From Microgenomates bacterium OLB22 (GTDB lineage Bacteria > Patescibacteriota > Microgenomatia > UBA1406 > HO2-37-13b), in NCBI GenBank assembly GCA_001567515.1, contig LLEV01000006.1, positions 5,039 through 69,038 of the forward strand: 64,000 nt of DNA, read 5' to 3'. The translations under genes were made by a program, and so were the position numbers. Numbering within the stretch: the first letter of the stretch is position 1; every line of letters starts with the position of its first letter. Under the pieces are notes generated by a model, which did not search any database, was not told where the DNA came from, and worked only from the letters and a program-made list of their open reading frames with translations. Shown one piece after another: positions 1 through 64,000 of this stretch.

Positions 1-11425: not shown

Positions 11426-12211
11426 ATGTCTGACCTCAAGCGTAAGAATGAGGAATGGAAGAAGCGATTTAAGGATGCTTTGGCGAAGTGGTGGAGAGTG
11501 AATGGCTATAAATTCGCTTCTGTCCTTCGTGATGAGTTGGGCATTGATGACAATGTATGGAGTCATATGGCCGCAGGTACAAGTATTGGTCCCACTGAAT
11601 ATTACGCCCGTATCTATGCCCGTTCAGGGACGACTCTAAAGGAGTCGGATCCAACGACCATTCCTGATCGACCCCGCGCTGGCGGGACAAGTATTCCGCT
11701 CGCATGGAGTCAAGATGAGCTTGAAGAGTATCTGGCTGGTCCAGGTAGGAAGTATCTCCCAAAGGGCAGTGCTCAGTCTGTGGCGCCGATGTCTCGATCT
11801 GAAGTTGTAGCACCCGTTGCACAGGGTACACAGACTATTGCCGCCTCAGTTTTTGGGAATATCGGTCTGGGGATGGATGCTGTCATGCAGCAAGTGATTG
11901 AGATAGCGGCAGATCGCATCGCTCAAAGACTCGCGAGTAATCCATATCAAGGTGTAGATATCTCGGCACTGGCAGCTGCTGTAGCCACTGAGGTGGGTAA
12001 GAAGCAGCAAAGAGATGCGGTAAGTATGACTATGATGCTTTCAATGCTGACAAACCTCCTTGATCTAGCTATGACAAGTAGTCCTGAGCAACGCGATGAG
12101 CTTGTCAAAGAGCACGGCCGTGCATTTGGTCGCATAATTCGGATGCTAAACACCTTGACGAAGCCGCGCGACCAGCGCGAAGCTGAACTCGATCTTCCAC
12201 AGGAGCTTTAA
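11426..12211 (+). CDS. Hypothetical protein with possible N-terminal HTH, first gene of a two-gene operon
   Basis: TATACTATG box at 11340-11348 and RBS AAAGGAG before the ATG. The N-terminus KRFKDALAKWWRVNGYKFASVLRDELGIDDNVWSHMAAG resembles an XRE-type HTH. The stop lies 1 nt before the next ATG. Confidence 0.5.
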   Translation: MSDLKRKNEEWKKRFKDALAKWWRVNGYKFASVLRDELGIDDNVWSHMAAGTSIGPTEYYARIYARSGTTLKESDPTTIPDRPRAGGTSIPLAWSQDELEEYLAGPGRKYLPKGSAQSVAPMSRSEVVAPVAQGTQTIAASVFGNIGLGMDAVMQQVIEIAADRIAQRLASNPYQGVDISALAAAVATEVGKKQQRDAVSMTMMLSMLTNLLDLAMTSSPEQRDELVKEHGRAFGRIIRMLNTLTKPRDQREAELDLPQEL

Positions 12212-12212
12212 C

Positions 12213-14231
12213 ATGGGCGTCCCAAAGGTGGTCATAACGGATCGCGTATTCGGGAATCTCACCGGGGAAGCGCGGCATCATATTGCGAATATGCTCATCC
12301 ATTTGTCTCACATGAGTGGGAGCCCTATCGAGTTTACTCGTGAGGGTGTCGAAAATGGTATTGATGCCGGTGCTCCAGATATCTCACTCGGTCTCCGAGC
12401 CGAAAGGGATGGTACCAATACACTTATCTTTGCCGATAACGGACATGGAATGGTCCCCTACATGACTGAGAAGGATATCAGCACCTTGCTTGGATATTTC
12501 ATCGATATCGAGAAGGGGACGTACGATCCCAAACTGAAGATCGTTGACTATCTTGAGCAGACGAGTAGATATTCGCTTCAGTGGATGGCTGCGCTGCCTG
12601 CTTTCTCGCAAAAGAATGCAGAGGAGGAGGAAGATCAGTTCGGAATCCGTGGAGTAGGAGTGCAGGGTTTCAGACAGTATGGCAAGCGCGGGGTGTGGCT
12701 CACAAAGCCAGATCCTGAGCTAGCTCGTGCTTATTATGGCCCCGATGATCCTCGCAGTGTACATCCGCCTACCTATCGACTTGAGCTTCCTACGATGGAA
12801 GATCTTAGGTATGGTCGTATCGAGAGCAAGATCGAGTTGTCAGATGAAGATCTGACAGATCCCACACGTCCTGGAAATCCTCCGATGGCACATGGTACTG
12901 TCGCATATATCTATGGTTTGTCAAATGAAGCTATCAATGCGCTCAGGCCTAAGCTTATTCAGCGTGACTTTGGTGATCGATATCAACATGCCATTCGAGA
13001 TGGCTTGCAGCTTCGTGTCGTTGACATGATGACAAAGAGTCGCGGGATGAAGAGTCCTAGTGGGCTCACGTTTGTGATCCAGGCCAGGGCATACAATGGA
13101 ACCAAGATCGTCGACCAGATGATACAGCTCCCTGAGCATAATACACGCTTTCATGTAGAGCTGTATTATGATCCAGTGGCAGAGGAAAGCTATCCACGCT
13201 ATCGTCGCAAGGGAAGTGGGAGACTCCCCATCACGAGCCTCGCTGCTTTTGAGAGAGCCCCTTGGGTAAGTGGGAAGCTTGATGGTCACATCGATTTTCC
13301 CGACCTTCCTGACTCTGTGGCACCTTGGGACACGCAAAAGATGATACCTATCGAAGGCCCAGTTCGTTCAGCATGGGAAAGGGCATTGAAGATTATCGAG
13401 CCCTATATCCTCAATGAGATTAAGAAGATCGACGATAAGGTCCGTAAGGACAGATCCGGTAAGGAGCTGGGCACGTTGTCAGCACACCTTCTGGCTGCCC
13501 TTGGGGATCTTGAGGGCCTTCCTGATCTACAGGGTATTGCTCCTGTCGAGGTAAAGCCAGGGGGATCTGGAATAGTTCGTGTCCGAGGTACCACACCTCA
13601 GCCACACGTTGTAGTACGTATCAAAGATCTTGATTCGGGACGTGGAGTTGAGGGGGTGAGTGTCCAGTTCTTCAAGTTCGCCGATAAGGGCAGTGTGCGT
13701 CGCAGTTATGCGAGTGCTATCAGTAGTGCCTGGACCACAGGCATCAGCGGGCAGATCACGCAGACCAACTTTTATGCTCTGCATGGCGCAGGTCGTTATC
13801 GAGTCCGGATCAGTCTCCCGCAGGGAGTACATCTGGCACAAGATGAAGCTATCGAACAGGAATTTGTGTTGCGTGCGGATAAGCCCCATCAACGAGTCGA
13901 ATTCTTAGTCCATGCGGCACTTCAGCCTCGTGAGATAAAGAAGCTTCCACACGGTTTTAGTGTGGGTTTGAATTACAATGACGCTCTACCTGAAGACGTC
14001 ATGTATGACGGAAGTCGTATCGGACGATTGAGTCTGGTTGACATCAATCCGAAGCATGCGGCCTTTATTAAACATCAGGAATTGGGGAAGCTGGTGCTCC
14101 ATGACTACATCATGATGTGTGCGGCACACGCCGTCATTGGACACACATGCAGTGCTTTTAGCCCTCGGGAACAGCTCTATTTTGCGACTGAGCTGACAGC
14201 CAGAGCCCAAGCGCGAGCACGAGGGAAGTAG
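12213..14231 (+). CDS. GHKL (MORC/HATPase_c_3-like) ATPase with C-terminal CarboxypepD_reg-like beta-sandwich
   Basis: N-box EGVENGIDAGA, G1-box IFADNGHGM and G2-like GIRGVGVQGF...GVWLTK. Later, VVVRIKDLDSGRGVEGVSVQFF...TTGISGQIT...GRYRVRISLPQG resembles a carboxypeptidase-regulatory-like fold. Confidence 0.7.
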   Translation: MGVPKVVITDRVFGNLTGEARHHIANMLIHLSHMSGSPIEFTREGVENGIDAGAPDISLGLRAERDGTNTLIFADNGHGMVPYMTEKDISTLLGYFIDIEKGTYDPKLKIVDYLEQTSRYSLQWMAALPAFSQKNAEEEEDQFGIRGVGVQGFRQYGKRGVWLTKPDPELARAYYGPDDPRSVHPPTYRLELPTMEDLRYGRIESKIELSDEDLTDPTRPGNPPMAHGTVAYIYGLSNEAINALRPKLIQRDFGDRYQHAIRDGLQLRVVDMMTKSRGMKSPSGLTFVIQARAYNGTKIVDQMIQLPEHNTRFHVELYYDPVAEESYPRYRRKGSGRLPITSLAAFERAPWVSGKLDGHIDFPDLPDSVAPWDTQKMIPIEGPVRSAWERALKIIEPYILNEIKKIDDKVRKDRSGKELGTLSAHLLAALGDLEGLPDLQGIAPVEVKPGGSGIVRVRGTTPQPHVVVRIKDLDSGRGVEGVSVQFFKFADKGSVRRSYASAISSAWTTGISGQITQTNFYALHGAGRYRVRISLPQGVHLAQDEAIEQEFVLRADKPHQRVEFLVHAALQPREIKKLPHGFSVGLNYNDALPEDVMYDGSRIGRLSLVDINPKHAAFIKHQELGKLVLHDYIMMCAAHAVIGHTCSAFSPREQLYFATELTARAQARARGK

Positions 14232-14242
14232 GTTTTTTCTCA

Positions 14243-14292
14243 CCCCTCCGTAGCCAGGTACCAGACGGTACCTGGCGAAGGGGGGGCTTTTT
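14243..14292 (+). terminator. Rho-independent terminator
   Basis: Stem ccaggtacc / ggtacctgg (14254-14275) nested in cccctcc/gggggg, followed by tttttt. Confidence 0.75.
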
Positions 14293-14350
14293 TATGCTCA
14301 CAAAGTCCTATCAACACCTGGTAGATATTGTTTTACCTCTCGCTGTGTAG

Positions 14351-14360
14351 TATACTATAG
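14351..14360 (+). promoter_or_regulatory. Putative -10 box TATACTATAG
   Basis: Lies 30 nt upstream of the ATG at 14390, with RBS AAGGAG at 14378-14383. Same motif as at 22013, 34070, 1202, 11340, 15486 and 51135(-). Confidence 0.5.
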
Positions 14361-14389
14361 GCATTGTTCTTTCACACAAGGAGTGGTAG

Positions 14390-14887
14390 ATGAGTCATGT
14401 GGCGAGCTATTATCCTATCATCGCAGCGCTTCAGGCTGCTGAGCGGATGCCAGGTATGGGTGGGGCAGGTATTACATGGACTGGGAGCAATGATGTGCAG
14501 ACACGATTTCTGACTGAAGTTGTTGGCCCTGGATACAAGCATGTAGCGGGCTTGCCAATAGAAAGTCTTGCCTCAAAGAGCGTAGATGAGATCAATGCCT
14601 TTTTGGCAGCAAGAGGATTTAGCATCACCCTCCGACCTATTGGCCCACAGGACTTTGCTGTGGCTACAATTCTTGACCTCTTGGTCGAGTGGCTAAACGA
14701 GGGGACTCGCGACATCATTCGTACCCCTCAAGGGGAATACCCGGTGGCAAAAATAAAGGGAGGTGGAGTAGAGCTCTATAAGAGCGCTAATTCCCCTCAC
14801 CCAATTGCCCGGTTGCAGACGAGGTCTGAATATAAGGTCTATATGACAATGGTGGATGAACCCCCTCCGACAGGTATTGGCTCATGA
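14390..14887 (+). CDS. Hypothetical protein, possible N-terminal half of a short serpin-like protein
   Basis: Ends ...YKVYMTMVDEPPPTGIGS, resembling the serpin 'lsm.iiLP.e..gl' segment. Overlaps the next ORF by ATGA. Confidence 0.35.
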   Translation: MSHVASYYPIIAALQAAERMPGMGGAGITWTGSNDVQTRFLTEVVGPGYKHVAGLPIESLASKSVDEINAFLAARGFSITLRPIGPQDFAVATILDLLVEWLNEGTRDIIRTPQGEYPVAKIKGGGVELYKSANSPHPIARLQTRSEYKVYMTMVDEPPPTGIGS

Positions 14888-15252
14888 GCCTTATTCGAGA
14901 TTTATCTGCAGACATGTCATCCCACTATAGAAATGAAGGGGTCATCTTCCCGATGGTGGATATGGATATCAAGGAAGACATGTCATGGATACTTGGCCTC
15001 AGTGCACAGGCTGCCGATGGTCGCCCAGCGGTCATCTCCCAAGCTGTCCGCCAGGACAAGTTGCGGATGAATCATCGGGGGGCTCGGGCACAGACGGCCG
15101 TCGCTATGGCCGTGATGCGCGGGATGTCTCCTCCGCCACTCGTGATCGATCGCCCGTTTGTTGTGTGGTTTGATCGAGCGGGACTTCCGTTTCCGATCTT
15201 CAGCGCGTATGTGACTCAGGAGCACTGGCGCGAGCCGGATACTCTTGATTGA
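14884..15252 (+). CDS. Serpin-like C-terminal half (tentative)
   Basis: Three consecutive serpin-like blocks: VIFPMVDMDIKEDMSWILGLS (cf. v.lPkf.ie..dl...L..lG), ISQAVRQDKLRMNHRGARAQTAVAM (cf. vs.vvHkA.levnEeGteAaAat) and LVIDRPFVVWF...PIFSAYV (cf. f.adrPFlf.i....ilF.Grv). Confidence 0.35.
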   Translation: MSLIRDLSADMSSHYRNEGVIFPMVDMDIKEDMSWILGLSAQAADGRPAVISQAVRQDKLRMNHRGARAQTAVAMAVMRGMSPPPLVIDRPFVVWFDRAGLPFPIFSAYVTQEHWREPDTLD

Positions 15253-15267
15253 TGTTTATTGACCTTG

Positions 15268-15297
15268 CCCAGCCCTTCGTGAAGGGCTGGGTTTTTT
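15268..15297 (+). terminator. Rho-independent terminator
   Basis: cccagccctt cgtg aagggctggg followed by tttttt. Confidence 0.8.
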
Positions 15298-15300
15298 CCG

Positions 15301-15480
15301 CCCAAGCATAAAAAATCCTAAAAACTAAACACTAAATACTAAACAAATCCAAAATACAAATCACAAATATCAAAACCTAGGCGCTGTCATCCCAAATTTG
15401 ATTTGGGACCAGTAGACAACATTCAAAAAGAAATCCTGTCCGACAGCCGGCGGATTAGAAATTAGGAATCTCAATCTATT
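15301..15480. repeat. Intergenic repeat mosaic 1
   Basis: A/C-rich low-complexity run (aaatcctaaaaactaaacactaaatactaaacaaatccaaaatacaaatcac), hairpin tgtcatcccaaatttgatttgggacc (15385-15410) and palindrome tccgacagccggcgga (15439-15454). Confidence 0.7.
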
Positions 15481-15550
15481 CATGATATACTATGAGGTGC
15501 TTCGGATATGTTCTGAGGCAGTACTTTTTAACACAAAAGGAGAAATAAGC

Positions 15551-16185
15551 ATGCTTGGAGGAATCTTTAATAAGGGAGATAGCTCTTCTAGCTCAAGTAG
15601 TGGCTCATCTGGAGGTGAGCGAAGGGTCCCTCGTCCGATTGCCCAGATTCCTGAACTCAAGATGTCGCCGGAACGACTGAGGGCATATGAGGCTGCTATT
15701 GAGGGAGTTCTGGATCGGCCCGAGCTAGAGTTACTCGTCGCCAAGATCATTGCTTATTTCGTCGAACAAAAGATCCCGCTCTTCGATTATCGAGAGACTT
15801 ATGATTATCTGACCGACCGACAAACCTTCGATGAGGGTCACAAGCGCTGGCATTGGGCACATATTAATGCTGTTGGTAAGCCCAAAGCTTGGGGATACGA
15901 CACTTATCCTAAGCAGCCAGGCTATCATGACAACACTGTCACAAGGCACTTTGAGCTTATTCCTATTCGTATTCTCAGAATTATACGGGAGCTTCAAGAG
16001 AGATTCGGGGAAAGGTTGACATTTTATGTCTCGAGGAATGGGTCCTCCCAAAGTATATTATGGCTTTGCTCGATGATTATCTGCCTGACCCCGATACCAT
16101 ATTTATCTTTGATCACTGGGATTCGGATGCACCTGATGAAGGTGATCCTCTACCGACTGAAGATAGCTCCTTGATTAGCTCCTAG
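15551..16185 (+). CDS. Hypothetical cassette protein, paralog of 22078-22737 (frame broken near 16040-16049)
   Basis: RBS AAAGGAG. Ser-rich N-terminus; shares IPLFDY / IPIFDF and L.ERFGE..FYVS / L.DRFGD..IYVS with the paralog. After FYVSRNG the paralog-like sequence (LPKYIMALLDDYLPDPDTIFIFDHWDSD) continues in another frame to the TAG at 16183-16185. Confidence 0.6.
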
Positions 16186-16237
16186 CAGATAAACCCGACT
16201 CGCTACTCGTAGAGTAGTAGGGTCGGTTTTTTTATAC

Positions 16238-16467
16238 GTATTTTTTCATCCGCCTCATTGTCATTCTGTATTTATCCGCTAGCTGGCGGATAGAATCTCG
16301 AAATATAAACTGCAAAGATCATGAATCTAGTTCAGGATGACACAAAAGGGGCCAGGATTCCAGCCAGCGCTGGAATGACAGGTTTGGAGTTAGGGCTTTG
16401 ATTTTGGAATTTGTTTGGTTCTTGTATCTTGGGATTTGTTTAGAGATTAGAAATTTGGAATTAGAAA
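16238..16467. repeat. Intergenic repeat mosaic 2
   Basis: Palindrome atccgctagctggcggat (16274-16291), hairpin ggattccagccagcgctggaatgaca (16355-16380), half-site ttcaggatgaca, and a T/G-rich run complementary to the A/C-rich run of mosaic 1. Confidence 0.7.
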
Positions 16468-16893
16468 TTAAGCTCCAATCTCTCCAAACGTTACCTTTTC
16501 TGGCTTCCCACGGTATCCATAGATCATGATGTCATTTGCTGCTCTGAGTCCTTGAAGCACTAGTTTCACCAGAAGATCATTTTTACGTTTTCCTAGACTA
16601 CTCACCAATGGTTTTTTCATACTTAGATGGTGGACCGCATGTCTTGGTGATCGTGCATAGAAGAGGTCAAAGCTTCTAGAATGGACAGGGAATACATCTA
16701 GCTGCTTTCCGCTCTGGACGTGATTCATTACCACAGCACCAAAAAGGATCTTCCGTCTATCGCCTTGTGGAGCATCCATAGATAGGGGACCATCTACTCG
16801 GAATGCTTTTCGGGTATTGATAGGAGTTCTGTAATATCCCGGATGTATAAGTAGCCTCCCGTCAGTGTCCTTTTTTGACTCCACCTCAAACAC
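16468..16893 (-). CDS. Hypothetical protein, in frame with the upstream 568-aa ORF and separated from it by a single TAG
   Basis: The frame stays open from the TAG at 16993-16995 through ISIFFLEILAREAAKGIVDLYDCYPYNVEKITK to the GVG-start region at 16893. No canonical start or RBS lies in between. Confidence 0.45.
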   Translation of the reverse strand: MFEVESKKDTDGRLLIHPGYYRTPINTRKAFRVDGPLSMDAPQGDRRKILFGAVVMNHVQSGKQLDVFPVHSRSFDLFYARSPRHAVHHLSMKKPLVSSLGKRKNDLLVKLVLQGLRAANDIMIYGYRGKPEKVTFGEIGA

Positions 16894-16992
16894 CTTTGTG
16901 ATCTTTTCGACATTGTAGGGATAGCAGTCATATAGATCAACAATACCTTTTGCTGCTTCACGAGCGAGAATTTCTAGAAAAAAAATCGATAT

Positions 16993-18699
16993 CTATCTCT
17001 TTTTCTTCTTAGAGATCTTTTTAATGAGGTCTTGTGCGAGGTTCTCATCCTGAGTATTGACTAAGATTACATCACCGGGCTTAGCGATAGCTTGAGCTCC
17101 CGTCTGTGAATGAAGTAGGTTGCTCATCCGTTCTACAGTGAGCGTGTGATCTGTGGTCTCATCATAGGGGATCTGGACGAGGAGGGCTCCTTTTTGTTGT
17201 AATACTTCTGAAGCATAAGGAAAATCTGGCTCATCACGATCGATCTTTAAATAAAGGTATCCAGATATATCTACTTCTATATCTTTTAATAGTATTTTGA
17301 TCAGGTTACTTCCTGCGCTTTTTTGTAATCGTTGGAATAGGGCGTTCAGGTACTGAAATACGCGAGGATCGATCTCGGTGATATCTATCTGAGCATAGTG
17401 GGACTGAAGTTCGTTTGGCAAAGATGAAAACTCCTTGGCTAAAGGAACATGGCCATGGCGGGGCTTGTCTAAGAGCAATGCCTGTAAGACGGACTTGTTT
17501 TTCGTAGTAGCGGCCTCCTCTCTGAGTCCCGTGAGGTATTCTTCCAAAATGTGTTGGATCGAGAGGGTCCTATCGGAGCCCTTACGGAAGGGAAGGTTTT
17601 TATCATGATCATATACACTTTGTAGATAGGGTATGTATTTTTGTGGCAATAGTTTCCTCAATACTTTTTTGAAAAGTATTTTATCTTCACCGAGCTCTTT
17701 CGTGAGCAGAGGATCATCAAAACGCATGACGTCAAAGATACCTCTTGTGCCGATGTATGCGAGGAAATCTGCTGTTGCATTTGCATCATCTCCGCTGGTG
17801 ACTTTCTCATTTTTCATCCAGCGGCAAAAGTCCGTGATGAGCTCATAATAGTGGGCTAGATCATGTATCACTTGAACTTTCGCCTCAGGATCCTGGATAA
17901 ATAACTCTTGCCATACGCGATAGTGGAGGTGATTGGACAAAAGTTCGTAGTTGATCATGCCTGGATCATCAAAGATATGCTTTACGAAAAAGCTATTATC
18001 TGACCACGTTTGAAAAGCCTTTGTCACGGCCTGGGTATCATAGAGTATTGCCTGATGTATCCAGTCGTGAACTCTGCGGGATATAAGTTCACTGGCAAGT
18101 GAGAGAAGTGGATTGTCATCAAACGGTTTTACTCCATAGGCATCTTTGTGCCATTTCTGCAGTAAAGAAAAAACTTCCCGAGGCAAGCTGTAGGCGGGGA
18201 GGTCGACCTCAAATGCCCCTTCACTATCTGAAAACTGTCTTTTTACCACGCTAAAGACCATTGTCTTGCCTGCGATACGGACTTCGGAGTTAGCGTTAAA
18301 CCCAATCCCCCCAGCCTCACGCCTGCTGTCAAAGAAGGTAAGTCCTTGTTGGCTATCAGTCGGATTTTCATCAAAAAGTGATTGGATGAGGATGATGGAG
18401 GAAAGCATGGTGGTTGCCATCTGCTGTATACGCGTAATGGCAACTGATCTGAGGTCTATATTAAATACCCGGGCAAATGCGTGATAGTAGGGCTCGAGTC
18501 GGGTGATTTCTTTATCCCTGATGTCCGAAAAAGTCCCCGACGTAAGACTTTTTATCTTTTGCGCAAGTTGCTCTATTTCATTTTTTCGAAATTCATCTCT
18601 TTTTGTGCCTGACAGCGAATAGTACTGGTCGAGATCTGGGTTCATGATTGGAGGGAAGGGGTCACTGTAGGGGATATGGGGGGAACGATAAGCGGACAT
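16993..18699 (-). CDS. Large hypothetical protein (568 aa)
   Basis: Long uninterrupted ORF with no motif I can assign. Confidence 0.55.
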   Translation of the reverse strand: MSAYRSPHIPYSDPFPPIMNPDLDQYYSLSGTKRDEFRKNEIEQLAQKIKSLTSGTFSDIRDKEITRLEPYYHAFARVFNIDLRSVAITRIQQMATTMLSSIILIQSLFDENPTDSQQGLTFFDSRREAGGIGFNANSEVRIAGKTMVFSVVKRQFSDSEGAFEVDLPAYSLPREVFSLLQKWHKDAYGVKPFDDNPLLSLASELISRRVHDWIHQAILYDTQAVTKAFQTWSDNSFFVKHIFDDPGMINYELLSNHLHYRVWQELFIQDPEAKVQVIHDLAHYYELITDFCRWMKNEKVTSGDDANATADFLAYIGTRGIFDVMRFDDPLLTKELGEDKILFKKVLRKLLPQKYIPYLQSVYDHDKNLPFRKGSDRTLSIQHILEEYLTGLREEAATTKNKSVLQALLLDKPRHGHVPLAKEFSSLPNELQSHYAQIDITEIDPRVFQYLNALFQRLQKSAGSNLIKILLKDIEVDISGYLYLKIDRDEPDFPYASEVLQQKGALLVQIPYDETTDHTLTVERMSNLLHSQTGAQAIAKPGDVILVNTQDENLAQDLIKKISKKKKR

Positions 18700-18835
18700 A
18701 TCCTCATTGTGGCTCGTCAGGAGGGAAGTTTCAAGAGAGAGTAGGAAAAAGTCGATAAGTAGACCGTCAAATTGACGCCAGTGAGTAAGCGTGTTAGTAT
18801 ATCGTCACGCTAGTCTAAGCAAGGAGAATGCCTCA

Positions 18836-19480
18836 ATGGACCTAGGAATCGTTCCGACAGATGTTCTCGTTCGGGAGTTGGTTGGTCGGTCTGACCTTAT
18901 ACGCCAGGATGGGCTCATGGACCCAGATAAGTGGGCTCTACGTCCTGCGATAGGACCAGTAGCCTGTGTTGATGCAGTTGCTATCCGTATTGAGCGGGCA
19001 GACGACTTCGGATGGAGAGTCGTAGGAGGTGTTATTCGTCGCAACACTGGCAGGTATGCTGGGAAGCTCGCCCTCATAGGCGGGGTGGTTGCTCGGTACG
19101 AAAGTATCGGAGATGCGCTAACGAGACATTGGCATGCTGATCTAGGCCTTGATATTGAGCTACCACTTGGATGGGATCATCCGGTATGCATGCGTCAGTA
19201 TGCACCTCAGCTCGATGGTAGGAACCGACCAGACTTTTGTCACGATCCAGGAAAACATAGCTATGCTTCGACGCATATTGTGACGTTGTCTGAGGATCAA
19301 GTCGTTGATTTTAGATCAAAAATTGGTGGACAAGAAGCGATAGGCTTCGAGTGGTATGACGCTATTACCTGTCCACCCGAGTCTGAGTGGGGATATGACA
19401 TGCGGCAGACGTTTCTACATGTGTTGGAGCGAGCCCAGCAAGCTCGATTTGCTATACAGCGATATCTCGCTATACACTAG
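18836..19480 (+). CDS. Nudix-fold-like protein with degenerate Nudix box (tentative)
   Basis: RBS AAGGAG at 18821-18826. GKLALIGGVVARYESIGDALTRHWHADLGL aligns to G-x5-E-x7-REUxEExGU, but the catalytic Glu positions are replaced. Confidence 0.35.
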   Translation: MDLGIVPTDVLVRELVGRSDLIRQDGLMDPDKWALRPAIGPVACVDAVAIRIERADDFGWRVVGGVIRRNTGRYAGKLALIGGVVARYESIGDALTRHWHADLGLDIELPLGWDHPVCMRQYAPQLDGRNRPDFCHDPGKHSYASTHIVTLSEDQVVDFRSKIGGQEAIGFEWYDAITCPPESEWGYDMRQTFLHVLERAQQARFAIQRYLAIH

Positions 19481-19489
19481 TGAAAATGG

Positions 19490-19522
19490 GCTTCCGCGCA
19501 GCTAGATGCTGCGCCTTTTTTT
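19490..19522 (+). terminator. Rho-independent terminator
   Basis: gcgcagc tagat gctgcgc followed by ttttttt. Confidence 0.7.
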
Positions 19523-19620
19523 GTATCCATTAGAAATGGAAGAGATCCTAATGAAAGGGAGAGAAGAGAAGCTCGAGATAGAAAGGATTGTTTAGAGTTT
19601 AAACTTTTTGGAAATACCTC

Positions 19621-19861
19621 CTAAGAAGAGTCTTGATTGATCTTCTGCCATATCCACTTTTTTAAGTAGTCTTCCCTATTTTTAGCATCAATCCGATTGA
19701 GAAAAGCTTCATAGAAAATGAGTCGATACGGGATAAAGCGTTTTGTGGACTTGTTTCGGCCAGCATTATGGCTAGCTAACCGTTTTTTTTAAATCTGAGG
19801 TATAGCCAATATAAAGACTATTATTTTTCTCACTTTGAAGAATATATGTATAGTAAAACAT
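19621..19861 (-). CDS. Small GIY-YIG nuclease-family protein (frame broken at homopolymer 19783-19790)
   Basis: The minus strand reads MFYYTYILQSEKNNSLYIGYTSDLKK, then after removing one A of an A8 run, RLASHNAGRNKSTKRFIPYRLIFYEAFLNRIDAKNREDYLKKW. This is the classic COG2827-type GIY-YIG protein. It is absent from the ORF track because both halves are under 60 aa. Confidence 0.8.
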
Positions 19862-19962
19862 ATTTATTCAGGCGAGACGTAAGAAATTTTCAGGGAAAAT
19901 TTCAACGTCTCAGCAGCGTTGAACGTAAGATTCTGCTTTGCAGAATCAACGTTCTTACGTTG

Positions 19963-20048
19963 CGGAGGCGATGGGATTCGAACCCATGAGAGTATTTCTA
20001 CTCGCAGGTTTAGCAAACCTGTGCACTGGGCCACTATGCGACGCCTCC
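19963..20048 (-). tRNA. tRNA-Ser (anticodon GCT)
   Basis: Acceptor GGAGGCG/CGCCTCC, anticodon stem CAGGT/ACCTG with loop TTGCTAA, a long variable arm, and T-arm ATGGGTTCGAATCCCAT. Confidence 0.85.
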
Positions 20049-20099
20049 AAGGCTCTATTCTAACAAAAAATACTGAATTATCCCTAGCTAACATTCCAT

Positions 20100-20130
20100 A
20101 AAAAAAGCTCTCGACCTCTAGCCGAGAGCT
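20100..20130 (-). terminator. Rho-independent terminator of gene 20188-21042
   Basis: On the minus strand: gctctcg gctagaggt cgagagc followed by ttttttt. Confidence 0.75.
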
Positions 20131-20187
20131 GCTTTACTCGTGAGATGTAGACCTTTGATCCTTGGACAGTCGACTATGCTCACTGTA

Positions 20188-21042
20188 TTACTCAGAAGGG
20201 ATACCGGGCACAAGTGCCATCCCTTTGATCAAGTACTCAGCGGCGAGATCCCAGTCTATGGGATCAAGGGCACTACCACTTGGCCGTAGTCTCCCTTGGG
20301 CATCCCAACTCAGGTCAGGAAATTCTTCCACAAGAGGCCTTACGAGCTCCACAGTGTCTGGACCTAGTCCTCCGGCGACTGCGAGGCCCAAGAGGGGGAA
20401 TGCCCTACGTAGAGCTCTCAGGTAGGGAGCTAATTCAGCCGGATTCATCGGCAATCCTTGGCCCATACTTTTATCGAGCAATACATACTGGGCTAACCCG
20501 ATATATGAAGAAACCCTTTCAACTAGCTCATCAGAGTCGTTGCCAACATCCACAAGGGCCTGTCTCCCAACTTGCAAGATGACTTTGAGCGCATGACGTT
20601 TAGTTGCTACGAGTGCTCGTGCTATCTCGCGTGGATCCGGCCATCTCATATCGAGTTGGAGAGCATTCAGCCCAGGTCCTCCGTATCCGATCGCCTTGAT
20701 GAGGCAGTCAGCTAAGTGCTCATCGTGATCGTCAAAGTCAGCATAGTGGAGACAGTTCATCACATCGGTCTCTGAAAAGATAGCTGCGATATCCCCATTT
20801 TTGGGGAAAGCAGCACTCCATTTAGTGGGGTACCCATAGAGAGTCTTGTAGCTCATCATCACACCAACGTGTAGAGTCCTGTTTGAGTTCTGCGCTCCCC
20901 CTTGAGAAAAAATCCCTTTCATCGCTGTTACCTGTGCTACGTCTGTGAAGTCAGTAATGCCAATGTACGACCTCATCTCGCTATCATCCTTTTGTGAGAT
21001 TTGAGTACCTGTTACCATAACAGGACTACTGGTACTTTTCAA
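20188..21042 (-). CDS. TrpF-like (phosphoribosylanthranilate-isomerase family) TIM-barrel protein (tentative)
   Basis: Blocks follow TrpF order: IGITDFTDVAQV (cf. ICGIT..eDA), ALQLDMRWPDP (cf. vQLHGdE.pe), YVLLDKSMGQGLPMNPAEL (cf. lLLDs..GGtGk.fdW.ll), LAVAGGLGPDTV (cf. iLAGGL.peNV). Confidence 0.45.
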   Translation of the reverse strand: MKSTSSPVMVTGTQISQKDDSEMRSYIGITDFTDVAQVTAMKGIFSQGGAQNSNRTLHVGVMMSYKTLYGYPTKWSAAFPKNGDIAAIFSETDVMNCLHYADFDDHDEHLADCLIKAIGYGGPGLNALQLDMRWPDPREIARALVATKRHALKVILQVGRQALVDVGNDSDELVERVSSYIGLAQYVLLDKSMGQGLPMNPAELAPYLRALRRAFPLLGLAVAGGLGPDTVELVRPLVEEFPDLSWDAQGRLRPSGSALDPIDWDLAAEYLIKGMALVPGIPSE

Positions 21043-21104
21043 TGGTATAATCCCTGGTGTAGGTGAGTGTAGCCTACTTTCGTACGTTAAAAGGAGAGAG
21101 GTGC

Positions 21105-21731
21105 ATGATTCCAGCTCTGGAGATTCTTGTTGTTCCAGCTCAACTTACAAAGCAAGCTCCTTTTTACACTGGCGTTGATCAGATCTGGTTTGATGGCGTT
21201 GTAGATTGGAAAATTCGTCGTCGAGTCATGTTATCGCTCCTTGCTCTCGGGGTAGGAGAGGAACAGTGCCCAACAATCGGCGAATGGGTTGCCTTATCCC
21301 TAGCTGGTGGTGTAATAGCTGGTGTTACTGGTAGACAAATAAAGTTTCCAATGGGGATCTCGTCTGAAAATCTAGAAGAGCGTACATGGGAACTCCTATG
21401 GCAGTTTGTAGGAGATGATACCGAAACAGGTCTGAGCCGTGAGTTTCGAGCGGCTATATTGCGAGGCTGTCTACCTAGGTTTGATCATAGCCCACCTGAC
21501 AGACCCTATCTGAGAACAGAGTTTGTCACCGACTGGGTATATGATCCTCCGGCCTACCCATTTATGAGTTCAGTAGGTAAGTTGACAAAGAAGGGTCAAT
21601 CCTGGGCAAGTGAAAAGTCCCTCGCACATCTCTCGCCCGAAGTAGTTGCTGATATCAAGCGAATAGCACCGTATGTCAGAGCTAGTACAGACTACGCCAT
21701 AGTATGTATCAGAGAACGGTATAGGTGGTAA
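21105..21731 (+). CDS. Hypothetical protein (208 aa)
   Basis: RBS AAAGGAGAGAGG before the ATG at 21105, with a TATAAT-like box at ~21046. No motif recognised. Confidence 0.5.
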   Translation: MIPALEILVVPAQLTKQAPFYTGVDQIWFDGVVDWKIRRRVMLSLLALGVGEEQCPTIGEWVALSLAGGVIAGVTGRQIKFPMGISSENLEERTWELLWQFVGDDTETGLSREFRAAILRGCLPRFDHSPPDRPYLRTEFVTDWVYDPPAYPFMSSVGKLTKKGQSWASEKSLAHLSPEVVADIKRIAPYVRASTDYAIVCIRERYRW

Positions 21732-21739
21732 CTCTCAAT

Positions 21740-21765
21740 GAGGCGAAGGAATTCGCCTCTTTTTT
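21740..21765 (+). terminator. Rho-independent terminator
   Basis: gaggcga aggaat tcgcctc followed by tttttt. Confidence 0.75.
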
Positions 21766-21767
21766 CC

Positions 21768-22010
21768 GCCCTCATTTATAAAATCCTAAATACGAATCTC
21801 TAATCCGCCAGCTGGCGGCTAAACAAATTCAAATGCCAAAGTTCAATCCGTCGGCCGAAGGATCAAAACATGTCATCCTTGGACTGCTGGAGCGTAGCGA
21901 TGACAGCTCTATGGATCCTCGAAGAGCAAGCGAACAAAAGATCCTGAACTAAATTCAGGCTGACCCACTTAATTTTTGACGTTTAACTTTTGAATTCTAA
22001 CGTACTCTAA
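21768..22010. repeat. Intergenic repeat mosaic 3
   Basis: Contains atccgccagctggcgg (21803-21818), tgtcatccttggactgctggagcgtagcgatgaca (21871-21905), gatcctgaactaaattcaggctgac (21940-21964) and A/C-rich runs. Confidence 0.7.
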
Positions 22011-22012
22011 GC

Positions 22013-22022
22013 TATACTATAG
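22013..22022 (+). promoter_or_regulatory. Putative -10 box TATACTATAG
   Basis: Upstream of RBS AAAGGAG and the ATG at 22078. Same motif as the other cassettes. Confidence 0.5.
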
Positions 22023-22077
22023 ACCATTAGACACAGAAGTGTTCTAAAGCGCACGTTCACTACAAAAGGAGATTAGC

Positions 22078-22737
22078 ATGCCCGTGCCCAGTTTTTTGAG
22101 ATGGCTTGATAGGAATGGATCATCGAGTAGCTCATTTTCGCTATCTCGGGGACTTGCAGTGGTTGAAACTCCTGCATTTCCAATAGCTAAGGTACCTGAG
22201 CGCTTGGTTGATGAAAGGACCCTGCGTGAGTATGAAGAGTCTGCAAAATCTATGGGGTATTCTGTAAAGGGCCTTGTTCAGATGCAGCTGCTTGATTTTC
22301 TTGTAGCACATAGCATCCCCATCTTTGACTTTAACACTTCCTATAGATGGTTGAGTCATTATCCTAGGAATAGAACTAATGCAAAGTATTGGGGATGGTT
22401 TGTCCTCGGAAATAGAACCAACGCTTCACGGTGGAACTATAACTGTGATGGTCCTACGGGAAATGGATATGGATACGGCTATAGTCAATATAGAACGGGA
22501 CTTGTTCCGAAGCCTGTATTGGATAGAGCATCAAAATTGAAGGATCGTTTCGGAGATGCCATCGAGATCTATGTGTCATGTAGGGGCATTAAAGAAGATC
22601 GCCATTTTGTCATGGCTGTGATAAAGGATCAGCAACCGAGCGAAGAAACATGCTGCATCTTTGATGCATGGGATGATGCGACATGTAGCCTCACCAGCCG
22701 TGGGGATATTCATGAGGGCGACCTATCCACGCAATAA
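22078..22737 (+). CDS. Hypothetical cassette protein, paralog of 15551-16185
   Basis: Shared blocks (IPIFDF, KDRFGDAIEIYVS, FVMAVIKD...IFDAWDD) and a Ser-rich N-terminus. Confidence 0.6.
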   Translation: MPVPSFLRWLDRNGSSSSSFSLSRGLAVVETPAFPIAKVPERLVDERTLREYEESAKSMGYSVKGLVQMQLLDFLVAHSIPIFDFNTSYRWLSHYPRNRTNAKYWGWFVLGNRTNASRWNYNCDGPTGNGYGYGYSQYRTGLVPKPVLDRASKLKDRFGDAIEIYVSCRGIKEDRHFVMAVIKDQQPSEETCCIFDAWDDATCSLTSRGDIHEGDLSTQ

Positions 22738-22749
22738 ATAGGCCAGTTA

Positions 22750-22776
22750 CCACCGCAATATAAGCGGTGGTTTTTT
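22750..22776 (+). terminator. Rho-independent terminator
   Basis: ccaccgc aatataa gcggtgg followed by tttttt, ending at the next ATG. Confidence 0.75.
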
Positions 22777-23490
22777 ATGGCATTTTTAGTATTATACTTC
22801 CCAATAATGGAAATAAAAGAAGTTAGGCCTGTAATAAGAAAGTATCTGAACAATGCTAGGGCCGGTTGGGAAAGTGCACAAGACCAAGGCTTCAGTGAAT
22901 TTACTGGTTTTCCTGAAGATGTTAAGCGTAGATTCAATACGTCTGTGTGTTTTTCTACAACATCTCACGAGGAGTTGGCAAATCGTCTTTTGGGTCCTAT
23001 AAAGGTAAAGGGAGTTGAGCTAGATATGGATTTTGCCTTAGCTGGTCGGGACTTCCCAGTCCATAGTACCATTCTTGAGCTACGAGCAAATGAGCAGCTA
23101 TCAGGTAAACAGGAAGAGGACCTTTCTATAGCCGTGTCAATGCTGCCTGAAATACAAAAACTAGAAGGGTTATATATCAACTATGATTATCTATTTATTG
23201 ATAAAGGGGGAAATATCATTTTAGCGGCAAGTGCGATCCCGGAACAGGTCTTGGCCGCAAGACAAGCTCTCGCAATAGTTGGGCAAGTAAAAGGTCTTGA
23301 GCCGTTACCCTTGACAGATATCCTCCATATTTCAATAGCACGCCCTACTCAGTTACCTAAAACTCAAGATTACGCTGAATACTATCGACTGCGTGGACTT
23401 CGTCCATCATTTCATCGTCAACCTCTTAAGATGCGGGTAGCACAGGTGAATGGACAGAATGCTTGGGATATGCTCCATGGGTCTCTATAA
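22777..23490 (+). CDS. 2H-phosphoesterase (LigT/CPDase)-like protein (tentative; real start may be the ATG at 22807)
   Basis: Two H-x-[TS]-x motifs about 90 aa apart (FPVHSTILEL and ILHISIARP), the hallmark of the 2H superfamily. Confidence 0.4.
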   Translation: MAFLVLYFPIMEIKEVRPVIRKYLNNARAGWESAQDQGFSEFTGFPEDVKRRFNTSVCFSTTSHEELANRLLGPIKVKGVELDMDFALAGRDFPVHSTILELRANEQLSGKQEEDLSIAVSMLPEIQKLEGLYINYDYLFIDKGGNIILAASAIPEQVLAARQALAIVGQVKGLEPLPLTDILHISIARPTQLPKTQDYAEYYRLRGLRPSFHRQPLKMRVAQVNGQNAWDMLHGSL

Positions 23491-23539
23491 CAGCATATAT
23501 GCTATAATAGCGCAAGCACTTTCGAGCTAGGAGGTCCAA

Positions 23540-24190
23540 TTGAATACGAGTGTTAAGGCGATGCCGCTTCCGGTTAGGGAATTCTACCATAGAGCAGTTC
23601 GGAAAAAACTAGGCCGTCTATCTTTCACACATGGGGATGACCACACGGAATCAAGAAAGAGTTTGTTTTTCATTCAATTAGAAGATCTCTATGATCTTAT
23701 GCAAGATTGGGATATAGGCGAGACTCCGACAGTATCCTCTGATGTGCTTGGCATTATTGCATTTGGCTCAGCTGTCAGGGGACCACTGATCAAAACTGAA
23801 ATATATACTCGTAAAAAGTACTATCTAATCGGTCCTAAGATCGTTATGGTAAGAGAGAAAACTGTTTCGCCGCATGACGCAGATTTCCTAGTTATCACGA
23901 GAAAAAACATTAGGCATCAGAGAACCATTTCCGCGGACTGGGCTGGTTATTACGAGCTACGTTTATTGATCAAGGGTGGGGTTCATCTCCAGGTTGGCGG
24001 AAGAGAGGACTTTCTTTCTGGTGTGCGCAGTAGAGACACCGTATGCATCAGTGCTCTTGAAGAGGGGGTACCTCTTTTTACTACTCCGGAGTTCGACGAG
24101 CTAGTTGCTGAATCTGGAATTACTCAGAAGAACCCTCGTAAGGTCCATTGGGCCCTTGAGAAAGGTAAGTTGACAGGATGGATTGAGTAG
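23540..24190 (+). CDS. Possible minimal nucleotidyltransferase-like protein (weak)
   Basis: RBS AGGAGG with a TTG start. IAFGSAVRG ... SPHDADFLVIT resembles a GS...DxD NTase signature but has an unusually long (~30 aa) insert. Confidence 0.3.
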   Translation: MNTSVKAMPLPVREFYHRAVRKKLGRLSFTHGDDHTESRKSLFFIQLEDLYDLMQDWDIGETPTVSSDVLGIIAFGSAVRGPLIKTEIYTRKKYYLIGPKIVMVREKTVSPHDADFLVITRKNIRHQRTISADWAGYYELRLLIKGGVHLQVGGREDFLSGVRSRDTVCISALEEGVPLFTTPEFDELVAESGITQKNPRKVHWALEKGKLTGWIE

Positions 24191-24200
24191 GTGTTTGATA

Positions 24201-24224
24201 GCCCCGCTGAGACGGGGTTTTTTT
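24201..24224 (+). terminator. Rho-independent terminator
   Basis: ccccgc tgaga cgggg followed by ttttttt. Confidence 0.7.
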
Positions 24225-24275
24225 ACGTCTACCTCTAGAAAAAAGTTGTCGCCACTAGTATAGTCATACTGCCAT

Positions 24276-24941
24276 ATGAACGAAGTCCGTATTGATGAGT
24301 CTTGGAAAGCTGCACTCAAAGTGGATTTCGTAAAACCTTATTGGGGGGAATTGACCGATTTTGTAAAAGGGGAGTATCATACAAAAACTGTCTATCCCCC
24401 ACCACGAGAGATATTTCGAGCGTTTGATTTATGTCCTTTTGACAAAGTCAAAGTAGTCATCGTGGGTCAAGATCCATATCATGGCCCCCGTCAGGCAAAT
24501 GGTCTCTCATTTGCCGTAGGGGAGGGGATCCCACTGCCTCCATCGCTCAAAAATATCTTCAAAGAGATCGAAGGGGATTTGGGAATCAAGACTCTTCCCT
24601 CAGGGGACCTTTCTCGCTGGGCAAAACAAGGAGTACTCATGCTCAATAGTGTGTTGACGGTAGCGGCTGGTATACCGGCCTCGCACGCAGGGAAAGGGTG
24701 GGAGCACTTTACAGATAGTGCCATCCAGATACTTAATGAGAAACGGGATCACATCGTCTTCATGCTGTGGGGCAAATATGCTCAGTCAAAGGGACTTGTC
24801 ATCGATAGGAAAAAAAATCTCGTGCTCGCTTCTGGACATCCCTCCCCTTATTCTGCACATCTCTTCATCGGAAATCATCATTTCAGCCAGTGTAATGAGT
24901 ATCTCGAAAAACACGATATGAGTCCTATTAATTGGGAATAG
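24276..24941 (+). CDS. ung: Uracil-DNA glycosylase (family 1)
   Basis: VVIVGQDPYHGPRQANGLSFAV, GVLMLNSVLTV and GHPSPYSA motifs. Confidence 0.95.
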   Translation: MNEVRIDESWKAALKVDFVKPYWGELTDFVKGEYHTKTVYPPPREIFRAFDLCPFDKVKVVIVGQDPYHGPRQANGLSFAVGEGIPLPPSLKNIFKEIEGDLGIKTLPSGDLSRWAKQGVLMLNSVLTVAAGIPASHAGKGWEHFTDSAIQILNEKRDHIVFMLWGKYAQSKGLVIDRKKNLVLASGHPSPYSAHLFIGNHHFSQCNEYLEKHDMSPINWE

Positions 24942-24944
24942 AAG

Positions 24945-25135
24945 CTAAGTAAGAAGGCAAAAGTCAAAAGTAAGAAAGCGTCATCCTGAACCTGCTTGCC
25001 CTTCCGTAGCTTAAGCGAAGGAGGGATTCAGGATCTAATTCAGTAAACTCAAAGATCGAAGATTAAATATCAAAACCAAATTAAAAGCTGAAAAACTAAG
25101 GGTTGTCATCCCAAACTTGATTTGGGATCCAGGCT
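24945..25135. repeat. Intergenic repeat mosaic 4
   Basis: gtcatcctgaacc...attcaggatc with a nested hairpin (24980-25035), tgtcatcccaaacttgatttgggatcc (25104-25130), and A-rich runs. Confidence 0.7.
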
Positions 25136-25173
25136 TTTACTTTTTACTCATATCATTACATTTCTATTCCCAA

Positions 25174-25312
25174 CCTATTTATCAGAACTGGAGCTTCGCA
25201 GTAACAGCGTATAAAGCCTCACTCCGGTGGGGCCCCTGGCATATTGCATGCCACACCCCACCTGCGTTTGGCAACACGCTGTAAACTACTATCGCTAGGT
25301 TCTGAAAATAGG
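25174..25312. other. 139-nt long imperfect hairpin (candidate structured RNA or MITE-like element)
   Basis: Nested complementary pairs: cctatttatcagaac/gttctgaaaatagg, acagcgt/acgctgt, ggtgggg/ccccacc, tggcat/atgcca. Confidence 0.3.
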
Positions 25313-25430
25313 TTTGGAGGGGGGAGATTAACTCAATGAATATTGCTAAATGATCATTTCTGACTCTTGATTTTCAATCGTAAACCACCTCGGATGGTGG
25401 CCAAAGGTCTCCTCCGAGGTGAAACTTTGA

Positions 25431-26267
25431 TTATCTAAACACTATTTTCTTCGCAATGATTTCTGCCATAAACTGATGGCCGGCCACTGAAGGATGGATA
25501 TGATCAGCAGTAGACACGAGGTCACTTCGTCCACTGCCATCATCCTTAGTTACTGATGGGGTGAACACGTCTATGAGAGGAGTGTTGGTCTCATGTGCCA
25601 CTTGTTTTGCGCTCTCTATCTGCTCGAGGATAAATCCCGTATGGGTATAGGCCGTAGTAGGATCCCAATTCACTCCTTGTGGCCCCATCCCAAAACCATT
25701 CCGCATCGGAGCTATTTCTATGAGTTGGTACACCTCTGGTGTTATCTGTTTCATCCGCTCATTGAGCGTTAACAGATCTTGATGGTGTTGATCACGATTT
25801 GGGGGAAAGTACGGGTTATAGGCAAATGACCCAACTATGATGATATCGGGGTGTATACTGCTTAGGGGGTCAAAACGTCTGTCATTATTGGCAAAATGAT
25901 TGTCAATCCGTTTTAGACCATCAGCCACTCTTTCAGATCCACGTCCGTAGTTGTACAACTCGAATTGTGTTCTGGGGTAACGGGCTTTCAGGGCAGCCTC
26001 GAGGTATTCCATCCTTTCGCCCATCGTATCTACCATCGAGTCCCCTATGATGGCAATACGGTATGATGACTTTGGTGTGGTAAAAGTCGGTATCGTTGGG
26101 ATGGGCACATAGAGAGTAGGTGTCGGTATGAAGAAGATCCCTAGCACAGAGGGTTTATCCTCCGTAGAATTGGTCTCAAGAGCTATTATACTGGTTGGAA
26201 CTTGTGCCTTTTCTGTAAAATCATGTGCTAGGCGTTGGGAGAAGAGAGTGAGTAGTCCAAGCAGCAA
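25431..26267 (-). CDS. SGNH/GDSL-family hydrolase with N-terminal anchor
   Basis: Block I IAIIGDSMVDT, block V DHIHPS, and a hydrophobic N-terminus. Confidence 0.8.
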   Translation of the reverse strand: MLLGLLTLFSQRLAHDFTEKAQVPTSIIALETNSTEDKPSVLGIFFIPTPTLYVPIPTIPTFTTPKSSYRIAIIGDSMVDTMGERMEYLEAALKARYPRTQFELYNYGRGSERVADGLKRIDNHFANNDRRFDPLSSIHPDIIIVGSFAYNPYFPPNRDQHHQDLLTLNERMKQITPEVYQLIEIAPMRNGFGMGPQGVNWDPTTAYTHTGFILEQIESAKQVAHETNTPLIDVFTPSVTKDDGSGRSDLVSTADHIHPSVAGHQFMAEIIAKKIVFR

Positions 26268-26289
26268 TAAAAGGACTATTTTTTAGACT

Positions 26290-26500
26290 AAGATTCACCC
26301 GATGCATAATTCAGTTTAATATAGTCAAGTAAGAAAGTCTCAATTCTCATTTATCAAATTTCATTGAATGTTCAATTTTCAACTGACCATTGTCATCCTG
26401 AACTTGATTCAGGATCTCTTTTCGATTTTGTTTTTAGATCCCGGATCCACACGTCGCCTACGGCTTTGCGAGGCGCGGCAAGTCCGGGATGACGGGGAGG
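26290..26500. repeat. Intergenic repeat mosaic 5
   Basis: tcatttatcaaatttcattgaatgttcaatt (also found at ~55885), tgtcatcctgaacttgattcaggatc (26391-26416), and gatcccggat...gtccgggatgac (26437-26493). Confidence 0.7.
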
Positions 26501-26546
26501 AGACTCTTGCATTCTCCAGCTTGATTCTGTAGTCTGAAACTAACCT

Positions 26547-27816
26547 ATGCGACGAATGGCGCTTCTACTATTAGTGAGTCTTATTAGCTCTTTTTATCCT
26601 TCCGTCTAGGACTCTGGCACTTGAAAAAAAAGTCCGTATCACTATCCCACTCAGCGATCACGTCATTGCGGAAAAAAGTGATAAAGATTTGATCATTCGT
26701 CTGACGAACCATATTGGGAGCACGGCTTTTGTACATGGCTTTATGTGGAAGCCCGAACGACTACTGCAGAGAGTCAGCTACTTGCCCTATGGTACTAGTG
26801 ATACGACAGCTCCAACAGATAGGCTATATACAAGCCAGCGCAGACTAGAGGATACAAATCTGTACCACTACAAGTCTCGTTTTTACAGTCCCGAGCTTGG
26901 TCTCTTCATCCAGCCAGATACTGTAGAGAAGAATGCAGATAGCTACGGCTACGTACATGGCAATCCAATCACCTACAACGATCCTACTGGAAACTGTGCT
27001 AGCTGTAAAAAACTCTGGAACTTTATAAGTGGGGTAGATGAGTACAAAGAAAAGGCAAAAATACCTGAAAAACCCGAGGAATATGCCCACAAAGCTGCAG
27101 GATTTGTTAACTCTTTTACCGGGATATTTGATCTGCTGGAGTTTGCTAGTATCCCGAATCCTGAGCAACTTGCTCTGGTAAAAAGGATAAACGCTGACAT
27201 CAAGCAGTACGTAGACAAGGATACTCACCAAATGCTTTTTGCCGTCGGGGCACTTATCCCGTTTGATGACGCAGGAAAGGCACAAGGCTTTTTCTCTAGA
27301 TTAATGAATTCACGCAAAGCCGGGGCCCTTCATTTTGGCGATATGGAGACTGCGCTGGAGACTATACGCGGGAACATGTCTGCCGCTTTGGGTAGGGAGA
27401 TTAGTATTCGTCCCCGTAATGCTGTTGACTATATTCTCACCGATCTTCCTGCCAGGGGAGAGATCGGGCCAGGTTATCGACACTTACAAAGTACGCTAGA
27501 AACAGTGTTCAATAGGACCGATATCCCAGAAGCAATAGCTGAAGATACTCTAAGTACCGTCGTAGCACATCAGTTTGTAGATGCCGCGGGGGTACTTCAG
27601 GGCGAGATTTATGGGTTCCACAATAGCTTTGATGAGCTGGCAGCCGGCACACAGCGGGGGACACCCTGGAACTTTAGACCCCATGGAGACTTGGCCCAAA
27701 GGTTAGGTGATCGCGTTGGTAATTCAAGTACTGATATAGCTATCGATAATTTTCAGATCCCTCGTCACATGCAGGATTTGCTACAATATGGGCAGTCTAT
27801 CCATGTAGATTTTTAA
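26547..27816 (+). CDS. Secreted RHS-core 'tip' protein B (orphan cassette; frame broken at T5 run 26591-26595) with a C-terminal toxin domain different from tip A
   Basis: MRRMALLLLVSLISSF in the frame of 26547 joins ..LPSRTLALEKKVRITIPLSD...NHIGST...YLPYG...YTSQRRLEDTNLYHYKSRFYSPELGLFIQPD...HGNPITYNDPTGN. The linker is conserved with tip A up to ..PFDD, after which the sequences are unrelated. Confidence 0.8.
26870..27270 (+). repeat. Direct repeat copy 2 (homologous to 10380-10783)
   Basis: See copy 1. Confidence 0.8.
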
Positions 27817-27817
27817 T

Positions 27818-28117
27818 ATGACTGAATCGGGAACAGAAGGGGCAATACTCATCGATATGGGTCAGGATCGTGTAGGTGTAGAAGAAGCAGTCCTAAGAGC
27901 TGTCAGAGCAATTCGTGAGCAACAGGGTGAAAGTATGGATCCTTTTCTAGAAGGGTTAGTTCGTAGTGGTATTCATGCCCAGAGGGTAGAAGATAGCACT
28001 TCTGGTGTTATGGACTCCGTTGTAGATATGATTCTGGAAGAAACTTCTCGAGATGGCAAATCTCCCGAAGAAACTGAAGCATTCCAGGCATATATAGCTA
28101 GGTGGCGAAGAGACTGA
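27818..28117 (+). CDS. Small acidic protein, putative immunity protein for tip B
   Basis: The ATG lies 1 nt after the toxin stop. 99 aa, rich in D/E. The position is typical for polymorphic-toxin immunity genes. Confidence 0.5.
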   Translation: MTESGTEGAILIDMGQDRVGVEEAVLRAVRAIREQQGESMDPFLEGLVRSGIHAQRVEDSTSGVMDSVVDMILEETSRDGKSPEETEAFQAYIARWRRD

Positions 28118-29140
28118 TCAGATTTGCCCAATATATGCAATGGGGGTATATCGCTCTACTTCTTCGATGTGGTCACCGATAAGTCTTCTGAAGTCAGTGA
28201 TGTCACGATAATGAGTAGGTCGTTCTCCTCGAATAGATGCATCAGATATTGATGTAGGTATCATCAGTCTTCTTCTGAGGGTAGCAAAATCTATGTGGGT
28301 TTCACTGGATGTAAGAGATCGAGGTACCACTCTTCCTGTACCGTGACTGATAGCATTTAGAGTAGTTGAGACTTTATCTGTAGCACGCACAAGTATCATA
28401 TCCCCATCCATGGATGAGGGAATGAGATTTAATTCTCCCGGATTTATGGGCACTGCCCCTTTGTAAACTCGAATATTCCCACCATCTGTCCGTCTATATG
28501 TATTGTGTGTTGTGTCATTGATGTGGACTAGTGGGCCATACTGTTTCTTAAGAATTTCTACGACTGCTGCTCTGTTTTCTACCGCTCCCCTTAGTAGTGC
28601 TTGATATACTCTCTCAAACTGCTCCCCATCTCTTTGGTGTGCAGCTTCTATGAGCTGGCCTCGCAAATCATCTTTCCGCGGTGTCCCCGTATGAATAACG
28701 AATCGGACCCCACCTCTTCCAGTAGGATCGATAACCGCATCAAGAAAGTGGTTTCCTGAACCAATATCTCCAGGGCCTCCATCTCGTGATCTCATCTCAT
28801 CAGCCACCGCATCCCATTTCTCTGGCTGATCCATGAATGTATCGTATGATACGTTACTCTCAACCATCTGTATTCCGCAGCCAACATCGTAAGTGAGTAA
28901 TCTCCGCCACTCTGGATTCACCCGCGGATCCAGCTCAACACAGACACCAGTTGGAATAGCATCCCGAGGTCCAGGGCTAAAGTCAGGTAGAAAAACAACC
29001 TTTATTGGTGTTAATCCATCGGGGAGCTGAGAGGGAAGGGCTTCAAGGGGCTGATCCGTCAGATTGACATATCTGACACCATCGATAACAGCCTCTTGGG
29101 CTGTGGCTAGTATTCGATCAGTCGGTTCAATATCACTCAT
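28118..29140 (-). CDS. rtcB: Short RtcB-family RNA ligase-like protein
   Basis: DVGCGI, GSGNHFLD, IHTGTPR (cf. HSGSRG) and SHGTGR (cf. HGAGR nucleophile His). I chose the start at MSDIEP (29140) because the upstream part of the track ORF overlaps a terminator hairpin (gacaccgctg...cagcggtgtc). A TATAAT box lies 6 nt upstream. Confidence 0.7.
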   Translation of the reverse strand: MSDIEPTDRILATAQEAVIDGVRYVNLTDQPLEALPSQLPDGLTPIKVVFLPDFSPGPRDAIPTGVCVELDPRVNPEWRRLLTYDVGCGIQMVESNVSYDTFMDQPEKWDAVADEMRSRDGGPGDIGSGNHFLDAVIDPTGRGGVRFVIHTGTPRKDDLRGQLIEAAHQRDGEQFERVYQALLRGAVENRAAVVEILKKQYGPLVHINDTTHNTYRRTDGGNIRVYKGAVPINPGELNLIPSSMDGDMILVRATDKVSTTLNAISHGTGRVVPRSLTSSETHIDFATLRRRLMIPTSISDASIRGERPTHYRDITDFRRLIGDHIEEVERYTPIAYIGQI

Positions 29141-29235
29141 ATGCGTATTATATAGAGTGCATTGGGGAAAAGTATAAGCAACTAGTAAACACAGACAAAA
29201 AAGACACCGCTGTTTGTGCAGCGGTGTCATCTCAC

Positions 29236-29772
29236 TCAGAAGCTGATCACTCCGGACTCTCCGTGCATCATGACCATGACCATTGCTCCTCGGAGGTTTT
29301 CCTCCGTGTGGGGTGGACAGATGGCCATGGCGATGCCATAGGGGTAGCCGAGCTCTCGGTAAAGCCGAGCCACCACTTCCGCTTTTGTTGCAGAAGTGGC
29401 TACAATGAGCTCCGCTCTTTCCTTGAGCATTTCATCGGTGATGTCCGGCCACATGCCTGGCGTCTGCTCAGGCCAGTGGCAGCCATCTTCGAGGAAGGCT
29501 TGATATTCAGAGGCAAATCTCACTAGTCCAACTAGCGAGGCCTCCTCATCGAGTCTCGCTGGGAGTGTTTCGACCTGCTGCCGAAAGGTCTCCTCGCGCA
29601 AGAGTGCCTGGACTTCAACAAAGAGCTCTGCTGCTGCCAGGGCCTTTCGAGGATTTGTCTCATCCCCGTACGGCTCGGATGGCTTGCGACCGCGCGACTG
29701 CTGCCAGGCAGCGTGCGCGATGACGTACTTGGCTGAACCGACCTCGAACTGATACAGGGCAGACTTCTTCAC
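29236..29772 (-). CDS. Hypothetical protein (178 aa), visibly GC-richer than its surroundings
   Basis: Long ORF directly upstream of the rtcB-like gene on the same strand. No motif recognised. Confidence 0.5.
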   Translation of the reverse strand: MKKSALYQFEVGSAKYVIAHAAWQQSRGRKPSEPYGDETNPRKALAAAELFVEVQALLREETFRQQVETLPARLDEEASLVGLVRFASEYQAFLEDGCHWPEQTPGMWPDITDEMLKERAELIVATSATKAEVVARLYRELGYPYGIAMAICPPHTEENLRGAMVMVMMHGESGVISF

Positions 29773-30043
29773 GGCTCGCTCCTGTGGTGTTGGGTAAGTG
29801 CGTGAACCAAGTTCTTTTGGTTACTTTTTCTTTGTGAGAACTGGATTATTATATCATATCTTATAGTTTTTGTCAAATAGAGATATGATTCTGAAGGACT
29901 GTGCATATTTAGATAATGGGAATAAATGTGGAATGATCATTTTTCATCTTTCTCGCCTCATACCATAAGCTGAGCGATTCTTGACATTAAACACCTTATA
30001 GTATATAATGACAATGTTTTCCTAAACCAAAGGAGAGAAACAG

Positions 30044-30229
30044 ATGGTTGAAAAGGTGAAAATTTTCTATACGGACAGTAGTCTGATTAATATGGAAAAG
30101 AGGATCAATGAGTGGCTTGCCAGTATGGAGGGAAAGATCGAGGTCACCCGTGTTATTCAAAATTCCTCAGCGACAGATTCTCTCTTTCATATCGTGATTA
30201 CAATCTGGTATCGTAATACCACTCCGTAG
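30044..30229 (+). CDS. Small protein (61 aa), Cse60-like pattern (tentative)
   Basis: TTGACA-N17-TATAAT promoter at ~29982-30010 and RBS AAAGGAGAG. KVKIFYTD...INEWL...IEVTRVIQNS...HIVITIWY resembles the Cse60/DUF2758 family. Confidence 0.4.
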   Translation: MVEKVKIFYTDSSLINMEKRINEWLASMEGKIEVTRVIQNSSATDSLFHIVITIWYRNTTP

Positions 30230-30238
30230 TAGAGGAGA

Positions 30239-30278
30239 CCCCTTGCATATACCTGACTGGGATAGCAAGGGTTTTTTT
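30239..30278 (+). terminator. Rho-independent terminator
   Basis: cccttgc ... gcaaggg followed by ttttttt. Confidence 0.65.
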
Positions 30279-30284
30279 GTAAAC

Positions 30285-30639
30285 GACTGGGCCCTGACAA
30301 TCGCGGTCCTCCTTAGTTCATTAAGTTTTTCTAGTGTGTCACGTCAAACGTGGCTAACCGCGTAAGCTAGGCCCTCCTCCACTCATGTTTGACCCATGGT
30401 CTACCACGTCGAACGTGGCTGTGCGTCCACGCTTTCAAAATGCTCACTTCGGCGGGGCACAAGAACAACTAAACTCACTTCGTTTGTTAAGTTGTTCTAA
30501 TGTGCCACGTCAAACGTGGCTACTCTGAGCTTGTCGAAGAGTGCCGGGAAGAGGATCCTTCGACTCTGCTCAGGATCTATACCTATTTCGAGCTCCTTCG
30601 ACAAAATCAGGGTTCAGGTATCCTGAGCTTGTCGAAGGG
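30285..30639. repeat. Repeat-filled spacer downstream of tRNA-Leu
   Basis: Three copies of the palindrome CCACGTCRAACGTGG (30339-30356, 30404-30421, 30505-30522). Palindromic ccttcgac...gagcttgtcgaagg units. A 31-nt duplicate (30525-30555) of the tRNA-Leu 3' end plus its flank (30623-30653). Confidence 0.7.
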
Positions 30640-30720
30640 TGCCGGGAAGAGGAGTTGAACCTCCACGCCTTGCGGCACACGCTTCTGAAGCGTGCGTGTC
30701 TGCCATTTCACCATCCCGGC
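30640..30720 (-). tRNA. tRNA-Leu (anticodon CAG)
   Basis: Acceptor GCCGGGA/TCCCGGC, anticodon stem CACGC/GCGTG with loop TTCAGAA, long variable arm TGCCGCAAGGCGT, and T-loop GGTTCAACTCC. Confidence 0.85.
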
Positions 30721-30741
30721 TTTGAGATAGCTTCCGGTCTA

Positions 30742-31170
30742 TTATACCAAGGCCAGGAATTCCGCAGGGGTGAGGGCTCTTATTTCCTTAAATTTCTTAA
30801 AGCCTTTGTCATAGGTGATGATAGTCTTGATTTCATTTGCCTTTGCAGCGGAAAGGTGGATGACATCTCTACTGTCAGAAGAAGTATGTATTAGTGAATC
30901 GAGTAGATACTGCTCTATAACCGCCTTGCTAATCGGTAGTAGCTCTCTTACCATTTTGATTGCGATCTCAGCTATCTTTATTCCTTTTTTCAATTGATTT
31001 CGCTTCTTAGCGACATAGACTATTTCCTGAATTGTTTCAGCTGATGTATATCTTTCTATAGAATGGCTGTGCAAAGATTCAAAGAAACTACGTGTAGATG
31101 ATGAAGACGAAGAGCTCTTATCGAATAAATCTAAGAAAATATTTGTATCAATATAGATACTATTCATCAT
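30742..31170 (-). CDS. vapC: PIN-domain toxin (VapC-like)
   Basis: IYIDTNIFLDLF at the N-terminus and DVIHLSAA...IITYDKGF at the C-terminus. Overlaps the upstream antitoxin. Confidence 0.85.
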   Translation of the reverse strand: MMNSIYIDTNIFLDLFDKSSSSSSSTRSFFESLHSHSIERYTSAETIQEIVYVAKKRNQLKKGIKIAEIAIKMVRELLPISKAVIEQYLLDSLIHTSSDSRDVIHLSAAKANEIKTIITYDKGFKKFKEIRALTPAEFLALV

Positions 31171-31408
31171 ATTTACTTGAAATGATCTTTTTCAGCTCTT
31201 TCCAGGGTGGTAACTTAATATCAACGTTATCTACCTGCCTAAGGAGTTTCATCATGTCATCCTGCACTGGCTTCACAAAGGTGATCCTGTAACGAGTGCC
31301 CGTATTCTTTCTCACCACTATTGCATCTTGATTCTTTCCGACGTGATCTAGTATCTTAAAAAAGTTCTTTCGTGCCTCCGTAGCTGTGTATGTTTGTGTA
31401 TCACTCAT
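31160..31408 (-). CDS. Phd/YefM-family antitoxin
   Basis: YTATEARKNFFKILDHVGKNQDAIVV is typical of a Phd/YefM N-terminus. Overlaps the PIN gene by 11 nt. Confidence 0.85.
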   Translation of the reverse strand: MSDTQTYTATEARKNFFKILDHVGKNQDAIVVRKNTGTRYRITFVKPVQDDMMKLLRQVDNVDIKLPPWKELKKIISSKYDE

Positions 31409-31428
31409 ATGTACATAGTGTACATATG
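31406..31428. promoter_or_regulatory. Palindromic operator candidate CATATGTACA-TAG-TGTACATATG
   Basis: 23-bp perfect inverted repeat overlapping the antitoxin start codon. It lies between the divergent phd-vapC and pth genes. Confidence 0.5.
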
Positions 31429-31470
31429 CTCTCGTATTCTGTCAAGATGTACTCGTGGTACACTAGTGAT

Positions 31471-32007
31471 ATGAAACTCATCGTTGGCTTAGGTAATCCA
31501 GGCACCTTACATGAACGAGACCGACATACAGTCGGTTTTCATTTTCTTGATTATATTTATTCATCCTCAGAAATAATCCAGCCGTGGCAAAACTCGATCA
31601 ATCATAGGGCAGAGCTTGCGGTTATCAAAAAAAATGATTTGCCAGTAAAGCTAGCTAAACCACAGACGTATATGAATAGATCTGGTGTAGCTGTTCGTTC
31701 TCTCATAAATTTCTTCCAGATTCCAGCTAAGCAGGTGTTTCTCGTATACGATGATCTCGATCTACCTCTGGGGACTTTTAAGATTAGCTCAAAGAGTTAT
31801 CCCAAGATCCATAATGGAGTGAACTCAGTGCTCGAGCAGTGCGGGGGAGGGATGACACATGTTCGGATAGGTATTGACGGACGAGATGGAGAGAGGGTCA
31901 TACCAGGAGAACGCTATGTCCTATCGAGTTTCCGTCCAGAAGAGAGACAGGTTGTGAAGGCTGTTTTTGATGAGATTACTAGTGCTCTTGAAAAGCTACT
32001 GGTATGA
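31471..32007 (+). CDS. pth: Peptidyl-tRNA hydrolase
   Basis: MKLIVGLGNPG...RHTVGF...PQTYMNRSG motifs. Confidence 0.95.
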   Translation: MKLIVGLGNPGTLHERDRHTVGFHFLDYIYSSSEIIQPWQNSINHRAELAVIKKNDLPVKLAKPQTYMNRSGVAVRSLINFFQIPAKQVFLVYDDLDLPLGTFKISSKSYPKIHNGVNSVLEQCGGGMTHVRIGIDGRDGERVIPGERYVLSSFRPEERQVVKAVFDEITSALEKLLV

Positions 32008-32852
32008 GCTTCTCGAGTCTCATTGGTGGTCATGTCTCTGTAGCTGGAGGCATCGAGAAATCAGTTGAGAGGGCAGTGAAGGAGGGCTTTGACGGCATGC
32101 AGGTATTTGTCTCTCCGCCTCGGTCTTTTAAGCCCAATATCTATTCACCAGAACAGATCGATTCCTTCCGCTTGCAATATGATCTTGCAAACATGCGATT
32201 CCTGGTCCAGCACGCCATCTACCTCCTCAATCTATCAGCGCGAGATGAGGACCTCTGGCGGGCTAGTATAGACTCTATCGTAGGCTATATGCTGCTTGGG
32301 GACCAAATGGGGAGTGTGGGCACAGTGGTGCATGTGGGGAGTAAGATGGGGGATGAGTCACTAGTCCGAGCCGCAGAGGGCATCCGCGAGATCTTGGCGC
32401 AGACGCCTGAGTCTCAATGCTTCATCATCGAAAATGCTGCCTCCCGAGCTCGCATCGGTGGGGAAGTCCTGGATATCATCCGGCTCTATGAACTTGTCAA
32501 CAATACTCGTTTGAAAGTCTGTCTCGATACCCAGCATATCTTTGCAGCAGGTCTGGAGTTAGCGAATGCAACGGTTTGTGGTCGATGGATAGAGCAATTT
32601 GATAACGAGATAGGTTCTGATCAGATAGTGTGCCTGCATGTCAATGACTCAAAGACAGGATGTGGCTCTGGAGCAGACCGTCATGAAAATATTCTCGTAG
32701 GAAAGATCGGAGAGGCCGGCTTCAAGAACTTCCTCCTGCACCCTAAGATGAAGAACATCCCTATCATCCTTGAGGTGCCAGGCAGTGATCCAAAACACAA
32801 GGGGCCTGATAGGGAAAATAAAGAGCGGCTTGAGGAGTTACTGAGAATCTAA
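32004..32852 (+). CDS. nfo: Endonuclease IV (AP endonuclease family 2)
   Basis: HAIYLLNL, VVHVGS, IENAAS, CLDTQH, LHVNDS, DRHENI and ILEVP metal-ligand blocks. Confidence 0.93.
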   Translation: MSFSSLIGGHVSVAGGIEKSVERAVKEGFDGMQVFVSPPRSFKPNIYSPEQIDSFRLQYDLANMRFLVQHAIYLLNLSARDEDLWRASIDSIVGYMLLGDQMGSVGTVVHVGSKMGDESLVRAAEGIREILAQTPESQCFIIENAASRARIGGEVLDIIRLYELVNNTRLKVCLDTQHIFAAGLELANATVCGRWIEQFDNEIGSDQIVCLHVNDSKTGCGSGADRHENILVGKIGEAGFKNFLLHPKMKNIPIILEVPGSDPKHKGPDRENKERLEELLRI

Positions 32853-32867
32853 TATTCTATTGACATA

Positions 32868-32885
32868 TGTACATATATATGTACA
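32868..32885. promoter_or_regulatory. Palindromic operator candidate TGTACATATATATGTACA within a TTGACA-N17-TACAAT promoter
   Basis: 18-bp perfect palindrome immediately upstream of the ATG at 32886. TTGACA at 32860-32865. Shares the TGTACA half-site with 31406-31428. Confidence 0.5.
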
Positions 32886-33169
32886 ATGAGTCAAATGACT
32901 CAAACACTTTCTATCACACAAGCGCGTGCGCAATTACCAGAAATGGTAAATAGTGCAAAAAAAAGCTTAACGAGTACGTTATTACGGTTAATGGGTCTCC
33001 TGCGGCAGTAATCATTTCTGCTGCTGAGTATGATTCATGGAAAGAGACCCTTGATGTTTTAAGCAACCCTTCGTTATTAAAGGCTATTCGTAAAGGGGAA
33101 GAGGAGTTTGAAAGGGGGGACTTTGTCACCTTCGATCAACTAAAAGAAGAACTCAATCTTCATGTATAA
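32886..33169 (+). CDS. Phd/YefM-family antitoxin (frame broken at A8 run 32957-32964)
   Basis: MSQMTQTLSITQARAQLPEMVNSAKK, then in the other frame LNEYVITVNGSPAAVIISAAEYDSWKETLDVLSNPSLLKAIRKGEEEFERGDFVTFDQL. Overlaps the relE-like start. Absent from the ORF track. Confidence 0.75.
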
Positions 33170-33413
33170 ATTGCTATTTTCACTTCAGGCTAAAAAGGAG
33201 TTAAAAAGGATCTCTCTGTCCCATCAGAAAGCTCTGTTTGAAGCTTTACATGATATACAAGAAGATCCATTGGCAGGAAAGCCATTGACCAGAGAAATGA
33301 CAGGCAGATTTTCATATAGGATCGGACCTTTTAGAATGATCTACACAGTAAACAAGAAAGATAGAGTAATCCAAGTACTCACAGCTGGACACAGGTCTGT
33401 TGTTTACAAATAA
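33162..33413 (+). CDS. RelE/ParE-family toxin
   Basis: 83 aa. ...AKKELKRI...IQEDPLAGKPLTREMTGRFSYRIGPFRMIYTVNKKDRVIQVLTAGHRSVVY is the canonical pattern. Confidence 0.85.
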   Translation: MYKLLFSLQAKKELKRISLSHQKALFEALHDIQEDPLAGKPLTREMTGRFSYRIGPFRMIYTVNKKDRVIQVLTAGHRSVVYK

Positions 33414-33437
33414 AAAAACCCAGCATTGCTGGGTATT
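33412..33437. terminator. Bidirectional terminator hairpin
   Basis: aaaaaaa cccagc att gctggg. Provides a T-run for the minus-strand gene 33440-33832. Confidence 0.6.
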
Positions 33438-33439
33438 GA

Positions 33440-33832
33440 TCAGTTCGCAGCTGGAGTTATCTCAATTTTCACATCTTCAAGTCCTCTTACCAATAGATCT
33501 ATGACATCGGGTAATGCAAGATAGTATTCACCTATATGGTGATGTCTGGTAGATCTCATTAGTCCAGTCCTATCAACAGCTGTTTTGATATCCCCTGAGC
33601 CGCTATATACGAGGCGTGCTTCAAAAGGAATATAGCCTTTACCTGTTTGCATGACCCGAATGCCTGCTGGGCCAGTCCTACTTCCGGCCTTTTGCCAAAA
33701 GATAGTGTAGGCAAGATCATCTGAGACTAATACATCATCATTTTCGGCTTGGTCGATGAACTTAGCGAAAAGCATAGCTAGTGGGATACTGATCATCTCT
33801 GGCTCCTTTGTAATGTGCTGGGAATGAAGCAT
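33440..33832 (-). CDS. Hypothetical protein (start probably at MISIPLAM)
   Basis: ORF with no recognised motif. Confidence 0.45.
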   Translation of the reverse strand: MLHSQHITKEPEMISIPLAMLFAKFIDQAENDDVLVSDDLAYTIFWQKAGSRTGPAGIRVMQTGKGYIPFEARLVYSGSGDIKTAVDRTGLMRSTRHHHIGEYYLALPDVIDLLVRGLEDVKIEITPAAN

Positions 33833-33947
33833 AGTATATCATAGAGCCCGACCTGGATCGTTGCATTAGTCTAGGCTTCTTAGTAGAATAGGGATACATC
33901 TAGATCCTTCTTCCTTCGACAAGCTCAGGACTCAGGATGACAAGAGC

Positions 33948-34019
33948 GCGGCGGTAGTTCAGTGGTAGAATACTTCCTTGCCAAGGAAGGGGTCGCCAGT
34001 TCAAATCTGGTCCGCCGCT
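33948..34019 (+). tRNA. tRNA-Gly (anticodon GCC)
   Basis: Acceptor GCGGCGG/CCGCCGC, D-arm GTTCAGTGGTAGAAT, anticodon stem CTTCC/GGAAG with loop TTGCCAA, and T-arm GCCAGTTCAAATCTGGT. Confidence 0.9.
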
Positions 34020-34069
34020 CATTATAGATTCTTCTTATCCTACTTCTTGCTTATCCACGCTCAATATAA

Positions 34070-34079
34070 TATACTATAG
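34070..34079 (+). promoter_or_regulatory. Putative -10 box TATACTATAG
   Basis: Upstream of RBS GAAGGAGAG and the ATG at 34125. Confidence 0.5.
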
Positions 34080-34124
34080 GTGAAAATAGGATGACATATT
34101 CTTAACAACTCGAAGGAGAGCCCT

Positions 34125-34490
34125 ATGGGATTAGATTTGACACTCATCCTGGTGAATGAACCAGGAGGGATAAACAAGGTTTCGCACTATGCGAAAAATA
34201 CCCTAAGGCTCGAACGAGAGGGTTTTTATGGTCAGTTCTTAAGCAGCCAGGGAGACCCTGCAAAGGTCCAAGCCCGTCCTATTCCGAAGAGACTATGGGT
34301 TGGGGTATATACTGATGAAGGTCTGCAGATGACCAGGGAAGATGCGTATGGCGAAGAGTTGATGTGGCTTTATGCTCATGAACTCTTGGCGACGTTGTCT
34401 TTATGCGTTCGTAATCGCTGGAATAAGGCCATAATGGCTTTTATCAAAGCTATTCCTCCAGAAACGCCCATCATCTTGTATTGGGGTTGA
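34125..34490 (+). CDS. Hypothetical protein (121 aa)
   Basis: Has promoter, RBS and terminator context. No motif recognised. Confidence 0.5.
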   Translation: MGLDLTLILVNEPGGINKVSHYAKNTLRLEREGFYGQFLSSQGDPAKVQARPIPKRLWVGVYTDEGLQMTREDAYGEELMWLYAHELLATLSLCVRNRWNKAIMAFIKAIPPETPIILYWG

Positions 34491-34498
34491 GATTGTAT

Positions 34499-34532
34499 GA
34501 GCCGGAGCAACACTGCTGCCCGGCTCTTTTTT
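34499..34532 (+). terminator. Rho-independent terminator
   Basis: gagccgg ... ccggctc followed by tttttt. Confidence 0.75.
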
Positions 34533-34554
34533 ATACCCAAAATAGCATATATCC

Positions 34555-35232
34555 TTATTGGGACAGATGCTTGAGCGCTTTTTCCAGTTGTCTCTGGCTA
34601 TGTCGTAGCGAACCCCCCTCATGCAATTCCTTTAGAAAATAGATGTGGCCCATGTCTCTTAAGACGTCTAGATCTATGAGCCTTTTATCAAGCAGTCGTA
34701 ATAACAACCCTTCAGTATCAGGGCAGTTATGGTCGTTATGGAACAAGAGATTGGCAAGCTCGAACTCATGGGGGGCAAAACAAAAGTGCTCAAAGTCGAT
34801 AAGTCCGAGCTCGCCCTGTACTACAATGATATTCCCCTTATGGATATCTCCGTGGATTGGAAAGAGAATGCAATCTTTATACCTTTCAATCAGCTCACTT
34901 GCCAGACCTTTGTAGGCCTGGGGAAGATGCCATCGTTTTATCTGGTTTGTCAGTATCAGTGCGGGGGAGATCTTCAAGGGGGAGGAGTTCCCAGCTACTT
35001 TCTCATAGAGACGGACTAAGTGATCTACCAAAATACTATCCGGGACATCTGTGCCTAAGACGCCCTCAAGTGGACATATATCTATCAGGGCTCTATTGAG
35101 CCTTAAGGCTATAGGCGTGACTACATATCTGGAGAAGATTTTGCTTCCTATAGATTCGGCATCAGTACTCCTTTGTCCAAAAAATATCTTCTGGAATCTA
35201 CTCCGTCGATGGTCAAAAAGACAGGTGCTCAT
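34555..35232 (-). CDS. Aminoglycoside/choline-kinase-like phosphotransferase (APH family, short)
   Basis: FPIHGDIHKGNIIVVQGELGLIDFEHF corresponds to the Brenner/catalytic-loop and DFE motifs of the APH fold. Confidence 0.6.
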   Translation of the reverse strand: MSTCLFDHRRSRFQKIFFGQRSTDAESIGSKIFSRYVVTPIALRLNRALIDICPLEGVLGTDVPDSILVDHLVRLYEKVAGNSSPLKISPALILTNQIKRWHLPQAYKGLASELIERYKDCILFPIHGDIHKGNIIVVQGELGLIDFEHFCFAPHEFELANLLFHNDHNCPDTEGLLLRLLDKRLIDLDVLRDMGHIYFLKELHEGGSLRHSQRQLEKALKHLSQ

Positions 35233-35936
35233 AGGTCTTCAAAAAGTAAAGTGGGAAACTCCTCCTGGAGGCTAAAGGCCTCGGCATACACCTGATCCTT
35301 TAGTCTCAGATGGTATCCCCGTACTTGGGCAAGTGACGTCTCAAAAGAGAGCGCCTGGGGGCTCGCTTGGGAGGCATAAAGCTCAAAGAGCTCTTGCTTT
35401 TTCTTCATATATGGTGTGATGTTAACTAGTATCTGCGACTTGATGGGAAGCATCCCTTCACAACAGAGGATGAGTGGTGTTCTCCATGGAGCGCCAAGTG
35501 TTTCTTTTTGTATGCCCATAGCTGCCATTTTCACTGCATGCACACTTATCCGGTATGCTGCTAGATGGTCAGGATGAGCATCATAGTTGTTATGGATGAA
35601 TAGGATAGATGGTCGGACCTGGCGTATTACTGACGCCACGTGAAGAGCTAAGTCCTTTGAGTACATGAGACCCATATCGTCCTCATGAAAGGTATAGAGA
35701 TTCTTGAGGCCTAGCTTTTGAGCTGCTTTGGATAGCTCTTTTGAACGAGTCTTTGACACTATTTCAATACTCAGCTCACTCCTCTCCTTATAATCTTGTC
35801 CTAGACTAGAGTCAGTGAGCACGATCTCATAAAGATGAGCATTTTGTTCTTCTTGTAACTTGAAACACGTTCCAGCACATGCGACGTGATCGTCAGCGTG
35901 GGCTGAAATGATGAGAATATGGGGTGTCTTTTTCAT
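35229..35936 (-). CDS. PIG-L/LmbE-family N-acetylglucosaminyl deacetylase
   Basis: ILIISAHADDHVACAGT and YDAHPDH motifs. Confidence 0.85.
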   Translation of the reverse strand: MKKTPHILIISAHADDHVACAGTCFKLQEEQNAHLYEIVLTDSSLGQDYKERSELSIEIVSKTRSKELSKAAQKLGLKNLYTFHEDDMGLMYSKDLALHVASVIRQVRPSILFIHNNYDAHPDHLAAYRISVHAVKMAAMGIQKETLGAPWRTPLILCCEGMLPIKSQILVNITPYMKKKQELFELYASQASPQALSFETSLAQVRGYHLRLKDQVYAEAFSLQEEFPTLLFEDL

Positions 35937-36529
35937 AATAGATACTCTTCAACTACTAACTTTTTATCCTGCACTCCCACACTCAGTGCTTCCTCAATTG
36001 ATAACACGCGACAGGTGCTGTGAAATGCTTCCATAAGATCCTGGAAACCGACGGGGTTCCTTCGAGAGAGATACGCCAGCACAGTAGCGTCACAGGGGTC
36101 ACTCCCCACATGGGCTTGATGACGAGTCTGGATCCGATGCTTTTGGATAGGGGCAACGATAGTCCCATCACTTCCTCCTCGTAGGGAAGACAACGAATGG
36201 TATGTTTCCAAGATCTTGTAGATATTGGCATGTGAGGTGAGCTTCAGAGGCGTGATGATCAGTCCTGCGCTGTCCGCCGCGAGTATGGCATCTCGGCCGT
36301 AGTAAAAGAACCCCTGTGGGCTAAAAGTCTCGTTGGGCAAGACATCTCCTGCCTTTAGTGGAGTATGGGGCAGCTCGGATATCTTGATGCTGGTCCCAGA
36401 TCTCATGGCCAAAAGGTGTGGATCGGCACCTTGTAGACGACCAACGAGGGTCATCTTGGCTGTGGTGATCCTATCTCCCATGGCCATGAAGACACTTTCC
36501 GGATCGATGAATGTCACCCTTTGAGTCAC
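35933..36529 (-). CDS. Hypothetical protein (possibly the C-terminal part of 36609-37199)
   Basis: Its frame stays open upstream (…CYRHLHGEYEDFCQWLGTDIEEQRIAAAQLLLDQAQV) and meets the upstream ORF at the T5 run 36640-36644. Confidence 0.45.
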   Translation of the reverse strand: MTQRVTFIDPESVFMAMGDRITTAKMTLVGRLQGADPHLLAMRSGTSIKISELPHTPLKAGDVLPNETFSPQGFFYYGRDAILAADSAGLIITPLKLTSHANIYKILETYHSLSSLRGGSDGTIVAPIQKHRIQTRHQAHVGSDPCDATVLAYLSRRNPVGFQDLMEAFHSTCRVLSIEEALSVGVQDKKLVVEEYLL

Positions 36530-36608
36530 CTGTGCCTGGTCTAAGAGTAGTTGAGCAGCTGCAATTCTCTGCTCCTCAATGTCCGTCCCAAGCCACTGGC
36601 AGAAGTCC

Positions 36609-37199
36609 TCATATTCTCCATGCAGATGTCGGTAGCACCTTTTTGCTCTGCTCTAGCATTGCGACTGCTCTTGGGGTGGTGTGTCCCATGGTGTCAAATA
36701 CGACATGAGTATCATGACCACGGGTCTGAGCAGTATCGGCACACACAACGGTCTCAAATACCTCTGCCATATTGAGGCCAGATGTAGAGCCATAAAAGGT
36801 TGGTATTGATGAAGCTGGACTGTCGGTCAGTTTGTTGAGTAGTTCATTCCCGTTGCCTCCAGCTTTCTTGCTAAATAGATCGCTCTGTTCAAAAGCTGGT
36901 CGCCTTAGTAGGTCGGTTGTGTTTACTTGGGCCTGAATTGTATCAAGTGTCTTGGCCAAAAGGGAAGCCGTGAGCATAAAGTCTCCTCTCAACATGCGCT
37001 CAACTACTCCCAGATCATCGATTAGTGTCTTCTTTGCGGGCCCATGGAGCTCAATTCGAGGTCTCCCTGAACGCGTCGTTCCGGTAGTAACTGAGACCTT
37101 GCCCTCGGCGCCATAAAGGGTGAGAGTATCTCTGATAGCAGACTCTAACTGTTCAATCTGTCCTGGTTGTTCCTTTGACAATGAGATTTCCATACGCAT
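36609..37199 (-). CDS. Hypothetical protein
   Basis: ORF that starts right after a terminator. No motif recognised. Confidence 0.45.
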   Translation of the reverse strand: MRMEISLSKEQPGQIEQLESAIRDTLTLYGAEGKVSVTTGTTRSGRPRIELHGPAKKTLIDDLGVVERMLRGDFMLTASLLAKTLDTIQAQVNTTDLLRRPAFEQSDLFSKKAGGNGNELLNKLTDSPASSIPTFYGSTSGLNMAEVFETVVCADTAQTRGHDTHVVFDTMGHTTPRAVAMLEQSKKVLPTSAWRI

Positions 37200-37221
37200 A
37201 AAAAAACCCCGCCGTAGCGGG
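37200..37221 (-). terminator. Rho-independent terminator (for 37444-37800)
   Basis: On the minus strand: ccccgc tac gcgggg followed by ttttttt. Confidence 0.7.
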
Positions 37222-37443
37222 GTTGGGCATTTTTGTTATTTATAATTAGATCATACAAAAGCCACCCCGCGTTAGCGAGCAATACATAAATTTACACATT
37301 GTGGACTGGCTTACAGTGACCATGTGCTGACTATATCGTATCCGTGGGGAAATGTAAAGAGGTTTTTTCGGGGGAAAGTAGGCATAAAAAAAGGGCAGGA
37401 GTGGTGGCACCTGCCTCTATGAGATCATTACTTGATCCTCTTT

Positions 37444-37800
37444 CTAGTCTTCTAGTGGTGTGATGAGGAGCAATATGTTGTGTGTTTCACCTAGTCGCAT
37501 GAATTCTTCTACCTCAGGAAACCGGATATAATATGCTCCTGAAGGGTCGAGAGCTGATTTTCTGGTGCCTATTTTGGCAATGAGATCTTTGATGTCTTGA
37601 TTAGACCCATGATACTCAAGAGCTAATGTAGACTGTGGAGCTGTTTCTTCTCGCTTGTACAAGGAAATCCCTACTTGAGAGCCGTTTACGTATCCGCGAG
37701 GCCTCAATCGGACGAGATACTCACCCTGGGTAATGAAATTACTGTCGGGGCCATTGAACAGGAATCCCCAAAGAACCTCGTGCAGAAAGACCTTGATCAT
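37444..37800 (-). CDS. Hypothetical protein, tandem paralog of 37818-38201
   Basis: RBS AGGGAGG. C-terminus ...AYYIRFPEVEEFMRLGETHNILLLITPLED versus RHYVAFPQIKDLIAHGVYNTKLVITPLEA in the neighbour. Confidence 0.5.
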   Translation of the reverse strand: MIKVFLHEVLWGFLFNGPDSNFITQGEYLVRLRPRGYVNGSQVGISLYKREETAPQSTLALEYHGSNQDIKDLIAKIGTRKSALDPSGAYYIRFPEVEEFMRLGETHNILLLITPLED

Positions 37801-37817
37801 ATATGGCCTCCCTTTTT

Positions 37818-38201
37818 CTAGGCTTCGAGTGGTGTGATAACCAGTTTGGTGTTATAAACACCGTGCGCGATCAGGTCCTTGATCTGAGGAAAGGCTACAT
37901 AGTGTCTACCGAGGTTAGGATCGTCAGTCGAGGTCAATACACCGGTTCTGTCGATGGTATCGTGAGTACCCTGACACAGTATCTTATCAGTCTCTGTCTC
38001 TGGACCTTCAAGCTCGAGTCAAGCAGTGAATGGTATATATTTATTACTAGCTACATGAAAGACACTAAATCCAGCGAGCGCAGGATTTTTCGTTCTTTCC
38101 CAACAGACCATATAATGACCATGTGCCGCATAGGCTCTGATCGGAGGTTGCTCCAGGGCGTTGGTAATCAAACTCAACACTAAGACGTTAAACATCCTCA
38201 T
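37818..38201 (-). pseudogene. Signal-peptide paralog of 37444-37800 interrupted by an in-frame TGA (38019-38021)
   Basis: MRMFNVLVLSLITNALE...NKYIPFTA-TGA-LELEGPETETDKILCQGTHDT...VITPLEA. 128 codons, all in one frame. Confidence 0.45.
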
Positions 38202-38239
38202 CCCCTTTGTTGCTTTTTCAATGAACTGGGCCCATCATA

Positions 38240-38815
38240 TCACTCTACTAGTCTCTTTTCAAATGCTTCGAACTCTTTGAGTGACGAAGGTGCTCCCCTA
38301 GAAACAAGTATAAAGGGTGCTTTTGCTTTCTCGGCTCCTTGACAGTCTTTCTCGCTATCACCGATGACGATACAGTCAGGGTACTTCTTTATGATCCTGC
38401 GAAAGGGGATGCCGGTCTTTTTACTAAACCTGCAATTTGTGGCACTTACCGAGTTTTCTAGGTCAAAAAGATCAAGTAACCCGAGCTCGCGGAGTATATA
38501 CTGCGACTCTGATGTCTCGCCACCAGTGGCATAGACGAATCTGTAGCTAGTTTTGTTCTTCTTTATCCACTGCACAAGAGGGAAGGCTACTGGTTTTGGC
38601 AATAATCCATCTTTTTGTAAACGCCTTGTCACCTGGTCATACAGGCGCTGATATTCTTTTTTGGAAACTCTTCCAGTCCTGAGTCGAACAACTTGTTCAA
38701 TTGTTCTTTCGATCGGTCCCATATCAGTCAGAGTCCCATCGATATCAAAAATTAGGGTTTTCATAGATTTTTTAGGTGTAACTAGTAAAAAGGGGGTACC
38801 CATTAGGTACCCCAA
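38240..38815 (-). CDS. HAD-superfamily hydrolase
   Basis: LIFDIDGTLTD (motif I), YATGG (motif II-like) and GDSEKD (motif IV). Confidence 0.85.
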   Translation of the reverse strand: MGYLMGTPFLLVTPKKSMKTLIFDIDGTLTDMGPIERTIEQVVRLRTGRVSKKEYQRLYDQVTRRLQKDGLLPKPVAFPLVQWIKKNKTSYRFVYATGGETSESQYILRELGLLDLFDLENSVSATNCRFSKKTGIPFRRIIKKYPDCIVIGDSEKDCQGAEKAKAPFILVSRGAPSSLKEFEAFEKRLVE

Positions 38816-38821
38816 GATCGC

Positions 38822-39838
38822 TTAGGAGCACATAAGCTCCAAGGGTCCATGGACAGAGTCATCATTGATGATCTGACGATGGCTGTACTGAACGTAGCCA
38901 GTGACCGGAGTACTTCCTATCACCATGATGATGAGTTGGCAGCTCTTGCCATCTATCTTCGTTGGTTCGATCCGCTCTTGACCGATCAGTTGACGACTCT
39001 GAAACGATCTTTTCAAAAATGGCGCTTTGCCCTTAGGCTTGCCCATGAGTACGCTTGCTCTAGCACGTTGGCATTCCTCACTGCTTTTATCGTCAAACTT
39101 TAGCACAACGTCTCGAGGTAGCTCATCCCAGGATGTCCCCGGTGATCTATAGTGCTTAGGGATCTTCACGAGGTCTCCTTTCCACTGTCTCTCCATGTAA
39201 TACAAGAACCTCTTCTGATCCAGCAAGCTTCCACAGTAGGGAAATAGGTTAGGATCTCCCATGCCGCCTCGTCCATACACATAGGTGGGCTCCAGGTAAT
39301 GACTGGGCTGCGGTTGAGCTCTCACAATAGTCCCTAATGGCTTTCCCAGCTTTGCCATCTCACGCAACCACAAGTTCATCTCTGGAGCGTAGACAGGGCT
39401 CGTGCAGGCAAAGGTCTGGGGAAACACAAGTTTTGAGCTATCCACAGATATTCCACATGATCGGGCTAGGTTGAGTGCCGTCCCCCAGCCATCTACAAAC
39501 GCTCCATTGACCTCTAAGATCCACAATCTTTCACCATCAAAGTACGCATCTCCACGAAAGTAGGTGGGTAACCCTTGTCGCTGAGCGTAACATTTCTCAA
39601 TTATCGTAGGGCACGGATAGAGGGAAAAGAAGTGTTCCAACTCTTGTACTATCGACGCAGATAGCCTAACTCCCTTATTTGTCGTCCTATGTGGCATTGC
39701 TCCATATATCACCGGTGCAATAATTGACTGATCCATCTCGTACTCTACAAACTCGATGTTCATCCAGCACTGCCTTTCATGGTAGAAAAAACCCTCCAAT
39801 GCGGAGGGGGCTGGATTCATATTATCTAGGTATATCAA
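38822..39838 (-). CDS. Hypothetical protein, possibly ATP-grasp-like (glutathionylspermidine-synthase-like)
   Basis: Only weak pattern similarity (WILEVNGAFVDGWG; C-terminal ...GQERIEP...IIMVIG..PVTGYVQ). Confidence 0.3.
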   Translation of the reverse strand: MIYLDNMNPAPSALEGFFYHERQCWMNIEFVEYEMDQSIIAPVIYGAMPHRTTNKGVRLSASIVQELEHFFSLYPCPTIIEKCYAQRQGLPTYFRGDAYFDGERLWILEVNGAFVDGWGTALNLARSCGISVDSSKLVFPQTFACTSPVYAPEMNLWLREMAKLGKPLGTIVRAQPQPSHYLEPTYVYGRGGMGDPNLFPYCGSLLDQKRFLYYMERQWKGDLVKIPKHYRSPGTSWDELPRDVVLKFDDKSSEECQRARASVLMGKPKGKAPFLKRSFQSRQLIGQERIEPTKIDGKSCQLIIMVIGSTPVTGYVQYSHRQIINDDSVHGPLELMCS

Positions 39839-40149
39839 GACAACCCGCTTCGCATCGGAGGGGAAGTATGATGATGTATTCTTTTTAGTACAGTTCTATA
39901 CCCATTTTCTGGTCCATTCAAAAACTTTGATACACGGGCAATGGTGGTAGAACTGAGCCCGGTACGTTTTTCGATAGTTAGGTAAGACGTTTTCGCAGAA
40001 AGAAGAGCGGCTGCCTCGAGGCGTTTTGCGAATTCCTCGATCTCTTGAGGCGTCAAAAGATCACGACAAAAACTCTGCGCTTCTTTTGCAGTCTTGAGAG
40101 AAAGTACTGCCTCGACTAATAGTTTTTTTTGTTCCGAATCCCAATTCAT
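39835..40149 (-). CDS. TrpR-like YerC/YecD-family protein
   Basis: LLVEAVLSLKTAKEAQSFCRDLLTPQEIEEFAKRLEAAALL...IEKRTGLSSTTIARVSKFLNG closely follows the YerC pattern. Confidence 0.8.
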   Translation of the reverse strand: MNWDSEQKKLLVEAVLSLKTAKEAQSFCRDLLTPQEIEEFAKRLEAAALLSAKTSYLTIEKRTGLSSTTIARVSKFLNGPENGYRTVLKRIHHHTSPPMRSGLS

Positions 40150-40289
40150 GTTGAGTACTTTACTACACTAAAGTGAAGATGTCAAGTGTATTCTATAAAA
40201 CTATAAATACCTCTTCAACACTCTTGCCCTATGGTCGCGGCTACAGTCGTGTATAATAGCAATACTTGTGCTCTCAAGAGGAGGTGTGT

Positions 40290-40601
40290 ATGCCCAGTGA
40301 GAGTTTGACAAATGAAGGGATCGTCTTTGTATATCTCCTTTTTGCTGAGGATAGAACGCAAAAGGAGAGAGTGGCTGAGCTGGCAGGTTGGGCTATAGGG
40401 ACATGCCGTGGATCCAGCAGAAAAGCGGCAGCCCTCATAGGAATGATCCAAACTAAGCTTGTTCGTCACCTCAACGAACAAGCTGCACATGAGGGAGTTC
40501 TTACAGCAGAGGAGCTAGCTAAAATAATCGCGCGCTATGCACAAGAAACACAGATTTGTATCCTGGCCTTGGAGTATCTGGCCCGGTACTACAAGAGATG
40601 A
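40290..40601 (+). CDS. Hypothetical protein
   Basis: RBS AGAGGAGG before the ATG at 40290. Followed by a terminator. Confidence 0.45.
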   Translation: MPSESLTNEGIVFVYLLFAEDRTQKERVAELAGWAIGTCRGSSRKAAALIGMIQTKLVRHLNEQAAHEGVLTAEELAKIIARYAQETQICILALEYLARYYKR

Positions 40602-40608
40602 TGCGCAC

Positions 40609-40636
40609 GGAGCACCAATAGGTGCTCCCTTTTTTT
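40609..40636. terminator. Bidirectional terminator
   Basis: ggagcacc aata ggtgctcc followed by ttttttt. Confidence 0.75.
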
Positions 40637-40640
40637 GCTT

Positions 40641-42074
40641 TTATTTGGACGGATCTATCAAAAAGTGCTCTAATTCGTTTTTACCTATTATCATGAGGTA
40701 GTCGAGCTGACTCCTATCACGGATATTAGCTTCGATAGTAAGCAACTTATCATTGATACTGCACTTAAGGAGCACCGCAATACGATAGCTATGCCCACTA
40801 CTACTATTGATTACGTGCGTACCGATTATGTCATCGTACTCACGGATAAGCGTTTTATGGAGTCTTTTCGCCCACTTGAGAGCTTCCTCCTTAGTCTCAA
40901 ATGACGGAGGAACTTTGTAGCTTTCAAATGCTTTTATAGTTTTTCTAAAGCCTAGCTTCTTTGCTAGATCAGTATCAATAGAGGAGTATGATGCTCCCGT
41001 GTCTACCTTAGCTTTGACTGTGATCTGCCTTTTACCTGATTTTGAGAATATAGTAACCGGCTGTATGAGGGAAATCACCTTTTTACCCGCAATAGCCTCG
41101 ATCTCTTCATCGACCTCGCCTCCAAATAGATCCTTGCCCAGGCGTATAGCATGTCTATCTGACTTGACCTTAATAAACCGCAGCTGTCTCAGCCGACCCT
41201 TAAGTCCATCTTCGTTAACAAGCTGTATTCGCAGGCCTGGGCGGGCATTGAGCTCTACTATAAGGGGGCCCTTATTATCATCTATTAAAAAATCTACTGC
41301 ACAAAAACCAAGTCCCGAAGCTCCTGCTGATTTCACTGCGTACTTGAGGATGGCATCCCAGTAGGGGATCTTAACCCCTGAATATCGGATCTTAGTTCCG
41401 GCTACATATTCGATATTTGTTATACGGCCGTTTTTAGACTCTTTGATCGAATGCGTTGTGATGCCTGTGGCGATATCTATCCCTGAAGCTGCAGCCCCCT
41501 CTGAGAGATTTGCCTTCCCAAGTGAGTCGATAGTAGGCCAGCGGATCATCGCCATGACAGGAACCCTCTTAAATAGAAGAATTCGGATATCTGGTGCTCC
41601 CATGTATGTGTAGTCTTTAAAGCCTTTATAGAGCTTGACCCTGTCTTCAAATATGGCTATATCTGGTTTATTCTTCAAAGAGAACTTGCCTTCCAAAATA
41701 GTTTGTATATGGAGAAATAGCCTTTGATGGGTCAATACCCCTCCATCGGCCTTGACAAAATCTCCGTCGCTATTCTTTTTGGTGATAACTAGGATCCCCC
41801 TACCAGCTACTCCATTGGCTGGCTTCAGCACAAAACTTTTAGGAAGCTCATTGAGCTCGAAGATGCGAAGCTGAGCTTTAGAGCTAATGATATGAATTAT
41901 TTTCGTACAAGGAATACCGGCCTTAGCTAAGACCTTTTTTGTAATTATCTTGTTGTCAGCAATTTGCTTCGCTGATCGGGAGTTATATTGGCGAATGTAG
42001 AGTAAATTTCGCTCATTTAACCCCAAAACCTTAACCCTCTTCTTCCACCAGTTTAGCATTTTCATTCTTACCAA
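40641..42074 (-). CDS. Alpha-L-glutamate-ligase-like (RimK-type ATP-grasp) protein fused to a retropepsin-like (RimB/DUF785-type) domain
   Basis: N-terminal LGLNERNLLYIRQYNSRSAKQIADNKIITKKVL plus ATP-grasp body. The C-terminal KAKVDTGASYSSIDTDLAKKLGF is the aspartic-protease-like motif. Confidence 0.75.
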   Translation of the reverse strand: MVRMKMLNWWKKRVKVLGLNERNLLYIRQYNSRSAKQIADNKIITKKVLAKAGIPCTKIIHIISSKAQLRIFELNELPKSFVLKPANGVAGRGILVITKKNSDGDFVKADGGVLTHQRLFLHIQTILEGKFSLKNKPDIAIFEDRVKLYKGFKDYTYMGAPDIRILLFKRVPVMAMIRWPTIDSLGKANLSEGAAASGIDIATGITTHSIKESKNGRITNIEYVAGTKIRYSGVKIPYWDAILKYAVKSAGASGLGFCAVDFLIDDNKGPLIVELNARPGLRIQLVNEDGLKGRLRQLRFIKVKSDRHAIRLGKDLFGGEVDEEIEAIAGKKVISLIQPVTIFSKSGKRQITVKAKVDTGASYSSIDTDLAKKLGFRKTIKAFESYKVPPSFETKEEALKWAKRLHKTLIREYDDIIGTHVINSSSGHSYRIAVLLKCSINDKLLTIEANIRDRSQLDYLMIIGKNELEHFLIDPSK

Positions 42075-42747
42075 CTAGCAAATCTCCAAACCTCAAGTAC
42101 TCGATCAGTCGTAACCCCAACCATTTTCCGGTTAATATCGTTATGATCAGAGCATAAAAGACGCTTTCTGGATGGGCGAGTACGAAGCCTCTTACAGCCT
42201 CCTGGGCAAATACAAAGTACATCCCCAAAGCTAGAACAAGGCTATATGCTGTAAGGATCATCGTTTTCCTAAAGCCCTTACGTACATAATTCCGAATAAT
42301 AATATCTACCATAAAAATTATCATAATTACTGGTATGGTATTGAGAGTCCCCGAAGCGATGGGGAATATAAGTACAAGCAAATACATGACTAGCCCTATG
42401 AAAATAGAGGCCGTTGTAAATGCTACACCAAGCTTTGACAGGTAGTGCATGCGGATTTCATTTAGCAATGTGTGTGAGAGAAATGCTGATAAGATTGAGA
42501 GCATCAGTAATATTCCCCCCATTTGTAGGCCTGATACTAGATTGATGCTATCTGTTATCGGATTGTATGACAGCTCATAAAACACAAAGGTCACCAGAAG
42601 TGTGGCATACATACTGAAGCTCTTCCAACCTATAATATAACGAGCCACAGCAACCATAGCTGCCGCTATAGGCAGATACAAAAGCGTTACAATCGTGTGC
42701 TCAGAAAGCCCATTTTGTAATAGTGTTGTAATAAGTGATTGGATCAT
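42031..42747 (-). CDS. Polytopic (about 7-TM) membrane protein, the usual partner of the glutamate-ligase-like ATP-grasp
   Basis: Hydrophobic helices throughout. Overlaps the downstream ATP-grasp gene. Confidence 0.55.
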   Translation of the reverse strand: MIQSLITTLLQNGLSEHTIVTLLYLPIAAAMVAVARYIIGWKSFSMYATLLVTFVFYELSYNPITDSINLVSGLQMGGILLMLSILSAFLSHTLLNEIRMHYLSKLGVAFTTASIFIGLVMYLLVLIFPIASGTLNTIPVIMIIFMVDIIIRNYVRKGFRKTMILTAYSLVLALGMYFVFAQEAVRGFVLAHPESVFYALIITILTGKWLGLRLIEYLRFGDLLVGKNENAKLVEEEG

Positions 42748-42808
42748 ACGTAAAGTATAGCAGAAAGGGTAGAAGTGAGCACCCCTTTACAGTAGACTAC
42801 GCATATGG

Positions 42809-43108
42809 ATGATATCAAATCAATACTCAAAAAACTTCAATCCACTCGAAGACAAATACATCTCTCGAGAGTTCCAGTCGTATGGTGTGCATATAGCCGA
42901 AGCCCTGGGAGACTACAAACATAAGAGCCTCTATATCAAGTTAGCCAAAGAATTGCCGCGCCCAGCAATAGAAAGAGCCTTGCGTTTTGTGATAGATTCA
43001 ACTGCTCGTAACAAAGGAGCCCTCTTTATGTGGAAGCTTCGCCAGATGGGAGTTATGGGAAAAGAGAAATCAAACTCAAAACTCAAAGATCATAAATCAA
43101 AGCCATAA
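42809..43108 (+). CDS. Hypothetical protein (99 aa)
   Basis: ORF only. Confidence 0.4.
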   Translation: MISNQYSKNFNPLEDKYISREFQSYGVHIAEALGDYKHKSLYIKLAKELPRPAIERALRFVIDSTARNKGALFMWKLRQMGVMGKEKSNSKLKDHKSKP

Positions 43109-43210
43109 GGTAAATCTCTAAGTCTTGAAATCACTCTGGACAGGACTTACTACTGTTTATTAGCTTTGGGTTAGGTGTTGATCTTTCCGATATAATCTTT
43201 GAGTTACTTT

Positions 43211-46059
43211 TTATTGTATTCTCTCCCCTAAAAATTCCAGTACGGTAGAAATATCTCGAGAGTTGACTGTGTTATTAAAGTCAGGATCACAGGAAGTGTC
43301 TACATTTTCCCTCCTAAGTTGCTTCACACAGATCCCGTAGTCAACTGCATTGATAACTGTATCCTCATTTACATCACTTGCTACTCTGCGAATCTCTTGC
43401 TTGTACACATTCTTGAGTACTGTACAGTCTTTGGGACATGAGGTTGCTGTCTCCTGGGCTTGTGCATCACAGATGTTGTTCCCGCACATCACCACAGTAG
43501 GAAATGGAGTCGGCGAATTTTGTGGGTTAGAACTTTCCAACTGTTCAAACAAAACTTCATCATCATCGATATCTGCTATGCGCAAAAATCTCGTCTCCAG
43601 ATAGAAGGGAAGATAGAGATCTAAGGCCCTTCTGAGGATCCTTGTAGTAGAAGATCCCGTATCAAATGTGCTATCGTACTGAGGTACTTTCATACTAAAG
43701 ATTACTCCCTGATCCTCATCAAGTAGCTCCACAGTATAGTAGTCTTCTTCATAATTGGTCATATCGTAGATCGGGTATGAGCTCAGCAACTCCTTTTTAC
43801 TAAGGGCAAGTTTGTTAATACCAGTCTGATTTATGAGTACATGATGAGTCTTAAAGTACACGGGAGTAGCTTTATTACCAGTGGCAGGTGCATTTTCATC
43901 ATCCTCTCCGTCATGTAAAAATTGAAAAGAGGGCAAAGTCGCAGAAAATCGTGGGATACCTTTCTCCCATCCGTCGAGCGAAGGTCCGTTAAAATGGGAT
44001 GGCGTAAAATTCCCAAAGTTGTTCATAGCACTTTTCTCTGATGGCCTAAAGAGGTTTGGTTTTGAGCATCCAGCAAAACACGCATTGGGATATGAAGTTT
44101 TCCATAGAGAGCATTGAGAGTCGGCTGCACAGTTAGCGGCTCCCGCATTATGAAATCCTGAGTTGTATTCATCATCTAGTGGGGGACGTGGGACAGCGTG
44201 TCCCAGCTCATGACCTGTAAAGGCAAGTGTAGATGGGTCTGCTACAGCAGCAATGTCCCCGACAGCACCAGCAGATGTAGCCTTCCTTGTCACGATAAGG
44301 GCCTTGCCTCCGGCGCACTCACTCATGGCTCTACGAATAGCCTCATCATTAGTACAGGACAGAAAACGTCCCCCCAGAGCGTTTGACTTGCAAGCATAAT
44401 CCGTATCAAATTTATTGTAGGCAACAAATGCCAGTCGTGGCAGTATGCCAGGATTTGTTCGAGACTTTACATTTGAATTGAAAAATATCTCTAATCCTTT
44501 ACCGACGGCCAATTTAAATTCCTGCAGATTTGTATAGCCATCAGGGATGACAACTACTCGCAACATGTTCGGTGTCTGCACCTTGTTGTCCAGAGGAACA
44601 CATCGGTCGTTGGTGACATCTAGTATTGGCGGTAGCGACTGGGTAGTGGAGCCACCTGAGGTCTTCTTTTCTGTCGGTATGGCTGTGGGCTGCTGCACCT
44701 TGCCGGTGATAGTCTTTACATCTTCAGAAGAGCTACAATTAGTCGCCCCAGCTGCTACTGATGTCATATGGATTTCATAGCTTTCATTGGGATCAAACTT
44801 CTTCTTGTTCGCGGGTGAACACTCGGTTTTAACATCTTCACGATCGGCGGGTACTAGCCGTGAGCACAGTACTTCGGGGGAGCCTTTCTTCTTGATCTGC
44901 ATTTGAAATTGGTCAATAAACTCGCGAAGGCCCTCACATCCCTCCGGATACTCCCACTCTATTGCCATACGTGAGTCATTACTATTAGGCTTTACTCCGG
45001 CAGACTTTATCTTTGGTATACAAAGATTCTTATCCAAAAGGCACTGACTCGGATCCCTACGCTCCAAAACCCAACCGTAGTCATAGGTTTTGCCACAGGC
45101 TACAGGGAGGTCTTCGATGAGATTGCTTCCAGAAAGTGTGTCCGGCTCTGTGGCACAGAGCCCTTCAGCGTCGCACGAACGTATGACTTTATAGACGTCG
45201 GCATTATAGTGAAGCGTTACGGTGGCTTTATCTCCTGCTTGGATTTGGTACTGCTTATCCTCGGCACCACAACAGGTTTCTCCTGTCTGCACGCCATTAT
45301 TTGAGCTCCACGGGGAATACAGTCCTTTACTAAAGCGGACCCAATTAGCAGGCAGATCTCCTATAGCTGCTATAACCTTATCATTGATAGCTCCCCATTT
45401 CTCTGGACCATATAGAGTAGTCATGGGATAGTCTTTGCCTGCAAAACGCTCTCGAATAAAGGTCGTTGGTTTAAACACACATGCCTGGGCAGCAGGTTCA
45501 CCGCCACCCCCTGAGGTTTGTCTCTCAAGTACCCATCCATAAGTGATATCTACACCGCAATCGACGGTAAAATTGCGTATGGTAAAGTCAGGGTCAGTCT
45601 GTTGCTCTGCAAGATCCTTTTGCGAAGGACACCCCACAATGCTTCCTGGGTTTTGCTGACAGAAAATCTCCTTTACCCTCCACTTTTGTGTATCTACATT
45701 TATTAGGTCGATATATGCTCGATCCCCTGGATCATAGGAGGCATTATGTTTCTCCCTGCCTAAAATGAGCTCCTTAGTTTCGAAAATCATATGTGATAGG
45801 CCATCTTTATTGAGTTTAAGCTCTTCATTTTTGTCATTTACAACAGAGAAGGTGCCATCGTCTTCGTTGGAAATGAGTTTGGTGTCGTCGATTGCCCCGT
45901 CAAAAACTTTCACATGTGTTTTGTAGGCGCAGCTCGTATTTTTGAGCACGGGAGGTCGTTGTGTTGACATTTTTTGCTCAAGATCAGGCCTACGATCAAA
46001 AAAAATAGGGAAGCAATAGGAATAATAAAGGCAATACTTCCACGTGTTGGTACAGACAT
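43211..46059 (-). CDS. Cluster protein A: TM anchor + YGW domain(s) + M64-like HExxH peptidase + dockerin (frame broken at 45970-45975)
   Basis: MSVPTRGSIAFIIPIASLFFLIVGLIL (ATG at 46059) joins the track ORF at a T6 run. Contains TIRNFTVDCGVDITYGWVLE and LPVACGKTYDYGWVLE. FTGHELGHAV..PLDDEY resembles peptidase M64. C-terminal DVNEDTVINAVDY...DPDFNNTVNSRDISTVLEFLG is the dockerin. Confidence 0.7.
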
Positions 46060-46163
46060 AGTGATTAAATACTACCAATCATTCTAGAAGGAAAGCGGGA
46101 GGGAATCAATGATCAATTGGTCATATTCATTGAAGTATGAAGTTTGATGATTGGTTATAATGC

Positions 46164-46725
46164 TCAATTATCTCGTCTTCCAAGATAGGTCAAAACAAGA
46201 GATATATCAAGAGCGCTGACCTGCTTATCTTGGTCAATATCACAAGCAGCGGGACTCGGTGGATTTTCTACTTGTGTTATACAGGTGGTATAGTCGACGC
46301 TATTCACCTCCGTATCTGCATTGATGTCAGCCCTACGTTCTTGATTACAAAAGCCTGGTCGCACTGGTAAGCCCTCAGAACCTGCGACATAGACGCGTAT
46401 CGGGAGCCAGCAAGCCTCAAAAGGTGCGATCTGTAACAACTGAAGGACGCGTTGTTCTGCTTTATGAGTAACTTCTGTCGAATTTTGGTAAAGACGTATA
46501 GTAAAACTACTATCAAGTGACGTAAAAAAAGATTTTGTAGTCATCAGCGTCATCTAAGACATAACTGAGATCTCCGATCTGTGAGGATGATATGCTCGAG
46601 ATGTCCGGAAGCGTGATACCGTTGATGCGCATAGCTGCTTTGATAGGTAATGGCGCTGTCAGCATAAAACAGATTAGTAGCAGTGTTAGGATAAGGGTCT
46701 TTTTATGCATACTAGTTATCGACAT
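46164..46725 (-). CDS. Cluster protein B: small secreted dockerin protein (frame broken at A7 run 46524-46530)
   Basis: Signal peptide MHKKTLILTLLLICFMLTAPLPIKA. C-terminal ADINADTEVNSVDYTTC...CDIDQDKQVSALDISLVLTYLG. Confidence 0.6.
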
Positions 46726-48988
46726 GCGGTTGGTAATGGGTTCCAATGAGTCCAATCTGCACCATTTCGGCTCATAGATAACATTTTTTTCACATTTGTC
46801 GTTGGGTCAAAGTATTGTTGTTGACACCTCACAAAAGCCGCTTGGTCGACTACGGCACAACTACGACCTGGAGCGGTCCGTGGAGTACAGGAGCCTTGAT
46901 ATGAAGATGTATCACTAAAGCCACTTCCTGTCATCACGTATTTACATGATACAGGATCACGTCTTACTGATCCTCCTGTGCATCGATCTGCCCAGGGAAA
47001 GACGCTTATCTGAAATAGGCCAATGGCATAGGCAGGTGCATTATTTTTTAGACAACTGAGCTTGGATACTTTGTCTGCGAGGGCCGATGGGTCGCCTCCT
47101 GATTCCCGCCGACAGAGTGCCATTGCACAGGGTAAACGCTTATCGGCTTCGGCCGAGGAGACCCCTGCTTCTAGGAAGAATGGCTTGAGAAACTCTCTGG
47201 AACAATAGCCCTCGGATGTCTTCGGGGGCTCAGGAGGCTCTCACTCGGCTTATCGCTCTTGATATAGAGCTCGAGTGAGGCCAATGCTCCAGCTACTGTG
47301 GTAAAGGAACACTCTTCATTTTCAGTGCCAGCCTGCAAGACACTTCCGTTTAGGCAGCGTAACACCTTAATAGGTGTTTGAGGTGAGGTTTTTACTTTGA
47401 GAGTATGGGTCATAGCTGAGACTAAATCTTCAAAAGTAGCGGACACCTTTCCTTGAGAGGGAAGTTCGAGTTTTTTGACGCACTCTCTTGGAGTCTCGGA
47501 GCTATCTTGTTTGCAGCCTTCTATCGTGGCTTCGATAGTGATTGTTCTGTCAGTGGCATTTTTAAGCTCTAGATGGAGCTTTCCTGTTGCCAGAGGCTCG
47601 CTTCGAGATGCATCTGATGGGCAAGGGGTACATATCGACCGTCGGCCATCTTCACGTGGATTTTCCCAACTACATTTGGATCCATCACCAATGCCATCGC
47701 CTATGATGCATCTTCCATACTTAGTACACGTTCGTAGCGATCCATCTGAACAAAGCTCAGTGTATGAGTCAGTACAGTAGCTTCCTTTAGTCTCACAGAT
47801 AGCAGTTTTCTGAGGCGGGGTCGATGTTGGGCGTGCCTTGTCCTGGGATTGATTCTGACCGCAGCATAGATATACAGAGCTTCCTCCTCGTGCACTGATT
47901 TTGTTTACGCATTTTCCTCCACCTTGTCTACAATTAGCACAGGTTGTGACAGTTTCACACTGCCTTTCTGGTGGTGCCCATAAGACTATGGGGACAGTCT
48001 TTTTCTCCCTATTGATTGAGATTTCTCTTCGGGCATCTGCACAGACTTTGAGTAGTTCTGTGGGTCTACCCTTATTTAGATTTACCTCATAAGTCCCAGC
48101 AGGCAGGGAAGTAAATGTGACAGAGTCGCAAGCGCTTTCTTTTTTCTGATCAGAGACTTTTGCCCCATCCTTTGTGAGATCTATTCGACACTCTCCAAGA
48201 TAGTATTCAATTCCTGCACCATCTAGATCGTTATTTACAGCTCGTTCCAGCTTCGTGATATCACAAAGATCTCCTGATGGGCGGTCCTGACTGCGGACCA
48301 CAAATACTTTTGACTCAATAGCCCCTGTGCTATCAGTATCTGTAGCCAAAGTGGGGGCAGGGATAGTCGTTGGCTCAGTTGATGGTGATGGTGAGGGACG
48401 CGAAAGATCCTCTACTATCCAGCCATACGTAATATCCACGTCACATGCCACGTTAAAATCACGGATGGTGTTTGTGGGGACTTCTCGTTGATTGGCAAGC
48501 TGATCATCTTCGGGGCAGCCCCTGATTCCTGAGTGTTGTTCGCAAAAAATATCAGTTATCTTGTAGCGTGACCCTAATGAATCGCTAATCAAGGTGACGG
48601 CAGCTTTCTCTTGTGCCCTGTACTTCTTATCATCGGAGGAGTCTGTGGTTGTGAGGCGAATAAAGTTATTGAATACATCGTAGCTTTTCCCACCCCGCTT
48701 TAGTTCTATGGATTGACCCTTATTATTTTCGACAACAAATCGTTCTTGGTCATTTACGGCGATCAATTGGCCTTGGCGATTCTTTTTGAGCACCAGTATC
48801 TCTGTGCGATATGCACAAGATTGAGCTTGTGTAAAAAATCCTCTAGGAGAGCCATTCGATAGTATCCCACTAGTGCCGACAACAAGCCCCAAGAGCAGAC
48901 TTGCAAGGGAAGTCAGTCCAATGGCTACATGTAATTCACCATGCTGGTAGGATTTCTGAGTCATAGCGTATAACACATTGTACAGCAA
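46716..48988 (-). CDS. Cluster protein C: TM anchor + YGW domain + Cys-rich region + SLT lytic-transglycosylase domain (frame broken at G5 run 47224-47228)
   Basis: TM helix VAIGLTSLASLLLGLVVGT and TIRDFNVACDVDITYGWIVE. The downstream frame reads ...GYCSREFLKPFFLEAGVSSAEADKRLPCAMALCRRESGGDPSA...AYAIGLFQI (E-S...GLxQ SLT signature). Confidence 0.65.
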
Positions 48989-49006
48989 CCTCGATGACTG
49001 CGTCAG

Positions 49007-51131
49007 TTATTTCACCGATTGCCCAGCAAGATTTAGGAGGAGCGATCTGTCTGAAGCAGTAATAGAATCGTCTTTGTTGAGATCACAATGAGTAGGTATG
49101 TTTTTTGTCTCTTTTAAGCATTCAACCAGGTCCAAGGTATTGCATTCGCCGTCACTATTTACATCACACATGTCTCTACCGGTGGAGACCTGCTGATTCT
49201 CGATATAGAGAGGCTCACCACCAATAATCTCTTTTTCTCCACATGAGTCTCCAAGTTGATTGGTACATCTCAGGGAATAGGTGCGGCCTTGTTGGATAGG
49301 AGTTTGCTGGTCTAGATTTCTGACCATATATGTTTGGTCAGTTGAGAGCTGTGAGCTATCTATAGATGCACAGCTACCAAGTTGCTGATCGCAAATGGAG
49401 ATATTTAACATACTTGGGGTGGCTTGGATCATAGGGATAGTTCCTTGCCCACCTTCACCTAAAATGATATACGAGGCTGTGTTTATCCGTGAATCGCTCT
49501 TGAAAGGATCAAAGAAGTCTGTATGAAATCGTTGTCTAACTGTAACATTTTTGATCATACATCGTCGAACATGTTGGAAATTTAGCGGAGGGTTGTATAT
49601 GTATTGGCATGTTACTCCAATGGTATCCCCGAGTCGGAGAGGCTCACCAGACGCGTCTTGGGCAATGATATAGTGTACTTCTTTGAAGTACTTCCCATTT
49701 TTTAAAGCAGAGATGAGATCATCTTGATTTTGAATATCCTTGTCTAAGGCTACGGGATCAAAGAAAACACAGCGATTGGTGTCGTTGTTATCAGACGAGC
49801 TTGCCTTGGGGCATATCCCAGGACGGAAAGCCTGCATATAGGGAGCATATGCGCCAACACTACTTTGCACCTGGCTACCAATAGTATCTATGTCGTATGT
49901 CACGGCAATCACGGGGTCTCCAATCTGTGCTATCCTCCTCTTTGAGCCGGGGATGCTGAGGGCTACGCGTTCGTCAATCTGAAAAGACTCTTGTGGGCTA
50001 AGAATATTTTCAAACACCCTAATATCTCCTTTACGTATAGGCTTCGGGCGACAACGTCGCCACTCATCATAGGTAACATTCGGATAAGGAATCATACGGA
50101 AAGCGGGGCCTTTTATGAGGTAGTATTGGCAAGTGAGGTAGTAGGTCTTACCTTTTTCAAGCGGGATGGCATCATAGTCGGTTCTTTGTACCTTTGCAGG
50201 TCTTAAAGATCCAGATATTCGATCTTTCCTGACTGCTGAGCGAGGCTTTGCATCAAACCATCTGCAGTGTGCGGCTAGATCAGGATCAGTTGTTCGGTAT
50301 GCCTCGTCATTATCTGTGTCACAGATTGCAAATTTGAAACTCATAAATGACTTAAAACTCACATGGGGTGAGAAATTCCAGTTGCCTAGCACATCATAAG
50401 GTGAGAGTGACCAGCCCCCTGTTGGTGGTAGTGGTTTTGATGTCGGCGAGGGTTTTTTGGTAGGAGTTGATCCCTTAGTTGGGGACCTTTTGGGTGGGTT
50501 GGGGATGCTGTGGGTCGTGATGTGGTTGAGGTCGGGGTAGGTCTTTTGGTTGGTGATAATGTAGGTGAAGTTTTGGTAGTTGGAGTTAGGAGGCTACCCG
50601 TGGGTGATACGTCAGCGCATGCTGAGACTTTTTTGTGTCTACTAGCATGCAACGAAAAATCTTTGAGCTTGCGTCAAAAGGATTATCCCATATACATCGA
50701 AGTGTACGATCAAAGGGTATAAGAATATCATTCTTCCTATCTATGTATCCGTTGCACTCAGATTTCGTTATGCCTTCAAGCTGACCTATCATTTTACCGG
50801 CGCACTTATTTATCTGAACAGACACAAAAAGGGGATTTTGTATAGGCAGTCTGTTGTTTGTATAGTCGACGACTAGTCTTCCTGGCGTCACAGACCCATT
50901 GGCTGAGCAAGTAGTAACTTTACAATGACTCCCTTGTGACTGGTAGGTGCCTCTGGCACTATCGGCATTAATAAAGCACATATCATTTGTATCCCCCCAT
51001 ACGAAGAGTGACGTAGTCATAGGTGGGTGAGACCCCGATGTTTGTGCTTGTATAGTGGTCCCTTTAGCTGCCAGCGCAATCATCATCAAACAGCCTCCTA
51101 CTAAAGGAATCAAGTATTTGTTCAGAAGCAT
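49007..51131 (-). CDS. Cluster protein D: TM anchor + 'MCFINAD' domain + P/T linker + 3x 'TCQY' beta-modules + dockerin (two frame breaks)
   Basis: The ATG at 51131 lies 3 nt after a TATACTATA box. Track ORFs 50586-51212, 50386-50652 (TPTTKTSPTLSPTKRPTPTSTT linker) and 49007-50392 join at T6 50629-50634 and ~50481-50491. C-terminal CDVNSDGECNTLDLVEC...CDLNKDDSITASDRSLLLNLAG. Confidence 0.65.
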
Positions 51132-51147
51132 GAGTATAGTATATAGC

Positions 51148-53972
51148 TTAGTTCGTTGCTCCGGCGTAGTCAAATAGTAAGGAGATATCTGCAGCATCGA
51201 CATGCCTATCATTATTCATATCACATGCCTGAGTATGCTTCCCGTAGGCGACGGCCTGACATTGGGCAACATCGATGATGGTACAGGCGCCATCTGCATC
51301 TCGGTCACACCGTTCAAGCCTGCTCTGAGTGTTAAAGGAAATCGTGCTGTCAGGTGAAATATAGGTGTCAAAATAAACAGAATCACCTGCTCGTGCAGTT
51401 CTTGTCCCACAGGATACGAAGCCCTCCTCATCTGTCTTGTACTGACAGGTGATTTCATAATCTTTACCAAGCACTAATTCTTTTCCAAAAAGGGAAGCGA
51501 TGTTGGAAGAAGTAGTATAGATACCATTTGCAGTATCGGAAAAAGCACTATGTTCAATCACATCGCAGGCCCCTGTATCTGGATCACATATAGTGTACTG
51601 AAAATCCTGAGTATCAGGTTGCTGAGATGTATCCTCACTACTGGTAAAAAGCGGGATACTGGCTGTCCCTTGATTTTTTATAACTAGTACATCCTTGTTA
51701 GAATTACGACTAGGCAGGTTCCCCCAGGGAGACTGCATATCTGCCTTACCCTGGACAAAATTGTCGTTTACTTTTACCGCTCGCGGTCTACATCGTACTA
51801 CTTGAGCATCCTCACTTGGTGTTGGATTTTCACTATCAAGTGTCAAAAATTGGCATGTCACATAGACTGTGTCACCAGCTTTAAGTGCTTTTCCTGCAGC
51901 ATCAATTGAGGATAAAAATGAAATTTTCTTCTCTGTATCTTTGTAGCTAAATGGCTCTAGCGCTGAAAAGTACTTACATTCATTTGTCAGCTTTTCAGAA
52001 GGACACACCCCCACCTTAAAAGCAGCAATAGTGTCATCTGCCGATATCTTTAAGGACTGCTTAAACAAAAAGGTAAGTCCGATATAGGGTTTACCATTTT
52101 TGGGAGGTATGGGTCCTATACCACCATCGGACATAGCTACATTGAAGGGAACCAAAAAGTATTGCTTTGGGTCTAGTAGCTCTTGAAAAGTAAGTTTCTC
52201 ACCTCTTAAAATAGAATCTAGGTCAAGCTGCCCTGGCTTACAACGTCGCCACTCAGGATCATAGAGGGCAACAGTCCATTCATTCATCTCAAAATACTGG
52301 CATGTCGCATAGTACTCCTTTCCACTTGTCCTTGAAAGAGGGTTTCCATCGAAGTCGACCGATATATCAGCCAGTGGCTTTATAGTGCCCTTGGAGGGCT
52401 TTTGGGAGTTAAGTAGGATCTCTTTGTTTGTGGCATCAGTAGGAAACCATTTGCATTTTGCGCCTCCGTTGGCTCTAGTCTTCATGTGTGCAGATTGGTC
52501 AGCGGTATCACAGATACCAAACTTAAAGCCAGTTATCTTGTCTTGTGCGAGTCCGATCTTTTCAAACCGTGAATCCCAATAGAGCTCCACCTGATTTTTT
52601 CTGATTACGACTTCGTGGTTTGCTTCAGGCTTTTTAGTGGGCTGGGGCTTGGTACGGTTGGTGATAATCTCTTAGTAGGGGAAACGCGGGGTGAAACAGA
52701 CTTTGTAGGCGCAGGTTTTTTTGCTTTTGTCGGTGCAAGAGAAACTGAGCGGGTCGGCGCACCCGGTGAGCTAGCTTCTTCCTTTTGTGCCTCCGGCTCA
52801 TCATCCTCGATCTCAGCGCAGACCCCTTCCGGCGACTTTGGGTCTGATTCTCGCACCTCCTGACAGGTAAAATTCAAAGCGATAGTGGCTTTGTCAGAGG
52901 GGTTCTTCCAGACACATCGGACCTTCTTACCGTGGCCCACAGGGAAGTTGTCTTTACGTGAAATGAAATTATTACATTCATTCTTACCATTTCCCGCCAG
53001 CTCCCCCAACACTTTTCCTGGACAATGATTTATCTGAGCACTAAGATTGAGCGGGTCCTCTGCCGGATTTGTCTTATTAGTGAAATCGACCACAAGAGCC
53101 GTTGGCTCATTGGTCACCCTATCTTTACAACTTATCACATTACAATGCTTTCCTTGGGATCTATGTTCTCCGAGCTTCGTGTCTGCATTGATAAAACACA
53201 TATCCTCACCTCCATGCTCAGTACTCCAGGTAAATAGGGAATAGGTATCTTTTGATTGCGTAGTAGTATCTGGAGGAGTCTGGGAGGCTGGCGGCGTTGG
53301 GGACAATTCTATTGAGGGTGTGACTTGGGAGCTCTGTGGGGTTGGAGAACTAGTAGCTGATCCCTCTTTAGATTTTACTACCCAGCCATAGTTGATATCC
53401 ACTCCGCAGGTTATTTCAAAATCTCGTATCGTTGTCCCGACATCTTGTTTGGCTATATCTGGCGGGCAGCCAGGGCCGCTATTGTTTGACGTGCAGAACG
53501 TTCTCATTAGTTCATATCCTTCATCAATTCCGTCGGCAAAAAGTTTCACTGACGCCCTATCCTCATTAGCATAATCAGCCCCCGTTTGTGGTTTGAGAGG
53601 TAGCCTCTCTGTCGCAAATGTAACCTCAGCTATATCCCCGAAAGTCTGCGAAGGGGAGATGGTGTTCTTCTCAAGCTGCTTGTCATTTGATACCCCCCAG
53701 GCTGAAAGATCTGCATCCTGTTTGGTAAGTGCTCTCAAAGACCCATCCTGCCCTTCCTCATAGACACCAAATGTTGTTCTAAATGAACAGCTTGCTTGAT
53801 TTTCAGAAGCACGACCAAAGGTGGTTCTCAGTTGCTTTGAAACAGCTGTGTTTGCACCTATGAAACTCCCAATAAGTATGATACTAATTGATAGTATTGT
53901 CAGAAAAAGACTAATCTCTCCCAGTAAATATACATTTCTAGACGATTGTATTTTAGCTGGGAGATGATCCAT
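51148..53972 (-). CDS. Cluster protein E: TM anchor + YGW domain + 'MCFINAD' domain + K/P/S/T linker + 3x 'TCQY' modules + dockerin (probable frame break at 52631-52635)
   Basis: Track ORFs 52605-53972 and 51148-52590. The second frame is open upstream through the linker (KPQPTKKPEANHEVVIRKNQVELYWD). TIRDFEITCGVDINYGWVV. C-terminal CDRDADGACTIIDVAQC...CDMNNDRHVDAADISLLFDYAG. Confidence 0.6.
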
Positions 53973-54019
53973 CTAAAGTAGTAGCTATTAAAAATGAGTG
54001 CGACAGTTCCTGCCCAAAG

Positions 54020-54631
54020 TTACTTTGTTACTTTCAGCAGTGCGCCGTTGGTAACACCGAGGGTATTTTCACCATTGAGGGCAGTGATAGTACCATCCTT
54101 TTCACGCTTGACAAAGTCAAGGGCAGATGAGGCAGCTTCTTTCTTAGCCTTCACAGTAAATGAGAAGACAGTACCTTCCTTTAGATCATCCTTTTTAGAA
54201 GGAGAGACAGATGCTGAGAATTTGATTTCACCAGCAGTGGTATCAACCTTGTTGACAATGACATTGGAAAAGACCGTGCCATTAGTGACTCCAGAGACAT
54301 CAAAGACAGCAGGGTCAAAAGAGAGGACAATGTCAGCAGCAGCGACAGGGATACGAGAGAGCGTAACCTCAATCTTTTGAGAAGCACCGATTTTAAGAGT
54401 AGCTTCATTAGGAACAAGAGCTAAAGCAGTAGAGGGACGTGTTTCGGGTTGAGTAGTAGCATCAGTACCAGTGGTAGGTTGCTCATCTACTTTTTTAGAG
54501 CCACCAGTCAAGAGGGAACCAACAACCACACTTGCTATGAACAACAACCCAATTAGCAGTATGATCGTTGCCTTCCTTTGGGATGGAAGTGTTTTAAATT
54601 GGCCAAGATCTTTCTGAATTGTTCTAAACAT
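54020..54631 (-). CDS. Cluster protein F: membrane-anchored cohesin-like protein
   Basis: TM helix ATIILLIGLLFIASVVVGSLL and a T/P linker. IGASQKIEVTLSRIPVAAADIVLSFDPAVFDVSGVTNG...AGEIKFSAS...EGTVFSFTVKAKK follows the cohesin beta-sandwich pattern. Confidence 0.6.
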   Translation of the reverse strand: MFRTIQKDLGQFKTLPSQRKATIILLIGLLFIASVVVGSLLTGGSKKVDEQPTTGTDATTQPETRPSTALALVPNEATLKIGASQKIEVTLSRIPVAAADIVLSFDPAVFDVSGVTNGTVFSNVIVNKVDTTAGEIKFSASVSPSKKDDLKEGTVFSFTVKAKKEAASSALDFVKREKDGTITALNGENTLGVTNGALLKVTK

Positions 54632-54852
54632 AGCTTTAATTCATAGTAGCGTACTTACCAACGAGGTGTCAAGTAGGTATTCTCCTTTGGGAGGATAGTC
54701 TAAGTATCTGTTAAGCCCCAACGAGCAAGATCAACTTTGCTAAAAAATCTGCCATTCATATGCGCTCTATATATAATTGTAGGGATTAAGTGTTTTTTGA
54801 TAAAAGATGACGTTTTCTTGACATTGACGAAAAAAGTCTCAATAATAAATGT

Positions 54853-55845
54853 ATGAACGCAATTATTTATACCCTTCACGATTGTCCATTTTCTGCAGCT
54901 GCAAAAAAGTATCTCACGGATCATGGCATAACATTTGAGGAAAAAGACGTCGAGTCAGATAAAGCTAATTTGGAAGAAATGTTGCAGAAGTCAAAGGACT
55001 TCGAAGGAGTTCCTTTTGCAGAGGTCACTACAGACACAGGAGTTATCACGTTGCGCGGGTTTACTCAGGCCGAATGGGATGAGAAGCTAGGGGGGAAGAT
55101 TAATGCGCCTGTACCTGCTGTTACTCCAGATAACCCACCAGAGTCAGTCCCAGCTGCTCCTACATATGTAGAACCTGCGGCAATGCCGCAAACTCCTCCG
55201 GTAGAAACACCGGTAGCTCAGGCGCCCGTAGTAGATGAGCCTGTTACCCCTACTATGCCAAGTATAGCAGTTGCAACACCTCAGCCTACAAATGTTGTGG
55301 AGCCTGAAACTCCAGTAGAAGAGGTGCCAGCAGTCCAACCTGAAGCTCCTATGGAGACAGTCATGCCAGCGATGCCTCAAGCAGCTGCTACCGGAGAGAC
55401 GATCTCGGCTGCTTCATCGACTATGGATAATTCGATTGCTCCAACCTCTATCCCAGCCACTGAGCCATCACCAACTCATGCGCCTGAAAAGTCTACAGAG
55501 CAGGGGGAAGATGCAGAACTTGAAGAAATACTTAAAGGACTTCGTACTATGACAGACCAACAAGCTGCTCCAGCACCAGTAGCTCCTGTTGCTGCAATGC
55601 CTCAGACAGAAGTCGCGCCGACGCCTGTCGCTGAAGTTACCCCATCTACTGCTGTACCAGCTCCAGCTATAAACACTCCTGGAGTTACCACTACACCTGA
55701 GCAACCATCAGTTACCGTAGCAGAAGGTCTTGGGGCAGGACAAGGGTCAACAGTGCCTACAGCATCTACGCCCGCTGTGCCAGGCTCACCTATGGGGCCT
55801 GCAGATCTACCACCTATCCCGGATTTCCAACAGAAGACAGGCTAA
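54853..55845 (+). CDS. Glutaredoxin-like (CPFS) domain with a long Pro/Ala/Thr/Val-rich tail
   Basis: MNAIIYTLHDCPFSAAAKKYLTDHGITFEEKDV...GVPFAEV is the Grx/NrdH fold pattern. About 240 aa of low-complexity P/A/T/V sequence follows. Confidence 0.6.
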   Translation: MNAIIYTLHDCPFSAAAKKYLTDHGITFEEKDVESDKANLEEMLQKSKDFEGVPFAEVTTDTGVITLRGFTQAEWDEKLGGKINAPVPAVTPDNPPESVPAAPTYVEPAAMPQTPPVETPVAQAPVVDEPVTPTMPSIAVATPQPTNVVEPETPVEEVPAVQPEAPMETVMPAMPQAAATGETISAASSTMDNSIAPTSIPATEPSPTHAPEKSTEQGEDAELEEILKGLRTMTDQQAAPAPVAPVAAMPQTEVAPTPVAEVTPSTAVPAPAINTPGVTTTPEQPSVTVAEGLGAGQGSTVPTASTPAVPGSPMGPADLPPIPDFQQKTG

Positions 55846-55944
55846 AAGGGGAATTAGATTACATAAGTTTCAATGATCATTTATCAAGTCTCATTGAATA
55901 TTCAATGGCCATTGATAAATGAAATCTGAAACTTAAGTAGAAGA

Positions 55945-56169
55945 TTAGAGTTCTACGCGCAGCATCTGGAGGACTACTTCCTTCCTGTAGCGACGATCTC
56001 CACGTGTGTTGATACGTATGGCCGGGAGCTTTCCTTTTTTACCCCATCGTTTCACTGTAAGAGGGGATACTCTCAAAAGACCAGCAACTTCACGTATCGT
56101 CAAAAGATCTGGTAGATCTTCAATAGAGAGTTTGTGTTTTGATCTGGTTAGTTGTGACATGGTTCGCAC
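55945..56169 (-). CDS. Excisionase/MerR-type HTH DNA-binding protein
   Basis: LLTIREVAGLLRVSPLTVKRWGKKGKLPAIRINTRGDRRYRKEVV matches the excisionase-family HTH_17 pattern. Confidence 0.75.
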   Translation of the reverse strand: MRTMSQLTRSKHKLSIEDLPDLLTIREVAGLLRVSPLTVKRWGKKGKLPAIRINTRGDRRYRKEVVLQMLRVEL

Positions 56170-56360
56170 TATTATAGATCAGCAATATATCTATGTCAAT
56201 AAATTGGCTTATCATGGCAAGACATATGCGGTGATAGATTTTTTTGATAAACAGTAACAGGGGAAATACAGAGAATTGCATTTTTACGTGTCATCAGCTA
56301 TACTAGGTTAGCTCAGAGACTGTAGGTCAAAAATAAAAGTTCCTGCACGAGAGTCCAAAA

Positions 56361-56906
56361 ATGGCAAATCAACAAAAACTATCATACGTCAACGATCTTG
56401 TCGAGACGTTAAAGCAACATCCTCACTTCGTCCTCGTCAACTATGACACCATAAGTCATACATCATTGGAACAACTTCGTGGTGAACTACGTAAACATGA
56501 TGGAACATATTTCAAAGTAGTGAAGAACTCGTTACTTAAAGTAGCTTTACTAAAACTAGCACAAGACACTAAGCAGGATGTTCTTCATTCGCTCATGGCG
56601 CTAGACTCATTACTCTTGGGTCAGACAGCTATCATAGCATTCTCAGGGGAATGGACTGCACCTATTAAGGCCTTCTATACGTTCGCGAAGGATTACGACA
56701 AAGTTGCCTTCAAGGTGGGCTTGATCGAGAACGCCGTATACGAAGCATCAAAGTTAGAGGTCATTGCGCAGCTTCCTTCCAAGGAGCAATTGTATGCAAA
56801 GGTATTGGGTTCGCTTATGGCTCCACAATCCAAATTTGTGTTCAGTCTTTCGTATACCATGAGTTCCTTTGTTCGTGTTTTAAAGGGAATTCAGGAAACT
56901 AAGTGA
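56361..56906 (+). CDS. rplJ: Ribosomal protein L10
   Basis: [40 protein letters not shown]...[13 protein letters not shown]. Followed by rplL. Confidence 0.9.
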
Positions 56907-56964
56907 TGCTTTTTTATTAGTTAACAGAGAAATTTTATTCAAAATTGAAAAGGAGGTGAGATCC

Positions 56965-57375
56965 ATGTCAGATGCACAAGTAACAACTCTTCCAGAAAAA
57001 CTTGCCAAGATCGCCGAAGCCATCGAAGGACTCACTGTCCTTGAGCTTTCAGAGCTGTCAAAATATCTAGAAGAAAAATTTGGTGTCAGCGCGATGCCAG
57101 CTATGGCTATGCCGGTTGCCGGTACAGCCGCTAGCGCGGATGCAGGCCCCGCAGAGGAAAAGACATCTTTTGATGTTGTATTAGCCGATGCTGGTGCCAA
57201 CAAGCTTGCTGTTATCAAGGCCGTTCGTGAACTTCGACAAGACCTTGGTTTGATCGAAGCAAAGAAACTTGCAGAGTCAACCCCTCAGCCACTCCTTACA
57301 GGAGTTAAAAAGGATGAAGCAGAGGCGGCAGCAAAAAAAATCGAAGAAGCAGGAGGAAAAGCAGAGCTCAAGTAA
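56965..57375 (+). CDS. rplL: Ribosomal protein L7/L12
   Basis: RBS AGGAGG at 56951-56956. [26 protein letters not shown]...[26 protein letters not shown]...[22 protein letters not shown]. Confidence 0.95.
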
Positions 57376-57401
57376 TGCTTATTTTGCTTACCGACGGAAA
57401 T

Positions 57402-57424
57402 CCCCCGCCATGGCGGGGGTTTTT
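57402..57424 (+). terminator. Rho-independent terminator
   Basis: cccccgcc at ggcggggg followed by ttttt. Confidence 0.8.
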
Positions 57425-57474
57425 CGTATCATACTTGACAAGCAATTGGGGATTAAGTAGCCTGTAGGTACACT

Positions 57475-58125
57475 ATGGAGAGATCACATGTTATCCGTAA
57501 CTCGCTCTTCGGAGCCACAGCTGTACTAGCACTAGTGATTACTTCTGTTTTTACACTTCAACGAAATAGGACTCAATCACAAGCCCAGGCCGCAACGCAG
57601 GCGACGATAAGTCAGGTGCTCCGACAAAATGGCATCAGTAGTGATACGGTCCAAAGCTGCCCTGAGGGCATTGCTGAACCCCTGATCCGCGCGTGTGGAG
57701 AGCCACAATGTGGCGATTTGGGTAGCGTAACATCTGTAAATACTGCTGGTAATCCTACCAGTGTAGACAAACCAGCTTGTACTATCTCTATAGAGTTCGC
57801 AGGTGTCCGATGTATGGACGGGACAGTAGTTGACTACAAGCCCTTTGGTGAGGGTTGTATCCCAGGAACGAAGGAAGAGTTTTCATCAAGGTTTTCTGAA
57901 ATAGGTGAGGAGATGCGTGCCCTCTGTGCCGGAAAGAAGGCAGCGTCCTGTAGTCCTGCAGGTAGCTCAGGACAGGGCACCGGTCCAGGCTCTGCAGGTA
58001 GTCAAGTCAACGGAGGGGCTCAACCAAGTACAACAAATTCATCAGGCGATGTGAATGGCGATGGAGTAGTAGACCTCCTGGATTATAGTGTGTGGTTGAA
58101 TGCATTCACCTCAACTAGTAGATGA
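57475..58125 (+). CDS. Cluster protein G: TM anchor + Cys-rich domain + single dockerin-like segment
   Basis: TM helix LFGATAVLALVITSVFTL, 8 Cys residues, and C-terminal GDVNGDGVVDLLDYSVWLNAF. Confidence 0.55.
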   Translation: MERSHVIRNSLFGATAVLALVITSVFTLQRNRTQSQAQAATQATISQVLRQNGISSDTVQSCPEGIAEPLIRACGEPQCGDLGSVTSVNTAGNPTSVDKPACTISIEFAGVRCMDGTVVDYKPFGEGCIPGTKEEFSSRFSEIGEEMRALCAGKKAASCSPAGSSGQGTGPGSAGSQVNGGAQPSTTNSSGDVNGDGVVDLLDYSVWLNAFTSTSR

Positions 58126-58184
58126 CGCTTATTAATTGGTTTGGAGGAGGTAGGCTCTGACATTTTATAATTCACTCTTTTGTC

Positions 58185-58743
58185 ATGCGTAACACTCCAT
58201 TTGTTGTAGGTGGACTTCTTTTTTTACTAGTGGCATTCTTTTTTGTCTCTAGTCCTGAGAGGTTCTTGTATCCTTCCCGGGCTTCACAAGAACGCGTAAG
58301 ACTCTTTTTTGCACCAACTGAAATCTCAGGAACCACATCTACCCTTATTCCCGTGTCGGTTTATCTACAAACCAATCCGGGTGTTTTTTGTATCTGATGC
58401 CCAGATAAGTCTTATATATGATCCTTCGGTTCTTGTCGTTGACTCAACAGGTGAAGGTGGCTCCGATCAGGCCTGTGAGGCAAACAACTTTTTCATGAGA
58501 GAGCAGGGAGTCTATCAGAATGATGTAAGCACTGGTACAGTTACTCTAAGAAGATATACCAGTAGCGACGGACGAGATGGGCTACTCTGTTGGGGGACTA
58601 TCTATTTTAAAGCCCTAAAAAGGGGAGTGACAGAAGTATCATTGCCCACCATACTAGAAGGCAGTCCTTCTATCTCGGGTAGTCACGGGGAATTGCTCCC
58701 CATCCAAGAAGATAGGGAAGTACTGACCATCACGATAAACTAG
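58185..58743 (+). CDS. Cluster protein H: TM anchor + cohesin-like domain (frame broken at T6 run 58384-58389)
   Basis: ...TSTLIPVSVYLQTNPGVF | VSDAQISLIYDPSVLVVDSTGEG...GTVTLRRY...GTIYFKALKRG. Track ORFs 58185-58397 and 58309-58743. Confidence 0.6.
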
Positions 58744-58836
58744 TCCCAAAAAACTTTTGATATGTACATAAATTATCTGTATAACTATACATAATGCACG
58801 CTATTTGGCTACGGAAAACGGCACTTCTTTTTTTCT

Positions 58837-60262
58837 TTGGTGTTTTTTTTTGCTGCAAGTTTAGTTTGGTTTGTTGCGGACTACGCCGCAAAATCGCGAG
58901 CAAACGCATTATTGGTTCAAATAAATCCAAATCCGGGCTCCGTGAGCATATCTGGCGGTACGACAGCAACAACTACCTTGACGCTGGAAGCAGCTAATGG
59001 TCAAAGCATCTCCGCATATGATCTACGTTTCACACTAGAAGGCCCGGTCTATATCCAGTCGGCTGCTAAGCCTGTTCTTTTGGGCTCTAGTCTAAGTCAA
59101 GACGCTGTAACACAGTTCATTCTTTCCTCAGATCGACTTTCTTATGGATTTATCGGATCATCGGCACAATTGAGTAGCCGCATAGAACAACCTATTGTCT
59201 TAGCCTGTGATGCGAGCGGCCAAGGTAAGGTGACTATCTCTAGTACCTCGCAGATTGTTGGCCCTTCAGGAGAATTGCAGCTAGGGACCACCTCACCTAT
59301 CGTTGTTGATTGTCAGGGGATATCGGGTACGGCACGTCCATCTGCTAACTCGGGCATGGTTATCACGACAAACCCTACCCAACCCGAGCAAGGAAGTCCT
59401 TACGATGTCTCAAATCTCACTTCCCTCTATCCACAAAGGTAAGCCCGTGATAGGTATTGCAATGCAGATCAACTATGACCCCTCAGTTGTATCGTTGTCA
59501 TCTATGGATACCCCCTACGGCACTCTGCAAGCAGATTCTACGGTGGTCTTGCCTGCAGATCCACAGACAGGTGGAGATTCAGTCAAAACAACAACCGATT
59601 TGACCACGGTGGCAAACCCCCAAGGAGGACCAGCTACAGATGTTCGGGGAGTGAGCACCCTCGCCCAAAACACAAATACAGGTCCTCTGAGATCATGCCA
59701 ATCAGATGCTGACTGTCCGACTTCTACAGTTGGGAGAGGGCTTTGCCTAAACGGTCAGTGTCAATCGCCCGTTGATCCTAACGCTGCCCCGCCCGTCGAA
59801 ATGAATGGTGGTGGTACTGGATCATTGGGAAGCATAGTAGTTGACCCAGAGGGGACAGCGGTAGTAAAGGTTTCTCTATCACCGGCACAGGCAGACCCTT
59901 TACTAACACTGCGATTTCAGGCTCTTGCGAGTGCTGCCGATGCCGGACTTACTTTGTCGTCTATCCATTATCTTACAGCTGATGGCGAGGATATCGTGAT
60001 GCCAGATGCCTCCCTCGGGACATCGGGTGATACTACCACTCCGTCAGCCGATGAGACGTCTGCTGGTAGTGGTGCATATATAGTTGGGGACGTTAATAAT
60101 GACGGAGTTATTAACTCAGTTGACCTCCTCATTATCAAAGAATACCTCGGTAGTTCTGACGCTCAAGCTCTTGACGAAGCGGATTTTAATACAGATGGTG
60201 CAGTAAATGTTCAGGATTACTCAATGGCTATTACTTCATTTACCCAACAGTTTGATGAATAA
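58837..60262 (+). CDS. Cluster protein I: scaffoldin-like protein with TM anchor, 2 or more cohesin-like modules and a canonical two-segment dockerin (frame broken at 59412-59414)
   Basis: VSISGGTTATTTLTLEAANGQSISAYDLRFTLEG... then ...GSPYDVS | ISLPSIHKGKPVIGIAMQINYDPSVVSL. C-terminal GDVNNDGVINSVDLLIIKEYLG...ADFNTDGAVNVQDYSMAITSF. Confidence 0.65.
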
Positions 60263-61109
60263 AAATAAACAACTCATCAGATACCTTGTTTATGGAGGGG
60301 CAATATTGCTGATTGTTACCCTGTTTAGCCTGTATCAACAAAAGACTAAACAGCCAACTGAAAAAATCAACATCAAACCTACCGGTGCTATAGCCCCCAA
60401 AAGAAAAGGGATAATCAAAGTAGGTATGCAAGATAACCGTGTGCTAGTTGGCAAAGGAGAAACCCTCTCTTTGGTAGTCGTTGCCTCATCTGGCGGGGTA
60501 GAAGTAAATGGCTATGACGTGGTACTCCAGTATGACCCTGAGGTGGTCCAGTTTATCGATGTCCAGCCTATTGAAACAGATTTTGACAGCGTGAGCACCG
60601 TCTCAGATAACGCGCTTATCATAACAGGGTCCCTTAAGCTTTCGAAGGAAGTATCACCAGTGCTAAAGGATAATGCGTTAAGCATCATTCGCTTTAAGAC
60701 TCTTAGAGAGGGCTCTCCTCGATTTGCTCTGGACTTCATCAATGGCTCAATGAAGGACACAAATCTGGCCACATCAAAAGCTGAAGATATCCTGGGCTCA
60801 GTCACGAATCCACTTGTCAGAGTTGTGGGTACTCAAAAGATTACAAAGGGAAGGCCCTTAAAAGTTGGCCCGGATTTAACACTTGAGCTACAGGAGATCA
60901 CGGTGCCGCCAAAGGACTGTTTTGATTGTTTTACACAGGTAAATATAGTGGCAACCGGTGAGAAAGGTTCCGAAACATTATTGTTTAAAAATGGAGGGCT
61001 TGCTGGAGTCATTGATCAAAAAAGAACTTCCTCTGGCTATGTTATTGAAATTGGTGATATATCAGGAGACTCACTTGACCTCTACGCATTCCGAGAAAGC
61101 CAATTATGA
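60255..61109 (+). CDS. Cluster protein J: TM anchor + cohesin-like domain
   Basis: The ATG overlaps the upstream stop. TM helix LVYGGAILLIVTLFSL. GETLSLVVVASSGGVEVNGYDVVLQYDPEVVQFIDVQP...ALSIIRFKTLREG. Confidence 0.55.
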   Translation: MNKNKQLIRYLVYGGAILLIVTLFSLYQQKTKQPTEKINIKPTGAIAPKRKGIIKVGMQDNRVLVGKGETLSLVVVASSGGVEVNGYDVVLQYDPEVVQFIDVQPIETDFDSVSTVSDNALIITGSLKLSKEVSPVLKDNALSIIRFKTLREGSPRFALDFINGSMKDTNLATSKAEDILGSVTNPLVRVVGTQKITKGRPLKVGPDLTLELQEITVPPKDCFDCFTQVNIVATGEKGSETLLFKNGGLAGVIDQKRTSSGYVIEIGDISGDSLDLYAFRESQL

Positions 61110-63886
61110 AATCAGCACAATTTGAACACAATCCGTTTATACAGTTTATTCTTGCTGGACTGGGTCTCTATGCTGTTGTGATGTTGACAATGCTCTCAGT
61201 AGATCTATTGTCTCCTCGGCAGCAGGTGAAGACTAAGGCTACGGGACAGCCCCAATTTGATGTGAGTCAAGTAGAGCAAGACCAGGCGATAGCGGGTGTC
61301 TTAGATGGGACCATTACAGTAGATGTTAGCAGTAATAAGGGTTTGATCACGATCCCCAGTGACTCTTCCACAGATGTCGCAGCTGCAGTAAAAGCACTCG
61401 AGGTCTTGGAGAACACCCCTCTGTCGCTCATCCCATCTGATGATATGGTACAGGGCATAAGTACCTCGGATGAGATCACCATTCTTCCTGAAGGGTTCAG
61501 TCGAACAGCAAAGTTAGTGAGAACACTTGATGAAGCAAAAGTCTTTACTCAGGCTGCTGCGGCACCGGTAAAACACTACTATTTCCAGCAGCAAATTAAG
61601 GTCGAGGGCAAACTTGTCCCAGTGTTTGGCACAGATGCAAGGGTTAGCATGATGCAACAAGATGAAGAGGAAACAGTGATCGGTGTAGGGGCTACCGTCC
61701 TAGGTATAAACCCCGAACCAGACGCCCTTGTGATGCAAACAGGCTCTACCGACACGCAACTCCTAGTCGATAAGGCTCAGGCACAGGCCAAGGTGTTTCT
61801 CGATAATCCTGCCCTCAATGTCTCGTTGTGTGTGGGCTCAGCTTTGGAAGATGAGATCGTCAATAAAAGCATACTGGGTATATCCTCTGACACCACTAAC
61901 TATCTCACTAAACGGGTCCCTCTTTGTGTTGATGAACAGCAGGATATCAAAGTGCTCAATGTTTTTATAGACCCACAGACACAGGAGGCCATCTTTATCG
62001 AGCCACTAATCTATGATGCTTTACAACGAAGGGTATCTGATTGTAGTACTGGATCATGTCAGGTGAAACGTACAGAGGGAAGTGGTCCCTCCAATTCTGC
62101 AGAGGCTGATAAGGCCTATGATCTTCTGAAAAAGGTCTACGATTATTTCAAAACTAAACACAATAGAGATAGCTTTGATGGTCGTGGAGCACCACTGGTA
62201 GCAGAGGTTAATTATTCGGGAGCTATCGCATCAGCTGGTGGTGCCAGATGCCCAAATGCTGTATGGCTGGGGGCAAAGATGGCAGCATGTCGAGGATTGG
62301 TGCTAGATGATGTCTGGGCACATGAGATAACTCATGGTGTTACTTTCACGACTTCAAATCTGCTTTATCAAAATCAATCCGGAGCGCTCAATGAGAGCTT
62401 TTCTGACATCTTTGGGTGGGCTGTAGACCCTGATGACTTTGCTATGGGCAATATCCGTCGACTTGACGACCCGACTCGAAGCCAGCGTCCACAACCGGAT
62501 AAACTTTTTTCGCCACTATACCACACAAAGAGTACAGATCAGGGTGGAGTACACATCAACAGCGGCATCCTCAACAAGGCTTTTTATCTGATGGTAGCAG
62601 GGGGTAATTTCAATGATTGTACAATACAAAAAGCAGATCCAGAAAGAGTGTTGGAAGCAATCTATAAGGCCCTGACAGTCTATCTCAATAGGACCTCAAA
62701 TTTTAAGAGCGCATATACAGCAATCAACAGAGCCTGTGCAGATATTCATGGTGCATCTTCGCCTACGTGTGCCACTATAGAAGCTTCTATGCAAGCAACA
62801 CAAATGGACCAGATGGGGAGTGGACAGACCTGCCCTGAGTGTAACAGTACTCGTGGCAAGGTAGCGACATGTGCAGGTAAAGGGCCTCAGGGTGGTGGAG
62901 ACTCACAACCTCCGCAAAATCCACAGCCGTCGGGCTCGACGAGGGTGCCAGCAAATCCGCCACGTTCGACTGCTACGCCTCGCCCCACTGCAAGGATTGG
63001 TGGGTCCCCAAATACTGGGAACAGATATCCTACAACATCACAAAGAGCACCAACAGGGTCGGCTGAGTCTCCGGTAGGGGGGAATGTAAAGTCTATTGAT
63101 CCTGTTACCGAATGTCCAGTTACTGCCCCAACGAGCGTAGAGAGAGCGTATTCGGCGGTTCGAGTTACTTGTACTGATGGACGATCTTCGCTACTACAAA
63201 AACAAACATGCACGCCTTTGGGAGGATACAAGGCAGATGCCACCACATTCTGTGCAGGGTCTTCTCCTCCCGCCCCAAGAGATGGCGGAGAGAATACCCC
63301 GGCTCCAGTCCCTGGTAATCCACAGGAAACAGGAGATACAGTAGCAGTCGTCTTTCAGGTACAGCTGCAGGGCGTGACTGATAAGATCCCTCCGCAGCAT
63401 GCCATCATACCTATGAGAGTAGGTTTATCGAGTAGGGCACTGGATCGTCCTCTATACGTTGATACTGAAGCAAAGGCTCGTCTTGACGGTAAAACTGTCT
63501 TGTGGGAGGGTAAGGCGATCTTTAAGGCAGATCCGCGATTGAGTTATCAGATACTGCTCAAAGGACCAGTACACATACAAAGAAAGTTCTGTCACGAGGT
63601 TGTTCAAGAACGGGAGCCAGGGGCATATCTTTGTGCTGGTTCATCTATCCCTGTGTCCCAAGGGACAATCCATCTTAATGCCAGCACTGTCCCCTTGTTT
63701 GCCTGTGATGTCCCCGAGCAAAACGGCATATGCAACTCCCTGGACTTGTCAGTCATAAAAGACGGAATCGGATCAATACAGCCTGCAATTATCATCCGCT
63801 GTGATATGAATTTAGATGGAGTCTGTAATGCCCAAGACTATGTTATTGCTCTTCAGGCATTTCTAATCCGGCTTGATGAAGAATGA
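61106..63886 (+). CDS. Cluster protein K: thermolysin-like (M4) metalloprotease with C-terminal dockerin-like module
   Basis: VWAHEITHGVT...YQNQSGALNESFSDIFG...QGGVHINSGILNKAFYL are the M4 active-site blocks. Also an N-terminal TM helix, a P/S/T/G linker, and C-terminal CDVPEQNGICNSLDLSVI...CDMNLDGVCNAQDYVIALQAF. Confidence 0.85.
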   Translation: MKSAQFEHNPFIQFILAGLGLYAVVMLTMLSVDLLSPRQQVKTKATGQPQFDVSQVEQDQAIAGVLDGTITVDVSSNKGLITIPSDSSTDVAAAVKALEVLENTPLSLIPSDDMVQGISTSDEITILPEGFSRTAKLVRTLDEAKVFTQAAAAPVKHYYFQQQIKVEGKLVPVFGTDARVSMMQQDEEETVIGVGATVLGINPEPDALVMQTGSTDTQLLVDKAQAQAKVFLDNPALNVSLCVGSALEDEIVNKSILGISSDTTNYLTKRVPLCVDEQQDIKVLNVFIDPQTQEAIFIEPLIYDALQRRVSDCSTGSCQVKRTEGSGPSNSAEADKAYDLLKKVYDYFKTKHNRDSFDGRGAPLVAEVNYSGAIASAGGARCPNAVWLGAKMAACRGLVLDDVWAHEITHGVTFTTSNLLYQNQSGALNESFSDIFGWAVDPDDFAMGNIRRLDDPTRSQRPQPDKLFSPLYHTKSTDQGGVHINSGILNKAFYLMVAGGNFNDCTIQKADPERVLEAIYKALTVYLNRTSNFKSAYTAINRACADIHGASSPTCATIEASMQATQMDQMGSGQTCPECNSTRGKVATCAGKGPQGGGDSQPPQNPQPSGSTRVPANPPRSTATPRPTARIGGSPNTGNRYPTTSQRAPTGSAESPVGGNVKSIDPVTECPVTAPTSVERAYSAVRVTCTDGRSSLLQKQTCTPLGGYKADATTFCAGSSPPAPRDGGENTPAPVPGNPQETGDTVAVVFQVQLQGVTDKIPPQHAIIPMRVGLSSRALDRPLYVDTEAKARLDGKTVLWEGKAIFKADPRLSYQILLKGPVHIQRKFCHEVVQEREPGAYLCAGSSIPVSQGTIHLNASTVPLFACDVPEQNGICNSLDLSVIKDGIGSIQPAIIIRCDMNLDGVCNAQDYVIALQAFLIRLDEE

Positions 63887-63901
63887 TACGTACTTTTGCC
63901 T

Positions 63902-64000
63902 ATGTTACTGGAAGATAAATTATTTCGGATCGGATTTGTAACATTGCTTATTCTCAGTATTGGGATAGGAGTAGTCGTCATCTTGTGGAACATGCAGAAG
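63902..64000 (+). CDS. Start of another membrane-anchored protein (3' end outside window)
   Basis: MLLEDKLFRIGFVTLLILSIGIGVVVILWNMQK. The TM helix has the same architecture as the cluster members. Confidence 0.4.
   Translation, partial: MLLEDKLFRIGFVTLLILSIGIGVVVILWNMQK

Follow-up and report, generated by a model that had tools for sequence, protein, structure and literature searches.

The 64,000-nt window, by which we mean the whole stretch of DNA analysed here, belongs to a metagenome bin of Microgenomates OLB22 (candidate phylum, CPR) that was assembled from IonTorrent PGM data only, with its raw reads under BioProject PRJNA274364. It carries a gene for an Rhs/YD-repeat shell and, at two separate places, genes for "tips" built around the Rhs C-terminal core (Table 1). 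Tip B (26547-27816) consists of a signal peptide, this core, a 92-aa linker and a 181-aa C-terminus (CT-B) that is unrelated to the C-terminus of tip A (CT-A).

Table 1. Tip B, its parts and the associated genes in the window
Feature	Position	Strand	Remarks
Rhs/YD-repeat shell gene(s), without a core/plug of their own	4409..10018	+	Three listed ORFs with apparent frameshifts between them
Tip A, paralogue with a different C-terminal domain	10015..11334	+	Directly downstream of the shell gene
Tip B start codon and Sec-type signal peptide	26547..26619	+	MRRMALLLLVSLISSFILPSRTLA / LEKK after repair; frameshift inside
T5 homopolymer	26591..26595	+	Without one T, start codon and body share a frame; probable sequencing indel
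Pre-core segment, ~53 aa	26620..26778	+	NHIGS (DHLGS-like) motif; only ~30-35% identity to tip A in the alignment
Rhs repeat-associated core (C-terminal plug/aspartyl-protease module)	26779..26994	+	TIGR03696; ends at NDPTGN
Post-cleavage linker, 92 aa	26995..27270	+	CASCKK...PFDD; common to tip A
CT-B variable C-terminal domain and stop codon	27271..27816	+	Presumed toxin; unrelated to CT-A
99-aa acidic ORF	27818..28117	+	Immunity candidate; no signal peptide
RtcB-family gene	28118..29230	-	Convergent, abuts the 99-aa ORF; Pfam RtcB, 44 bits against a cut-off of 27

As deposited, the 5' end of tip B is broken. Three-frame translation places ATG 26547 and the tip B body in different reading frames: frame 0 from this ATG reads MRRMALLLLVSLISSFYPSV and stops at 26607, and the body frame, open from 26578, has TTG 26689 as its first standard start codon and comprises 413 open codons with gene-like codon usage all along. 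The GenBank product at this position is accordingly only 357 aa long, begins MWKPE and lacks the signal peptide. Removal of a single T would give a precursor of 422 aa with CT-B at residues 242-422. Its N-terminus shows a 19-aa hydropathy peak of 1.81 and can be aligned with that of tip A, and its n/h/AXA signal layout recurs in several tips considered below (P0003, P0004, the second tip of locus L084, and L003). The authors of the OLB22 assembly reported persistent frameshifts in their IonTorrent PGM-only data, and lineage-specific genes were out of reach of their homology-based correction (PMC4821891). Given the IonTorrent-only source and further ORF breaks at homopolymers in the window (A7, A8, T7 and C5 runs), a homopolymer error is the most likely cause of the frameshift in the signal-peptide sequence, and the case illustrates how, in a widely used MAG set, signal peptides can be masked and lineage-specific genes broken up by such errors.

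Both tips match the Rhs_assc_core family TIGR03696 (E 7e-16 and 3e-16), and in repaired tip B the match covers residues 78-148 (E 6.6e-16; 58.6 bits against a cut-off of 32.5). Each tip contains an aspartyl-protease motif pair, QPDTVEK and NDPTGN, separated by 16 aa. This spacing of 16-17 aa agrees with the published DPLGL motif pair, of which the second motif marks the cleavage site and has an Asp that is catalytic in Rhs1 (PMC8636562); the first motif is degenerate in the tips (DTVEK versus DPLGL). Autocleavage after DPTGN may be predicted from this arrangement of motifs. Tip B has no RHS_repeat match in Pfam, and only ~50 aa separate its signal peptide from its core. The linker is not hydrophobic and had no relatives among 84 fetched loci, and promoter and terminator scans gave results at chance level.

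The shell gene, conversely, is recognized by Pfam as RHS_repeat (E 6e-19) and has no TIGR03696 match; all its forward frames are free of DPxG and DHLGS motifs. Its N-terminus resembles SpvB below threshold (E 0.005; 16.6 bits against a cut-off of 22), and its reading frame is interrupted at an A7 run at 6908 and an A8 run near 9683.

BLASTP aligned the two tips over ~250 aa at 54% identity (E 5e-82), with the alignment ending at PFDD and no significant HSP beyond it. The elements NSFTGIFDLLEFASIPNP, INADIKQYVDKD, DPTGN and PFDD were confined to ~10.5-10.8 kb and 27.0-27.3 kb. Across the core end and linker, the tips share 77% amino acid identity and 75% nucleotide identity over a 407-nt block, with a pS of 0.74, a dN/dS of 0.046, saturated synonymous sites and longest identical runs of 32 and 22 nt. 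Judged from these substitutions, tip B is an old paralogue of tip A under purifying selection. A preliminary description of this DNA had proposed that the tips share a core and a ~100-aa post-DPTGN linker and then switch to unrelated C-termini, of which that of tip B was put at ~150 aa. Both proposals hold, with a linker of 92 aa that is ~77% identical and a C-terminus of 181 aa; a profile comparison by hhalign gave the CT-B family and CT-A a probability of only 0.05% and disposed of a resemblance noticed by eye (LHF/MHF and W-x-[FL]-[RK]-P-x-G). The shared signal peptide layout that it also proposed exists once one T is deleted from the T5 run but not in the sequence as it stands. Tip B does lie about 15 kb away, as had been said: it starts 15.2 kb after the end of tip A, and 16.5 kb separate it from the shell, with ~15 unrelated genes and a tRNA in the interval between the tips. 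CT-A itself had no match in Pfam or the PDB.

An exhaustive HMMER scan of 1.84 billion representative proteins recovered only two relatives of CT-B, P0003 (E 9e-19) and P0004 (E 2e-10). Both are stand-alone tips with a signal peptide and with linkers unlike that of tip B, pointing to two independent shuffling junctions and supporting the earlier suggestion of a constant delivery part joined to a variable toxin, since the same domain sits behind different linkers in these two metagenomic tips. The family has four invariant motifs: DYIL, GY[KR], GE[IL]YGFHN and G[ST]PWNF. A fourth HMMER hit (P0005) was spurious, being a 4473-aa repetitive adhesin in which only "NWNF"-type repeats match. CT-B had no profile or sequence match in Pfam, NCBIfam, PDB sequences or PADLOC, and a scan of viral contigs found none of it. 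Its AF2 model (pLDDT 70.8, pTM 0.70), compared by Foldseek as the preliminary description had advised, yielded no significant fold match (best E 0.11 in the PDB and 0.046 in BFVD, TM ~0.2); the top matches were GNAT acetyltransferases, an assignment rejected at TM ~0.2 and a probability of at most 0.23. The linker, CT-A, the N-termini and the 99-aa ORF were absent from all 80 metagenomic Rhs-core loci compared, and a scan of genome contigs with the tip alignment returned a single distant archaeal Rhs core. CT-B belongs to a new, very small domain family and is presumed to be a toxin.

The stop codon of tip B (TAA, 27814-16) and the ATG of the 99-aa ORF (27818) are separated by 1 nt. The D/E-rich character ascribed to this ORF is evident (21 D+E against 11 K+R; pI 4.5), and its codon usage is gene-like in its own frame alone. 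Comparable ORFs follow the two CT-B homologues (132 aa, pI 4.3; 128 aa, pI 4.8), so that all three CT-B genes precede an acidic ORF of 99-132 aa at a spacing of -11 to +23 nt, each without a signal peptide when the N-termini were read by eye. The three show no mutual sequence similarity. The 99-aa ORF had no homologue other than its own GenBank entry, and the search therefore gave no sign of a housekeeping role elsewhere. It had no match in Pfam, NCBIfam, PDB or PADLOC, its only Pfam similarities being sub-threshold (Ntox34, E 0.036; FTR_C, E 0.045); an exact look-up placed it on no contig on record, and its AF2 model (pLDDT 52) was unusable for a fold search. Tip A has no tightly coupled small ORF comparable to that of tip B.

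One of the two CT-B relatives also has a convergent RtcB-like neighbour: the block of tip, small ORF and RtcB-family gene recurs on its own in a distant genome (L082), where a gene in the matching tail-to-tail position is 41% identical to the RtcB-family gene of the window. Neither flank of the block matched the window, and no other L082 gene tested did. No PDB sequence matched the RtcB-like protein, which is too divergent, and a functional link between its gene and the tip B pair would be speculative. No shell gene accompanies the tips of L082 and L084 within their contigs of 14 kb and 4 kb; in L084 there are two tips, arranged in tandem.

On balance, tip B and the 99-aa ORF probably form a complete toxin/immunity pair, independently encoded, within a split Rhs system of Microgenomates (CPR). 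The two genes would be co-transcribed and translationally coupled. Sec would export tip B, which would then supply the plug missing from the shell protein, so that one shell would be armed with either tip A or tip B. The core would cleave after DPTGN to free linker and toxin, and the conserved linker may do the same job for both tips, be it docking in the shell or entry into target cells. The 99-aa protein would meanwhile neutralise CT-B in the cytoplasm of the producer, implying a cytoplasmic target for CT-B. In favor of this interpretation are the paralogy with tip A, the low dN/dS (0.046), the 413 open codons, the lack of relationship between CT-B and CT-A, the recurrence of CT-B with an acidic ORF after each copy, the core-less shell, the IonTorrent provenance, and the fact that the Rhs plug is an aspartyl protease carrying a pair of Asp motifs (PMC8636562). 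Weighing against it are the frameshift as sequenced and a database product without signal peptide, the absence of a family, PDB or fold match that would indicate an activity for CT-B, the dissimilarity of the three immunity ORFs and the unreliable 99-aa model, the L082 and L084 tips on contigs without a shell, the poor conservation of the pre-core segment that would contact the shell, and the lack of a tightly coupled small ORF after tip A.

If the frameshift were instead real, tip B would have been recently inactivated or left export-defective, and the locus would be kept mainly for its immunity gene as a defense against neighbours in which this toxin is still made. Orphan immunity genes are indeed common in polymorphic toxin systems, and the lesion stands in a deposited, author-curated assembly from which GenBank called the truncated product; but it is a single lesion in a homopolymer, in an IonTorrent-only assembly whose lineage-specific genes escaped homology-based correction, the window has several further genes of this kind interrupted at homopolymers, and the remaining frame is intact with normal codon usage, so that inactivation seems unlikely. 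The label of "orphan cassette" given to tip B in the preliminary description fares worse. Orphan modules lack an N-terminal trafficking module and a start codon of their own, lie downstream of a full-length gene and act as recombination substrates (PMC4436062). Orphan rhs-CT/rhsI modules (PMC4436062; Koskiniemi et al. 2014, cited there) resemble tip B in being a second pair in the genome and in having a conserved core-proximal block in common with the primary copy. Tip B, however, starts with an ATG and a Sec-type signal peptide of its own, one indel away from the body, lies 15.2 kb from tip A beyond unrelated genes rather than directly downstream of a main rhs gene, diverged anciently under purifying selection, and belongs to a block that stands alone in a distant genome. 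We therefore find it highly improbable that tip B is a silent reservoir recombining with tip A through the core and linker while its immunity gene stays expressed, even though the tips have a 407-nt block in common (75% identity), start and body are split as sequenced, and orphan arrays are normal at other Rhs loci such as L080 (PMC4436062). With saturated synonymous sites and identical runs of at most 32 and 22 nt, that block would be a poor or marginal substrate for RecA-type recombination, and it bears no sign of recent exchange.

The small ORF could also encode a chaperone, an adaptor or some unrelated small protein, or be spurious. Such readings would suit its lack of homologues or family, its low-confidence model and the fact that ORFs at the equivalent position cannot be aligned with it, but they sit poorly with the 1-nt coupling, gene-like codons in one frame only, and the retention of size, acidity and position behind each of the three CT-B genes. 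Immunity proteins typically diverge fast; a role other than immunity is, in our judgment, decidedly improbable. Alternatively, the stand-alone tips may be independent of any shell. The core would then be just the self-cleaving pro-domain of a soluble toxin secreted through Sec, and tip B would have no connection with the shell of the window. This would fit the L082 and L084 contigs, which carry tips (two in tandem in L084) but no shell gene, as well as the distance of tip B from the shell and the weakly conserved pre-core strands of the two tips. Those comparison contigs are short, however, and the shell of the window lacks a plug and is followed immediately by tip A, which makes shell independence rather unlikely.

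The interpretation of tip B and the 99-aa ORF as one pair of a split system aligns them with the Rhs/rhsI toxins of Photorhabdus laumondii (Rhs1) and of E. coli and Salmonella (PMC8636562, PMC4436062), with which they share the TIGR03696 core, whose pair of Asp motifs closes with DPxGx, a variable C-terminal domain directly after the core followed by an immunity-type ORF, and toxin domains shuffled among delivery parts. Here, in contrast, one gene encodes the YD-repeat shell and another the plug and toxin, both with an N-terminal signal or anchor of their own; Sec rather than T6SS is the presumed delivery route in this CPR bacterium, and the motif is DPTGN/C instead of DPLGL. The Tc toxin TcB-TcC offers a further parallel, in that its Rhs cocoon is made of two polypeptides, the piece with the aspartyl-protease plug carries the toxin, and alternative TcC subunits bring alternative toxins to one partner (PMC6868009); of the TcB-type SpvB, mid-N and mid-C domains, the shell shows only the sub-threshold SpvB similarity at its N-terminus, a weak likeness of the same kind. 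TcC, however, forms about half of the cocoon (~700 aa of repeats), whereas the tips comprise ~50 aa plus the plug, and no TcA-like translocator gene was noted among the ORFs of the window.

Sec export has a counterpart in WapA of Bacillus and Streptococcus, a Sec-exported YD/Rhs toxin of monoderm bacteria with a cognate cytoplasmic immunity protein, although WapA is one long polypeptide that includes the repeats. The 92-aa linker, which precedes two unrelated toxin domains beyond a demarcation motif, may be compared with the entry domain of the bipartite CdiA-CT, which joins entry domain and toxin, with no sequence relationship. The logic of swapping the warhead is already known; the split format is unusual, and the toxin domain has not been described before. 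Neither stand-alone Rhs tips with a signal peptide nor Rhs systems in Patescibacteria were found described in the open-access literature.

CPR/Patescibacteria are ultra-small and are thought to live attached to other cells. If the pair is what we propose, these bacteria carry Rhs-type antagonism in a split format, with one shell gene serving several separately exported plug-toxin genes scattered round the genome. This would be a route of toxin diversification unlike the recombination-based orphan cassettes of proteobacteria, and would add a new and very rare toxin domain defined by GE[IL]YGFHN and G[ST]PWNF. More tentatively, such Rhs complexes could be assembled in trans, the plug-less shell and interchangeable tips being exported separately via Sec and the tips competing for the shell, or loading it sequentially, outside the cell. 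The toxin would then be chosen at the level of protein rather than by DNA recombination, the linker would act as a shared docking or entry module, and CT-B might damage RNA, with the RtcB-family neighbour providing back-up repair.

A putative antidote without a signal peptide, together with an RtcB-family neighbour in two genomes, offers a lead to an intracellular target, possibly RNA. The L003 tip, whose C-terminus was read from its sequence as an LAS-like metallopeptidase, is followed by an ORF that carries a signal peptide, unlike the ORFs after the CT-B tips, suggesting that the location of the antidote tracks the compartment in which the toxin acts.

In this CPR bacterium the locus appears to be a split Rhs system whose tips are exported by Sec, together with a new and rare toxin domain family. 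The shell ORFs contain RHS repeats and have no match to the TIGR03696 (Rhs-associated) core, and DPxG and DHLGS motifs are absent from all forward frames of the shell region. Since the shell lacks core and plug motifs, the plug-plus-toxin part is encoded apart from it in this genome, in the stand-alone tips A and B. Tip A lies directly 3' of the shell, and the 15 kb noted between tip B and the shell gene in the preliminary description proved correct. TIGR03696 is present in both tips, with a core end reading QPDTVEK...16 aa...NDPTGN. These segments correspond to the two aspartyl-protease motifs of solved Rhs proteins, which lie ~17 residues apart upstream of the C-terminal cleavage site; in Rhs structures, the aspartyl-protease domain is a plug embedded in the barrel (PMC8636562). 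A Cys inside a CxxC directly follows the predicted cleavage motif in tip B (DPTGN/CASC), tip A (DPTGN/CALC) and P0004, a related metagenomic tip (DPTGN/CATC), and this Asn-Cys might be likened to the C-terminal splice junction of inteins. Cleavage might thus proceed through the Asp protease, through Asn cyclisation or through both.

Features of the window (window positions)
Feature	Position	Strand	Remark
Rhs shell	4409-10018	+	listed as three ORFs, three frames
Tip A	10015-11334		
Tip A cleavage motif and CxxC	10504-10518		
261-aa ORF	11426-12211	+	next forward ORF after tip A
Hairpin	15387-15408		
Hairpin	16319-16340	-	
Hairpin	25106-25127		
Hairpin	26393-26414		
Tip B	26547-27816	+	frameshift bridged
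Tip B cleavage motif and CxxC	26992-27006		
99-aa ORF	27818-28117		immunity candidate
RtcB-family gene	28118-29230	-	Pfam 44 bits; convergent, abuts 99-aa ORF
Short direct repeats	30312-30653		adjoin tRNA gene
tRNA gene	30640-30720	-	
ORF sharing YGW domain	43211-46078		
Surface-protein ORF fragments	46164-49006	-	chain broken at homopolymers

The frame of the tip B ATG reads MRRMALLLLVSLISSFYPSV and stops at 26607; the +1-shifted frame runs without a stop from 26578 to its TAA (27814-16; 413 codons), and its earliest standard start codon is a TTG at 26689. Because the ATG and the body lie in different frames, the start at 26547 in the preliminary description, which made no mention of a frameshift, is correct only with the shift bridged; apart from this shift, the described observation is real. 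With one T of the T5 run (26591-95) deleted, the two frames join into a 422-aa protein, whose N-terminus (MRRMALLLLVSLISSFILPSRTLA followed by LEKK) combines a basic n-region with a hydrophobic core (peak hydropathy 1.81, 19-aa window) and an AXA-like site. The GenBank product for tip B in OLB22 (KXK08779.1) has 357 aa.

This frameshift is quite likely an artefact. It is the single lesion in an otherwise intact frame whose codon usage resembles that of genes (+0.19 to +0.21 per codon vs 0.17 ± 0.05 in 22 reference genes), and alternative frames score near zero or below. Other lineage-specific genes of the window, namely the shell and the minus-strand surface-protein fragments, are likewise interrupted at homopolymers. 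The first shell break (about 6908) falls in an A7 run, after which the protein goes on in the next frame (…KTPALKK / ESRTAVEVVGIDVYGNTTKSVTY); the stretch 9572-9690 carries on in another frame (…GDFTIQCNINVNYGWYLRKK) as far as the second break, in an A8 run at about 9683. The shell probably represents a single gene (about 1870 aa) that IonTorrent indels have split up. From the strain names, OLB22 is presumably tied to the Olburgen anammox reactor study, and the 99-aa ORF following tip B has an identical counterpart in Microgenomates bacterium OLB22, UZ21_OP11001000333. The locus tag OP11001 agrees with bin OP11-1 in a table of PMC4821891, a metagenome for which the IonTorrent PGM was the sole sequencing platform and whose authors used a script plus manual curation to correct "persistent frameshifts, common in IonTorrent data". 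We assume that this correction relied on homology.

Tip A and repaired tip B can be aligned from their signal peptides through PFDD (54% identity, E 5e-82), in agreement with the signal peptide, core and linker described as shared. Between core end and PFDD (134 codons), protein identity is 77% and DNA identity 75%, with saturated pS (0.74), a dN/dS of 0.046 and longest identical nucleotide runs of 32 and 22 nt. The tips are therefore old paralogues, each under strong purifying selection; they are not a recent duplication and are unlikely to be a recombination-ready cassette. Constraint on the non-hydrophobic 92-aa linker equals that on the catalytic core, and no relatives of this linker were found among 84 fetched loci. 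The term "orphan cassette" is not supported: orphan modules are defined by the lack of a trafficking module, a position 3' of the main gene and a role as recombination substrates (PMC4436062), and tip B does not fit that definition. A classical orphan array is present at locus L080, in contrast to tip B.

Past PFDD the two tips do not align, and hhalign of the CT-B family against CT-A (the variable C-terminal domains of tips B and A) gave a probability of 0.05%, so the C-termini are unrelated, as first described. CT-B (residues 242-422 of repaired tip B) has no match in Pfam, NCBIfam, PADLOC or PDB sequences. Among 1.84 billion representative proteins, an exhaustive HMMER scan returned only CT-B itself, two true relatives, P0003 (465 aa, E 9e-19, 37% identity) and P0004 (497 aa, E 2e-10), and a repeat protein judged spurious. 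Each relative is likewise a stand-alone tip, in which the Rhs core is preceded by a signal peptide (last residues AQA or VSA) and a short pre-core stretch; their linkers are glycine-rich and hydrophobic, unlike those of tips A and B. The motifs DYIL, GY[KR], GE[IL]YGFHN and G[ST]PWNF are invariant in the family. A three-sequence AF2 model of CT-B has a moderately confident alpha/beta fold (pLDDT 70.8, pTM 0.70). Foldseek, named earlier as a check on the variable domains, was run on this model and found no significant match in PDB or BFVD; the best matches, GNAT acetyltransferases (TM about 0.2), were set aside.

Since two unrelated domains stand behind one linker and CT-B stands behind at least two linker types, domain shuffling has occurred at two junctions. 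Such shuffling is the hallmark of polymorphic toxins and, with the small acidic ORFs after CT-B, makes the polymorphic toxin/immunity reading of the preliminary description well supported by comparison. The pairing of tip B with the 99-aa ORF follows the same logic as Rhs polymorphic toxins with rhsI immunity. We infer toxin activity of CT-B, immunity function, autocleavage and dependence on the shell.

The 99-aa ORF does start 1 nt past the tip B stop and is acidic (pI 4.5), as reported; it lacks a signal peptide, and coding-like codon usage is confined to its own frame. Its own database entry is its sole homologue, with no family or PDB match, and AF2 on the ORF alone gave an unreliable model (pLDDT 52) with four predicted helices. 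CT-B-type tips elsewhere are followed by a 132-aa ORF (L082; pI 4.3, 23-nt gap) and a 128-aa ORF (L084, after P0004; pI 4.8, 11-nt overlap), neither with a signal peptide when N-termini were read by eye. The three ORFs, candidate homologues, could not be aligned pairwise, which is compatible with fast-evolving immunity proteins. Locus L003 (152-2295) encodes another signal-peptide stand-alone Rhs tip (503 aa) with a glycine-rich hydrophobic linker; by our own sequence reading, motifs of LAS-type metallopeptidases (HAGHRGGLDVD … HNNHLH) are present at its C-terminus. The 211-aa ORF that follows with a 4-nt overlap has a signal peptide, and the locus resembles a version of the format directed at the cell wall. 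Candidate antidote location thus follows the toxin's presumed compartment, which supports the 99-aa ORF as a putative immunity protein and a cytoplasmic CT-B target.

An RtcB-like gene also lies at L082 (4898-5929, minus strand); it is 41% identical to that of the window and likewise overlaps the tail of the 132-aa ORF. No window matches were found to the other L082 genes tested on both sides of the block. In two contigs without other synteny, this compact (343-370 aa), highly divergent gene is conserved tail-to-tail with the toxin/immunity pair. DVGCG, GSGNHF, HTG, HN and SHGTGR can be recognised in it by eye and may correspond to the RtcB metal and His-GMP sites. It is tempting to speculate that CT-B damages RNA that RtcB repairs, though two loci are too few for a functional link. 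GC of tip B, the 99-aa ORF and the RtcB gene (0.44-0.48) is in line with the window (0.455), giving no sign of recent acquisition of the block.

The closest functional analogy is the split TcB-TcC cocoon of Tc toxins, in which alternative TcC subunits bring different toxins; here, by contrast, the split falls just before the plug. A Sec-type N-terminus, as on both shell and tip parts, is known from WapA of monoderm bacteria. Among Rhs-core matches in the 84 loci, only four places passed our screen for the signal-peptide stand-alone format (L082 and L083, the same gene; L084; L003). L084 (1386-4184) carries two such tips in tandem on one short contig, in the order P0004, 128-aa acidic ORF, 112-aa basic ORF and start of the second tip (from 3846); the gene upstream, not an Rhs shell, encodes a membrane protein whose tail is Gly-rich. 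The open-access literature searched contained no description of the format or of Rhs systems in Patescibacteria, a weak argument for novelty.

No small ORF is tightly coupled to tip A (11335-16200): the 261-aa ORF starts 92 nt downstream. Next comes a 672-aa protein whose N-terminus weakly matches GHKL/MutL-type ATPases (HATPase_c_3, E 9e-4) and which lies within a stretch of raised GC (0.49-0.51 vs 0.455). PADLOC had no match in 11335-16200; an inserted island or a large immunity/defence module is a possible reading. An intergenic hairpin, TCATCC[CT][AG]AA-YTTG-ATT[TC][GA]GGA, has 4 copies vs 0 expected by chance, with compensating stems (CCCAAA/TTTGGG vs CCTGAA/TTCAGG). Three copies are in terminator position; the divergent intergenic region 5' of tip B contains one, 133 nt before the ATG and with a T-rich tract behind it. 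The family represents either terminators or a small mobile element. Beside the tRNA gene, the direct repeats of 45 nt (87% identity, 166 nt apart) and 31 nt (97% identity, 98 nt apart) could be what is left of a duplicated attachment site, or else a repeat array. In the surface-protein chain, broken at C5 (47228), A7 (46790) and T7 (46530), one piece resembles lytic transglycosylases (ESGGDP…GLFQI), and another protein has a signal peptide and a dockerin-like end. The chain shares a "C-x-[VI]-[DN]-[IV]-x-YGW" domain with the neighboring ORF, and the Rhs shell contains this domain too, as an insert at about 9640-9680.

What the first reader, a model, noticed from the sequence alone, without database searches (positions are those of the whole stretch)
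43211..53972. Uncharacterised 'YGW' domain shared by three cluster proteins and the RHS shell
A ~150-aa module directly follows the TM helix of A, C and E. Its landmarks are SC[AS][YF][RK]T early on, then D[RK]A.V.L........[WY].[IVL].....C......G..GCP, and it ends TIR[DN]F.[VI].C[GD]VDI[TN]YGW[VI][VL]. YGW codons lie at ~45533, ~48450 and ~53381. A degenerate second copy occurs in A (LPVACGKTYDYGWVLE), and one copy lies inside the RHS protein (..SVKLYYDTDNWTIV..IIGDFTIQCNINVNYGW, ~9390-9690). Being shared between anchor-proximal positions and the toxin suggests a common attachment or assembly function.
Basis: seen in the sequence. Interest (0 to 1): 0.55.

Follow-up and report, generated by a model that had tools for sequence, protein, structure and literature searches.

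The report
Undescribed surface-protein domain of Microgenomates bacteria
A roughly 140-residue, disulfide-containing all-beta module ending in "YGW" occurs five times in this window, belongs to a rare family absent from the domain databases I searched, and is most likely a structural building block of cell-surface proteins in Microgenomates (candidate phyla radiation) bacteria.

Summary
The window has exactly five YGW modules: two in protein A, one each in C and E, and one in the RHS shell gene. A profile built only from sequences outside the window scores them at 4e-34, 1e-19, 1e-29, 2e-35, and 1e-7 plus 2e-9 for the two halves of the RHS copy.

Two corrections:
- The RHS copy is cut by a one-base frame break, and another break follows it. 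A's membrane helix also lies in a different frame. The source is an Ion Torrent assembly (Microgenomates bacterium OLB22), so these breaks are probably sequencing errors.
- A's second copy is a full-length subtype with extra cysteines, not a degenerate copy.

The family is real but rare: 92 clusters among 1.84 billion representatives. Nothing matched in Pfam, NCBIfam or PDB sequences. AlphaFold gives a confident beta-sandwich (pLDDT 90). Foldseek finds no significant neighbour; Gram-positive pilin shaft domains recur as weak hits.

Among homologues, 84 of 91 have an N-terminal membrane helix, 44 of 89 carry a dockerin, and 35 of 91 have 2-4 copies. Payloads vary. Three intact RHS-repeat proteins carry the module, two of them colinear with the window's RHS gene. 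Conserved positions are four cysteines plus mostly hydrophobic residues.

Best reading: a disulfide-stapled structural pedestal. A binding or assembly role is not excluded. It is a new member of a known kind, of moderate interest.

The parts
45512..45940 (-). YGW module, copy 1 of protein A (aa 47-189 of ORF 43211..46078)
   Evidence: Independent family profile gives E 4e-34. blastp to C gives 6e-21.
45047..45496 (-). YGW module, copy 2 of protein A (aa 195-344). Full-length subtype with an extra Cys-rich insert.
   Evidence: Profile E 1.4e-19 over profile positions 2-149. AF2 model has pLDDT 84 and pTM 0.81. Thirteen homologue domains belong to the same subtype.
48395..48829 (-). YGW module of protein C (aa 54-198 of ORF 47171..48988; KXK08807.1)
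   Evidence: Profile E 1e-29. AF2 model has pLDDT 90.4 and pTM 0.84. Identified as KXK08807.1.
53361..53804 (-). YGW module of protein E (aa 57-204 of ORF 52605..53972; KXK08811.1)
   Evidence: Profile E 2e-35. Identified as KXK08811.1.
9255..9566 (+). RHS-embedded YGW module, N-terminal two thirds (end of ORF 6951..9572). It follows a Pro/Thr-rich linker.
   Evidence: Profile E 1.2e-7 over profile positions 2-98. Colinear with P0053 aa 1606-1754.
9580..9693 (+). RHS-embedded YGW module, C-terminal third, in the +1 frame after a one-base break at 9567-9570. The A8 run at 9684-9691 breaks the frame again.
   Evidence: Profile E 1.7e-9 over profile positions 109-147. tblastn with the E module gives 5.7e-5. 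DNA read directly.
48860..48928 (-). N-terminal membrane helix of C, preceded by H-G-E-L
   Evidence: Read from the translation. Hydropathy 2.16.
53853..53915 (-). N-terminal membrane helix of E, preceded by L-G-E-I
   Evidence: Read from the translation. Hydropathy 2.53.
45979..46041 (-). Membrane helix that belongs to A but lies in a different frame (small ORF 45910..46059). One more A in an A6 run would fuse it to the A ORF.
43241..43378 (-). C-terminal type I dockerin of protein A (aa 901-946)
   Evidence: Pfam Dockerin_1, E 7.7e-5, 23.3 bits against a cutoff of 22.9.
54020..54631 (-). Membrane-anchored cohesin protein at the head of the cluster. Presumed receptor for the cluster's dockerins.
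   Evidence: Pfam Cohesin, E 1.1e-9. Homologues flank the YGW/dockerin genes in L007.
4409..10034 (+). RHS shell gene that hosts the fifth copy. It reads as one ~1875-aa protein only after four one-base corrections (6908-6914, 9567-9570, 9684-9691, ~9988-9993).
   Evidence: Pfam RHS_repeat, E 5.6e-19. The product corrected at the first three sites aligns at 33% identity over 1957 columns with intact P0053. The fourth correction is read from the junction sequence, and the resulting ending matches the L005 shell protein.

Best explanation
**What it is.** The YGW module is a previously undescribed extracellular domain of about 140 residues. Named source records place it in Microgenomates (OP11, candidate phyla radiation) bacteria. 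The window itself comes from Microgenomates bacterium OLB22.

**Shown here.**
- It folds with high predicted confidence as a beta-sandwich with long first and last strands and one short helix.
- It carries four near-invariant cysteines. The outer pair lies at the start of strand 1 and just before the last strand. The inner pair closes a 9-10 residue loop.
- It occurs in 1-4 copies per protein. It usually lies behind an N-terminal membrane helix and ahead of Pro/Thr-rich linkers and variable payloads: dockerin, VWA, peptidases, pectate lyase, lysozyme-like domains and RHS repeats.

**Inferred.**
- The two cysteine pairs form disulfides. The outer one would staple the N-terminal strand to the C-terminal hairpin, much as the isopeptide bond does in Gram-positive pilin shaft domains.
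- The module acts as a rigid, protease- and force-resistant pedestal or spacer. It holds payloads at or above the membrane surface of these cell-wall-bearing episymbionts.
- In the RHS proteins the same module, on a Pro/Thr linker, decorates the shell near its C-terminal end.
- "YGW" is the hydrophobic core of the last strand, not a ligand site.
For: **Family is real and rare.** An exhaustive HMMER search finds 92 clusters at E<=1e-3 and 36 at E<=1e-10 among 1.84e9 representatives.

**All five window copies are recovered** by a profile that excludes window sequences.

**Structure.** The AF2 models are confident: pLDDT 90.4 / pTM 0.84 for the C module and 84.0 / 0.81 for A copy 2, both all-beta. 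The best though non-significant Foldseek neighbours in two independent searches are Gram-positive pilin or adhesin shaft domains:
- GBS52 (3phs): probability 0.97, TM 0.45
- Spy0128 (3b2m, 3gld)
- Cpa (2xid)
- PitB, SpaA and SpaD

Dioxygenase chains also recur among the weak hits; from memory, Pfam places their domain in the same clan (Transthyretin) as the pilin domains. The only Pfam family touched by more than one of the 56 domains is SpaA_4, the prealbumin-like fold (E 0.07).

**Cysteines.**
- 108 of 119 domains have all four.
- The outer pair is about 100% conserved.
- The inner pair is lost together in 5 domains, including the window's RHS copy and P0053.
- 102 domains have an even Cys count and 17 an odd count.

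**Conserved positions.** Columns conserved at 60% or more are C, V, N, F, Y, A, V, L, C, G, C, P, I, C, G, Y, G, W. Only one of these (Asn) is polar.

**Architecture.**
- 84 of 91 homologues have an N-terminal membrane helix.
- In 43 of them the first module starts within 35 aa of the helix, typically after 10-19 aa.
- 35 of 91 have 2-4 copies, some directly abutting.
- Payloads are heterogeneous.
- There is no LPXTG motif.
Against: - The disulfide pairing, the positions of the termini and the burial of Y/W are inferred from the sequence and the secondary-structure string only.
- Foldseek gives no hit at E<=1e-3 or TM>=0.5, so the pilin-like analogy is weak.
- A narrowly fixed 10-19 aa tether to the membrane in half of the proteins, and a near-invariant Asn in the N[DN]K loop, could mark a position-specific binding function rather than a passive spacer.
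- There is no experimental data for any member.
Confidence: 0.5

Rival explanations
1. The module is a carbohydrate- or cell-wall-binding module (CBM-like). It would target the attached enzymes or toxins to host or own-envelope glycans.
For: It is a beta-sandwich of about 140 aa, a typical CBM size and class. It is found with pectate lyase (3 proteins), GH88, GH5, CBM96, lysozyme-like SLT_3 (4) and CHAP. Aromatic Y, W and F residues and one Asn are conserved.
Against: No CBM family appears in Pfam even at E<=10, and none appears among the top Foldseek hits. The module is equally common with peptidases, VWA and RHS, or with no recognisable enzyme. The conserved Y-G-W alternates with conserved hydrophobic residues in the last strand, which suggests a core rather than a binding platform. 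Many copies sit 10-19 aa from the membrane, far from any substrate.
Confidence: 0.2
2. This is the first reader's idea: the module is a protein-protein attachment or assembly module. It would dock different surface proteins, and the RHS shell, onto a common partner or onto each other near the membrane.
For: Functionally different proteins in one gene cluster share the module. The short tether to the membrane helix has a fixed length in 43 proteins. The clustering with cohesin and dockerin genes is conserved in L007. A conserved [RK]GE[ILV] motif at the helix start suggests a shared handling pathway.
Against: No partner was identified. There is no conserved polar surface signature. The module lies more than 100 aa from the helix in about half of the anchored homologues and occurs in tandem arrays. 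It is unrelated to cohesin. Half of the family has no dockerin.
Confidence: 0.2
3. The resemblance is not a real domain: it arises from chance, low complexity or a local duplication artefact. Alternatively, it is a known family that was overlooked.
For: the search for homologous proteins returned nothing in two tries.
Against: Pairwise E-values reach 6e-21. An exhaustive search finds 92 clusters. A profile that excludes the window still detects all five copies. Two AF2 models are confident. Pfam, NCBIfam and PDB sequence searches are all negative. The empty searches are best explained by the limits of that tool's word index.
Confidence: 0.02

Closest known systems
Shaft domains of Gram-positive sortase-assembled pilins and adhesins (CnaB / SpaA / prealbumin-like fold; e.g. 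Spy0128 3b2m, GBS52 3phs, SpaA 5f44, PitB 4s3l)
   Same: Both are extracellular all-beta sandwiches of similar size, used singly or in tandem as stalk elements of surface proteins. Both have a covalent cross-link inferred or known between the first strand and the C-terminal strand region. These domains recur as the best Foldseek neighbours in two independent searches. There is also a faint SpaA_4 Pfam signal.
   Different: Similarity is below significance (E>=0.009, TM<=0.45). Two conserved cysteine pairs are available for cross-linking, and no conserved Lys / Asn / Glu isopeptide triad is evident. There is no LPXTG sorting signal (0 of 92). Anchoring is by an N-terminal membrane helix. No Pfam pilin family is matched above threshold.
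Non-catalytic spacer modules of cellulosomal and other dockerin-bearing proteins (X modules, Ig-like / PKD / Fn3 spacers)
   Same: It is a promiscuous beta-sandwich module in multi-modular secreted proteins that also carry dockerins. It sits in a gene cluster with a membrane-anchored cohesin.
   Different: It has no sequence or significant fold match to these families. It is placed at the N-terminal, membrane-proximal end rather than next to the dockerin. It contains disulfides. Named source records are Microgenomates lineages; three further loci carry an unverified Gammaproteobacteria label.
Cohesin (PF00963)
   Same: It has a similar size and is all-beta. It is encoded in the same cluster as dockerin proteins.
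   Different: hhalign probability against the window's cohesin is 0.4%. There is no Pfam match. Apart from one weak hit to a scaffoldin complex (4fl4, E 2.0, probability 0.15, TM 0.39), no cellulosome or cohesin entry appears among the top 50 Foldseek hits.

Membership tests
Gram-positive pilin shaft domain (CnaB / SpaA / prealbumin-like) | Match to a family profile (Pfam Cna_B, SpaA, SpaA_4, GramPos_pilinBB and related) above threshold | tested here: not met
   None of the five window copies matches at E<=10. Among 56 family domains, SpaA_4 is hit by 2 at E 0.07, far below the gathering score.
Gram-positive pilin shaft domain (CnaB / SpaA / prealbumin-like) | Same fold as solved pilin domains (TM-score >= 0.5 or a significant Foldseek E-value) | tested here: inconclusive
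   Pilins are the recurrent top hits, but with E>=0.009 and TM 0.3-0.45.
Gram-positive pilin shaft domain (CnaB / SpaA / prealbumin-like) | Intramolecular Lys-Asn/Asp isopeptide bond with a catalytic Glu/Asp | not testable with these tools
The conserved columns include no Lys or Glu at 60% or more, and four Cys are conserved instead.
Gram-positive pilin shaft domain (CnaB / SpaA / prealbumin-like) | C-terminal LPXTG sortase signal on the host protein | tested here: not met
   None of 92 family proteins has an LPxTG-like motif in its last 60 aa.
Cohesin | Pfam PF00963 match or profile similarity to a cohesin | tested here: not met
   There is no Pfam hit. hhalign against the window's cohesin gives probability 0.4%.
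Carbohydrate-binding modules (any CBM family in Pfam) | Profile match to a CBM family, or structural match to a CBM | tested here: not met
   No CBM family matches the module at E<=10. No CBM appears among the top Foldseek hits. Glycan binding itself cannot be tested here.
Cohesin-dockerin surface system (as an accessory module) | Co-occurrence with a dockerin in the same protein, or with a cohesin in the same locus | tested here: met
   44 of 89 homologues carry Dockerin_1. Both the window and L007 clusters encode membrane-anchored cohesins. The link is not obligatory: C and E lack a dockerin.
RHS / YD-repeat shell proteins (host of the fifth copy) | RHS repeats on both sides of the module, with the arrangement conserved in intact homologues | tested here: met
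   Pfam RHS_repeat scores 5.6e-19 on ORF 6951..9572. YD repeats continue in ORF 9668..10018. P0053 and P0061 are colinear intact proteins, and L005 encodes a 1995-aa ORF with the module at aa 1697-1878.

The most novel reading that the evidence does not exclude
The YGW module and the conserved [RK]GE[ILV]-A-T-x-L-T start of the membrane helix together mark a Microgenomates-specific surface-display system. In this reading, a dedicated signal-anchor plus a disulfide-stapled pedestal presents dockerin-tagged enzymes, adhesins and a two-gene (split) RHS toxin on membrane-anchored cohesins. That would amount to an attack and attachment apparatus of these episymbionts. The YGW module would have a specific role, for example contact with the cell wall or S-layer, or lateral assembly, rather than being a passive spacer.
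Probability: 0.2. Interest if true: 0.6.

Novelty: new member of a known kind. Interest (0 to 1): 0.38.

Why it matters
Candidate phyla radiation bacteria are thought to live attached to host cells, but their surface proteins are almost entirely unannotated.

A defined, modelled domain family would let annotators recognise and delimit these proteins. About 90 sequence clusters carry it, including dockerin-bearing enzymes, VWA adhesins and RHS toxins.

It also flags a conserved cohesin-dockerin gene cluster in Microgenomates and gives a stable, expressible unit for structural and binding studies.

It does not reveal a new principle. Extracellular beta-sandwich spacer modules are common.

Tried and rejected
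**Searches that gave nothing.**
- The search for homologous proteins with the 5-copy and the 56-sequence alignments returned no hits. This is probably a limit of that tool's word index, because the exhaustive HMMER search found 92 clusters.
- The look-up of encoding contigs for protein E returned "not on record".
- The search for related loci with the 56-sequence alignment failed because the alignment was too divergent. A 13-sequence alignment worked, but only through the pattern CGVD[IL]xYGW. It therefore sampled 7 genome loci and 3 metagenome loci and undercounts the family.
- Pfam, NCBIfam and PDB sequence searches of the module were all negative.
- Foldseek against PDB (two models) and BFVD found nothing at E<=1e-3.
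- Literature searches for dockerins in CPR or Microgenomates found no description of this module.

**Ideas considered and rejected.**
- Divergent cohesin: hhalign probability 0.4%.
- Sortase-type pilin: no LPXTG motif.
- Alternative genetic code as the cause of the stops: the source paper reports validating the standard code for all the draft genomes, and most ORFs in the window are intact under table 11.
- Phase variation or programmed frameshifting at the A-runs. This is less likely than Ion Torrent homopolymer error, for three reasons. The source paper reports correcting persistent frameshifts in these assemblies. Other A8 runs lie inside intact ORFs. The corrected proteins are colinear with intact homologues.

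Full report
**1. The observation**

The minus-strand cluster at 43.2-54.6 kb encodes the following:
- A (43211..46078, 955 aa, C-terminal dockerin)
- a small dockerin ORF and a lysozyme-like (SLT_3) ORF
- C (47171..48988, 605 aa)
- B and D, two dockerin proteins
- an ORF at 50586..51212
- E (52605..53972, 455 aa)
- a membrane-anchored cohesin (54020..54631)

The regions of A, C and E that follow the N-terminus are clearly homologous. A-C share 35% identity over 139 aa (E 6e-21), A-E gives 3e-14 and C-E gives 3e-15. A region further into A (aa 230-339) matches C at 8e-5.

YGW occurs only eight times in the six-frame translation of the window.

I then built a profile from 54 homologues found elsewhere, with every window sequence removed, and searched all six frames. 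It detects exactly five copies:

| Copy | Position | E-value |
|---|---|---|
| A copy 1 | aa 47-189 | 4e-34 |
| A copy 2 | aa 195-344 (full length) | 1.4e-19 |
| C | aa 54-198 | 1e-29 |
| E | aa 57-204 | 2e-35 |
| RHS, first piece | nt 9255-9566 | 1e-7 |
| RHS, second piece | nt 9580-9693 | 2e-9 |

**2. Corrections to the description**

*The RHS copy.* It cannot be read in one frame.
- ORF 6951..9572 ends "...SVKLYYDTDNWTIVT*".
- The rest of the module, "EATGLGAPETID...IIGDFTIQCNINVNYGWYLRKK", is in the next frame.
- Just after YGW, an A8 run (9684-9691) shifts the frame again into the YD-repeat ORF 9668..10018.

*The RHS gene as a whole.* It needs four one-base corrections. Three of them remove one A from an A7, A8 or A6 run. 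With the first three corrections made, the product aligns over 1957 columns (33% identity) with an intact 1853-aa protein, P0053. It also aligns with P0061 (2024 aa). The fourth correction gives the C-terminal ending "TYLFGDYEEVYE*", which matches the ending of a 1995-aa Roizmanbacteria ORF in L005. All three of these proteins carry a YGW module about 100-250 aa from the C-terminus.

*Protein A.* Its membrane helix lies in a different frame from the main ORF. One additional A in an A6 run would fuse the two.

*Likely cause of the breaks.* The proteins are KXK08807.1 (C), KXK08811.1 (E) and KXK08760.1 (an RHS fragment) of Microgenomates bacterium OLB22. That genome was assembled from Ion Torrent data, and its authors had to correct the assemblies for "persistent frameshifts" (PMC4821891). 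Residual homopolymer errors are therefore the most economical explanation. I could not check the reads.

*A's second copy.* It is not degenerate. It represents a subtype with an extra Cys-rich insert, and 13 homologue domains share that subtype, including the copy in the RHS protein P0061.

**3. What the family looks like**

*Size and novelty.* An exhaustive HMMER search of 1.84 billion representative proteins finds 92 clusters at E<=1e-3 and 36 at E<=1e-10. Three of the 92 are the window's own proteins. The following searches found nothing:
- Pfam, even at E<=10
- NCBIfam
- PDB sequences

*Taxonomy.* Named source records are Microgenomates OLB22, Candidatus Roizmanbacteria and Candidatus Woesebacteria. 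Three further loci come from MAGs labelled "uncultured Gammaproteobacteria", and I did not verify that label.

*Architecture of homologues.*
- 84 of 91 have an N-terminal hydrophobic helix.
- In 43 of these the first module starts within 35 aa of the helix, typically after 10-19 aa. In most of the others it lies hundreds of residues further in.
- 55 have one copy, 27 have two, 7 have three and 1 has four. Some copies abut directly.
- 44 of 89 carry a dockerin.
- Other partners are VWA (8), SLT_3 (4), RHS repeats (3), pectate lyase (3), peptidases S8, M28 and M4, GH88, GH5, CHAP and PKD. Many have no recognisable partner.
- None has an LPXTG motif.

*Conserved cluster.* A Woesebacteria locus (L007) repeats the window's arrangement: cohesin, four YGW proteins (three with dockerins), cohesin, dockerin protein. 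The same ATP-grasp and 7TM neighbours follow it.

**4. Structure and conserved positions**

AlphaFold2 with a 56-sequence alignment gives a confident model of the C module: pLDDT 90.4, pTM 0.84, with nine strands of three or more residues and one helix. A copy 2 also models well (pLDDT 84.0, pTM 0.81).

Foldseek finds nothing at E<=1e-3 in PDB or BFVD. The weak top hits are nevertheless consistent across searches:
- Gram-positive pilin and adhesin shaft domains: GBS52 (probability 0.97, TM 0.45), Spy0128, Cpa, PitB, SpaA and SpaD.
- Intradiol dioxygenase chains. From memory, Pfam groups their domain with CnaB/SpaA in the Transthyretin clan.
- The only Pfam family touched by more than one family member is SpaA_4, at E 0.07.

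I read this as a beta-sandwich, possibly distantly related to the prealbumin / CnaB class. That relationship is not demonstrated.

Across 119 aligned domains:
- The columns conserved at 60% or more are C, V, N, F, Y, A, V, L, C, G, C, P, I, C, G, Y, G, W.
- All four Cys are present in 108 domains.
- The outer pair is about 100% conserved.
- The inner pair is missing together in five domains, including the window's RHS copy and its homologue P0053.
- Cys counts are even in 102 domains and odd in 17.

This pattern fits two disulfides in a secreted domain. It also fits a motif (Y-G-W, alternating with hydrophobic residues in the last strand) that belongs to the core.

**5. Mechanism**

*Shown.* This is a recurrent, confidently folding, Cys-bearing extracellular module. 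It lies between a membrane helix and variable payloads, often in tandem, and it is also inserted near the end of RHS shells.

*Inferred.*
- The outer disulfide ties the first strand to the C-terminal hairpin. The start of strand 1 and the start of the last strand carry the two Cys, which would be adjacent if those strands run parallel, as they do in pilin shaft domains.
- The domain serves as a rigid pedestal or spacer.

I give this reading about 0.5.

*Rivals.*
- Glycan or cell-wall-binding module: 0.2.
The fixed 10-19 aa tether, the near-invariant Asn of the N[DN]K loop and the shared [RK]GE[ILV] helix-start motif keep this alive.
- The module is unrelated to the cluster's cohesin (hhalign probability 0.4%).

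**6. Comparison, novelty and verdict**

The closest known things are pilin-type shaft domains and the non-catalytic spacer modules of dockerin-bearing proteins. The YGW module plausibly works like them but fails their membership tests:
- no profile match
- no significant fold match
- no LPXTG motif
- cysteine pairs in place of an evident isopeptide triad

It is best filed as a new member of a known kind: a new, lineage-restricted extracellular beta-sandwich domain family. Its value is mainly for annotation and as an entry point to the surface biology of candidate phyla radiation bacteria. Interest: 0.38.

Noticed in passing
window 6908-6914, 9567-9570, 9684-9691, ~9988-9993 (RHS gene) and ~45960-45970 (gene A): There are five one-base frame breaks in two surface-protein genes, and four of them lie in A6-A8 runs. 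The corrected products are colinear with intact homologues. The source genome is an Ion Torrent assembly whose authors report correcting frameshifts, so these are probably residual sequencing errors. Real pseudogenisation or phase variation has not been excluded. Other A8 runs (1265, 3274, 24810, 31627) lie inside intact ORFs.
   Followed up: partly
window 4409-10034 and 10006-11334; L005 11558-20332: The RHS system is split into two genes. The shell protein ends at '...TYLFGDYEEVYE*'. The final RHS core plus the toxin domain is a separate 442-aa ORF with its own N-terminal signal-like helix. The Roizmanbacteria locus L005 has the same split, with two alternative toxin-tip cassettes (481 and 467 aa) downstream of its shell gene.
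   Followed up: partly
N-termini of window C (48934-48942) and E (53913-53921); 46 of 84 anchored family proteins; L004 3989..6436, L004 6417..8843, L007 11175..13496: A conserved [RK]-G-E-[ILV]-A-T-x-L-T motif sits exactly at the start of the N-terminal membrane helix. It is also present in proteins of related loci that lack the YGW module, two of them with dockerin-like motifs. It matches neither the type IV pilin G-F-T-L-I-E signal nor any Pfam signal family. It could be a lineage-specific sorting or processing signal.
   Followed up: partly
window 52854-53276 (E aa 233-373) and 50640-51026 (ORF 50586..51212 aa 63-191): A second uncharacterised Cys-containing module is shared by E and the 208-aa ORF (43% identity, E 2e-36). 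It has no Pfam or NCBIfam match.
   Followed up: no
window 49007-50392 and 51148-52590: B and D are paralogous dockerin proteins (28% identity over 499 columns, E 8e-45). By eye, each appears to contain a repeated Cys-containing unit of unknown family ahead of the dockerin.
   Followed up: no
window 40641-43108; L007 13429-15937: The cohesin / YGW / dockerin cluster is flanked in both the window and a Woesebacteria MAG by the same three genes: a conserved 100-aa ORF (42809..43108, 70% identity), a 7TM_transglut membrane protein, and an ATP-grasp_ST plus Zn-protease fusion (56% identity).
   Followed up: no
window 46164-46553 and 46716-47123: A 135-aa lysozyme-like (SLT_3) ORF and a 129-aa dockerin ORF lie in the same frame, separated by stop codons. 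They may be pieces of a single SLT-dockerin gene. SLT_3 occurs together with YGW in four homologues.
   Followed up: no
window 4586-4625 (RHS aa 60-72): A single dockerin-like calcium-loop motif (DENNDGYINTLD) lies just after the N-terminal membrane helix of the RHS shell protein.
   Followed up: no
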